A DNA stretch of 64,000 nt, from NCBI RefSeq assembly GCF_036321535.1, contig NC_087436.1, positions 62,002,001 through 62,066,000 on the forward strand, written 5' to 3'. The stretch is from Camelus dromedarius (taxonomy: Eukaryota). Position numbers and translations under genes: made by a program. Of this stretch, positions 1 through 64,000 are shown in pieces (position 1 is the stretch's first letter; the number at the start of each line of letters is the position of its first letter). The notes under the pieces were generated by a model that had not been told where the DNA came from, ran no database searches, and saw only the letters and a program-made list of their open reading frames with translations.

Positions 1-1137
1 TTTTCTCCTCATTAATACAACTTGAGGGCACCACTTTGTTCACCCCAAACAAGCCGAAACACAGTCATCAAATACACACAACATAAGGCATTATAAAACC
101 TTTGACTTTTCTTTGGTGATTTACTGGGTGAATTTTCAAACCTCTCAAAGGATTTTAACATTCCTGATTATATGTACTTCTATTTGTAATGTGTTGGTGC
201 TTTTTGCTTGAGATAGTAACTTGGGAAGAAATATCTGCTAAATTACCTTAGGTTTCCTTTTTGTTGGCATAAAATACAAAATGTTAAACATTTTCCTTCT
301 GAACACAATTTTACTTTTTTAAGTCCTTATTTTAAATGTAGGTGTTGACCACGTTTACTAATATTTTTATAATGAGATTATAATGTTGCTTAATCACGTC
401 TATAAATGTCATTTTTTTTTAAATCTGGAGACTATAGATTTTTAACTTAAATCTATATTCTATATTACTGGGTTGAACATCTCTTTTAAATTATCATAAT
501 TACTTTTCTCTTTAAGGACATTTCTTTTTTAATTGCCTTTGGTATTAGGATCCTCAGATATTCTACAATATCAGTATTTACTCCTCCCTTCTGTATTTGT
601 TATAGCATGCAATGAAAACTACACGCAGACTTCTAAAACTCCGTAATACAAGTTTAGTAGTTACTCCTTACAAAATTTTTACAAGGTAAGGAAAGCATCA
701 CTATTTTATAGGTAAAAAGAAACAATAAGATAAAGAGTCAATTTTAGAAATCCCAATGATCTGCTCAAACTTAGGACAATTGCAATGGACCATTTTGATT
801 CACTAGAGATCTAGGGTCCACATACCCAGTTATACAGATAGACTCATGTATCTGAAATGTATTTTCTTGGCATCATTTTTATCTAGTTAGTATGAATCTA
901 TTCAGTAAGTAGCTGGAAAAGAAAACACAAAAATTTAGTCATAGGATGAAAATGATAAAAGTAGGCTATTTTATTATTAGCTGTCTAAGGAGAAGAGCCA
1001 ACACAGGTTTTCAGGATGTTTATTAGGACAAATTCTTGATAAATAATTTTAACCAAATGAAAATATTTTAAAGGACAGGTAAACTGAGATACAGAAAGTA
1101 GACCAAATTATATGAAAGAATAGTTGTTCAACAATTT

Positions 1138-1645
1138 TCTTTTTATTTTGAGGTGAGTATAGATTCACAGTTAGTTGCAAAAAACAACAAACAAAAACCG
1201 AACCATGACAAAAAAGTACAGTGAGATTCTATGCATGCTTCACCCAGGTTTTCCCACTGCATCATCAATAATCATAGTACAGCATCAAAACCAGGAGATT
1301 CACATTGGTATACGTTCCACAAAATTCCTTTGTATGTGTGTGTTTGTATGTGTGATATGTAGTGCTATGCCTTTTTTATCACGTCTATAGATTCGTATGA
1401 CTACCACCACACTTAAGATACAGAACTGTTGCACCACCATAGGGTCCATCAGGCTAACCCTTCATAGCCATGCCCAAATTTTCTCTCACCTCTGTACCTA
1501 GCCTCTGGAAACCACCAATCTATTGTCTCTTTCTAAAATTTTGCTATTCAGAAATATTAAATAAATGAAATGATATAATATCTAGCCTTTTGAGATTGGC
1601 TCTTTAACACTCAGCAAAATGCCTTGAGATCCACCCAGGTTCTTG
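1138..1645 (-). mobile_element. Old L1 (L1MB/L1MC-like) 3' end
   Basis: Antisense L1 3'-end motifs: ttattttgag..tagattcacag..gttgcaaaaa; catcaaaaccaggagatt; gccttttgagattggctct..actcagc. Confidence 0.8.
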
Positions 1646-1649
1646 TATG

Positions 1650-2570
1650 AGCTTCGCATTCTTTCTCCTCTCTAGGATTCCGATGATATGAATGCTAGAT
1701 AGATAGTCCTGTATTGGTCTTCAGGTCCTTGGGGCTCTATTCTTAAGTCTATATTCTCTCTGTCTTTCAAATTATTCAGATTGGGTAATGTCTATTTATA
1801 TATCTTTGAGTTCACTGATTTTTTTCCTCTGTCATTTCATTCTGCTATTGAGCCCATCCATTGAGGTATTTCCAGCCCCACCCCCTCATCCCCACTTTGG
1901 TTACTATATTTTTCAGATCTGTGATTTCTTTTTGTTTCTTTTTATATCCTTAATTCTTTTGCCAAGATGTTCTGTTTTTTCACTTGTTTCTAGAGTGCTT
2001 GTAATTGCTCATTGATGAATTTTTTATGATCATGATTTTAAAATCCTTGTCAGGTAACTACAATGTCTCAGTAATCTCAATGTTGATGTCTGTTAATCGT
2101 ACCTTATTACAAGTTGTGATTATCCTGATTATTTGTAAAAGTGATTTTTTTTATTGCACGTGAATATTTGGGGTATTATATTGTGAGACTCTGGGGTGCA
2201 TATTATCTTTTTTAGCAGGCAGTTACCCTGTTTTGGGTACACTGGAGTTAGATGAGGGTGAAGATTTAGTTCCCTGTTGACACCAAGGTTGGGTAGAGGA
2301 GACCGGAGAGCTGAGTAGCCTTCCCTCACACAGTTTCATTCAGTCTTGTTGCTGCTGGATGGGAGTGAAGGCTCAGCTCCTCATTAGGTCCTGATGGTAC
2401 CAGGACAGGGTAAGTGAAGAGCTAACTAAACCACCTTCTACCACCTTGTTAAGTATTCCTGCTGCTGAGTGTGGTTGGTAGCTCAGATCTCTGCTGGACC
2501 TTCATGAATGTACCCTAGCAGTAGAATTAGAGCATTGCCTCTTTGTCCCAAGTAGGGAATGGAAGATCAA
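1650..2570 (-). mobile_element. Old L1 5'-region (ORF1/5'UTR) fragment
   Basis: Antisense L1M 5'-end-like motifs: tctttgagttcactgattttttcctctgtcatttcattctgctattgagcccatcca; ttaaaatccttgtc. Confidence 0.65.
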
Positions 2571-2575
2571 CTCCT

Positions 2576-2942
2576 ATGACAGGCATATTCTAAAATTGTC
2601 CCTCAACATTTTTCTCAATCCCCATGACCTTAGGTTTAGAGACATTTTGCCCATGACTATATCGTTACAGAGTAAAATGAATTTTGTAGATGTAATTAAG
2701 GTCTCTAATCAGTTGACACTGAGTTAATCAAAGTGGAAATTATCCTGGTGGGTCTAATCTGATTATACAAACCCTTTAAAAGCAGAGATACTTCTCTACC
2801 TAGTAGCAGAATGGGAGGTAAAAGGTATTCAAAGCAAAAAGATTCCACAGATCTTTCCTGGTTTTAAAGATGTAAGGGACCATGTGCAGGGAAAATAAAG
2901 CAGCCTTGAGGGGCTGAAAGCAACCCCTAACCATCAGCCACT
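2576..2942 (+). mobile_element. MaLR LTR fragment (MLT1E/F-like)
   Basis: ttttgtagatgtaattaaggtctctaatcagttgac..gagttaatcaaa..attatcctggtgggtctaatctgatt. Confidence 0.8.
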
Positions 2943-3761
2943 AATTATTAAAAGTAGGATTATGGTAGTTGATCATTTGACTAAGAGGCTTAAAGATTTT
3001 TCTGAGACATCCATTGTAAGCTACCAGATTATGTCCCTTGAGTGGTATCCCTAGGCCACTACCAAGCCATTTTTTTATACAGCACCTTGCATCATGTGAC
3101 TCTCAAGATGTTGATCTTAATTTAATTATGTAAGGATGGCCCATGTTATTGATTCATTACTAGAAGTTAGATTAGAGTAATCAAAAATTTCTGAGTTATC
3201 CTAATTCTTAGTGGAATTTAAAAAATAATAATCATAATTTGTTTTCTCTGAGTGCTGTGATAGCACAATGTGAATAAGAAAATCATAAATGAGGATAATC
3301 TGTGGAGATGAATCTGATTTCATGCTGGGTCTAAAGAATATGGCTTAGAATAATTTGTTTTGTTTATTCACTGAATATTTTTATATGAATTGTCATTTGA
3401 AAACTTTGTTATTGCATAGATTTTGTAGATATGATCCTTTGTCATTACAAAGACTGAATAATGGAGCAAAGGAACAAATGCAAAATAAAGGTTTAATGGA
3501 TTTTCCTATCTCTGTATCTTTGATGGTAAGGGCAGTGAGCAACAGTATTAAGAGCACAAAGGTCCAGAAAAGATGGGAGAACCTCCTGCTAAAGGATTCC
3601 TGGAAAAGTTTCACAGCAAAATTAATTCTGTGGAAATACAAGGAATGATCACAAGAACAGTTACGATTTCAAGACTACCTATCCAAAGTTTTAAAATCTA
3701 TTTCAGTACAAAAGTGAAATACAGACTTTAGTGGAAGAAGCAATAATTTCCTGAATGTTAA

Positions 3762-3848
3762 CACTGCATTAACATCACTAGACAGATCTTCCAGACAGAA
3801 AATAAACAAGGCAACAGAGAAATTAAATACTACAATAGAAAAACTAGT
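3762..3848 (+). mobile_element. 87-bp internal L1 ORF2 endonuclease-domain fragment between 15-bp direct repeats
   Basis: Encodes NTALTSLDRSSRQKINKATEKLNTTIEKL (compare L1 ORF2 GDFNTPLSTLDRSTRQKVNK). The repeat tttcctgaatgttaa is at 3747-3761 and 3849-3863. Confidence 0.85.
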
Positions 3849-4769
3849 TTTCCTGAATGTTAAGGGAAAACACTTAATAATAATACAAAACAAGAAGTAA
3901 AGTTTGCTTACAAACGCAGCTATACTGTTCTCAAATTCAGTATTGAACTCAATCAAGACTGAAAAGCTAAAGTGTCATTTACAAGCTATTCTCTCATGGT
4001 TCCTTTTAACTCAGATCACATTCGGAGCTTATCCTCTGTGATAGAAGGTAACATTTGCTGAATATACTGAGTGGCATTTCTAAAATGCCCTTCTTGAAAT
4101 CCCAAATCATATTTATAAAGAAAGGGTCAATCAAAAAACATTTTCAGCCCATTTACCGATACATACTATATAATCTTCATTACTTTCCCTGATTCCTAAT
4201 ATACAAGTTTGTTCTAAACTATCATGAAAAGGAGAAGAAAATAATAATTTTTACATAGCAAGAACACAAGATTTCAAGCTGGTTTTTACATTGGTGAATA
4301 TGTATTGTTGGCTAGATTTGCTATATACATTCCCTGAAATGAATTCAAGACTGTTTACACGTATCAGATGAAAAAGCATATGTAAGAATAAAGATCCTAT
4401 ATTTATGTTACTGAAGAGCTTCATTTTCTCCATAGATATATTACATATAAGAAGTAAACCCAAAAATAAGGCTGAAAAAAATGATGTTTTCTAAGCATCT
4501 ACAAAATTTAATATAAATCTGTCATTTCGTTTCCAACATTAGATATTTGCATGTTGTCACCAAAACTATTTATACACAAGTGAAGACTTTCAAAGTGCAG
4601 GGAGATTTAGGGTAAAGAAATGGAAGAGCATGTTGAATACAATGATCTACAACTATATACTTTCCAAGTAGGCTCAACTTTTACTTGAAATGGCTTAAAT
4701 TTTGCTATAAAGTAAAAAAGAATTGCATAATCACTGTATGTTTAAACTATCCTAAGATGCAGATTTTGT

Positions 4770-5470
4770 ATATAAAATACCTAAATTTAATATATGATAA
4801 ACCTTTCAAATTAGTGGAAATTAAATTAATTTCTTATTCAATGCAACAGTTATCTGGCTAGCCATTTGGAAAATAAAATGAAGCTGGATTTCTCTGTCCC
4901 TACATCAAAAATAATTCTGGCTGACTCAAAATTTTAAACAAAAATATAGATACTAAATTATGAGTGAATATTCATTGGGGAAAACTGGCACAAATTCCAA
5001 CAGAGACTTATGTTGAAATAAAATCATAACAAAACTTCCGGAAGATAAATTCAAAATCTAGTGCTATGAACAAAAGATATAATGTGCACATTATTTTCAT
5101 TATAAAAGAAACACTAATAAATCAATCAGGAAAAGGAACATCTCAAATAAATGAGAGCAAAAAAAAATGAACTGTATGACAAATGATTAACCTCACTAAT
5201 AAAGATGTTTAAAATAGACTTTAAAAAATACCTGTGTCTATCTACTTACCTACCTATCTATATTTATCTCTACCAATATATATGTTCACATCCCATCAAC
5301 AGTCATATGAAAGAGCTTTTTTTCTCCATGCCAATAACAATCTTAATTATCTAGCTTATATGAATAGGCAAAGATGGGCAAAGATAAAATTCTTGGTATG
5401 AAGAAAAAATTCTCTTTATATGCTATTGATGGAACATGAACTCAATTGCTGCACCATTTTGAATCATTTA
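4770..5470 (+). mobile_element. Degraded old L1 ORF2/3' fragments
   Basis: ttattcaat..ggctagccatttggaaaataaaatgaagctggattt..; attctctttatatgctattgatggaa. Confidence 0.55.
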
Positions 5471-5491
5471 TTAATAGACAGACATATTCTT

Positions 5492-5660
5492 TTTTTTAAT
5501 TAAAAAAAACTTTATGTTTTATTTATTATGGTATTATTTAATTATTTTATTTTGGTGGGGGGAGGTAACTAGGTTTATTTATTTGAGGTTCTGGGGATTG
5601 AACCCAGGACCTCATGCATGATAAGCAAGTGCTCTACCACTTGAACTATACCCACCCCCC
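5492..5660 (-). mobile_element. tRNA-derived SINE, camelid Vic-1-like
   Basis: Minus-strand head ggggggtgggtatagttcaagtggtagagcacttgc..ggtcctgggttcaatcccca has Pol III A and B boxes, followed by aaataaacctagttacctccccc and an A-rich tail. A 17-bp TSD tagacagaMatattctt lies at 5475-5491 and 5661-5677. Confidence 0.9.
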
Positions 5661-5761
5661 TAGACAGAAATATTCTTGAGAGTTCTTTGCCACACTCTCA
5701 TCCTTGAAAATTGATATCACAAACATATTTGCATGAATGGGACAATACAGGCATCTATATA

Positions 5762-5915
5762 CTGTTGACCCTTGAACAATACTGGGGTTAGGGGCACCAA
5801 CCTTCTACACCAACCAACTGTGGATCTGGTAGTACTATAGTACATACGAGTGAAAAAAAATCTGCATACAAGTGGACCCATGCATTTCAGACCTGTGTTG
5901 TTCAAGGGTCAACCA
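5762..5915. mobile_element. Tigger2/MER8-like MITE (TcMar-Tigger)
   Basis: Terminal inverted repeats gttgacccttgaacaa (5764) and ttgttcaagggtcaac (ending 5913); internal aaaaatctgcatacaagtggacccatgca. Confidence 0.85.
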
Positions 5916-7114
5916 TGGAAGGCTTTCAGTTTATTGCATCATTGTTTGTGCTCTAGAGGATTGGTTAATGAAATATGACCCGGTCATATGACTATTAGTG
6001 GCAACAACCACAAAAAACTTAAATGGATGTTTAGAATTTAGTGTGAAACAGCAAACAGAAAGTGGTAAAATAACTAGTGTAATACTAGTGTGTTTATTGA
6101 AATATACAATTACTAATATATGATTTATTATCATGCAAGTATGTAAGACATATTGACATAAATTAGTCATGTTTAGTCATTTATTTCATAAATCATTTGA
6201 TAATCTGCACTGTCAATCATGAGGTTCTTTCTCTTTTTATTATATCATTTTGCAAGCTTATGATTATTAATTATTTTCTAATAGTTGTACAGATGTTGAC
6301 ACACATATATCTACATGGTAAAAACAAGCAATAAAATGAACATCCTTCAACCCACAAACCAATTTAATTGGAACTTTGCCAATAGCACTTCATCATCTTC
6401 TGTTCTTCTCCAGACTACCATTCAAAGCCTCCTTTTATTTTAATTATTGTCCCGGAATTTGTGTGTATTATTCTCTTAATTTTCATTTTAATATTTTTTG
6501 AAGTGTAACATTCATATATGAAACAACAAACAAGTGAGCAGTTTGATGAATTTTCACACATATAAAATAAAGCAAAACAAATACAAAAACAAAAAAATAA
6601 CAATCCCCAGATGGACAAACAGAACTGTCTTAGCACCCAAGAAGCTCTTCATTCCCCCTTTAAGTAATAGTTTCTCTGAAAGATAACCACTATCCTGTCG
6701 TCTAACACATTATGTTACTTTTGCCTGTTTTTGAATTCTGTAAATAGAATCATTTCATATAATTTTGCTTTTTTTATTCAGTATTATTCTGTGACATTCA
6801 TTTATGTTGTTTAAAGAGGCAATGGTTCATATATTCTGGTTTGATAGTATTCCATAATGTGAATATACATCAATTTACTTATTACACTTTAGCTATTATG
6901 TATGTTAGTACTAACATATACATACACACGTATTTGGGGGCACTTTTTGGGTATATGACTGTAATAGAATTGCTGGGTCAAAACTGTAACTTGGTCCAGC
7001 TTTTTCAGATAATACTGAATAAGTATCTGAAGTGGCTACATCAATTTCCACTTCCACCATCATTATGAGAGTTCCAGATAATTTGCATACTCACCAACAC
7101 TTGATATTGCCATC

Positions 7115-7527
7115 ACTGCAATAGATTAGATTATTAATAAAAAATACTTCCTACCCTTCAGAGTAGAATGTAATTCCCTGGCATTAGATTCTAGTCCTGT
7201 TCATGTGAATTGCTTTGGTCAATGAAATGTTAGCTTCACAATGTAAGTAGAGTAATGAGAAATGCTTGCTTGGTTGGGCTTGCTTTCTTATGTTTCAGTA
7301 GTGTCCACAAGAGGTGTATGTCTAAATTAGCCATGTGATCCCAGGAGAAGTATGAAAGACACGTGGAGCAGAGCAAAGCTATCCATCTAATGGAACCTAC
7401 CCTAGACTAGCTGACCTTTAGCTGACCTGACACCTGGTAAGCTAAATAAATGCTCACTATTGAATACTGCTGACATTATGTACTTATTTCTTACATAGCT
7501 TTATTATGGCCATAGTTAACTAATATA
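7115..7527 (+). mobile_element. MaLR LTR (MLT1I/J-like)
   Basis: catgtgaattgctttggtcaatgaaatgttagc; aataaatgct..; ends ccatagttaactaata. Confidence 0.7.
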
Positions 7528-7721
7528 TCAACCATTCTTTTAGATGAGAAGTTGTGTCATATTGTGTGAATTTGTGTGTTGTTTGGTTTATATTTCCTTG
7601 AAAACTAATGAAGTTAAATACATTTTTAATGCTTATCAGCCATTTGGACATTCTGTTTTATAATATGCCCATTCAAGCCTTTTTCTAATTTTTCTAATGA
7701 GTAGTCTGTATCTTTGTTGTA

Positions 7722-7725
<4 letters not shown>

Positions 7726-7754
<29 letters not shown>
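7726..7754 (+). repeat. (TG)n microsatellite
   Basis: About 14 perfect TG units. Confidence 0.95.
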
Positions 7755-8307
7755 CTGCCTGTCTGTCTCTCTGTCTGTGTGGTATAGAAGATAGGTAGGT
7801 AGATAGATAAATAGATGTAATCATATTCTGGAAATGAATCATTTGTCATGTACTTATATTTTATATATTATCCCACTTACTGCTATTTTTAATGTAGTAA
7901 AAATAAACAGCTGCTAGTTATAATGTAGTCTGATTTCTTGATTTTTTTTCTTATTTACATTTTGTACATATTCTATCTTATTTTTAAAATATTTTATCCT
8001 CTAACTATAAAGATAGCATATATTATATTTAAAACTCTTATTGTTTATAGTATTTAAATTTAAATCAATGAGCAATCAGGAATTTTTTTTTTTAATGTAT
8101 GCTGAGTTAGGGCCACTAGTTTCCTTTATATTCCAAAAGGTTTTTTTGTATTGAATAGCCCAGGCCTTTTTCCATATCTGAAACCCACACTTTCATCACT
8201 GCAATCACTCTTATATAGTTTATACAGAGTTACAGATATGCCATGGCTGCATAAAGTCACTGCAGTGTCTTTTGCTTACAAATAAATCTTTGGATAAAAT
8301 ACAAAAA

Positions 8308-8856
8308 AGTTTCCTTGGAAAGAAAAAGAAGAGGCTCTGAGTTACCAAATCGTGGAGAAATAGAAAGGAATGGGCCACCTTTTTGCACTGCCTTGTAGCC
8401 ATGCACAGAACGTGGTCAGGGGCGTTACAATGGGCTCCCATTTCAAGATGAGATTGTGTGTACTCACTTCCCCATCAGCGTCATTATTCAGAAGAATGGA
8501 GCTCTTGTTGAAATGTGAAATTTCTTGGGTGAAAAATACATCTGCAAGGTTCAAATGAGGCCAAGCGTGGCTTGTTGAGTATCTCAAGTGCCAGAAAAAA
8601 TGAGTTAATTCCTGAAGGAAACAACATTGACCTTGTATCAAATTCAGCGGCTTTGATTTAGCAAGCCCCAACAGTTAAAAACACAGATAGCAGAAACATT
8701 TGGGATGGTATTTATGTTTCTGAAAATGGAACAGTTAGCATGCTGATGATTCAGACCTAAGTTGTCCAGCTACAAAAACAGTAAGATGCTGGATGATTCC
8801 TGTTTGTAATGTTTTAAAGGTACAATAAATGCCCTGTGTTGGGGGGAAAAGAAAAA
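8308..8856 (+). pseudogene. RPL9: 5'-truncated processed pseudogene of 60S ribosomal protein L9
   Basis: Translation from 8308 gives [98 protein letters not shown], collinear with RPL9 ([21 protein letters not shown]...[41 protein letters not shown]). It has no introns and several stops and frameshifts. An RPL9-like 3'UTR follows, with AATAAA at 8824-8829 and an A-rich tail at 8847-8856. Confidence 0.95.
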
Positions 8857-9450
8857 GCTGATAAGCCACTTACCCCTCTCTTTGAATGGACCAACTGCGT
8901 TTCCCATTTCTCTGACCTCACCTTGGAGGTCCAGGTCATTTTGTTCCAGACAGGGTAGAGTGGATTGCTGGCTGTCCTCTTCTTCTCCTACTGGCTTCTG
9001 TGGGCAGGATGGCATCCTTCTGGCCATGAGTTTATACATTCACCTGAGCAGTGTCCAAAGTGCTGAGGCAGGCTCCATCTTTGTCAGAGTTCTGACTGAG
9101 CTGGTGTTCAAAATGAAGCAGATGGATGCAATGGAGCTGGGAGGCCTGTGAGCCATCATGCTGTTTAACCCAGATGCCGAGGGTCTGTCCAACCCCCCAG
9201 AGGCTCTGGGAGAGAAAATTTATGCCATTCTTGAGGCTAACACCAAGCAGAAGTACCTGGAACAACCAGGCAGGTTTGCAAAACTGCTGCTGTGCCTCCC
9301 AGCCCTGCACTCCATCAGGCGTCATGCCTGGAGTACCTTTTCTTCAAGCTCTTCAGGGACACCCCCATTGACACCTTCCTCGTGGAGATGTAGATCCTGC
9401 TGCAGATCACCTGCACCCCACCAGTTTCAGCCTCCCTGACCTGAGGATTG
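8857..9450 (+). pseudogene. RXRG: Processed pseudogene fragment of retinoid X receptor gamma (ligand-binding domain plus start of 3'UTR)
   Basis: Reads [144 protein letters not shown]. The motifs FSDLTLE, QDGILLA, GSIF, KMK, TKQKY and terminal LQIT fit RXRG better than RXRA or RXRB. It is continuous across four positions where I recall RXR genes having introns (~8953, 9087, 9173, 9273). Stops lie at 8956, 9149 and 9391. Confidence 0.92.
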
Positions 9451-9459
9451 TTTCTGATC

Positions 9460-11740
9460 AAAGCAAACAAATATTATCAGATTGTAGAGGAAAGAAAAAC
9501 AGATTGGAGACATTGAGCACATAAGGGAAATGAAGATATTAAGGGAATGAAGAAAGGTATTCTGAGATGAATGAAAAGTAAGAGCATCTGTACTAGCAAA
9601 CCTACTCTATAAGAAATGTTAAAGAAATCTCTTCAGGTTGAAGGAAAATGATACCAGAGGGAATCTTGGCTCTTTAAGAATGAAGAGAGAGTAGAAATGA
9701 TAAATATTTAATTAAACATAATAGACTATTTTTATTTTTATTTAAAATATAAACACATGATGACAGCAAAAAGTATAACAATGTACAATGGGACTTTCAA
9801 TATACGTAGATGTAAAAGATTTAACAACCGTAAGATAAGGCTTAGTGGGGGTATAAAGAGACCTATATGGTTGCAAACATTCTGTATTTTATTGAAGTAG
9901 TGCAACCTTATTTTGAGATGACTGTGAATACTTGAATATGTGTATTTTAATTCCTATAGTGGTAAAAAAAATTATGTAAAGATATATAGCCAAAAATCCA
10001 ATATATACCTTAAATATAAAGATCAAATAAAATCCAAAAGAAGAGATAAAAGGTAAAACAGAGCAGCAAAAATCAGAGGGGATAAACAAAAAACAAGCAA
10101 TAAATGAGGCTGTATCAACCATATGAGACTATATCCAGCCATATCAATAATTAAATGTTAATTGCCTAAGCACCAAGAACCAGAGATTGATTAAAATGTA
10201 AAACTGCACTTACATGTAGCCTATAAGAAAAATATTTTAAATATAAAGTCATAGGTAGATTGAAAGTGAAGTAATAGAATGAGGTTTACTATACAAACAG
10301 TAAGCTTAGTAAAATTGGAGTGGCTATCTTAATATCATATAAAATGGACTTCAAGAAGTAAAGTAGGACATTTTATAATGAAAAAAGGACTAAGTCATCA
10401 GTAGGACATATTTCTAAATGTATATGCATCTCAAAATAATAAAATAGCCTCAAAATACACAAAATAAAAATGAATGAATTGTAAAAAGAAATAGACAATT
10501 CAACAAACATAGAAGAAGATATTAACATCCCTCTATCAACAACTGATAGAATAATAAGACACTAATAACAGCACTATTTACCACTGGAAATATTGTTTAT
10601 TACATTATTATAGTCAACATAATGTGTACTCAATACACATTCTTTTCCATGGGGAAAAAAATGTTTTTAAGGTTCACTATATGCTAGACTATAAAACAAA
10701 ACTCAATAAATTTAAAAAATAAAATGTATACAGATTTTATTCTCTGGCCAAAATAGGAGTAAATTAAAGCAGGATATGTAGATCTCTGCCACAAATATCT
10801 GGAAATCACCCCCCCCCAATCTGAAAAATGCAGCTGTGTAAATCCATGGGTCAAACAGAACCCTCCTGGATTATAGGTGAAATCAGAAAGGAAATTAGAA
10901 AATAGTTTTTTTTTTTTAACTGAATGACAGTTGAAATCCAGTCAATATTTACTTGAATCAGTTAAAGAAACACTTGGTGGGAAACTCAGAGCTTTAAATG
11001 TATATGTTAGGAAAGAAAAATTACCTAGAATAAATTATCTATGATTCCAAATTCAGGTATTAGAAAAAGTAAAACAAAGTAAACCCAAAGTAAGTGGAAG
11101 TAAAGAAATAATAAAAGAAGAGCATATATCAATGCAATGAAAACAGGCAACAGAAAGAATTAGAAAAGCTAAAAGATGTGTTTTGATAAGATCAGTGTAA
11201 TTGACAAGTTCCTAAATAGACTAAGAGAAAAAGAGGCAACACAAATCACCTATATTAAGAAGGCTATTGTTATAGATGCTGTAGAAATTGAAAGGCAATG
11301 ATTGAATACTATGAACAACTTTATGCCCACAAGTTTGACAACTTAGATGAATGGACATACTTCTTGAAAAATACAACTTAACAAAATTGACACTAACCTC
11401 CACACAGAATCTGAATAGTTCTATATCCATTGAAGAAATTGAATTTGCTGTCAGAATATCTCCAAAAAAATGTCAAGGTCCAGATGGTTTTGCTAGAGAA
11501 TTTTACTAAATATATGAAGAATAAATAACACACATTTACCACAAATCTTTTCAGAAAATAAAGGAGGAGAGATGATTGACCAGTTCTTTTTAGGATGCCA
11601 TTGTGACCTTGATATTAAAATCTGACAAAGAAATTGGAAAAAAGAAAGAAGGAAAAAAAGAGAAAATTACAGAAACGGACTACTGATATATGCAATAGCA
11701 AGGATCAATCTTCAAATCATTCATACCTAGTTTGATTCCA
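9460..11740 (+). mobile_element. Old L1 (L1MC/MD-like): ORF1 end, inter-ORF region and degraded ORF2 5' half
   Basis: aagaaatgttaaagaaatctcttcaggttgaaggaaaatgataccaga; ggagtggctatcttaatatca; gaatactatgaacaactttatgcccacaagtttgacaacttagatgaatggac; ggtccagatggttttgct. Confidence 0.85.
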
Positions 11741-11887
11741 TTTACAGAAAATTCTGAACAAATTGTAAAATTTTATATGCGCTAATTGCTGTACTTAATA
11801 TACTTTAATGAAATTGTAACAAATACCATGAGAGGAAAGTACCTAGCAGAGCATGTAACAAGTGTTAAATTTTCAGTAAATTATCAT

Positions 11888-12321
11888 TGTATTAGTTTCC
11901 TGGGTTGCCGTAACAAAATGCCATGAACTGGGTGTTGTAAACAAGAGACATGTATTGTATTAAAATCTGGATATCCGAAATCAAAGTGACAGCAAAATTG
12001 CTTCCCTTCTGGGGCTATGAGGGAGACTACTCCATGCCTCTCCCGGAGGGTGATTTGCTGTGTATCTTTAGCATTCTTGGGCTTGTAGATTCTTTACTCT
12101 AATCTCTGCTTTTATCTTCATGTGGAGTTCTCCCTGTGTGCCTGTCTCTGCCCACATTTCCACTTATTATAAGGATCCCAGTCATGTTGGATTAGGATCC
12201 ACCCTAATGACTTCATTTTAACTTGATTACCTCTGTAAAGGTCCTTCCAAATAAAGGCACACCCAGAGATACCCGGAGTTAGGGCTCCAGCATATCTTTT
12301 TTGAGGGATAAACTCCAACCC
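11888..12321 (-). mobile_element. MaLR solo LTR (MLT1B/C-like)
   Basis: tgtattagtttcctgggttgccgtaacaaaatgccatgaactgggtg..; gtcatgttggattaggatccaccctaatgacttcattttaacttgattacctctgtaaag. Confidence 0.9.
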
Positions 12322-13528
12322 ACTCCAGATAGGAATATATTGCAAGAAATAGGAAAATAATTTTAAAAATTTAAAGTTCTTTTTTATCTTGAAAGAAAAC
12401 CTCTCTCCAAAGTCTCTACACAGCACATTTACGAGGATCATTTTTTCACCCAACTCTAGCTGGTGGTGCTTAAAAGCCACTCAGACCTTAGTCCTCACCC
12501 TCCAGAATTAATCTAGACCAACTCCTCTTTATCTGCTGTGATCTTGCTCTTAAAATAAAGTGCTCTTCGATTTCTCATTCCACAAACCTGTCTCCATATT
12601 TAGCATTTGCCTGGCTCCTTTGATGAATGACCAGGTTCAAGTTCACTTTTCTGCTTGACTTGGTAGCTGTCATCGAGGAAACCACTTTTGGTGTTTTCAG
12701 GCTTTCCTCTAAGCCCGTTTGTGTTCATCTATCAAGTCCAGTTTTAGTACCATGAAAATGACGGGCTTTATACATCCTCTGTTCAGCCTCCCATGGAAAA
12801 TGCCCTTACTGATATTTCTGAACAAAGCCAAACAATTCTGTGCTCTCTTCCATGTGACAGCACTAAAAAATATTTGAAGAAAACTATGTTATGCTTTTTC
12901 TGTACTATTTTTTCTGTTTCAGTTGCCCATCTAGGCCTTGTTTTTCTTAAATTCTTACATATCCTACAAGGATCAGCTCAAATATCACCTCTGCAAAAAA
13001 TCTGCAAACCTCAAACCCTGGCTGTGTTAACCATTATTTCTACTAAGTTGTAGTTCTCTGCATGCCTTAGATTATCCGTTATAATTTATTGTAATTATTT
13101 ATTTCGTCTTATTCTACCCACAATGCTATCTGCCTCTTGGGTACAGATGTTTTTTGTAAATCATCTTTTCAATTCCAGGGCAAGGAATTAAAATGAAAAT
13201 GAAAACTTATAGGCAATCAGTAATTTAAATTTGAATAGATGAATGAATGAATGAATAAAAGGGTTATGAGCTCTGTAAGCATTATCTTCAAGTTGGATAG
13301 TCATCAATTCTTCGATATCTTATTATATTAGGTCTACTAGCTATCTGGTTAAACATCTGAGTTCATTCTCATTAGTCCATGCTTTGCTTAAAATACGGCA
13401 AACAACTGAACAAAAATGATCCTGATTTTGGAATATAACATCCAGTTAGGAGTTATTGCAAGCTTTTATTCTGAGAATGACACATAGCATTACTTAGGAT
13501 AATCTAAACTTTGGTAAAATACACTATC

Positions 13529-14192
13529 TGCAGTGGTTAATTTTATATGTCAACATGAATAGGGCTAAAATATGCCCAGAAAGCTAGTAAAACAGTATTT
13601 CCGATTGTGTCTATGAGGGTGCTTCCAGAAGAGATGAGCATTTGAATCTGTAGACTGAGTAAAGAAGATTGCTCTCATCAGTGCAGGTGGGCATCATCCA
13701 ATGCACTAAGAGTCTCAATAGAACAAAAAGGTGGAGGAAGAGAAAATTTGCCCTTTGCTTGAGTTGGGACATCTATCATCTCCTGTCCTCTGACGTTGGT
13801 GCTCTTCGGTCTCTGGCCTTCAGATTTGTGCTGGGCCTTATATCGTCACTCTCCCTCTCTTTCCATCCGCTATTCTTGGGCCTTTAGAGTTGGACTGAGA
13901 CTTAAACACCATTGGCTTCCCTGGTTCTCAGGCCTTCAGACTTGAACTGCACTGCACCACCCACTTTCCTGGTTCTCCAGAAGACATCAGATGCGGGACT
14001 TCTCAGCCTCCATAATTGCATAAGCCAACTCCTATAAAAATATATAAAGGTATAGACATATATGGATATTTATATCTAACTATTTATATGTGGATATGTG
14101 GATATCTGTCTATCTATCTATCTATCTATCTATCTATTTATCTATCATCTATCTAATCTTACTGGTTCTGTTTCTTCAGAGAATACTAATAC
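13529..14192 (+). mobile_element. ERVL solo LTR (MLT2B/D-like) with internal (CTAT)n tract
   Basis: tgcagtggttaattttatatgtcaac..gagatgagcatttgaatctgtagactgagtaaagaagat..ggttctgtttcttcagagaatactaataca. Confidence 0.9.
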
Positions 14193-14979
14193 AGTACTCA
14201 AATTTTAACTGCTTTAAAAATGATGTAATCATTTCATATAACGTTGCAAGCTTGGGCTGATACACTTTGAAAGTTTAATTGGTTCCTAGAGTAATACCTG
14301 CACTTTTATCCTTTATATATTGCATGCAGATTCACTTTTGAGATTATCAAACAGAAAGACGTGGCACAAGCATGGGGGCTTTTTATTTACCAGTACTCAA
14401 AGTCAGATGTGCTTTCTGCTCACAGACCATCAGTTGGAACTTAGTCACCTGGCCAAAACTAATTACAACAAGTGAGAAAATGCAGTTTAGTTGTGTGCCT
14501 TGCAAGAAGAGGAAGCAGGTTTGGGGGGACAGATAGCAGTTTCATATATGCTGTAGAGACATTCTTTTGTTAGAAAGATTGTGAGAAAGGGATAATTAGG
14601 GGATTGAGATAATGACCCAACTACTGAAGCCAATAAAAATTTAGTTAACTGTCTTTAATAGAGCACTCTGGGAAAGGCATTGATCTAAGTGAACATATAT
14701 CTGTCTACTTACCTACCTACCTATTTAACCACTTATATAGTTTTATCAAAAGAGTGAGTTAAATGTATTTTAAAATTAGAAATTAGGCAAGAACTCCTTC
14801 TACTGAGAAAAGTAATGCAGATTGTAGCTGATGAAGTTGAAAACTAATAATAAATTTTATGTTTGGAAAGTAAAACACAGTAAAGGAATTTTTTTCATAG
14901 CATCTTGCATGTATATATGCTTTTGATAGCATCTTGTGTGCATCTATCTATAGATCTAGGTATATATACATATATTCAT

Positions 14980-15140
14980 TTTAAAATCATAACAACATTA
15001 TGAGGTTGGTTGATAAAATATATAATTGCCCCAATTTTACATAAGAAAAAAAGAAGTCCAGAATTTTCCCAGGTCACATATTGGTGAGACAAATCTATGA
15101 CTGAACACTGATTATTCACTCTGGTAGCTGGAATGTGAGC
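14980..15140 (-). mobile_element. MIR relic
   Basis: attgccccaattttacataagaa..cccaggtcacata. Confidence 0.5.
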
Positions 15141-15619
15141 CATCATGATATAGTCTACTTTGTACTGTCAGCGGGAGGAATGAAAGAAAAAAGGCAGGTT
15201 TCAAAATAAGATAGGCAGATAATGGGTTGAATATAGGAGGGTAAAGCACATAAATTTTTAAATATTCCATTACCCAATATTATCCAACATTTTGAAGTCC
15301 TAGAGAGATCTGATAGATATAAGATACTATGTCTGATAGATATAAGATTTGTAACTGTACACTTGTAGAGAATTAATCATTAATCAAACTAAACTGCCTC
15401 ACCATCTATAACTGAAAAATAATCATCAGTTCTTCACAGCCAACTTCATAGTATGTGTTCATACAACACCCTTTTCTAGCTCTTCTTATAAACAATATTA
15501 CCAGATAGGCAATGAAAGCTTGTCAGTGATGCTCCTCTGTTAGTTTCTGTGCCTTTTGAAGAGCCAAATCTGTGAAGATAACAGCTAAGTTCTTTCCCAA
15601 TTGGGAAAGAAGGTCATTA

Positions 15620-17400
15620 TACAAAAATTTATATTTTAGAAATTTTATGTTTGGGGCACTATGGAATGTATTGACTGTGATAAGTATATATTTTGTTCTT
15701 TACATTCATTTCCTTAATTTTTACTGTTTCTATTTTTTATATAGTGTAAGCTAGGGATTTTACTTTATCTTTTTTCCACACAAATAGACAATTTTTCCAG
15801 CATCATTTGTTGAAAAATCTGTCATGGTTATGATTATGTGCAATGCCTCCTCTGTCTTATATCGTACTTTTCTATGAAAGTGATTCTGTTTATAGTGGTC
15901 TGCTGGTTAATACTGCCCAAAGACAGTTGGAAAAGTAAGTCCACAGAGCTAGTATTTCTACCAATTTTTTTGTTCATTATGGACCACTATTTTTCACATA
16001 ATTTTTAGGATCAGTTGTTAGTTCATGAAAGAACTTTTGAGAATTTAAATAAAATGGTATAGGTCTTATATATTTCTACATTTGTTCAGATCTTCTTTTA
16101 GGTCTTTTGATACAGATTTTATATTTTTTTCTGAAAAGCTCTGTATCTTTTATGAAAAATCCATGTCAGACATCTTAAAATATTGATATTTTTGTCTACT
16201 ATTGTGCATGATACATATTAAAATAACGAATCTTTCTGTTTTGGATGTTGGAGACATCCAAATTTTGGATATAGATACTGTATGATCTCACATGTTACAA
16301 ATATTCTTTACTAAGTTTCTTAAAATTCTTGTGAGGATAATTAAGGGCATGAAGAAAAAAATTGCTCTTTTGTGTTCTCCTTTCCGAACATAAAACTTAT
16401 TATTTTTTAACTTCACCAGCTAGTATCTACATTTTATTTCTCAATAGAAGGAGTTCTTTCTTAACTGCTAAATTTAAAGTACATTCTGTGTGATACATCT
16501 TTTCATGAAGTTATGGAAGCTCACTTATATTGACAGGTTGCTGAGATGTTTTAATAAAATACTAGTCTTCGTATTTTGCATTAATTGTATGTTTCCAACC
16601 TTAAAATGTTAATATATTTAAAAACATATTACTTTAATTATAAATTATACTTGCATATCTGTGACATACTGAACCTGATTATGATGTATGTTTATTTCAT
16701 AAAACTTTATTGTATTCAGTTTGCTCATATTTTTGTGCATGATATATTTACAATAATTTGTGAAGTTAGATGATAATTTTAATTTATTTCATGAGTCCTG
16801 CCTGGTCTTGCATCAAAGATGTACTTGCTTTATGTAGGGAAATTAAGACATTCCATTTTTTTCTATTATCTCAATGTTTATATGAGAGTGGTAATATATA
16901 TTATTTGAAGTTTTGATAGAACTTGCTAATAAAATACAGGTTTGATGCTTTATTTGGGGAGGAGCCTTTAAATATTGATTTGATTATTTAATACCTATAA
17001 AACAGTGTACATTTCTAAGTTTTATATTAGATTTGGTAAATTATAGTTCTAGAAAGTTGTACATTTTGCTTGTCAAAATTCTAGCATTTATATTGCATAG
17101 CATCTTGCAATAATGGTTGTTAAAAAGGCTTTATTTTTAATACTATTTTTCCATACCCTTTCTTTATTCCTTGATCTATTTTGCCAAAAGTGTGCCACTT
17201 TTATTAGTTGTTTCAAGGAAACATCCTTTTAGTCTACATTTATTATCTCATTAAGCTTTTATGTTGTTTTATTTCTAGATTATCTAGCTTCCTTTTCTTA
17301 TTAATGTAGCTTCTGAATTGAACACTAACTTAATTTTTTGAAAAATGTCAATGTTTTAATAGATGTTAGAATTTTCTAAGTATTTAGTTATATTCTGTAA
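15620..17400 (-). mobile_element. Highly degraded old L1 ORF2
   Basis: aatttttccagcatcatttgttgaaaa; ttttaggatcagtt; attcagtttgctcatatttt; tttgatagaacttgctaataaaa. Confidence 0.65.
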
Positions 17401-19231
17401 CTTGTCTCTAGCCTCATACAAATATTTTAAGCTTCTTCCAGTTGCCATAACACAGCCTATCAAAAAGGGATTTCTTATAGAATGCCCATCCTAATTCAAG
17501 GACACTCAAAATAATCTTTTGAAGTGTTATAATTTCTACTTTGGAATACACATATTTCATTAAAAGCTATCTGCTTCACCTGTAGAAATGATTTTATGTT
17601 TGGTTTAGATGAAGGGAAGGGATCGAGTGGTATGATAAGATCATTGCCATATTACATTATTTGTAAACGTACTTTTTTTTTAAAACATGCTTTTACGTGT
17701 TTAAAAACCTAGGAGTTTGAAGAGAGCAATTTGAAAAATAAAATATTTATGTGTGTATAGATACATATTTTTTTCTCCTTCATATGTTTCTTATGTATTG
17801 TTTTCTTTTCTGGGGGAAAAAAACAAATTAAGCTCCCTGAATCTAAAACTTTATCTTGATTTTGGATGTTAAATTTTCTTACCTTATAAGACCCTTATAA
17901 AAATTGTCTAATAAATCCTCACTTTCCCTTTGTCCTGTCACAAAGCCAGCCTAAAGTTAATTTAACATCACCAGTAGGTGAAGATGATGTTGGAGACACA
18001 ACAAACTGGGAGCCAGCCAAGCCCTGTAGTCAAGCACTGCAGGTCCATGCTGCTTCCCCCAACCATGGCCTATTGGTCAGTACTTCAAATTTTTGGTTTC
18101 TTAGATCTCATTAGAAATCCTCAAAATGCCTTTGGGCTACTTTTTAAACCAACACCCCAGTGGAGAAACAAAGTCTGAAACCCTTCTCACCTGTGGTTTT
18201 ACTTTTGTTTCTTATAACTATGTGTATTCTGCTGATTCCATACGTACAAAGTACTAGGAATAAAATCAATACTGACATTTGTCTGCAAACAATGTCAAAT
18301 GCCTGACAGTCATGCAATTCACTTCACAAAGTGAGAAACCAAACATTTTGATAAGTGAAATGATTACCTCCCGGTTCTCCCTGATATCAAAACTGTTACT
18401 TGCTAGCCTTCATCTTAAGGATGGAACTCAGCTGTTCATAAAAACTTCTCTTAATGAGGAATAGTTGGGCTAGTGACAAATGATCATTATCCTTCCTTCT
18501 TTGCAAAAAAAAAAAAAAAGCCTTGACATGATGAAGTACTCTAATCGATTCCAACCTCTCTTTTGTTGTCAAGAAATCCATTAACCTACGGGGAACTGTG
18601 GCCTTAAAGCCCAGAGATTCAGCATTGTTGATTGAGGAAGATCCGTATTTTTTGTTTGGCAGTGTTACCTAAATTAAAGGGATAAGAAAAATGGCCATGG
18701 TTTTTTCCCCCCCTTTTCCCCAATAGTATGTTTTTTCTTCCATTCTGATTACTCCTCCTGAAGAGAGAGGGTTTTTAGATAGATCAAAGTGTGTTCAGCC
18801 TGGACCTTTCCCATATCTGGGCTACTTCTAGAATTTTATAGGCATGGTGCAGCTCAAACTAACACTCCCTTCTCCTTGGCAGTGTCTCAAATATTTATCT
18901 GAGGTTTCCTCTAGACTCCTTGATGGTATCAATCTTTCAGAGTCAACTAACCTTACTTTTCCATAGGGAAAATCACTGTTTAAATCAGCATTAGTAATAG
19001 CATAGATTCTGGGTTCTACTTTAGAATGGTCTCAGTATTGGAATTATTAAATGAACTCGATATGATTGACAACTTTTGAAGAAAGTCATCTTTGAAAATT
19101 CTTTTGACATTATCAAATAATAAAATAGCTAAAACCTCTTTTTTAATTTAGTGAGTTACCATAAAATGTTTGCAAGTGCAGACTATATATATGCTAATTT
19201 TATAATTGAATAGAAATAAATATCTTAGGAA

Positions 19232-19232
19232 G

Positions 19233-19263
<31 letters not shown>

Positions 19264-19276
19264 TATATATGTATAT
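19232..19276 (+). repeat. (TA)n microsatellite
   Basis: Perfect then interrupted TA run. Confidence 0.9.
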
Positions 19277-19634
19277 GAAGTTTTTCCCACGGGAGAGGAA
19301 GAATATATATCCAAGATCTGAGAGAGAAACTCTAACAATCTAAATATGGCCATTCCTTGTCTTGGGATTCTTCTTTCTGTGAAACAGCTAAAGTATTTAC
19401 CTTAGTGAATGGGTTACGACACAGTCCATTTCTTACGGTTTTCCAGTATAAAGACAGGAAGGGTGTGCCAGAGAATGCAGATATGAGCGAAAACAACTCT
19501 TAGGGAACAGACTCGATCAGTTTCTATTAACTCAGGCCTTCACTTTCCATACTTCTCTCATCCACCTCCTGGCCCAATGAGTTTTCTTTTATATTAAAAA
19601 ATATACAGTGTATTCATGCCCTCTTATTCATTAC

Positions 19635-20385
19635 TTTTTTTTTTCTTTGTGTGTGTGTGTGTGTATATTTTTAAGTATAGTCAGTTTACAATGTATCAAT
19701 TTCTAGTGTACAGCATAATGCTTCAGTCATATATGAACATATATATATTCATTTTCATATTTTTTCCACCATAAGTTATTACAAGATATTGAATATAGTT
19801 CTCTGTGCTATACAGTATACTTACTGTTTATCTATTTTACATATAGTAGTTGGTATCTGCAAATCTTGAACTCTCAATTTATCCCTTTCTACTCCCTTCC
19901 CCACCAGTAACCATAGTTTGTTTTCTATATCTGTGAGTCTGCTTCTGTTTTGTAAATAAGTTCTTTTTTTTTTTTTAGATTCCACATATAAAGGATATCA
20001 TGATATTTTTCTTTTTCTTTCTGGCTTCCTTCACTTAGAATGACAATCTCCAGGTCCATCCATGTTGCTGCAAATGGTATTATTTTATTATTTTTTATGG
20101 CCAATTGTATTCCATTGTATAAATATACCACAGCTCCTTTGTCCAGTCATCTGTCAATGGACATTTAGATTGTTTCCATGTCTTGGCTATTGTTAATAGC
20201 GCTGCTGTGAACATTGGGGTGCATGTATCTTTTGAATTAAAATTCCCTCTGGATATATGCCCAGGAGTGGGATTGCTGGATCAAATGGTAAGTCTATTTT
20301 CAGTCTTTTGAAGAATCTCCATACTGTTTTCCAAATGGCTGCTGCACCAAACTACATTCCCACCAAAAGTGTGGGAGGGTTCCCT
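19635..20385 (-). mobile_element. Relatively young lineage-specific L1 3' end
   Basis: Poly(T) at 19635; aagtatagtcagtttacaatg; the minus strand encodes the ORF2 C-terminal motif IIPFAATWMDLEIVILSE (ORF 19925..20131). Confidence 0.92.
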
Positions 20386-20939
20386 CATTCTTTATTAAAA
20401 CTTAACTTCTAAAAATATATGTTTATAACATGTAAGATTTTCAAAATATTAACAATAGGTAGAGCATAGTAAGTGTCCAGTCAGAACTGGTGGGAGGCGT
20501 GGTGCTAGAACAGGGTCGTAGGGAGCCTCTACTGTGCCAGGCACTAGCCCTGGGAGAATATCTGTCAAATATACATAGACTTCCCAGCACCTCTGAAATC
20601 ACATTAGGACTAGCTGCTTTTTTCTGAGGTGAGTTATAAAATAGTGTATAATTATGTGCACTTAATTGGTTGATTTATTTATAGCACTTTGGGGCTGTTT
20701 TATTATTGACATTTAGGAAATTTATATTTCTAAGGCCTAAAGTACATTGTTCCTGGAATTATATGCTAAGGGACTACCAAGTACAGAATCAATGAGTTTT
20801 AAATTTCTTTATCTTAATGATTGCTGAAATGTTGATTATAACAGTATCAGTAAAATGGTAAAGTCAAAATATTTTATTTCAGTAAGTTAGTTCAAGCTAT
20901 ATTCATTCAATATAATAAGACATTGCTTAGATATATTTT

Positions 20940-22800
20940 CTTTACCTTATAAACATTCTTTCATCACTTATGAAAATAGATGTAAAAATTCTGAGTAAGA
21001 TATTAGCATTATAGTTCAACCGTGTATCAAGAATAATATACTATGATCAAATAGGTTTAATTTAAGAACTGGAAGGGTGGTTTCAATACAATTATATATG
21101 CTTATAGTATCAATTACATCAACACGTAAGGGGGAAAAACACGAAGATAAACATAAAAATGTAGAACATTTGATAATATTTCACTATCATCATACATAAA
21201 ACCCTAAACATACATAATAGATGAAAACTATATAAATATTACAAACTACTTAAATTTACTTAGTAAAAATACCATCCCAATGTGGAAATCTTAAAAATAT
21301 ATATATTTTAATTAAAACAGGAACTAGCCAGTGTTGCCAGTTATCATCTGTATTTGTTTAATGTTGTCTTAAAGTTTGTAGCAGATGTACTGGACAAGAA
21401 AGGTAAATAAGCAGCATAAACATTGGAACATAAGAGGCAAGTTTCGCTCCTTTACTATGATTGAATTCCTTATGATTGAATTCCTCAAAAGCCAGAGAGC
21501 TTCCAGTAAAAACTGCCAGCAAAAAAAAAGTTGATAATTTTGTTCTATATGATATTAACATGTAAGTCAATTGCTATTTATGCCAGCAATATGCTTCTAG
21601 TAGTAAAAATAGGAAAAAGATGCTATTCACAATACCACATAAACTCTAAAAACTTAGAAATATGTTTTAAGAAGATAATAGAAGTTATATTAAAAATCTT
21701 AGTGAAATATAGAAATGAGATCTAAACATATGGCAAAATACATATGTCCTTGGTTATGAAACCAGTGTCTTACAGATATGAATTCTCCAAATACTTTTAC
21801 CTTTTCAAAATAATTCCTGTGCCCCCAGGTAAACTAACTTCAACATTCATCTGGCACAGTAATATTTTACAATATCTAAGAAGAAATTTTAAAAAGAAGA
21901 AAAAGAGTGCTAAATTCTCAATATCATTATCTCTTAATATAATCATAACATCAATGTGGCACAAGCATTGGACTAGATGAATAGAGCAGAGCCAAACAAC
22001 ATGATTTGCAGAGACAGATTTCGGTATAAAAGAATATATTATATGAAAAATGTTATTTCAATTCAGTGGGAATGAGATGCACTATTTGTTAAATAATCTG
22101 GCCTATACTGGTGATGCTTCTAGAAGAAAATTAAGTTTGTGTACCAACCTTATAGTACAGATGAAAGATTTTTCCAAGGATAGGATTGTACATGCAAAAA
22201 AACCAACATATATATATATATTTTATATATATATATATATAAAATCTTAGAAAAATCTAAATCAATCCTGTACAGTTTAGAATCATAGAAAATATCATTT
22301 GCCAAAAGTAGAATCTTAGAAACCATAAAAAATAATACAAGCATGCTATTTGGAGAAATTATATATCTACATATTCTTTAATTTAGAAAATACTCAATTG
22401 GTAAGAGTCTAGAGTCTGGAATTCACAAAGAGTTCTTCACCATTACAGAATTGACAAGGTAAAAGCAAGCAACTTCAGTGCATAAGTAGACTGAGATTTT
22501 GAATAAGAAATTGTGAGAAAAGCGTGTTCAAATGGTTAACAAATGTGAAAAAGTCTTTAATTCACCAGTAGATAAATAACAATTTCAGTAACATGAGATA
22601 GTTTATATACATTAGACTGGGAAATATTTGAAATAGACAATTTTTGCCAACTAGGAGGAAAATGGTATTCTCACACACTGAGATTGTAAAATGTGAAATT
22701 ATAAATACACTGAAAAACAAACTGAAAAAATATATTAAAATTTTAATTTATGTACTTATTATCCTATCAAGCCTAATCACAGAAAACTATTTTCTCAAGC
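20940..22800 (+). mobile_element. Highly degraded old L1 ORF2 (RT and downstream)
   Basis: aatagatgtaaaaattctgagtaagatattagca; tatgatcaaataggtttaatt..gggtggtttcaata; aacaggaactag; gtattctcacacactg. Confidence 0.7.
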
Positions 22801-23007
22801 AAATTTTAAAGTACAAGTGAAAATAATAGGCTTTATTTTTTGAACTACTCACTACATAGTCTGAAGTCTCTTCCTTGAAGACAAGTATAGGCTGATTTAA
22901 TAGATCTGTCTTCAAAACGCCTGTTACCCTCCTCACCTCTCTTACCTCCCTCTTCCCCTCTGTGTAAACCAAGATAGATAAACGTAGAACATAAAGATAA
23001 ACATGTA

Positions 23008-23353
23008 AGTGATATCATATGATATCACTTGTATGTGGAATCTAATAAAATGATACAAATGAACTTATTTACAAAACAGAAACAGACTCACAGACTTAGA
23101 AAACAAACTTATGGTTACCACAGGGGAAAGTCAGGGGAATAAATTAGGAGTTTGGGATTAGTAGATGCAAAGTACCATACATAAAATAGCTAAACAACAA
23201 GGTCCTCCAGAATAGCACAGAGAATGATATTCAGTATCTTGTAATAACCTATTATGAAAAAGAATGTACATAACCTATTATGAAAAAGAATATATATATA
23301 AGAATGTACACCAGAAAGTAACACATTGTAAATCAACTGTACTTCAATAAAAA
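23008..23353 (+). mobile_element. 5'-truncated L1 3' end (artiodactyl-type 3'UTR)
   Basis: atgatatcacttgtatgtggaatct..gaacttatttacaaaacagaaacagactcacagac..acattgtaaatcaactgtacttcaataaaaa; probable TSD taaacatRta at 22998 and 23359. Confidence 0.9.
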
Positions 23354-24384
23354 TATTGTAAACATATATGAAAGTTTATTGCAATATTTTTATAGAAACA
23401 ATATAGAAACCTATCATTCTTTGTGATGATCTAAGAAGTTATACCATATCTACAGCATGGGGTAATATGTAGCCATTAAATAAAGAATTAATTTAAGCTC
23501 CATCAGTTGACTTTCAAGGTATTGCAAAAGGTATGTCAAGAAAGAAATGTGAGTTGAAGAAAAATGTGTCACACTTGAATCTTTTTGACAAAAATGATGA
23601 TGAATAGTCTCTTATAAATCTATATTAAGTAGACACATAGAAAAACGTGGTAATATGTATATTCCATTATTAACTTGGTTTACACAGAGGGGAGGAGGTC
23701 AAGTAAGAGAGATGAGAGGGTAAGACAGGCATTCTAAAGACAGCATTTTGAATCAGCCTGTACTGTGTAAAATTTCGTATGTGTATAAATGACCTTAAAT
23801 TAAACTTATAAATAATTGTAAAGAATTTTTAAAATGAGGAAGAACTTTAAAGAAGAGACCTCAAGACTAGGTAATGAGTAGTTCAAAATATATAGCCTAT
23901 TATTTTTATTTGTACTTTATTAATCAAGCTTATTTCAGTGTGGTAAAGGGGTTTCATTTAATGATGTTAAAAAAAATCTAACAAAATCACTCTTGCTTAA
24001 CTTTGTGTATAATGCATATACTGTGTGAATTTCTTCAAAGATGGTCAGAAAAAGATGATCAAAGAAAAATAAGCAGTGAAATGGCTAAGTAGCTGTCATT
24101 TGTAGATTGCATAGCTGATGTCACATTTGTTTATACTTTAGTAACTATTATCTTCCTGTCTACTTCAGAAGTTTCATTTCACATGTGACAGACTGCCAAA
24201 TTGAGGGTGTATTTCTATTTTCTTTATGAATATTCATTATTTTAGGGTTATTTAAAATGTATTATTGTCAGAAAACTTGGAAGATTATTATATAGTACAT
24301 TTATTGGTATTTATTTTGTGTATGAAAATAAATGTTTCACCTTAGGACAGAGCTAAAAAGAACACCTAACAAAATCTTTTCTTT

Positions 24385-25458
24385 AAGAATTTATATTTTA
24401 GAGCAATTTTAGATTCACAGCAAAATTGAGGGGACTGTACAGAGACTTCCCATATACCCCCCTATTCCACACATATGGACCCCTTACCAGCATCCCCAAC
24501 CAGAGGGGTACATTTGTTTCAAATAATGAATTGTACATGGGCACATCATGAACACCTAAAGTTCATAGTTTATGTTATGGTTCACTCTTGGTATTGTACA
24601 TTCTGTGGATTTGGACAAATGTATAATGACAAGTATCTGTCATTACAGCACCATACCGAGTATTTTCACTGCTCTGAAATCCTTTACGTTCCACCCATTC
24701 ATCCCTCTCATGCCCCTAACCCCTGGCAACCACTGATTTTTTTTCTACTCTGTCCATAGTTTTGTGTCTTCTAGAATGTTATATATTCTGGAATGAATAC
24801 AGTATGTAGACTTTTCATATTGACTTCTTCCACTTATAATATTCCTTTAAGATTCCTCCTTGTCTCTTCATGGCTTGATAACTCTTTTTGTTTGTTTGTT
24901 TTTGTACTGAATAATATTTCATAGTCTGAATATAGCATAGTTTATTTTTCCATTAACCTGCTGAAGATATCTTGGTTCCTTCCAAGTTTTGAGCAATTAT
25001 AAACAAAGCTGATATAAACAGCCATATACAGTTCTTTGGGTGGACATAAATTTTCAGCTAATTTGAAGAAATTACTAAGGAGTGTGATTGCAGGATCATA
25101 TGGTAAGAATATGATTTGTTTTGTAAGAAACCTCCAAACCGTCTTCCAAAATGACTGTACTATTTTGCATTCTCACCAACAATGAAGGAGAGTTTCTATT
25201 GCTTCACATCTTTATCAGCATTTAATGTTGTCAGTGGTCCATATTTTGGCCATTTTATCAATGTGTTTTAATTTGCAGTGTCATTTTAATTTCCCTCATA
25301 CGATGTGGAGCATTTTTTTCATATGATTATTTGCCACTTGTAAATCTCTGGTAAAGAATCTGGTCAGGTCTTTGGCCCATTTTTTTTTTTCAGTTGGGTT
25401 GTTGGTTTTTATTATTGCATTTTAAGAGTTTGTATATTAAGGATAATAATCCTTTAGC
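24385..25458 (-). mobile_element. L1MC1/L1MB-like 3' end
   Basis: ttttagagcaattttagattcacagcaaaattgag..cagagacttcccatataccccc; cccctggcaaccactgat; ggatcatatggtaaga. Confidence 0.9.
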
Positions 25459-26236
25459 CAAAGAACACTTTTTTACATTGTTCATTGTTCTTTTTCTTAC
25501 AACTTATTACTTTGTCAAGAACTCAGCTGACACAGATATACAATAAGAATCATTATGACTGAGATAAAGTGAAGGACATCTACCTGAAAGGACAGTAAGG
25601 GTACTAGCATGTTATGGGAGGAATGAAGAGTATAAAAGCTGAGAGCATTCAGCCTTCATTCTCTTGTAATTTAGAACCAGTTGAAATAACATTTTAATTA
25701 TGTTAATATGAAGCAAAAGTATACCACATTAAAAGCAAAATCAGGTTACACAGAATTTTTAGTATAGCCTTTGTATTATTAGGATATTTACAGTTGCTAG
25801 GAGAAATTCTGAAGAGTGTGCTTTCTAATGTCTAGACATTGATATTTTCAAAGTCCAAGTCAGAAACATATTGCAATTAAAATATAGTAGGATAAAAATG
25901 ACCCCAAATTGGAGTCTGCAATGTAGAATTTATAAGGAAAATATTCCTTAATTTTTTAAAGTGGTCATTAATCATTCCAACTGTATAACGCTCTGAAAAT
26001 TTTGTATTTATAATGAAGACAACAGGGATTTCATATAGATTATGAAATAGTGAAAAGGCCACCAGAACTAGGAACACTGTTTTGTCCTTCTTTTTTTTTT
26101 AATACAAATGAACCATCTGGCTTTGGGAAAATCAGTTAATATTTATTCTGCTTCTATGTCCTATGACCATATAACTCAGTTTACTTTGAATACTCCTAGT
26201 TTGTGTCTGTGTCCTAGTGAAATGTTAATCAGGTAC

Positions 26237-26720
26237 TGAAGCGGGAGGAAAGTGGGCAGGGCACAACCACTCAAGGAATAATACAGCAATTGAGGACAAG
26301 ACAAACTAGTCAGAACCAAGGTGGTGGAAGATTTGACTTCCAGTAGACCTTGAGCCTCATGGCACACCCACAGGTGCCATGACAGTTCCTAGGATGACCA
26401 TAAAATGTCAAAAGTGGGCGGAGGGCATTTCCTTGAAATCCTTTCCCCTTCCCCAAAGTAACTGGAATAATTGTCCTACTCATTAGCGTATGAAATTACC
26501 AAGCCCATAAAGCCTAACAACTCGGCACCTCGTGATCGCGCTGTCTTGCCTTCTGATGTGGCCCACGTTCTGCTTACAGAGTGTGTATCTCCTTCTGAGT
26601 GAGACAGACTGACCTCTGTCTGTGGAGTGTGTATCTTTCTAAATAAACTTGCTTTCACTTTAGCATGCCTTGTTCTTGAATTCTTTCCTGCCTGAGGCCA
26701 CAACCTATTCTCCCCCAGCA
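26237..26720 (+). mobile_element. ERV1-like solo LTR
   Basis: TG...CA termini, AATAAA at 26642, then ttgaattctttcctgc; imperfect 4-bp TSD gtac/atac; related to the LTR at 29514. Confidence 0.85.
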
Positions 26721-26879
26721 ATACCTTTCACTGTTAAAAGTGTGTTGCTTTGGATAATGTATTATACTTGTAACCTTGCTTATGTACATAGACACACACA
26801 CTTTTCTGCATGGTATTTAAGCCTCCTGGAAGACTATCCATGGAACCATAGGAACAGGGTTCTTACTTTTAGTGGTCTT

Positions 26880-28620
26880 ATGGGAAAAAAAGTGTTGCAA
26901 GAATATCAAATGGTCACATGTGTAAAATGCTGTGAAGTTAAGTAAAATAAGGACTTAAGGTATGTATTAGATTTAGTTATGTGCTGACCATTTTTCTATT
27001 TAGCAAGGAAAAATTTCTGTGAAGAGTGTTGATAAGTCAATGATGAAGAAGGCCATTTACATAACTAGTGTAAATTACTCTTAAAGATATTTTGCTTTGA
27101 AGGGAAGAAAAGCAATACAGTGGTATCTGGAAGACATGTGTATACTGGGAGAGATAATTTTAATTATATATGAGAGACTATAACAGAGTTTTTCAATCCT
27201 GTTCATTAAAATAATCTGGAGAATATTTTTTAAAAAGATGTCCAGGACTTACTAATGGCCAATTAACCGGAGTCTCTTGGTATTAGTTAAAGCACTCCGC
27301 ATGACTATATTGTAGAGTTGCATTATGAGAACTACTGACAAAAACTTATTTGAATTCTAATGGGTAGAAATGAATGGATTGAAAATGACTCTGAGGGATG
27401 GAAAAGAAAATCTATAGCAAAAGAGTCCTAAAAATTCCAAAGAACATGGAACCAAAGCTCAGATGGACCTTAAGAAAGAGAAGACTTTTTTTCCCCACAT
27501 TATAGCATCAGAGCAAGAGGAGAATGTTTATAGTGCATATTGTTCTGTTTATTGGAGAGAGACAGTTGACAGAGTCTGCATCAGATAGAAACTTCTATTT
27601 TTATCAGTGCAGCAGAGAGAAAGTAATATTCTTAGTGCAGAAAGATATAAGGAGGTCAGAGGTTTAGGGAGAGCTAACTTACTGGAGAAACACTATGATG
27701 TCTCTGGGAAATTTTGAAGTCCCTTGTGAGGCTGAAAACCACAAATTATTATAAAATTCTCAGATATGTAATCTTTCTCCAGAAATGTCCAGCTACCTGA
27801 TTGTAGTCACGGGCAAAGCTTCTGATTGGGTTCACCGTGGATGTCTATTTGCCATGAAGTTGTAATGGGAAAGCAGTGGTGCAGAGATCTGGACATTTTC
27901 AAGATTGTGACTGAAATGAGGATTTTTTTTTATTTGGAATAAAAGCTTGATACGGAGGAAATAAAAGGAAGATGGCATTGATTTTACATCACATACTGTT
28001 GATCTGCATGATCCCTAAGAAGAGGATGTTGAAGAAGGCAGGGATTGTGGCCAGAGACTGGCATGTTTAACAATTTAGGAGATGAAATAGCTTTAGGTCG
28101 TGGGGAGAATATAAGATCAGGTGGCAGAAAAGTACTGGAGGATAAGGTTATCAGTGATACAGAGGCAGAAAGACTGGCTAGTACTCTGGAAAACTGTTTT
28201 CATTGACATTGAAATGTTAAAATAATGACAGGGGTTAGGTTGGAAAGAGTAGATTGGGAAGTCTTCATTGATAGATGACTAATGATTCCTGACTAATTGA
28301 TTAGTGATAAAGACAGAGAAATCTGGGGACTGCTGCAATGAGGAGGAGTTGTAGAGTCGAATATGATTAACTCACAGGAGCAGCAGGATCTATAAAGTCG
28401 GGAGAGCAACTACCTAGAAAAGGCATTGGAGAACTGTGAAGGCGCTGCCTCTGCCTTCTGACCTTGAGGTATATGGGGCAGGAGAGAGACAGCTGTGAAA
28501 GAACATCATAGCTTGTCCCATTTCAGTTACAGTGTGGGTGGTGGGAATAGTGCGATGGCATGAGCTAGTGAACAAACACTACAGTGAGCTAAGGGAGTTG
28601 AGATGATGTTGGGAGGAGAT
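26880..28620 (-). mobile_element. Degraded L2, with a probable MER5-like insertion near 27190-27340
   Basis: atggtcacatgtgtaaaatgctgtgaagttaagtaaaataaggact..tattagatttag; purine-rich L2-like decay. Confidence 0.55.
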
Positions 28621-29513
28621 AAATTCTAAGAATCTCATTTCTGAGGGTCTTTAGCTTTTGGATTTCTACTGATTTCTTAGAGGTGATTTCAGCGTCTTCT
28701 GCTTTGGGGAAGGAAGGTGGGTTTTGCCAAACAACCTCTAAAGCCTCTTTTCCAGTGCTCTGAGGCTTGAAGTGTTCTTGACTTCACATGAGAGTATCAG
28801 TGCTTTAAAGTTGCCTCAGGTAATTGTATAATACAGTGATGATATGGGAAGTAATATAACTAAAACCCCAAATAGAAAAGATTTAGGAGCGTCTAATAGG
28901 ATATAGGCTACTTTCCTGAGAGACAGAGTTCTAGCCGCATGGCAACAGTATCCCATTAACTATTTTAAGCTGCTTCAGTTAACTGTTCTCTCCTTTGTCT
29001 GAACTGACTATAGAAATGATGGAAATGAATATCATTGGGAAACTTCTTCAAAGTCACAAAAAACTTCCCAAGGCTTCTAATATATATGAAACACTTACAT
29101 AGGGAAAGACGTTTCTGTAATGAGTCAAGTAATGAATACAGTCGTTTACTAGATACATTTACCTTTATGACCAAATACTGTCTTTTCTCTGAAACCTAAA
29201 ACACAAGTGTTAGAACAGATTAACCCCACCTACTTGAATTGGCATTTTGAACATCGTTTCTTTGAGATCTAGTGATAGTTTCTTATGAAGGAGTCACCAC
29301 CAACACACTTTAAACTTTTCAGTGTGACTTTTTAAATATAAATATGTATTTCCATCTGTCACAAAGTAAAAACTAGATCTGCAATTTGAACTAGGACAAC
29401 TTAATGTAAATCATTATTAACTAGTAAAAAAGGGTAACTACTAAAAGGACTCTAGGAATACTGAGAAAGCCAATGCAGGGGGCACTATCTTTGGGGCTGA
29501 GTGAGTGAGTGAG

Positions 29514-30137
29514 TGAGACAGGAAGGGGGCAGGGCACAGCCATTCAAGGAATGCCACAGCAATTAACATCAAAATAGTGAAAGATTCAACCCCTAGTAGG
29601 CCTTGAGGCTCAAGATGATGGGAGATTTAACTTCTAACAGACCTTGAGCTTCATTATACGCCCATTGTAATATGTTAGCATGGTGAATAACATGCCCCCA
29701 GGCACCATGGCAGTCCCAAGGCTAGCCACACAAGGTCAAAGAGTATGAAATGGCCAACTTCCTGGGAATCCCAGCCCCTTCCCCAGGATACTTAGACTGG
29801 TCCTTCCACTTACTAGCTTATAAAGCCACTAAGCCCATAAAAACTGGCAACATGGTGCCTCACGCCCGCCTCTCTCTCCATTCAGAGATGGCCTGCACTC
29901 TGTCTATGGAGTGTGTACCTACTTTTAATCTGAGCACCCACCCCCACACCTTGTGGCCTTTCTCTTGCCTTTCAATGTATCTCTCTGAATAAATCTGCTT
30001 TTACTCAACTGTGGCTCGCTCTTGAATTCTTTCCTGCGCGAAGCCAAGGACCCACGCATGGCCCGGCACGTTCCAGGGGCTCAACCGAAGCCTGGGACAC
30101 GGCCCTCCTCACGCCCCACATCTGTTTTCCTGCATCA
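29514..30137 (+). mobile_element. ERV1-like solo LTR (young, CpGs retained)
   Basis: TG...CA termini, perfect 4-bp TSD tgag (29510-29513 and 30138-30141), AATAAA at 29988. Confidence 0.92.
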
Positions 30138-30491
30138 TGAGCAAGGAAGAGACTAAAACCTTAGGGAAACATCCTCTGACCCCACCTCCATCAAACAAGA
30201 GATTCTGAACTTGCAGGAGAACGTGTGGCTGCCGCAGAAACACTGTCTATCAGAGGCAGAGAAACCTGGCAGAAGGAATAGGGGAGGACCGAAGGGGTCA
30301 AGGATCAGGAGAGTGTGGGTAGGCTAAAGATGCCATAGCCTCACAAGGACCCTCCTCCATCCTCTATGAAAAGGCCTAACAGTGCTGTTGTTAGCAGAAG
30401 AGAAATGTTGACAGAATTCAGCCTCAGAATCATCATCGCAAAAAGCATCTCAAAAAAGCATGCACTTAGAACTGAGAAGAACTATATTGAC

Positions 30492-30970
30492 TGTGAACGA
30501 AAAACACTGCAAACCATATCAGTAAACAGAAAATGCTGAAACCATCAAGTCATCAGCCGCTGCCGCCACCCCCCAGTGAAGACAAGCCTGCAGCCCAGCC
30601 TCTGCAGCCACTCACAATGGCGCACTCTGAGCAGACTCAGAATAAGAAAGGACAGGATACTGGCCCTAGACAGCTAGGTGCTTGTCAAAGGAGTGGATTC
30701 AATGAGCCCAAATGTTTGCTTCCTCCCATACATAGAAAAGCACTAACTTCTTTAACTTGAGATGCCTGGTTTTTTTTAGGTAACAAGTAATCTTTTATTG
30801 TTCCAACTACCTGGTCTTTGTTGTAAAGCTCTTAGGTATCCTAGCTTCTCCCCTACCTCTTCGGAGCAGTCCCTCAGAGCGATCTGAGAGGCTGTCATCC
30901 CAGCTCAAGTCCTCCTGCCAAATAAAACATAACTCTCAACTTTTAGGCTGTGCATTTATTTCAGTCGACA
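30492..30970 (+). mobile_element. ERV1-like solo LTR (second family)
   Basis: tgtgaac...gtcgaca termini, perfect 4-bp TSD tgac (30488-30491 and 30971-30974), AATAAA at 30921. Confidence 0.9.
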
Positions 30971-33619
30971 TGACTGTCACAGCTTCTATATGGAAAAATC
31001 AGAGAATAGTCTCTAATTCTGAAGTCGCAAAAGCAGAGAAACAAAAGTAACTACGATGTATATACAAATATCTGTCTGATTTTATGCTCAGACATAGTCA
31101 TCCCAAAGATGATTTTTGGAGTAATTAAATTTAGCATTGTAAGCAATGTCTTTACACTAAAATACCAATTCAAACTTAGATATGATTGAAGAATCTATTA
31201 TAAGCCTTAATATACTAAGATTGCTGTTATAAAATACAAAGAGAAAAATTTAATAAGTGGTGAGTTTTATTTTGTAAGCATTTGAAACATTATGTGTCAG
31301 TTATGTAGGTTGATATAAACAGAGTGGGAGCAGCCCTGTGCCCAAATACTCCATAGGGTGGCCACCATCACATATCATTCACATGCAGTCTCTAATGTCT
31401 TGGGTTAATTGTCTTCTTCCCCAGCTTCTTCTTTGGAAATGTAAATATTCCCAGGAGGATTATCCTGTTTAACTGTTGTCAGCTACCTCTAGTGTCAAAA
31501 ACATATGCAGCTTTTCAACAGTCATTACTATTCCTAGAGGCAAAAAGTACTCCCCTGATTCTCAGAGAAATCGTCAACGCTATTCTTACCAAAAGCCAAA
31601 TGCAGCACTTAGCAATTAGCCTAAAATCATAAATATGAATGAATCTAAATTTTCTCAGACTTTGATATCCAAGTGGATTTGAGGCTATCTTGCTCAATTG
31701 CTCATCTTTTCCATTTCAGAGAGGGGCAAGTGAGTGTACCTCAGATCAGTTTTAGTTACTGTGGGAACGCAGTAAGTCTCACGTCTTCAGACTACCCAGT
31801 ACAATTCAACTTCCTCTATTACTGGTGTGGCAGAATGAAGACAATGCACACAAAAAAAGTGGAAGGGCTTAAAAAGATGCACAGAGAATCATGACAGTTA
31901 AAGTGGAATCATGTGACAGACACCTCAGAATTTTAACTAGGACATGCCCCAATTCTAACTCTATAATTGTCTCGACATCATTCCAACTCATTGTTTAAAA
32001 AATATTCAGTCAGCCACTCAGCTGATTTTTGTGGCTGTTGTTCCTTTTATTGGTCTCTCTCTATAATAGCATACAACTGACCTGCTATTATATTTCTCAT
32101 TGAATTGACTTTTAGGCTAACCAAATCATTGCATCTTTTGTTATGCATCAAGCATACCTGGAATCCTGCTGGTGAAACATAAATAGCATTGTTAATCAGC
32201 ATCTATAAACCATGCTGAACAAATGGCAATGCAGAAATCCCATCAAGAAAATTTAGTTTCGTTTCTCAGTTCGCCTTTACTCAATAGGTCTCATGAAGAA
32301 TGGCAAAAGATTTCCAAACATTTATTGGACTGTGGGGAGAAATGAGATCACTATGTGCAGTGTGGTCACAGGGCACATTTCAAAGAGAATCTTACACTGG
32401 AAATCATTTGACATGAACATGAGTTTCTGGAAGGCAGCTAGTACAGGCCAAACCACTGACAATTCAGTCTCAAGAATAATACTGGATTCTACAGCTACAT
32501 TTGAGGATATTTTTCCATTTCACAATGACCTCTTACTGCTGAGAGTTGCCTCCCTAACCCCCAGGGATTAAGTGCTATTGCTGTCCTATGTGACACTGTC
32601 ATTTTAGCCACAATTAATCAGAAGAGATAACTGCTACCTCATGCTGGGCCGATCATATTCTGTCCCTGAGAACTCTGGGTTGGGATTCAGGGACACTGTT
32701 GAGTCTCTGTGTGCGAGCTGGAATTATAAATTGTAAACTCAGGAACTGTGGGGTGTCCATCCTCAACCATGAGAGTGGGAAATGATGTAGTCTGTAGTCT
32801 TGAAAACTGAGGCAAATATTAGAAGCAGAGCCAACCGTACGGGAGGAAATCATTCTGGTTTTTTATTTCCTGATTCGTATCCCTTGGAAGTAACCATTGC
32901 TTTTTTTTCTATCATTTCACTAATTCCTCCTTTTATTTTATTTATTTACTTATTGCTTAGGGTAGGTCTAGTTATTAACTTAAGAATCTTTTTTAAAATT
33001 ATAGTTCTTTTTTAACGCGTACCACAATTCCTTTCATCAGACTTTCAAAATACAAATGCCTTACAGAGTGTGGGTGCTCAAATTAAACCATACAGGGAAG
33101 TAATGGAATTAATAACTAATGACACTTTGTGCCTTATGTTAAATTGTCAAGTAAACATTGTGCCCAATTTTTTTTTTAACTAAAATAAACCCTTTGTAAC
33201 ACAGGTAACACTTTTTCCTTTAATATTGACTGTTTTATATGTGCTAACACAGGCTTCAGGAGAGTATTTTGTCAAATAATTTCTTCATGTGTTTTATTAT
33301 AATTTTTTAATCAAAGAAAATGATTGGTGTATTATTTTTCCTAAATTTTAGCTGTTTGACAGCATTTCTTGGGAGGTTTTGTGACATAGATTATTGTAGC
33401 AAATGTAAGGAAAAGCAAGGATAAAACATCTCTCTTGTATTTAGGTTCTTATGTGCAAGTAATCAAGCAAAGAGAAGGAGTTATTAATAGGATATATAAA
33501 AATAGAATACCAATAAAAGCAGTATAAATTATTATTATCTAGATTAATATTTGTAATAGTTAAGATGTTCTTTGAAGTCCTGGTACTAGGATAACCGACA
33601 TTTAACAAGTCCCTAGTCT

Positions 33620-33730
33620 GTGCCACGAACTCTGCTACAACTTTTATGATTTTCTCATTAAGCTTCATAGAAACTGTGATAACTGTTATTATCATTTTAT
33701 AGATGAGAAAATGAAAACTTCCTGACATTA
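33620..33730 (-). mobile_element. MIR relic
   Basis: actgttattatcattttatagatgagaaaatgaaa. Confidence 0.55.
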
Positions 33731-36594
33731 ATAATAATTTTTACAAGTCTGTTTCAATTGAGTATTTTAATTTTATGTTTTGAGAAGATGGATTTTAGTG
33801 TATGAGACCCATACTTCACATACAAAACATACTTATTATTTTTCTTTTGAGACTTTTCTCCTACCATTTCCATCTGCCTTGAAGCAGACCTTCTCTATAT
33901 CCTTAAGTATTTAATAAAGAGCATGAAAAAATCATTAAGTCTTCCAACTAAAATATTAAATCCAAAATATTTGCTCTAGTACCAGCCAGCTAAACATTAT
34001 TGTCAGGGGAACAGAAGTACCACATCTTTTACTCTTCTTTCTTCAATTTTTCATCATTTTTTTTTCTTTCTGATGTTAATTTTCTCCTCAGGGTATGACA
34101 TCTTCTGATATTTGAAAATGAATGGCAGTTTCCTCCAAGTTTAGAGTGACTAGGTTGTTAAGATTATAAATGTGTGTTCTCAGACACTTGAACATTGTTC
34201 ACAAATTGGATTTTTGAAGTGTTAGCAATGTTCTCTTTGAGGGATTAATCTCTCCTTCAATAGAGTTGGGGAGGAGGAGGAGGAGTAACCTAAATGTAAT
34301 ATTCGCTCAACTTTATCACACTCAGCTTTTAAAACTCAAGACCCCAACTTATCTCTGGAGCAATTTTTCATCTCTTTATCTCATATTTCTGCCCTGCCAG
34401 CCAGACCACACATCACATTTTTATCGCATCTTCAGAATTTTGTCTATGTATCCAAAATATGTTTTCATCCCTATTTTCACATCATTCCATCTTATTTCAA
34501 GGATTTCAAGGCAAGTGCATCAGTAAAAACAATTTACTTTACTTATTTTCACCTTGTAAAATCTAGGGGAAAATGAATGGATCAGAGAAATGTAAGTTTG
34601 AAAGCATCTTAATCAGATAGGGATGTCCTTTCCCTCTTCAAGGAAAACTTCCCTTTTACCATGGGGGCACCTCTACGTTGGAAATTGTCATCCTAGGGAG
34701 GAGGTCTAAAAGCACATTTTATTGTCTTTACTCCTAGAGAGTAAGTGAAACATCTAGGAAACTGTTTTGAAAGTCCAGTAACTATACCCCTTTCTCTGAT
34801 CTAAGGGAAGTGCCCGTGGTGTGCAGAAACTCGGCAGTGATACTGAAACTTGCAAGTAATTGACATGGTACTCCAGGGTCTCTTCCCACTGACATCTGAG
34901 AGTCCAGTTCGCATAGAGCATCCCATGACAACTACTTTTTTTCTTTTATTTTAAGGACATTCACAAACTGCCTCAATATTCAATCATATTGCTGCACAAA
35001 GTCTAACTCAAGTTCTCAGAAACATGGAGCCTAAGTATTACAGACTACATGGACATAGAAACCACAAAGGGCCCAAATTTTATAAGAATAATTTTTCAAT
35101 TATTGGAAAATATTGTATTAACTGTTACTTGATTAAATATATCTGAAGTGTCAAAGATTCTTTTTAAGAAAAAAGAGACAGAGAAAATGCATGCATGTGC
35201 AGAAGAGAAACAGACTTGCCGCAAATTAATTATTTTGAGGAACTATTTACCTTGTTATAAAGCAAAATTTTACCATCATATAAATAACATAATTTATTAA
35301 CAGAAACAAATAAAAACTTAATATTCTTTGATCATATTTTAAAAGAGTAAATTAAATATGTAATATTTGAGACAAGTGCCTTTTTCAAATATTTCCCAAA
35401 CTGAACTGTTTGAACAAGCTTAAAATCTATTTTAAAATCACTGTTTAAATAATAATAGTGAACTCTGTGATTAGACTGATTGGTTAAGGTTTAGATATGC
35501 AGATTATTCCTCTTAATACAGTCCAACACATTGAAAAAGTTTAAAATGTTTGATTCAAGCTTATGTTTGGTTTGGCATGCAATGTGTATACCCGCAACTG
35601 TGTGCTTTGTCTGTTATTAAAAAAAAAAAAAAAACCTAAGAGAGAAGGGGATCACATTTGCTAATTTGAGAAATATTGGGAGGGATTATTGCAAAATTCT
35701 AGATTTGAGAAAAACAGTAAGAAGATACACAGTCGATCTTCAGAAAGTGTAACTGTCTCTATTTCAAAATTATCCTCATTTATAAGTTTCTAAAAACATA
35801 ATATGCTTATGCATTATTCATGCACTTGTACGCACACATACACATTCACAAACTCATGTTATGAAATAATTATGGAAGAGAATTAGGGAGAGACTTAACC
35901 CTTGTGAGACAAAGCACCAACTCCTATTTCTACAAACTTAATCTGTCACTGACAGATCAATTTCAGAATGCTTGACATTTAGCCCCGACAGCTGGCTCAA
36001 ACCTTCTGTTAAATTAAAATATGAATGACGAGTTTCAATTTTAACTTTGCACTGCCCTTTATGTAGAAGCAGACTTTGTTCAGATCTAAAAATCTTATTC
36101 TCCTAAAAAAAAAGTTTCTATTTCAATGTTGAATTTAATAACTGAAGGAAGCTAATTGTTTCTAAAGTTGGAAAAGCAGACCCTCAAAAGAGATAATCGT
36201 GTTTACAAGGCCATCAGTTACTATCATGGTCCAGGGGCAATTGCTAAGAACTCTTGACAAAAGAGATGAAATAACAAGATTGGGGGATGACATTTCAGCT
36301 TCTTTCTTTAGAGAATTTTAACTTCATATATTTCATACATGTTGACATGAAAATGGCTATGCTAATTATGATTGATGATAGAAATATATTCCAATATTTA
36401 TATTTTATAATACTTTGCAGGATACACTATTCTCTTTGAAAGATTGTATAGGAAAGGCATGGAGGATTTTTTTTCACCATTATAAAGAGGATAAAATGAT
36501 ATATAGAGTGGTTTGTACAAGGACACATTGTTGTAAATATGATAAATGAAGCCCAATTTCAAGTCCCCGTGTAGTATAGGGCATTGCCTTCTAA

Positions 36595-36768
36595 AACTGT
36601 GGTTTACATTTGAACCTCTCAGAGAGTTTCTTTAAACCAATTTCTGAATGCCACCCCTCCAGACTGACTCAGTACCTCTGAGTTGGGGCCAAGGTGGGCT
36701 TTTCCAACAAGCTCCCCTGCTGATACGAAACCCAGTGGCTCCATGGACCACACTCTGAGCAGCTGGTT
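36595..36768. mobile_element. MER5A-like hAT-Charlie MITE
   Basis: ccacccctccagactgactcagta..ggggccaagg..ccaacaagctcccc..ccatggaccacactctgagcagctg. Confidence 0.7.
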
Positions 36769-38609
36769 CTGACAGATCTTGGTTTTAAACTTGGCTTAGC
36801 AAATTATAATTCTTATTTTTTAAGTCATTAAAACTTTTTAAACCATGTTCTCTTCGCCCTTACATTGAGAAAAATCACATCTAGTTTTGTTGTGAGAACT
36901 AAATGAAAAATAAATTTAAAACATCTATTCTGTCCTATGTGCTCCTACTGCTAATTCCATTCCACTCTCTGTGGGGCCATCCTGCGGAGCTTTACTGATT
37001 CTTCCAGTTCCTTTCTCCTTGAGATTGCCACTCTATTCCATTCTGATGGAGTTGAGCAACCTTTAATGCTTCATTCTGACATCTTCCTGAGAAGGTATTG
37101 AGCAGAAAATTCAGCAGTTGAGAGAATTATTTATTATTAGAAGTATTGTTGTTGTTTTTTTACGACACCAGCTCTCTCCTAAGTTTGCGATACATTTATC
37201 ATTTTAATGTTTCTTTCAGAGTTTTATCATAAAAATGACTCATTAATTCAGACTATTCTGAAAAACTGAATGCGAGAATTTGAGAAAAGGCAAGGCTGGA
37301 GTTGAGCTTTTCATCTGTGGGACCAAATTTCTTCTAGTGAACATATTGACATAGGAGTACAAAATTAGTTGAACTGACAGAGTGAACTAATCTAAAACAT
37401 TCCAATGTAGAGTTGTTTTAATTCAAAACAAATTTTATTTTATACTATTTTCCTGCATTGCAACTATGAGCTTAGATTTTCAAATAAACACTAAAAACGT
37501 TAATAAAATACATTTCCATCTATTCAGTTACAAAAAGTCACAAAAGTATTTTTATATGTTTCAAATAATTATGTTTTAAAATATGTATTTTGTATTTATT
37601 GTTATTTTAAAATCGATTATATTTAGATGTTTATAAAGAAAATGCATGGCAATGCAGGACCATATTACATAAATTAATGCATATTAAATACTTCAAAAAA
37701 GTAAAATTGAAGTTCTTACATGTCATTTTTTTTTAATTTGGGAAAACTAGAAGATATCTTTAAAAAATATTTCTTTAAATGATAATTGTTGTAATTTCCA
37801 TACTAAAAGGAAAAGAAACTTGACAGTACAATGAAAATATTTTGGATTCCACGTGATTTAAACCCAAATAGTACTTTCTAAATTTTTCCCAGGCATTGAA
37901 CACGTAACCAGATCATTTCAACTAGTACTTAATATGGGTTGCATTTTGTTGATGACATATTGATTTATGTTAGTGATGCTTGAGAGTACTGGAAAGTGGG
38001 AAGTCACTCAATTGCTCTTCAATGCCGCTGCTGAAGGAATGAGTACCTTCCTGGATTAACCTTCCTCTTTCTGCTTTGTCCTTATCTTGCATAAGATTTG
38101 GGGCTTTGCTTTACCAATGTCTCAAACTTGTAATTCATAATTGTATTTCCTGTGTCAGGGTGTCTCATATCTGGCCTGGATGATGCTGAAACTTCTGGCC
38201 TCTAGAGATTCCTTTAAATTTGTCCTCATTTTAGTTACACTGAGTGCAACTAAATGTATTCAGGACAAGGAACACCTTTTTGTTACACCCCCACCAAAGA
38301 AGAGCAGGTAGTGGATATCCTGAACTTAATTCTGAGAATGTTTCTTAGACAGCAGGACAAATAGAAAGTCTGTAGACCTAATGGCATTAAGAATTTCTTC
38401 GTTAAACATTTCTTACTGAAATAAAACCAGTGCCCAAAAATTCTCTGAAAGGACTTCAGTTAAATAAATTATTATGAGCAGATTATTGTGTTAGGCAAAT
38501 GGAATTTTTTAAAAACCTACAAAAACAAATTAAAAAATGTTCTTCATATATATCATACAGTCCTTTTTTGGACCTGGGAGACCTAGATAGCACCACTGCA
38601 AAATTACAA

Positions 38610-39030
38610 TTCTGGAGCCTGGGAATCAGAACAACTAAAGGATGGAGTTGCTATCAACTGAGATGGTTGAGCAGAGTGGCTTTAGGGGGAAATGAGGGAT
38701 TCAGGTCTGGACATACGGAGTCTGAAATTTTTTTAGACATCCAAATGGAGATGCCAGTGTGTCATGGCAAATTAGATATCTGAGTCCAGAGCTCAGCAGA
38801 CAATCTGGAATCAACACATAAATTCAGGATTTATGGCCATTTGAATGTTATTTTAAACTATGAAGCTGAATAATACCACTCAAAAAATGAATTTAGGTAT
38901 AGAGAAAACAACATAATCAAGGAATGTGCCCTAAAGCTGCCAACATTAAAGTGGAAGAGAAAAGGAGATTTTGAGAGAGGAAACTGAATATAATAAGTCG
39001 TGAAATAGACAAGGGAGGAGCTGTTGAATT
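38610..39030 (-). mobile_element. L2 relic
   Basis: ggatggagttgctatcaactgagatgg..ttcaggtctggacat..ttagacatccaaatggagatgcc..gagtccagagctcag. Confidence 0.8.
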
Positions 39031-39639
39031 GTGACCAATGAGATGGACTTGGGGGGCCAAAAAGACCAGAATATCATAATACCTTTCAAAAAACCTTGCC
39101 ATTATCTTGTTCAGCTTATATTATGATTTAAAAAATTTTTTTTAAATGTTAGGTTTTGTTCTCAAAATTAGTGGGTGATTCTGGAACCATTTCTTCCATT
39201 ATTGAGAAGGAAATTCAGCTCTTTGAAGTGTGAAAGTCTGTAATGCAATGATTACTAGATAGTATTTTCACTTGAGCTGAGACACTTGATCTTAACTTTC
39301 TCTCCCCAGTGAATCCGGACTTTGGCTCCATTCTCTGAGCTGATTACTGAGGCCCACTGAACGGCTCTAATGAATTATAGTGGCAACTCCCTGGTGATTA
39401 TTGATTTCATCCGGCTCACTGAACAGAAATAAGTACTTTCTAATTTGTTGTGACATTGAATAGATGTGTTTATTTATTAAAGGATGTTGTAATGGCAGCA
39501 TGCCACTTTGTCAGAAGAAAGAGCAACTTTCCTTTTCTGGGGCAGAGAGAGTATCAAGCAAAGACTGGCAAAATTAGAGTATGCTCCAAGAACCCAACAA
39601 ATGGCCATCTATGTAGTTTTGAAATATGACAGAAGCAAG

Positions 39640-39850
39640 AAAAGAAACTAGAATTAGACTCAGATACCTCTGAGTTTCTTCTCAACTCTGTCACACACTG
39701 GCTTTGACTTTTGGCAAGTTACCCAACATCTTATTATCAGGTTTTTTCATCACAGAGTTTGGATGATGACAGAAACTTCAAGGATTATTTTATGAATACA
39801 ATGAAAATAAATGATTGACTCTCTACAGTTTAAAATGGCCCAGAAATACA
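39640..39850 (+). mobile_element. MIR relic
   Basis: tctgtcacacactggctttgacttttggcaagttacccaac..tcaggttttttcatc. Confidence 0.6.
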
Positions 39851-40937
39851 AAATATTATTATCGTTATTAGTGACTAGATTTCCAGTGCCCTAAATCCAG
39901 CTAAAATTAAGGCTAGAAAAATTGTTGTTACTCTCAGAACTTCTACATTACTTAAACATTTGTGCTTTCTTGAGTTTTAAATTTAATGCATTATTGAAGG
40001 TCACCACAATAGCATTAGGCTCAACGCATTTGTAGGAAAATAACCCAAAGAATAAAAATTATGTACGTCTTCCACTTATAAATATCTTGTTGAGGGATTT
40101 CTGCATTTGAATTAAAGGCAAAATTTTCTTCCAGAAAATACAAACATTGTTATCAAAAAGAAGTATAGTGTTGATGAAAGGATATTTTGAATAAGTTTTT
40201 TTTTTCATATCATGATGGATTCTTTAAAAAGTTAATCTCATTATAACAATAACAGAGGTATATAATGAAAGCATGAATTATATATGCCTTCTTTACCCAA
40301 CCCAACATTTCCAATTTCTTTCTCTTAAGACAGTTGATGTTATGTAATTAGAAATTATAGTATCCTCTCAAATATTGTAAATATTGCCTTTAAAACATAT
40401 GTATACATGCATTCTTTTAATGAAAATTAGTTTGGTTCAGAATTATATATTCTTAAGGATCAACCACCATTTATGAAAAGAAATAAGGTCATGACATTTA
40501 AGTAAAACATAAATATTCTGAGTATAGGTCTTCTAATATAGTCTGCCAAAATTGCAGAGAAAATTGAAATGTGTTTTCTGTCTACCTGTCAATCCATAGA
40601 TAGTGAGACAAAAACATTTGTAGCATGTTTCCAAATATGCAGCTGTTTGGTACCATACGAGTAAACAATTGGATGATGGGCAGAAGTATATAAATGAACA
40701 AATAACCTATGTGAAAGCAATATTGAATGAATTAAACTTTGACTTTCCTTCAGAATTTCCCAGATCCTCCTATAAACCAAGAATAGATTTCTCCCTGATG
40801 ACTCCATTTTTACTTCATGTATCTTGTGTGTGTGTGTATGTGTGTGTGTATACATTTCCTTAAATAATAGTATAACACTAGATAAAATCTACTGTTTACA
40901 AATCATCAATAATTTTTTAGAATCCTTTTAGAATATA

Positions 40938-42690
40938 TTTTTCAATTGTGGTAAAATGTACATAACATAAAATTTACCATCTTAAGCAATTTTAGCGTAC
41001 AGTTCCATAGTGTTAAGTACATTCACATTGTTGTGCAACCAATCTCCAGAACACTTTTCTTCTTGCAAACAAACTGTACTGATTAAACAACTACTCTCCA
41101 TTCCCCACAACCCCCAGACCCTGGTAACCACCCTTCTCATTTCTGTTTCTATGAATCTGACTACTCTAGGTACCTCATATGAGTGAAATCATACAGTATC
41201 TGTCTTACTTGTGACTTGCTTATTCTATAGCACAATTTTCCTCAAGTTTCACCCATATTGTAGTGTGTGTCAGAATTTCCTTCCTTTTTAAGGCTGAATA
41301 CTCTTCCATTGTATGTATGTGCCACATTTTGTTTATTCAATCATCTGTTGATGAACTCCTGAGTTTCATCCAACTTTTAGCTATTGTGAATAATGTTGCT
41401 ATGTATTGATAAATACCTAATTAAGTCCCTGTTTTCAGTTCTTTCGTATATATACCAGAAATGAAAAATTTAGATCATACAGAAATTCTATGTTTAATTT
41501 TCTGAGGTACCACCATATTGTTTTCCATAGTGGCTGAACTTTACATTTCTACCAACAGTGTACAAGTGTTCCAGTTTCTCCTAAAAGTTGTTCTTTTCTG
41601 TTCTTTTAATAGTCGCCGTCCTCTTGGGTATTAAGTGGTATTTCATTGTGGTTTCCACTCGCACGTCCCTAGGGACCAGTGAACTAGAACATCTTTTCAT
41701 GTGCTTGTTGGCCATTTGTGTATCTTCTTTGGAGAAATATTTATTCAAGATCTTTGCCCACTTTTATTTGGGTTGTTTGTGTTTTTCTTGTTGCGAGATA
41801 AAGGAGTTCTTTATTTATTCTGGATATTAACCTTTATAAAAGATATAATTTGCAAATAGTTCCTCCCTTTCTGTAGGCCGCTTTTTTTGCTCTTTTGTAT
41901 TCTTTGATGCACAGAAGTTTTCATGCAGTCCAATTTATCTATATTTACTTTTCTTACCACTGTCATATTTTTTGGTGTCACATCCGAGAAATCATTGCCA
42001 AATTCAGTGTCATGAAGCTTTTCCCTCAAGATTTTCTACTAAGAGTTTCATAGTTTTAGGTCTAATATTTAAGTCTTTAATCCATTCTGAGGTAATCTTT
42101 ATATATGCTAAGGTAAGGATCCCCCAAATTCATTCTTTTGTATGTGTATATCCAGTTTTCCCAGCACATTTGTTGAAGAGACAGTTTTTTCCATGGAAAT
42201 GTCGTGGCATCCCTGTCAAAATTATTTGACCACACATGTGCATGTGTATATCTGGGCTCTCTATTCTTTTCTGTTGGTGTATGTGTCTGTCTTTATGCTA
42301 GTAGCATTTTGTTTGATTATTGTAGCTTTATATATACTAAGCTTTGAAATCGGGAAGTATGAGACTTCCAATTTTTTTTTTTCAAGATTGTTTTGCTATT
42401 ACTAGTCCCTTGAGATTCCATGGATTTTAGGATGCAATTTTCTACTTCTGGAAAAAAAAAAAAAACCACTCCTGGGATTTTTATGAGGATTTCATTAAAT
42501 CTGTAGGTTGCTTTGAGTAGTGTTGACGTCTTAACAATATTAAGCCTTCCAGTCTATGAGCACAGGATGTCTTTCCATTTATTTGTGTCGTCTTTAATTT
42601 CTTTCAGCAACATTTTGTAGTTTCCATTATGCAAGTCTTTTACCTCTTTGGTTAACTTTAATCTTAAGTATTTTATCCTTTTTTGATGTA
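40938..42690 (-). mobile_element. L1MA/MB-like 3' ~1.75 kb
   Basis: attgtggtaaaatgtacataacataaaatttaccatctta; gccatttgtgtatcttctttggagaaat; cccagcacatttgttgaagagac; gatgtctttccatttatttgtgtc. Confidence 0.92.
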
Positions 42691-43194
42691 GGACCAGCTG
42701 GATCCAGTGGTACCAAGTCCATTCAAAAATCATCCAGGTTGATAAAAGGGTCTGGTTAGAGATTCTATGGGGCCATTATGTTCATCTGGGGTCTTGAAAT
42801 TGTGATCTACTTAGTCTTATGGTATCATGTTCATGCTGTAGTTGTCCATGTGGATAAAAGAGTAGGTCTGGTCTGGGGAATCCCAGGTGCCCCTATGTTC
42901 ATCTGGGCACCAGAGTGCTGCCTTGGCAGGTCTAGCATGAATCCCCTTGGAGTCCCCATTTTCTACCTGATGTGCCTCTGGAAATGAAATTTCTTCAATG
43001 TGCTCTTGTCAGGGACTTATAATTTCAAAATAGTTCAGAACCACAATTTTCTTTTGAAGCAGTCTACTTGATAAATGCAATGTTTCTGACTAGGATAAGT
43101 ATGGGGTTTAAAAAAAAACTCACAATTTTGAACATTGCTAATTTTATGGACAGTGGAGCTTCCAACTTGAACATTGGAATCAGACAAGTCCTCA

Positions 43195-43780
43195 TTGCCA
43201 GTACCTGTAAAGGTGATGATTATGGATTATGTTATGTTACATAGAACAATTTATCTGAAAAAAGGAGAAATTATCCAGATGGGCTTTAATTAATCACATA
43301 AGCCCTTAATTAGAGAACTTTTTCTGGATAATGGAAGAAGACCAAGGCAGAAGAGGAAACAGATGTAGCAGAAGTGGCTGTCAGAGATGTGAAGCATGAG
43401 AAGGGCTCAATACCCTGTTGCTGCTTTGAACTTGCAGGGGACACATGAGAGGGAATACACAGGCCTCTAGGAGCAAAAAGCAGCCCATGACTGATAGCAA
43501 CAAGGAAACAGGAACTTCAGATCTACAACTGTGAGGAACTAGATTCTACCAATATCCTGAATAAGCTTAGAAGAGTCTTCCCAGAGCCTACAAGTTAGAG
43601 CCTAGCCCAGTCATCGCCTTGATTTCATCCTTGTGATATCCTAAGAAAAACCCAGCCAGCCAAGCTAGACTTTTGACCTAAAGAACCATGAGGTAACACA
43701 TTTGTGATGCTTTAGGACACCAAATTTGTGATAATTTTTAAGCCACAAAAAAACAAAGACAAACAAACAAAAAACTAATA
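43195..43780 (+). mobile_element. MaLR LTR (MLT1D/E-like)
   Basis: gaaattatccagatgggctttaattaatcacataagccctta; caaggaaacaggaacttcagatctacaac; acttttgacctaaagaaccatgag. Confidence 0.85.
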
Positions 43781-43789
43781 AAGGGCTTA

Positions 43790-43844
43790 AAACACCAGAA
43801 ATTGACACATTGTAAACTGACTATACTTCAATTAAAAAAAAAAA
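43790..43844 (+). mobile_element. Very short L1 3' terminus with poly(A)
   Basis: caccagaaattgacacattgtaaactgactatacttcaattaaaaaaaaaaa; same terminus as the L1s at 19635 and 46649. Confidence 0.8.
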
Positions 43845-46530
43845 TCAAGCAACTGAAAAAAAAATACAGCCAGCATTTGGTGCACTGAAGGTGTTCAGTA
43901 AATATTAGCTCTCTGCCTGCTTTACACAAACTCTTAACAGTATCGTTGGGCACACAGACTGGTTTCAGTTACATTTGTCTAAAAGAACAAAATTCTTACA
44001 ATGCAAGGCATAACTGAGTGTCACCTTCTTCCATAAGATTTCTCTGATCTTGGGCAAAAAAAGGTGTGTCTTCCTCTTTTTGAACTACGAAAATGGTTTT
44101 ATTTATATTGTTTTACCACACTAACTGCATTTTGATGTTAATTATAACTATGCATAGATATCTTCAAAACTAGGTTACACATCCCTTGAGAATGTAGTCT
44201 GGACGTTATTCATTTTCACTTCTGATCTTACTATTTGTCCCATTAATTTGTGCACATTTACAACTCTTCACATATTTATTGAATAAATACGTATTTACTG
44301 CTTCACTACTTGATATATTCCATAATCAAATATACTCAATAGACAAAGATATTTTATTGCTAAAAATATAAGTGGAACAATTAGCTGATAATACCTGTGG
44401 AATAAATATCTGCTAATAAATACTGAGAAACACTGAATAATTAGCTGATTGTTCCTACTTCTGTTTTGAGCCCACCATTTTATTTGTAGCTGTCCTATTA
44501 TCTGATTCATTTCCTGTCTTGCAGGTGAACTGATTTCTTAGCTGCCTCAAGGTTACAGGTGTCCCATGAATGTTAAACAACAGAAAAAGGTTTGTGAAAG
44601 TATTTGAAACATTATGATTAAAGCTTTAATGTGAAGAATTCCCCACCATTTGAAGAGAGCCAAAAGTCATCAATAATCATTACAGTATCTAAGAAGGGCA
44701 ATATAATTTAAAAACATTTGTCAAACACTCTTTAAAAAAACACTTACCTTAATGGCTAAGAGTTGAAAAAGGTTGGAATCTAAATATTTACCAGTTCTTT
44801 ATCTTGTCATTCCTCCTTAGTAATTCTTAGAGAGGTCAGTGACTTTCATGTAAGAGTATCAAAAGTCTACACTTTTCTTTGCTGTCTTTCAAATCTGAAA
44901 ATAAATATAAAGAGAGAAAGTAATGTTACTTCTACTATTTATATAAATTTATGCTTTAATTAGGTTTCAGGGCTAAATATAATAATGAGAAGAAATAGCA
45001 AAATTAGAATATTAAATAAATGATGAGAATTCCTATTTAACACAGGAATGAAATTGTGCATTTAGAAAGATCAAAATTAAGGCTTTCAAAGGGAACTGAC
45101 TATACATTTCAATTAAACAAACAAGAAATCCACAGTCATATTTTTCATTTTGTTATAAAAATAAGCTGTTCATGGCTATAAAAGATGTTTGAAAGTTACT
45201 TCAGATATTGCTTTTGGAAAATCCATTAACGTGGATAAAAATACTTCCCCCTCCGGAATTGTACCTTTTCATGTTCTTAAAAGTTTTACTTTCTCAGAAG
45301 GCTAAAATTTCATCCATTATAAACCAATTGATTTATTCTGTGTGACAATAAAAATCTGGTTTTGTGTCATTTGGAATTATTTCTGCTGTGATAATTCTTT
45401 CAAATATAGCACCTCTTAAAATAAAAAGTAAAGATACATATTTATAAGTATCCATATATAATTATTATCATTATCATCTTTAAGTATAATAATATAATGG
45501 AAAGATGAAGACAGTTAAAACCTACAGTCCTATAACCTAAATATTCTTAGAGATTTTAACACCTGAGAATGGGCTTGAGTTGAAAAGAAGTAAAAAGTCT
45601 GTGCTAAGGCAAAGGATATAACTAATGATTAAACAAAACACATAAAGACTGACGGTAAGATTGAACTGCAAGACTGATAAAGGAATAATTATTTTTATTT
45701 GAGTGTCTATAAACTAGTTCTATTAAAGTAAACTACCATTTAGAGAGACTAGGGGGCATTAATATTACTGCATGTTTAAGAGGAAATGAGAGAAAACCAA
45801 AGAATGTTTGGTAAAAGCCTCAGAGGAGGCATTGTATTTAGATGAAATAGGTTTGTATAAAATAGGTGCTTGCTGAAAGAAATCTTTTCGAAAAGTAATG
45901 AGGCAAAATAATAATGATAAAAAAAAGTAATGAAACAAAACACCTAGTTTGTCTTTTAGAATTTCCAAACTTCAGCAAATGAGACAATATTCACAGGTCA
46001 TACCTTATAATTAATACCATGATTACCAATATTATCTGAATCTGTATACGCACAGAACTTTCAAGTTTACAAAAGGTACGTGTATTGATACATGTACATA
46101 CATTATACATATATACATAGCTTCTCATGGCATTGATGATTATTATCCTGATTCTACTGCTGAAGAAACTTAGGCTTAGAGAGTTTAAATGGTTTGGCTC
46201 ACAGTATATAAGAAAAAAAAGAGCTATAGACAAGTCAGCAATCCTCATAATAGTTCTGATAGTTTTAATTCATAATCCACACTACCTTGCCACCAAAGAA
46301 TACACTCTCACTTATTTAACATCTGAATTATAAGCAACAATATTGAGGACCTGTAAGTTAGACAATATTGTGGTAGTTAAAAAAAACAATAAGATAGGGA
46401 ATCATTTCCTTGATTCTTAAAGGAAAGCCAATCCAAGGATACATTATGAATGTTTATATTACTAGACAGAAGAAGTTGGATATTATCTGTGATGGACAGA
46501 GTTAAGACTTCTCACCCTGTAGTATGGACA

Positions 46531-47680
46531 TGTGGTATAATTGATTGTGGGGAAAATCTGTGGCTTCCACGCAATAGAATAAGCAATAGAATATAGGAAA
46601 GGTGATGGGATGTTATCCCCAGGATTACATTCTGTTATATAAATCATTTTTTTCAATATATATATATTTTAATTGAAGTATAGTCAGTTTACAATGTTGT
46701 GTCAGTTTCTGTTGTATAGCACAATGCTTCAGTCATACATGAATATACATATATTCATTTTCATATTCTTTTCACCATAGGTTACTACAAGATATTGATT
46801 GTAGTTCCTTGTGCTATACAGTATGAACTTATTGTTTATCTATTTTATATATGTTAGTATATGCAAATCTCAAACTCCTAATTTATCCCTAAATCTTTAT
46901 TTTAACAGATGGGAGCATGAAATTCTTCTCATTTGCTTGGCAAGGTAAGTGTCCTTGTTGAGAATGTCCACAAGGTTTGTGACTGTTGGTGACCTCAAAA
47001 ACCTGAGAGCAGCCTCTAGCCCCCAGCCAGCTGAAAGGAAATGAATTTAAATGTTTGAAAGCAGGTGTTTTTTCAGTCCAGCCTTCAGATGGGAGCACAT
47101 CCTCACACTTGATGTAGTCTTGGGAGATCCTTAGCAGAGAATGCAGTTAAGCCTTGATAGATAATGGCACACAGAATCTGTGTGATGAGAAATGTGTGTT
47201 GCTTTAAGCCACTAAATTGGAGTAAACTTATTACTAAACAATAGTAAACTGATACCAGTTTTTGTATCAGGACAGGATGCTTCTGTAACAAATATCTAAA
47301 ATTGCAGGGGTGGCTTTGAAACTTGCTGATGAATGGAGGCTTGAAGGCATTTCAGGAGCACTGTAGAGAAAGCCTGAGTCACTCTGAAAAGGCTGTTAGT
47401 GGAAGTCTGGACTGTGGTTTGCTATATTAAGGGCTCAGAAGGAACATGTTATTGGAAACTGGAGGCCATGGGATTTTTATTTCATAGTGGCATACAACCT
47501 AAGGAGAATGTCTCCTACACTTACGTGCAAAGCAGAAGTGATAAGTGGTGAAATTGATTATATAGCAAAGGAGATTTCCAAACAAAGTGTTGAAAGTGGT
47601 GCCTGTTTTTGTTTTTGTCTTTCTTTTTTTCCCCTGTTGTTTATAGTAAAATGAGAGATTAGAGAGATAAATGGAGGGTA
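46531..47680 (+). mobile_element. MLT1 (G/H-like) LTR plus start of internal region, interrupted by an L1
   Basis: gtgatgggatgttatccccaggattacatt; aaatgtgtgttgctttaagccactaaatt..aactgatac; internal gtaacaaatatctaaaa..gtggctttgaaact..gagatttccaaacaaagtgttgaa. Confidence 0.85.
46649..46889 (-). mobile_element. Young L1 3' end nested in MLT1
   Basis: ttaattgaagtatagtcagtttacaatgttgtg; probable TSD taaatcWtt at 46640 and 46890. Confidence 0.88.
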
Positions 47681-48014
47681 ATTTTTAAAATTATCTCCCA
47701 CTGTAGGCAATGGAAATCTACTGAAGGATAAGTGTGGGAATATGTGATCAGATTTATATTTTAGGAAGATGGCTTTGGGAGCGGTATGACTGAAAAACTG
47801 GAAGTGGTATTGGCTAAGGATATTGGTGAATTTCTACTCACAGTCCAGAATTAACAATAACTGCTTATCCAGAAAGTCTTCCATAATCAATGAGCATTTG
47901 ATGCCTCTTTTCTGGACTGCCATTAGTGTCTAAAATACTCTATAACACTCTTGATATTCTATTGTAATTACTGAATAACTTGTCTATATTATATATTGAC
48001 TATATATTTCTTTT

Positions 48015-48512
48015 AGCAGTTTCTTACTTTCATATTGCTGCTATAACAATTTACCACAAATTTAGTGGCTTAAAATAACACAAATTTATTATCTTAACAG
48101 TTCTGGAGGTCAGAAGTCTAATCTTATAGGTTAAAATAAACATTTTTGGCAGGCTTGCTTCCTTCTGGAGCGTCTAGAGAAAAATCTGTTTTCTTGACTT
48201 TTCCGTCTTCTAGAGGGCTCCTGCATGTCGTGGCTTATGATCCCTTCCTTCATTTTCAAAGCACATCACCCCAACTTCTGCTTCTGTCATCATGTCTTTC
48301 TGACTGTGTCTCTCCTGCCTCCCTCTTTGGTTTATAAGGTCCTTGTGATTACATTGGGCCCACCTGAATAATTCAAGATAATCTCCCCATCTCAAGATTA
48401 TGATTTTAATCAAATCGGCAAAGTCTCTTTTGCCATGCAAGGTAACCTATTCAGAAGTTCTGGGAATTAGGCTGTGAACATCTTTGATGGGGGGCATTAT
48501 TCTATTTACCAC
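48015..48512 (-). mobile_element. MaLR solo LTR (MLT1D-like)
   Basis: ttgctgctataacaatttaccacaaatttagtggcttaaaataacacaaatttattatctt..ccttgtgattacattgggcccacctgaataattcaagataatctccccatctcaag. Confidence 0.9.
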
Positions 48513-50788
48513 TTGAAGAGTTTACGTTTTTCTTCTCTGTATCCTCTGCCTAGCATTGTTCCAAAGGCATGTTCCACAAAGCCTTAAATAATCAAAGGCT
48601 TATTGACAGAATACATGTGTTACCAACAACTAGCCTTCTTTTTTTAATGGGTCATTTTATCAAATATTTCTTGCGATGACATATGCTTTCCAAAAATCCT
48701 GGATCTTCTGTTGGCCTCAGCTAGCTTCACTCTTCAATAACACAGGGATCTGTGAGGAAACTGCTGCCCTGCCCTGGTAATGACACTGCCATCCTGTTTG
48801 TCCTTTTGACTGATACTGAAAAAGCCACAGCCCCATTTCTTCATTCTCCACATCATCATTTTACAAGTGTGTATGAATGTAACATATTTAATAAAGTTCT
48901 GATGGAAGTGTCTTAGGGAAGATTCTGGTACTTTTCCTTGTCTCCAAAATTAACTACTTCAGATCTCCAAATTATCACTCTCATGCCTTTAGGCAGGTCC
49001 CACTCTTTACCACAAGAAACGCTTTTTCTCTGAAGATTCATTCATCTGTTTCTATTTTCTCACATCTTACTTTGTCATCATAAAGGTACTTCTCTGTATT
49101 TCTTTTGGCTGCATGTTTTCCCCAATTCTGATCTGATTAAATTAAGTCATTGCATGGAGGGCTTTTGAATCCCTTATATAAATCACAAACCTTCATAGTT
49201 CCCACCGAATCCACAAAATATGTTTAAGTATATACATTTATTGTTATGTGATTAATCAGGCCTCTCAGGGGCTTCTCACTTCCTCTCGTGACACTGTATG
49301 TGAAACTCATCAGAGAGGTACGGCAGAAGTGACACTTGCCAAGAGAACATTTTAAGCTCCTGTTTCCTAGTTGATTACACACCTGGAGGAACCACCATTC
49401 CTAGCCTTCCAAGGTCATGCCAACTACAATGATATGTTTTAAATAAACTAGTGCTCAAGGTAATTCCTATCACCTGTCTTTTTATCTATCAATCACTGGA
49501 AATAAGTGTGTTGCTTCTAGATGCTTTGCAGTATTCTCTCTGACTGAGAAATTCTTACAAGGCAAATCAAAGTTGTCTTTATGTCACCTTTAATAATAGG
49601 GATTGAGTACCACTGATTACTAAATCTAAACACGAAATCACGAGCTTACCATTAGGCAATTTTGGACACAACCTATGGCATTTAATTTTAGAAAATATGT
49701 CCAACTTAAACTTGTATCTTTTTTTTAAATAAAAATCTTGCTATTGACATTGAATTAATAGGTGTATGGACGAAATGGTAAGTAGTTATTTAATGTAATA
49801 CGTTAGTTTAGAAAATTCAGAAAGAGGGAGTCTGCCAGACTATTTTCTCAAATGTCATGAATGCTATGACAGTATTCAATAATACTTTCTCTGGGTGGCA
49901 AAAGTGAAAATGATGTTAGATGACATTCATTGATTGCTGAGCTGTGATATATATTGCCCTACATATTTAATATAGTGAATAATTCTTTAGCTTCTATTTT
50001 CTTCCTATTTTATGAGAAGAAGGCCAGAAGAAAGTCTAGAGAAATTAGGCAACTTCTCCCCAATTTTACACAACAGTGAGTGATGGAGCTGGAATTTGTT
50101 GCTAGCTTGTATGGCTCCAGACTGTTACCTGGATAATCATAAAAAAAGAAGAGTTTTTACTACTACCTTGGATTGATTCCTCAAACTCCTCCCCCATCTT
50201 TTTTTGGGTTACTAGTGAGTTCCAGAAATATGAAATGGAAAAAAATGAGACCTAAGAAGTTATTTATGTTCTTTTCTTATGTGATTTATTTATTTCCATA
50301 TGTTCTGTTTATATTTTAATGGAACAACCTTGAGTTCTGTTATCTGCTGAGCATAAGGTCCATTAGAAAGTCAGAGGAGAGAGAATGGGTAATTTGAAGG
50401 AAAAGAAAGATGTAAAGGAGAAGAAAAGAAACGGAATAATGGGGATCTAGGAAGAACAATGATGAAGTAGCCACTGGCACTTTTCCTTAGAGACAGAAGA
50501 TGAGTAGGTAAATGTGGGCATGAGGTCTGCAGGGCAGAAATAGGGCAGTTTATGCACATTAACGTCAGTTCCTCTTGGGTAGAGAGTCATTGTCAGCAGT
50601 GAGCAAGGGGGATTATGAGAGTTATGAGACTTGAATAAAAAGCAGTAACTGCTTGAATATTTCATGTGTCAACTCAAAAGACTTAGAAAAACAAACAGGC
50701 AAAATTACGTTTGTGATGGATAATGATGATATGTTGGAATCACAATGGAGGCATCACAGTTGAGGCACGCAGAAAGGAGTCAGGCGGC

Positions 50789-51415
50789 TGTTGAGGATCT
50801 GATCTCACATCCCTCTGGTACACATCCCTGTACCTTCTGTGAATTGTACCCAATCCAAGGACACCAGCCATTTTTAAAACAACACCTGCTAGCTGCAACC
50901 TCATGATCTCAAGGTTGTTACCCTTGTAACTATGCAACCATTTCAGACCCCAACCAATCCTTGCCTAACAAGCACTCTTACTTCTTGCCAGCTTTAATTA
51001 TAATTCTTTTTTAAATTGATGCAGAGTTGATGTACAATTATTATATAAGTTGCAGGTGCACATTATAGTGATTCACAATTTTTAAAAGTTATACTCCGTT
51101 TATAGTTATAAAATATTGGCTATATTCCCTGTGTTGTACAATATATCTTCATTGCTTATTTTATACATAATAATTTGTACCTCTTAATGCCCTTACCCCT
51201 ATAATTACCCTAAGTATAATTCTTGATAAACAACTCATATAACTAACTGCAGCCTTGTGGTTTTTGCCTTTACAAACTTCCTCTATTTTGTAGTCCAGGA
51301 AAACCCAATTCAAGTGCTTCTTGAATTGGTAACTCTTAGGCTGTTGTCTTAATAAACCTCAAACAGATGCCTCTTTATTTCAGTCAGGTATCCATTTATG
51401 GAATTTCAGTTAACA
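50789..51415 (+). mobile_element. ERV1-like LTR (MER34/39-like) interrupted by an L1
   Basis: tgttgag start (uncertain), AATAAA at 51351, ends ttcagttaaca; no clear TSD. Confidence 0.65.
51009..51210 (-). mobile_element. L1 3' end nested in LTR
   Basis: aaattgatgcagagttgatgtacaatt..ttatagttataaaatattggctatattccctgtgttgtacaata; 14-bp TSD taaKtataattctt at 50995 and 51211. Confidence 0.88.
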
Positions 51416-52592
51416 ATAAATATGCAGGATTGTGGTTGCAGTTGTATCTGTGTATATCTGTGTGTGTGTAAATCTGGTTGTAGAGGCAAAGAAAACACTT
51501 AACCTGGATTCATTAAGGTTTAGAAGTTTACACTGTGGTGCTGGGATTGATAAAAGTGCCAGCTAGAAAGTTTGCAAAGGGAAATACGCAGCCCATGCTG
51601 GACAGAGAAAGAAGAAAAAAAAATATGTGGCGAATGTCCCACAGGAATTTAGAGGTTCTAAAGTTTGGGTTGTAAAGAATAGTATACTGACAATAAGGCT
51701 GTTCATGTACTAGAATGCTGATAGTTTAGGTAAGAGGGTGTTATGTTATATGAACATATCAGACGTGGACTTTGTGCTTCTGTGATGTACTAAATGTACC
51801 CACGAAGTTTGGTTGTCACAGAGGGATTGAACTAGAGTGGGGGTTTAAAGAAGGTCAAAGAACTCTGAGTGTGGAGTGTGTGTCAGTTTCCACACATTAA
51901 TATGGACAATACTGAGAATAATAGTTGGAGCAGGAAGATGAAGACTATGAGTCCAAGGGCAAAACTGTCATGGAAAGTGATAGGGTAAACTTGTCAGAAA
52001 TTCTTAAATGATTATTTAGGTGAAGTAAGTCAAAAGAGGAATTTCATGCACAATTGCTGAAGAGACATAATGTGCAAGTAGCAATTTCACTATTTAACAA
52101 AATATATACTGTATTTCTTTATCTCATTAACTGTCTTCCCTAGCAGGATATAAGATCATGAAAGCAGAGAATTTTACATAATTTGTCATTGACTTCTCCT
52201 TATTCTTAAAATCTGCCTGACATATAGTTAGTGCTCAAGAAATATCTGCTGAATGAAAGCTGGAAGAATAAATCAAAGAATGATGAATAAAATGGTAATT
52301 GAAAAATTAAAATGTGGACTTTGCCTTCTAGTCCTTTGATGAATATGAGATATGAGAAAAAAAGAGTAGATGAAAGAAAACTGGTATCTTAAGGGAAAAT
52401 CCATCCTGTTTTTAGTTAAGGCAGAGACAAAAGAAGATTTTGACAGATTATATTAGAAAGTGGCTGGGTCCAAGATGAAAATATGGACAGTAATAGGAGA
52501 AAGGCATTAATGACCAAATAGAATGCTAATTTGGCAGAGATGAGGTAAAAATGATACTAGTTTTATGGCATGAGTAATATTAGGTAAATTAC

Positions 52593-53690
52593 TGTACCAT
52601 TATATCAATTAGGGTAACAATAAAAAACAAGTGGTATATGCAAAGGATTAGTTGCAGAGAGTGTAATAAAGAAGCTATTTGCAAGGATGTGGACAAAGCT
52701 AAAGAATCCAACAAGAGATGGTAAAGCATGCAGGCACTAGCACCATGGAATGTCAGTACCCTTGAAGGGTAAGGAAAAATGGTGGTGCTGTTAAACCTAG
52801 CAAGAGCGCTAACTGTCAGAGCAGGCAGATAGCTAGATATGAGCAGAGAAAGGGGGACACAGACCCAATGGCAGAAATTGGGCAGAAAGGAGGGGCACAG
52901 GCCAAATGCAGGAAACCACACATCATGTAAGCAGCAGGGATCCTTGGGCAGAAAAAGAAAAGCAGGAACCTTGGGGCTGATAAGGGATCATGCCTTTTGG
53001 GATGACAAGTGGTCTGGAGAAGAACAAAGAAAGGTGAGAAAAGGCAGGAATTTCTAGTGTCCGAATGTAACCTTTTGCTCATTATGCCCTCATTTCAAAA
53101 AATTAGCCTTGCAGATCAGAAGTTCCCATCATGCACTGACGGACGCCATGACACTTCCGATCCAGACTAAATAAGGACAAAAATCCCTCCTCCTGTTGGG
53201 AAGGTGGAGTTGGGATGATAATCAGGGAATAGGACCCCAAACCCTTCCCTCCCCAATGAATATTCTGCCCATCCATTTTTACACCCTATGTAGCCAACTT
53301 GCCAAGGAAACTCAAGGCAGCTGCTCACCTGAGCCTTCCCGCTCTCCCCTGAGAGTGTACTATCCATCCTTTAATAAATCCTCACTTTACCTTTTTTAAC
53401 CTCTAAGTCTTGTCTCTGAATTCTTTCTGGGATGAGACAAGAACCTGGAACACCGGTTGCATCTATCGGCAACATAACTATGAGATGGGCTCCAAGAAGG
53501 AACGATTGTTTTAGGTAGAGGATTTCAGCCACTGTCAAAGTGCAGGCTGCCAAGGAATGATGGGGGTGGGGGCAATAGACACACTGACCCTCCTCTATTT
53601 CCTCCTGCTTATTCCCATTGGTGTCAAAGGCTGACAGAATCAAGCCAGGAGCAGGAGGGAGTGGAGAATGGACCTAGAGAGAGACAACCA
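52593..53690 (-). mobile_element. Old ERVL-type LTR (LTR33/LTR16-like) split by a younger LTR
   Basis: Remnants on both sides of 52814-53474: aattagggtaacaataaaaaacaag..ctatttgcaaggatgtgg; ttcccattgg..gaatggacctagag. Confidence 0.45.
52814..53474 (+). mobile_element. ERV1-like solo LTR
   Basis: tgtcag...gcaaca termini, perfect 4-bp TSD taac (52810-52813 and 53475-53478), AATAAA at 53373. Confidence 0.92.
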
Positions 53691-53849
53691 TTTATCATAA
53701 TGTTGAATACCAATGGAGGAGCAGGAATATGTATATGGACTTTTATGTATAGTGTGTATGTGTAGGTTTGACACCTGTTTGGTTTGATATGTCCATGCTT
53801 CATGCAGGTGGCCATATCAGGCTGGCAGCCAAAGATACGGGTGTAGAAT

Positions 53850-54138
53850 TGAGCTGTCCAATAAAGTAGCCACTAGCCTCATGTAGATACTGGGCATTTG
53901 CTATGTGGTTAGTCTAAATTGAATTGTGCTGTAAGTATGATTTTGAACAGCTAGTATGTAAAATTATATAAATATCTTCTTAATATTTTATATTTCTGGA
54001 ATAGATTGGTCTAAGTATATATATATTTTAAAATAATTGTATGTCTGTTTTCACATTTCTAGAGGTGGTGATCAGAAAATTTAAAATACATTTCAGCCTT
54101 GCATTTGTGGTTCCCATTGTTTCTGCTGGGCGATCCTG
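53850..54138. mobile_element. MER33-like hAT-Charlie MITE
   Basis: gctgtccaataaagtagccactagcctcatgtag..; agaaaatttaaaataca..tgtggttcccattgtttctgctggg. Confidence 0.8.
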
Positions 54139-55685
54139 GTCTAGGGCTACCGAGTGGTCTTCACAGGGAATATAAAATTAGATGGGGCTGGGGACTCCTA
54201 GCCTTCATCCTGGGGCAGAAGCAAAGACAATTTTATTCCAGGAGCACAAGCATTTAATTTCATAATCTTACACAAGCTTTACACATCTTTCTATCCACAA
54301 AGATATATGGATCAAAGTTATGACTCACAAGGGAACAGTGGTATGTTTATATTGATGCTTTACAATTTCTATGGGGAATTTTGTTTCAAGTTTTAATTAA
54401 ATGTTCTCAGCTTTTACTGTAGGCCTTGAAGAGTTGGACTTCAAAATTATAATTCATTATCAGCTAGACTGGGAACCTTGCAATATTTTCTAGGCTTATT
54501 CTTATATTGTCTCTTTTTTTTTTAGTACTTATTCTCTAGTATTTATCTATCACTTTGAAAAACTTTAAGAATATAACAGAGATTAGGTAAGTTTTGGTTT
54601 TAATTTGTTTCAGATCTATGGCAACAATTTCATAAGGTTCTTAATAAAGAAGAAGTGAATATTTTTAAAACCCGGAGAAGAAAGAATTTCAATATGCTTA
54701 TAACTTTGCTATTCCTTAATTTTCTACTACACTAGTTCCTGGAAGCCGTCTGTAAGGTATGCCAAGCATTGCAAAACTCAACAGGACTCTGGGGGTTGCC
54801 TGCATGCCATTTGTTCCCATTATAATGAAATCTTAAATCCCAGATCCCTATACTTTGTGGCTATTAACATTCTATTGAACTTTATAAAAGAACTAAGCTA
54901 TATAAATCCTATACCTTAGTGAAGTTGCATTGAAATAATAATATTATGCTTTCCAAGAAAAGGATACCTGCTTCCTAATCCATTCAAAGTATTGCAATAT
55001 CCAGCATTAGATCTGCAAGAAAGATGTGTCAAAGGCTGCTCTCAGAGTTCACAGCCCCCACAGTACCAGCTGGAGAGAGGTGAGGAATGGTAGTCTCATG
55101 ATCTTTTAGTGCTGATGGAGCAATCTGGAACACTGTGCTTTGTGTGTGCTGGTTGCTCAATATTTATAGAATTTAATTTCACTAGGAAACATGTATTTCA
55201 GAGACACATCTTTTCATAGTTTAGAAGGGATATGCTGCATCCCGTCTAAGTTTTAAAGTCGGGCACACAGGAGTCTTTGACTCCCAAACCTGTGTGTTTA
55301 ACCCGAGTTACAGAAACACAAGCTCACAGTTTAGTTTCAAAGATGTAAGGGCTTGAAAAAGAAGAGTATGAGAAATAATATTCCCCTTTTTTTTGGTAAG
55401 ATTGAGACATTGAAAATGTACAGTCTTTTGAACTGAATAATTGATACATAAATATTATTTGAGAAAATTTATAAATTAAAATCTGGTGAGAAATAAAACT
55501 TTGTTTAAATCGTTATTTCCTAAATCAAAATGAGCAGGCATCATTGCATAAGAACATTTTTTCTTCAGTTCTTAAAACAAACTTTCAATTAAACAACCAG
55601 TTTGTATTTTATAGCTCTAGCTCTTAATACTACACAATTATTTCACTTGACTCCTTTGTTTATTAAGCGTTTTCAGATTACTCAT

Positions 55686-56123
55686 TGTATGGATTCAGTC
55701 AGCCCTTGGCCCATATCCTTAAGGCACCTTTACATTTCCATTTGCAGCTGGACTTTGCTTTGTGGAAGAGCTGCCCGCAGGCTGCTGGGCCCTCTTCGCC
55801 CACAAGCCCAGTGGATTGGGAATGCCTGAGAGATAACAGGCCCCAACTGAAGCCCACCCCATAACCAACTGTAAAAAATTAATAAACAGAAATCTCAATA
55901 ATATAGAATTGAGAGACCAGAAGGGGGAGTTCTCATGCTCTGAGACAAAAGCAGAGCCCACCAGGACGAGACTCCTCTTCTTTCTCGGCAAAGACTCAGT
56001 AAAAGCCTTGGACTCTTCGTTTCCTCTGGTTGCAGACTCAAATTTGCAGTTCTCTAGTGAGCCCCAGTAAACCCATCTTTGCTGGATAAATGTCCAGCGG
56101 TCCCTTTGTTTCAGGTCAATACA
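55686..56123 (+). mobile_element. ERV1-like LTR (MER34-like)
   Basis: tgt start; cccataaccaactgtaaaaa; agtaaacccatctttgctgg; tttgtttcaggtcaa end; no clear TSD. Confidence 0.6.
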
Positions 56124-59070
56124 GTAACAGAAGGGTGGAGGTGAGTGAATAATACTCCAGGTCCCTCACTTTTGGCCACGCTGCTTCTGAAACATGTTTC
56201 ACACGGTTTTCTGGGGTGTCCCTGCGGAGCTGAGCTGGTGATCACAGAAGCACATTTAACAGTACACCACCTGTTGCCTGCATTCCTCTCACTGCGTCAC
56301 CTTCCCAGGGCTCTGTCAGCATTCTCAAATAAAGAACAACACCCAGCCCTTGTCTAAGAATTTTCTTCCACCAAGCAAGCAGTTTGCTTCAGACTAAGGC
56401 ATTTCTCATGTGCAGAAGCACTGTACTGGTAGTATATTTCTATGAGATAAACATAGTTCTTGACCACAAAGGTAAAAAAAAAAAAGCGAAATCAACTTCA
56501 TTTCTAATCACTTTTACCTTCTTATATGTTTATATGAGACCATATTAGATAAAAGCAATGCGTGAATAATTGGCATGCATACAACATATTAGCATATACA
56601 CATATATAGCACACATACAGTCATGACATAACCTTGGTAATTCACAGCAATTTTAGCTTCATGAAAAACTGGATACAAAATTTAGTTCTCTAAGAACAAT
56701 TTTTCTAGTGCGATAAAGTGTTAATATAGATTTCTTTAATATAGATAATACACAAGATGCAAATTATAAAAATTTCTCAAGAATTGTATAACTTCAGAGT
56801 TGTCAGGAAAAAAGCATTTTGTTTTAGCTATGGCCAAATGGGAGATCTACTTAAGCTGGGAAACCAATATGTACAACAACATCAATGTCTTGACTACAGT
56901 TTTGTTGTTTAAATGCGCTGGATTTTTCTGTGAGTGATTTCGGGTGCCTGCTGTGCTGTTATTTTACTCTTACCCGTTTTTTCCAATTTGAAATATTTTC
57001 ACTTCCAGTATCAGTGTCATCCAAGCTTGCTTTATTTAGTATTGCTAATGTCACTAATAAAAATCATTTCTAAAATCATGAATTCTGAATCGAAATTAGA
57101 AACAATACCAAAAAAAAAAAAAAAAAGAAGAAGAAGAGACAAGTAAATAAAACGGGACAAACTCTGCTGATAATTTAGGATTTTATACCCCTCGATGCAG
57201 AGGTAATGCAGCAATTGTTTTAAAGGGCACTAAAGCAGAAATGCTCATAATTTAAAAACCAACATGTAAGCAGGCAAGGATGATGAAAAAGTGCTGGCGA
57301 GGTGGATCAAGAGCCACACAAAGAGTGTGTAGGTTCGTGTGCTCTGGCAGTGCCTCTCATGTACTTTATTCCTCTGGGGAAAAGTAAGTTTTGAATAATA
57401 CAAATTTTGAATTACAAGAATTCTTCAAGAATAGATCTCTAGCACAAAATGCAAGTATTCTCTCTTCAAGGTTGTCAAGGTGCTAATTTTACATCATCTT
57501 TGATGAAGTGATATTGAAATCTACCTAAAGTAAGGATTTTTTTTTAAAAAAAGATTGATTTGTAAAAACCAACTAGAAATTAATTTTTTCCAGTAGTCTG
57601 CTTTGGTTTTATAAAACACAGTCGGCTTAGTTAGTACTGAAATCCTCAACAAATATTTATTACATCCTTCTGGTTGAATATTTTGAGTGGTTATACAGAT
57701 TCAAATGGCATACAAATAACTTACATAAATGAAGTGAAAACATAACTGATGGCTATTTCATACTATTTCCTAAATCAAATACAGTATTTCTAATAGGGCC
57801 AATTTCAATGTCAGGTTTTGTTTGTTTGAGGCTTTGTGTTGTTTGTATCAAAAACGTTGCAGGTAGTCAAACTTCCCTAAAGACGAATCCTTCCTTACAG
57901 GGGTTCTATGGCATGATTAGAAATATGGAGACTGTTATGTACCACTTTGCCTCGATATAAAATGTGCCAAAAGCACTTAGATATTATAATTATTCCAACA
58001 TTATGAAGTGTTTATTTTTATTATTAGTGCCTCAGTTTTCCATTTTTTGGTGTTTTTTCCCTCTTATCACCTATCTGGTCTATTCTTTTTACCATATTTA
58101 GTTAATATACACTATTGTATAGTTTTTTTTTTAATTCCGAGAGAGAATTCTTTTTAAAAAATGAATTTCTCAATTAACTTGATGAAGTAAAGTTTTCCCC
58201 TAATCTTAATAATTTAAGCCTTGTGCTATAGCACATAATATTTGCTCTTTGATTATAGTTTTGAAAGTTATAAATAGAATTGAACAAAATCAAGTAACTG
58301 GAAATATATAGCTTTTCTTTCTGCATTAACTTCTCCCACTCTTTCTATGCCCTTCCTCGCTCCCACCCTCCTCCTGCATATTCCTCTTTCTGTTAAAACA
58401 TTTAAAAATCTTTAATACAGATAAATGCTGTCGCTTTAGAGGAACACTTTGTACTGAATTGTGCTCAATTTTAGTAGTGTTTTTCAACTCAAGAAATAAA
58501 CCAGCATTTATGTTTAGTGAAACAACCATCAGTTTATAAAAACATCAGATCATGTCTGTGAAGCATTAGAAAAAATGCTAAACATTTTTAAAAGTTTTTG
58601 CCTCTGAGTCGAGCCACAGCACCATCTCAGCTGTTCCATTACCCTCCATAGAAATTGCTTGAGGGGCTTTGGGAAAGCAGAACACTTTTTACCTCTGACT
58701 TTTGCCAACTGCCCTGAAGGAAGGTTCAACCAGGAAGGAGAGTATTGATCTTGATTTCATCTGGGAGCTATATTTGGTCTGCCCTGGGCTGTACATCTAA
58801 ACCACTGAGTGATAATTTCTACCACATCTTAACTGAACCTAGGGGCCCAGCTAAGGAGGTGGCACACTCAAAGTTTCTGAGCCCTGTTTTAACCCAGAGT
58901 GTGCAAAAGAAGACTGGTGTCAGCAACCTGTCAGAGACATTCTTGAATATCATGTCCTGTATCCATACCACCACACATTTACAAGATAACAAGGGACACA
59001 CTGAGACCATGGAGACAACTGACACTTCCTCTGTATTGTGAGCAAAAGTACGTGCACTGGTTATTTTCAG

Positions 59071-59482
59071 GTGTTACCTTGGCTAGGCGACCTCACCTGG
59101 TATTCAAACAAACACCAGTCTAGGTGGTGTGGTGGAGACATTTTGTAGATGTGGTTAACATCTACCACCAGCTGACTTTAAGATAAAGAAATTACCTTGA
59201 TAATGTAGGTGGGCTTCATCTAACCAGCTGAAAGGCCTGACGTGCAAAAATTGAGTATTTCTTTTCTTTTCTTTCTTTTTTTAGGGAAGGAAAAATCCTT
59301 TCTCACATTTGCAGAATCAGCTCCTGCCTGGAAGTTGTCCATTGCCAGTCTCCACAATCACAAAATCCAATTCTTTGAAACAAGTCTATTTTATAGATAG
59401 AAACATAGAGACAGAGACACAGACACAGACGTAGAATGTAGATGTCACTGGTTCTGTTTCTCTGGGGAACCTTAACTAACAC
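59071..59482 (+). mobile_element. ERVL LTR (MLT2-like)
   Basis: caccagtctaggtggtgtggtggagacattttgtagatgtggttaacatctac..gtgggcttcatctaaccagctgaaagg..ggttctgtttctctggggaaccttaactaaca. Confidence 0.85.
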
Positions 59483-60089
59483 ATTATCATTTACACAGTG
59501 CTCAGTAATAACATTCTATGCTAGCAAAACTACCTTTTTAACTTTTCCAATAGCAGGGCATCGTCTAGGTTGTTTATGTAGAATGTAATCTTATTAAAAG
59601 ACTGTAGTCACAAAATAGGCCCGACACCTGTCTTAATTTTTTTCCCATAATACTAAGATTGCATGATATGATTTTGACTACAGAATATAATGACTTACAT
59701 CATAACAATATGACTCGAGTCTGTTTTCACTTATTTTTGGTCTATCATACTTCTCTTTTATCCCATAACTCTAATTTTTCTATGCTTTAAATTTTGCTTT
59801 AGCTCCTCTGATAGTTCTACTAGTTATATTTGTGCTACAGTTATTAAAATCGTTCCTTTAGCTTGAAAAGGAAAAAAAAAAGGAATTGGTTTTATCTTAT
59901 CTGTCAAATGTAATAATTTTATAGTGCTATCTGGAAGGTTAAGACTAAAGTTTCTTAGTCTGTGTTCCTGATCAGTAAGAATAATTGATGTCTTTGATTT
60001 TTGCCTTGTGTGTGGAAGAAAAAGGGTGGGAGAAAATATGGTACTTTGGGGAAACTTTTATCTATGTGGTGATGCTGGAAAAATCCTTA

Positions 60090-60460
60090 CCAACAGCCTT
60101 GACCTCTCTTCTGAGCTCTAAACATAGACCCAATTATTTCTAGATTTTTCTTTTTAATGGCACTGCCGTTCATCTTATCATCTAAACCAGAAAAGATACT
60201 CATCTACTCATCTTAAGCTCCTCTTTTCTCCATGTCCTTCATTCTAGCTGACACTGAACCTTGACAGTTCTGCTTCCTAAAATATTTATCTGTCCACCCC
60301 TCACACGCAGCCTATCACAGCCCTTAGTTAAAGGTTACATTTTGACTCTTCCACGAAACAACAGCTCTCTTAAGGACAGACATTCACCTTTCTCCACACC
60401 TAGTGGCTAAAACTGTGCATGACACTGAGCAAGTGATCAACAAATATTTGTTAAATGTAT
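60090..60460 (+). mobile_element. L2 relic
   Basis: tgacctctcttctgagctcta; tctaaaccagaaa; gcaagtgatcaacaaatatttgttaaatg. Confidence 0.6.
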
Positions 60461-60744
60461 GGATATCCCCTATGAAGACTTTCCCATTTCCACCAAGATT
60501 AGGTTTAACTTACTTCCCACCTCTCTGTGTTTTCACTTCCTCTGAAATGCTTCCTACGAGGGAAAGGACTGTAGAACTTGTTTGCACTTACTTGTTTGTA
60601 TGACTGTCTCACACTAGTGCATGATAATTATTGATAGAAACCACATCCGAAACCATTCCTGTACCACTTGTACTCAGCACAGTTCTTGATTTTTATTCTC
60701 ACAACAAAAGCCCAGTTATAGGAAAAGAGAACTAGAATTCTTTC

Positions 60745-61040
60745 TTTTTAAGCACCTTTATTGTGGTATGATTCCTGTACAGTAAACTACAGGTATCTCA
60801 GGTTACAATTTGATGAATTTTGGTAGATGTATACACCTATGACACCACGACCGCAGTCAAGGTAGGTAACATTTCCATCACTCCCCCAGAGGTGCGCATT
60901 TTGAACTTCCGATTTATCCCTTTCAACCCCCTTTTACCCCCTGGTAACCATAAATTTCTTCTCTATGTTTTTGAGTCTGTTTCTGTTCTGTAGATAAATT
61001 CCTTTGTGTCCCTTTTTTTTTTTTTAGATTCCACAAATGG
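60745..61040 (-). mobile_element. Two adjacent L1 3'-end fragments (older L1M-type, then younger lineage-type)
   Basis: ttacaatttgatgaattttggtagatgtatacacctatgacaccac; then tttatccctttc..ctggtaaccataaattt..tttagattccaca. Confidence 0.75.
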
Positions 61041-62489
61041 CATTTTTCTTTGAATTCTTGAGGAAAGAAGGAATCAGAAATGGTGCTTATGGTCTAGGTG
61101 CCAGATGCATTTTCAGGCACAGAGAATGCACACAGTGTTTTTAATATTAACTTTTATTAATTTTACTCAGAATATATACATGAGTGTTCTGGATCAGAGA
61201 GATTAGTTGTTATTATTTAAATGATAGTCATAGCACTGGCCCTCTTTGGCCCAGTTTTACCCCTGAGATGACACAATGAAAACCAGATAGAAAAAATCTC
61301 CTACATGTGTGGCCAAACACTCCATAGGTGAGGGACAAAGAAAACAAAGAACAATGGATTTTCTCTGCTTATATACGGGAGAAGAAGGCAGTTGCCTTGA
61401 TCTTCTCTGCCGGGAGGAGGCACAGAAACCTTGGCAATGGGAAAAAAGAATTCTGGGTTCTCATTATAACCATATGGAAAGAATTCTGGGTTCTCACTCT
61501 AGGAGCCAGATATACCCAGTGTTTCTGGATTTCACTACCTAAGGATGCCTTCAAGTTCCTGCGTATGACTTTCCCTTGAAACATACATGCCTGTCTCAAG
61601 CGTTAGGTCAGTGCTCTTGAGTGCTCTCATTATCTATGTAGGTGACTGTTAACCTCCCAGTACTTGTTCTAAGACCAGGTCTCAGGTCTTAGCAAAATTT
61701 ATTCAGAATGCTTCAACTCTGGAGAAACACAAAATTATTTTCTCTACATTGCTAGAATATGGGTGCAATCTTTCACCTCAGTGAAGTCTGTCTTGAGGAA
61801 CCATAGCTGAACATGGGAATGTGAACTAAGACAACCAAAGTTTAGGAGCTTTAAGGCCCATGCAGGGAATGAGACCAAAATAGATGTGTCTGCAGAGTGG
61901 AGAGGCGTCTGTGTGACTTCACAAGTGTAAGCTTAAATAATGATGCCATGGCAATGAGAAGCAACCACATGATTGGAATGAAGTGAAAATCATTTTAGTA
62001 TCAGAATATTATGAAGTTTATACCCCACACACATGCCTGAAATATTAGGTCTAACAGATGAAAAAGCTTAAATAAAAATGTTAGTAAATCAAGCTGAGTG
62101 CTACATTAAAATAATGATACATGATTACTTAGAATGTTTTTTTCAGCAATGAATACGAGACAGTTTAAAGTATTAAATCTATACAATTAAGCACAACAAA
62201 AATTTAAAGTTGAAAGAAAACAACTTCCATTACCACCATGTTTAACAAAGTAATGAAAAGCTAAATACATGATTAGTACCAAGTTAGAAAGGCAGATCTA
62301 TGGGATCAGTTAGAAAATTCAGAAATAAATACGTGTGTGTACGTTTATATGCCTTTAGTAGAGATATACAGTTAGTTTCTACTTAACAAGGAAAAGATGG
62401 GTCAGTTAATAAGTAATGCAGGCTAACTATTTCTTTGAGGGAAATTAGGTGAAAGTATAGTATCATTGCAGATCTTTTTTTAATGAATT

Positions 62490-62720
62490 TTTTTTTTTTT
62501 ACTTTTCAGTGCTTACAGATCCACAAACAGTTGTAAGAAGTAACATGAAGAGATCTCTGTACCCTTTAACTCAATCCCCCCGAAGCAATACCTTGTGAAG
62601 CTATTGCACAAAATCACAACCAGAATATTGACATTGATACAATCAAGACACAGAATATTTCCATCACCACAGGGTACCTCATATTGACATTTTATCACAA
62701 CACACCTTACCTCTCAAACT
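62490..62720 (-). mobile_element. L1MB/MC-like 3' end
   Basis: cagatccacaaacagttgtaagaagtaacatgaagagatctctgtacccttta..acaaccagaatattgacattgatacaatcaag. Confidence 0.8.
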
Positions 62721-62984
62721 GACCACTCTATTACTTGAGTGTTTAGATTTTGTTTGTATTTATTCACAGTGGAAAAAAACTAAAATTATTTGTGGGCTGA
62801 GCCTGCATGTAAATGACATACTGTAGTAGATGAGGCAAAAAGATAACTTCTAGAAAAATTAGAGTTCAAAAAATCTTACAAATCAGATTTTTGAAAAAAA
62901 GATAGAGATGCTACAGGCTATATCCACATAGATTTATACATGCATACATACTACTTACACACACAGAGACATGTATGTGTGTAT

Positions 62985-63003
62985 ACACACACACACACAC
63001 ACA
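62985..63003 (+). repeat. (CA)n microsatellite
   Basis: About 9 perfect AC units in an RY-rich tract. Confidence 0.85.
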
Positions 63004-64000
63004 AATAGATCTCCCCATGGCTTCATTAAGATATTATCTCAAAGAATCGCTTGGGAAGATGCGCAAGGAATTAAGTAGACATAGATGAACAGCACTGTGT
63101 TTGTGTTGCTCTGATGTAGGAATTTTATTGCAGTTAAAGTTTTAGAGCACAGAAGCCTTAGACTTACAATTGCTTTGTCGATCCCCAGGTTTTAACTTGG
63201 TTAACAACAATACCCTGATAATTTAGGGAAATGAATTGTAGTCTTTGGGGACAAGGGCAGGGTTTACAGAAGTAGATAAAATAAATCTTAAAGTTACCAT
63301 TAAAAAATGTGAGATAATATTCTCCTCTGCTTTCACAATATCACTCTTTTTCTGTTTCCATTATTCATATTGTTTTGCTTTCTTCTTTCAGTTTCTCTTT
63401 GAAAATCCAGGCTGCAAAGAAGTTATTTGTAAATCATCTCATTTATTTTTAGAAAATGGGATACACATTAACTTATGAGTTACAATTAAGGTATTTTAGC
63501 AATAAATCCAACTATAAAATAACTTCACTTTCATCATTCACTGATACTATTCATATTTATGTATATATTGTATACTGTTTACTTCCTTGAGTCTCACTTC
63601 AGATGTAGACATTAAGTTATGTCAGTAATCATGAAAGCTAGTATTGTAATAACAAAAGCACACACATACACACAGCTGCCCAAACACCTAACCGGACAGT
63701 AGGGCTGACATCCTGAACACAAAGGCAAGAGCTCAAAGCTGTTTTTCAGTTTTAGTCAATGTGCACGATATCCTCAAAACAAAAAACAAAAAACAAAACA
63801 AGTTGCTGAATCCACAACCTGTTTTTCAAAGGTTGGCTTAAAAGTAACTTATTCTGTTGTTATTCTCTTGTAAGTGGGACATTACATGAGGTCATGGAAA
63901 GATATCCCCATCATAGCCTCCAGAGCATAAATGCAATGAAAATTTATTCAACTTTTCTCAGAGCCGCCCTTGATTCCTATCATGTAACATCAAGGCACAA

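Follow-up and report, generated by a model that had tools for sequence, protein, structure and literature searches.

Results

The RPL9–RXRG double retrocopy

The window analysed here, a stretch of 64,000 nucleotides of the Camelus dromedarius genome (contig NC_087436.1), contains a double retrocopy in which remnants of RPL9 and RXRG stand next to each other with no spacer, both of them dead. The RPL9 copy (8308-8846, forward strand) is 5′-truncated and holds residues 46-192 and a 3′ UTR, in which an AATAAA signal (8824-8829) and a run of G (8841-8846) can be read. A 10-nt A-rich run, with A at nine of the ten positions, begins 17 nt after the signal, and the next base, 8857, opens codon 273 of RXRG (the codons for A-D-K) on the same strand. 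The junction is 8856|8857, with zero bases between the two halves. In a frameshift-aware alignment against back-translated proteins, 8308-8750 corresponds to residues 46-192 of RPL9 and 8857-9411 to residues 273-463 of RXRG (Table 1). A preliminary description of this DNA had read an RPL9 copy ending past AATAAA and RXRG sequence from 8857 on the same strand, and both the sequence and the alignment bear it out.

Table 1. Features at and around the RPL9–RXRG junction, in window coordinates
Feature	Position	Strand	Basis
A-rich 12-mer preceded by T, resembling an L1 endonuclease nick site (T|AAAA) and a candidate for the 5′ target-site duplication of the RPL9-carrying insertion	8296-8307	+	Sequence
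RPL9 coding remnant, residues 46-192, 5′-truncated, with frameshifts and stops; decayed stop codon at 8751-8753	8308-8753	+	Alignment
Presumed RPL9 3′ UTR, with the AATAAA signal and the G run at its end	8754-8846	+	Inferred from position after the stop
Remnant of the RPL9 poly(A) tail; in rival readings partly target-site duplication	8847-8856	+	Sequence
RXRG ligand-binding-domain coding remnant, residues 273-463, 5′-truncated, continuous; decayed stop codon at 9412-9414	8857-9414	+	Alignment
C-rich stretch of about 45 nt without poly(A) signal, presumably where the RXRG 3′ UTR begins	9415-9459	+	Sequence, hexamer scan
A-rich stretch in which 9482-9499 matches 8839-8856 at 14/18; a candidate target-site duplication of RXRG only, or possibly L1 ORF1 sequence	9460-9499	+	Repeat scan
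Sense L1 flank with putative ends, old and heavily decayed; contains the ORF2 endonuclease (10140-10565)	9540-11680	+	Protein match

All six protein matches of the RPL9 half carried PF00347, and five of them were named L9/uL6. For the RXRG half, the top two PDB matches were RXR-gamma, at 73 bits versus 68 for RXR-alpha and 65 for RXR-beta, and nearly all the named proteins among the 120 matches listed were RXR-gamma. The retrocopies retain about 72% protein identity. RPL9 begins at residue 46 of 192 and RXRG at residue 273 of 463, and the 147 and 191 aligned codons, respectively, contain no insertion longer than 2 nt and hence no intron-like gap; if the intron positions that we assume for the parents are right, the RXRG remnant crosses several exon joins. 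Stops and frameshifts have removed the coding capacity of both halves alike, and the locus has no likely function. Only six stop-to-stop frames of at least 110 aa occur in the whole window (1-64000), two of them overlapping the retrocopies and none gene-like, so the locus seems to be intergenic or deep intronic. Six RNA-labelled sequencing runs contained 0.07-0.46 of the sampled words, a measure of word content only and not of transcription. Metagenome contigs were considered as RXRG parent DNA and rejected: among the 80 kept of 139 confirmed loci, no match to the RXRG half went beyond 83% across 53 nt or 70% across 339 nt.

The flanks hold no more of either gene. Twelve tests for further RXRG or RPL9 coding sequence on both strands gave scores each reached by 13-60 of 60 shuffles, tblastn detected no other RXRG or RPL9 piece in the window below E 1.4, and RPL9 residues 1-46 were not found on either side. 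Left of 8308, the best scores for upstream RXRG sequence were matched by 28-46 of 60 shuffles. An RPL9 copy nested inside a longer RXRG copy, one form of nesting covered by the preliminary description, is therefore unsupported and was ruled against. A 5′-inverted piece in the flanks was likewise rejected, with no signal relative to shuffles, and 8229-8256, which by eye looks like the RXRG codons that precede residue 273, failed the shuffle test. The left flank looks like an old antisense L1; it scored 203 against the in-window L1 pieces, where the null mean was 209, nhmmer returned nothing, and this candidate was dropped. Two inverted-repeat pairs of 12 and 13 nt, 44-45 nt apart, lie to the left of RPL9 at 8173-8267 and may be due to chance among 82 such pairs.

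Elsewhere in the window, a short minus-strand SINE with what we take to be a camelid-specific look lies at 5500-5660, a hint at a camelid lineage. A decayed minus-strand frame at 1652-1870, which resembles L1 ORF1, has a single 75-aa relative (E 5.7e-4, 50% identity) and no Pfam match. The translation of a short, well-preserved piece at 3760-3850, isolated from other L1 coding sequence, resembles the L1 endonuclease. Five GC-richer stretches with approximate ends (26240-26720, 29510-30130, 30430-30970, 52990-53470 and 55870-56120) resemble solitary retroviral LTRs; two of the five are only about 300 bases apart.

The 3′ end of RXRG and the L1 flank

The RPL9 half has the tail expected of a processed pseudogene, a poly(A) signal followed by the A-rich run at 8847-8856, and the RXRG half does not. 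A scan of 9405-9500 for 11 hexamers found no canonical poly(A) signal, only AACAAA at 9466 and AAGAAA at 9492, and the A content downstream is confined to mixed A-rich patches at 9460-9472 and 9490-9499. The statement in the preliminary description that RXRG has no poly(A) thus holds for a clean tail; these patches make it uncertain for a decayed one.

RXRG had also been described as running into a sense L1 at about 9460. A sense L1 does follow, its ORF2 endonuclease matching human ORF2p (E 9e-12), but its start is not fixed, as no search assigned 9460-9540 to any element. Pfam returned no L1 family in any of three frames across 9440-11700, and for L1 ORF1 at 9460-9660 there was neither a Pfam match nor a relevant PDB match; the ORF1 reference search gave only one 75-aa protein, which does not include the needed region. 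This right-hand L1 looks older than the retrocopies; it was probably in place before them and lies outside the event that produced them.

Age of the two halves

Decay was compared at the sites that are fixed by the parent amino acid, using the parent proteins as reference. The RXRG reference is near-invariant, with all 14 listed mammalian proteins differing at 0-2 of 192 residues. The RPL9 reference was the majority of 11 proteins, in which eight of 192 columns show less than 70% agreement and one protein is 191/192 identical. The fraction of codon-fixed sites that differ was 34/256 (13.3%) in RPL9 and 49/308 (15.9%) in RXRG (Fisher p=0.41), or 22/180 and 29/212, respectively, when possible CpG sites were excluded (p=0.76). 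Indels were also comparable, five in 443 nt for RPL9 and six in 555 nt for RXRG. The corrected age ratio is 1.22, with an interval of 0.78-1.94, which would allow equal ages and also a near-twofold gap. This comparison had been proposed in the preliminary description as a check on a single origin; its outcome, similar decay, is compatible with one event, but the width of the interval makes it a weak check. Assuming a rate near 2e-9 per site per year, the insertion would be roughly 60-90 million years old, an age at which orthologues are likely in other even-toed ungulates.

One insertion or two

The preliminary description had set a single chimera against the insertion of one copy at or into the other, and we judge these to be the right alternatives. 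One event is somewhat more likely than two. We give a probability of about 0.55 to a single L1-driven insertion in which the reverse transcriptase jumped from the RXRG mRNA onto the poly(A) tail of the RPL9 mRNA; this figure, like the weights expressed in words below, is a judgement and was not computed. Starting from the observed layout and the similar decay, we infer the following course. L1 ORF2p would have cut at T|AAAA near 8296 and started reverse transcription there on the RXRG mRNA, halting at RXRG codon 273 with the template broken or paused. The enzyme would then have switched to an abundant second template, the RPL9 mRNA, entering at its 3′ end and copying about 550 nt, and the product, truncated at RPL9 codon 46, would have been joined to the target. 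A later deletion may have stripped the RXRG tail together with the 3′ target-site duplication, setting RXRG against the older L1.

The single insertion is supported by the zero spacer, the shared strand and the retention by the 5′ partner of its own 3′ end. It is also supported by the similar decay and by the finding that no target-site duplication around RPL9 alone exceeds chance. The cell-culture and in vitro precedents taken up in the Discussion point the same way. Three duplication layouts were scored against control zones of the same size, and the RPL9-only layout was at background, 394 of 2,459 zones reaching its score. Read-through transcription is an unlikely source of a joint RNA, since the two parent genes are, we assume, unlinked in human. 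Several points speak against the single insertion: the RXRG tail would have to be lost in a later deletion; the 5′ partner is truncated here but full-length in published genomic chimeras (PMC2104539); the age comparison is weak; an independent insertion at the same site is not a negligible possibility; and no outer target-site duplication rises above background. For the whole unit, the score of the best outer repeat was reached by 321 of 967 control zones, or by 136 of 967 when longer copies were allowed. With each copy decayed by about 14%, however, a short A-rich outer repeat would be hard to see, and the 3′ end is apparently gone. No 3′ partner of the A-rich 12-mer at 8296-8307 exceeded chance.

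How often could two independent copies abut? The preliminary description had considered it unlikely by chance. This goes too far, because the edges of an earlier insertion offer A-rich cut sites to L1 on the strand of that insertion. If 10,000 retrocopies are assumed in a 2 Gb genome with the site density of the window, the expectation per genome is about 1-5 same-site pairs for two looser motifs and 7-21 for the strict hexamer. Independent origin is thus rare, but not negligible.

Such an origin could have taken the form of an RPL9 copy that came first and whose A-rich 3′ end later received an RXRG copy; 9482-9499 would then be a duplicate of 8839-8856 or of the last 9-11 bases of that segment. 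We consider this history unlikely, yet it is the main competitor and deserves serious weight. It draws on the expected number of same-site pairs and, above all, on a repeat that stops exactly at the RXRG 5′ edge: its 14/18 identity was reached by 6 of 968 control zones, its exact 9-mer by 5 of 968 and its anchored gapped score by 10 of 967, with 0/32 and 0/27 in two A-rich stretches. Being the sole repeat above background, it favours separate events and is the main result against a single insertion. Its significance is nevertheless reduced by its post hoc nature, as the repeat was noticed first, its zone was drawn afterwards and three layouts were tried; when the zone was widened, the score was equalled in 10 of 436 controls. 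The 18-mer does not open with the A-run of an L1 nick, the 22 nt ahead of its second copy contain only 12 A (no clean tail), and past 9499 there is no remainder or duplication of the RPL9 tail. The RPL9 half, moreover, is no more decayed than the RXRG half, and the second repeat copy may be nothing more than A-rich codons of L1 ORF1. At 9469-9510, overlapping the candidate duplication, there is a two-copy repeat with a period of 22 nt and 75% identity, a further ground for doubting it.

The reverse order would start with an RXRG insertion at T|AAAA near 8296, the same nick being used later by RPL9, with 8847-8856 as a decayed copy of 8296-8307 instead of a tail. This we regard as improbable. 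RPL9 is slightly less decayed, at the percentages given above, but the age difference is not significant. The nick motif does lie 12 nt upstream of RPL9, and such a site is found 7-20 nt upstream of 6.1% of window positions by chance. The two 10-mers match at 8/10, but a match of this quality is common (155 of 2,460 zones, and 15 of 82 in A-rich L1), and a tail plus a duplication should have left more than ten A-rich bases.

It is very doubtful that the join is secondary or false, that is, that a deletion brought two nearby copies together or that the assembly was mis-joined. The RXRG 3′ end already requires a deletion; on the other hand, a deletion would have had to stop precisely at the tail, the window contains no N and both sides of the junction are single-copy within it. 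Fourteen of the 24 listed sequencing runs contain 0.99 of 187 31-mers sampled from 8000-9800; ten of these runs are flagged as a possible source, and four, from two samples and two studies, are not. Because about three sampled words are expected to cross the junction, this run content supports the join without proving it.

Equally remote is an insertion in three parts, started on L1 RNA, switched internally to RXRG mRNA and then to RPL9, which would explain the absent tail without a deletion: L1, RXRG and RPL9 do share a strand, RXRG meets L1-like sequence with no tail and three-part chimeras are described in PMC2104539, but the L1 endonuclease is by eye far more decayed, in what is an indirect comparison, and no Pfam L1 family is recognized in the flank while the retrocopies keep their protein identity.

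Discussion

The RPL9–RXRG locus can be compared with several known products of L1 activity. LINE template switching produces bipartite chimeric retrogenes (Buzdin/Gogvadze), which according to PMC2104539 have a 5′ part copied in full length from a cellular RNA and a 5′-truncated 3′ part, joined directly in the same orientation and flanked by one pair of direct repeats. The locus resembles them in the direct, same-orientation join and in the truncation of its 3′ part, RXRG, at an arbitrary point. It differs in that its 5′ part, RPL9, is itself truncated, that both parts are protein-coding mRNAs, with neither a small RNA nor a LINE, and that its outer direct repeat is at background only, the 3′ end seemingly lost. 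Since the full-length 5′ part fails and the flanking repeat stays at background, we class it as a variant of the bipartite chimeric retrogene and not as a member of that class.

A second comparison is with de novo L1 insertions of two transcripts in cultured cells, which likewise combine two reverse-transcribed RNAs in one insertion and which, when in the same orientation, are ascribed to template switching in PMC11702581. Nine such insertions are reported there from L1-overexpressing clones, beside 99 L1 and 235 pseudogene insertions; one is labelled in the supplement as full-length UBP1 plus truncated L1, by template switching, and closer mRNA-mRNA cases may appear in Fig. 3B of the same paper. 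Several of the clone cases involve overexpressed L1 or Neo RNA, so the clone rate overstates the germline rate; a tenth of it would still mean tens per genome. The cultured-cell insertions are somatic, arise under overexpressed L1 and have tail and duplication intact, whereas RPL9–RXRG is a very old germline insertion whose 3′ end is gone. In vitro, purified ORF2p jumps efficiently between poly(A) templates (PMC7617806).

The preliminary description had likened the locus to U6/L1 chimeras. The layout fits this analogy, but the chemistry likely differs. Poly(A) ends normally carry no cyclic phosphate, which makes RtcB-type ligation unlikely here and would favour a template jump. In U6/L1 and U6/pseudogene chimeras (PMC4476161), the 5′ partner similarly keeps its own 3′ end and lies in sense to a 5′-truncated 3′ partner. 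U6, however, is ligated by RtcB through its 2′,3′-cyclic phosphate (PMC6789731), while the 5′ partner at the present locus is the copy of a polyadenylated mRNA and ends in an A-run.

With ordinary L1 processed pseudogenes, including stacked or nested ones, the locus shares continuous coding sequence, 5′ truncation, neutral decay and, in the RPL9 half, a signal with an A-run. It is unlike them in that two different parents abut without spacer and in that the RXRG half is tailless. Comparative genomics defines a LINE-1 chimera by the joint presence or absence of its two parts across species (10.1101/2025.02.02.635956). The literature covered, mostly open-access and largely titles and abstract openings, neither mentions an RPL9-RXRG copy nor catalogues germline retrocopies made from two mRNAs.

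That L1 can insert two RNAs together is known; an uncommon form of this joins two mRNAs, has a truncated 5′ partner and is fixed in the germline. With slightly better than even confidence, we read the locus as a fossil, fixed in the germline and some tens of millions of years in age, of an L1 jump from inside one coding mRNA to the poly(A) tail of another within a single insertion. Jumps of this kind between coding mRNAs have so far been seen mainly in L1-overexpressing cells.

The locus itself shows no sign of function and is a curiosity for specialists in retrotransposition. If there were two insertions, it would represent ordinary re-use by L1 of an A-rich site, of use, if at all, only as a marker in the phylogeny of early even-toed ungulates. 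If there was one, L1 template jumping from mRNA to mRNA has reached the germline and become fixed, and a one-step route exists that could fuse coding sequence of unlinked genes. The arrangement found here, a poly(A) signal, an A-run and the coding sequence of another gene with zero spacer, provides a search image for counting such cases across aligned mammalian genomes, in which fused retrocopies may be an uncounted class, each scored as two pseudogenes.
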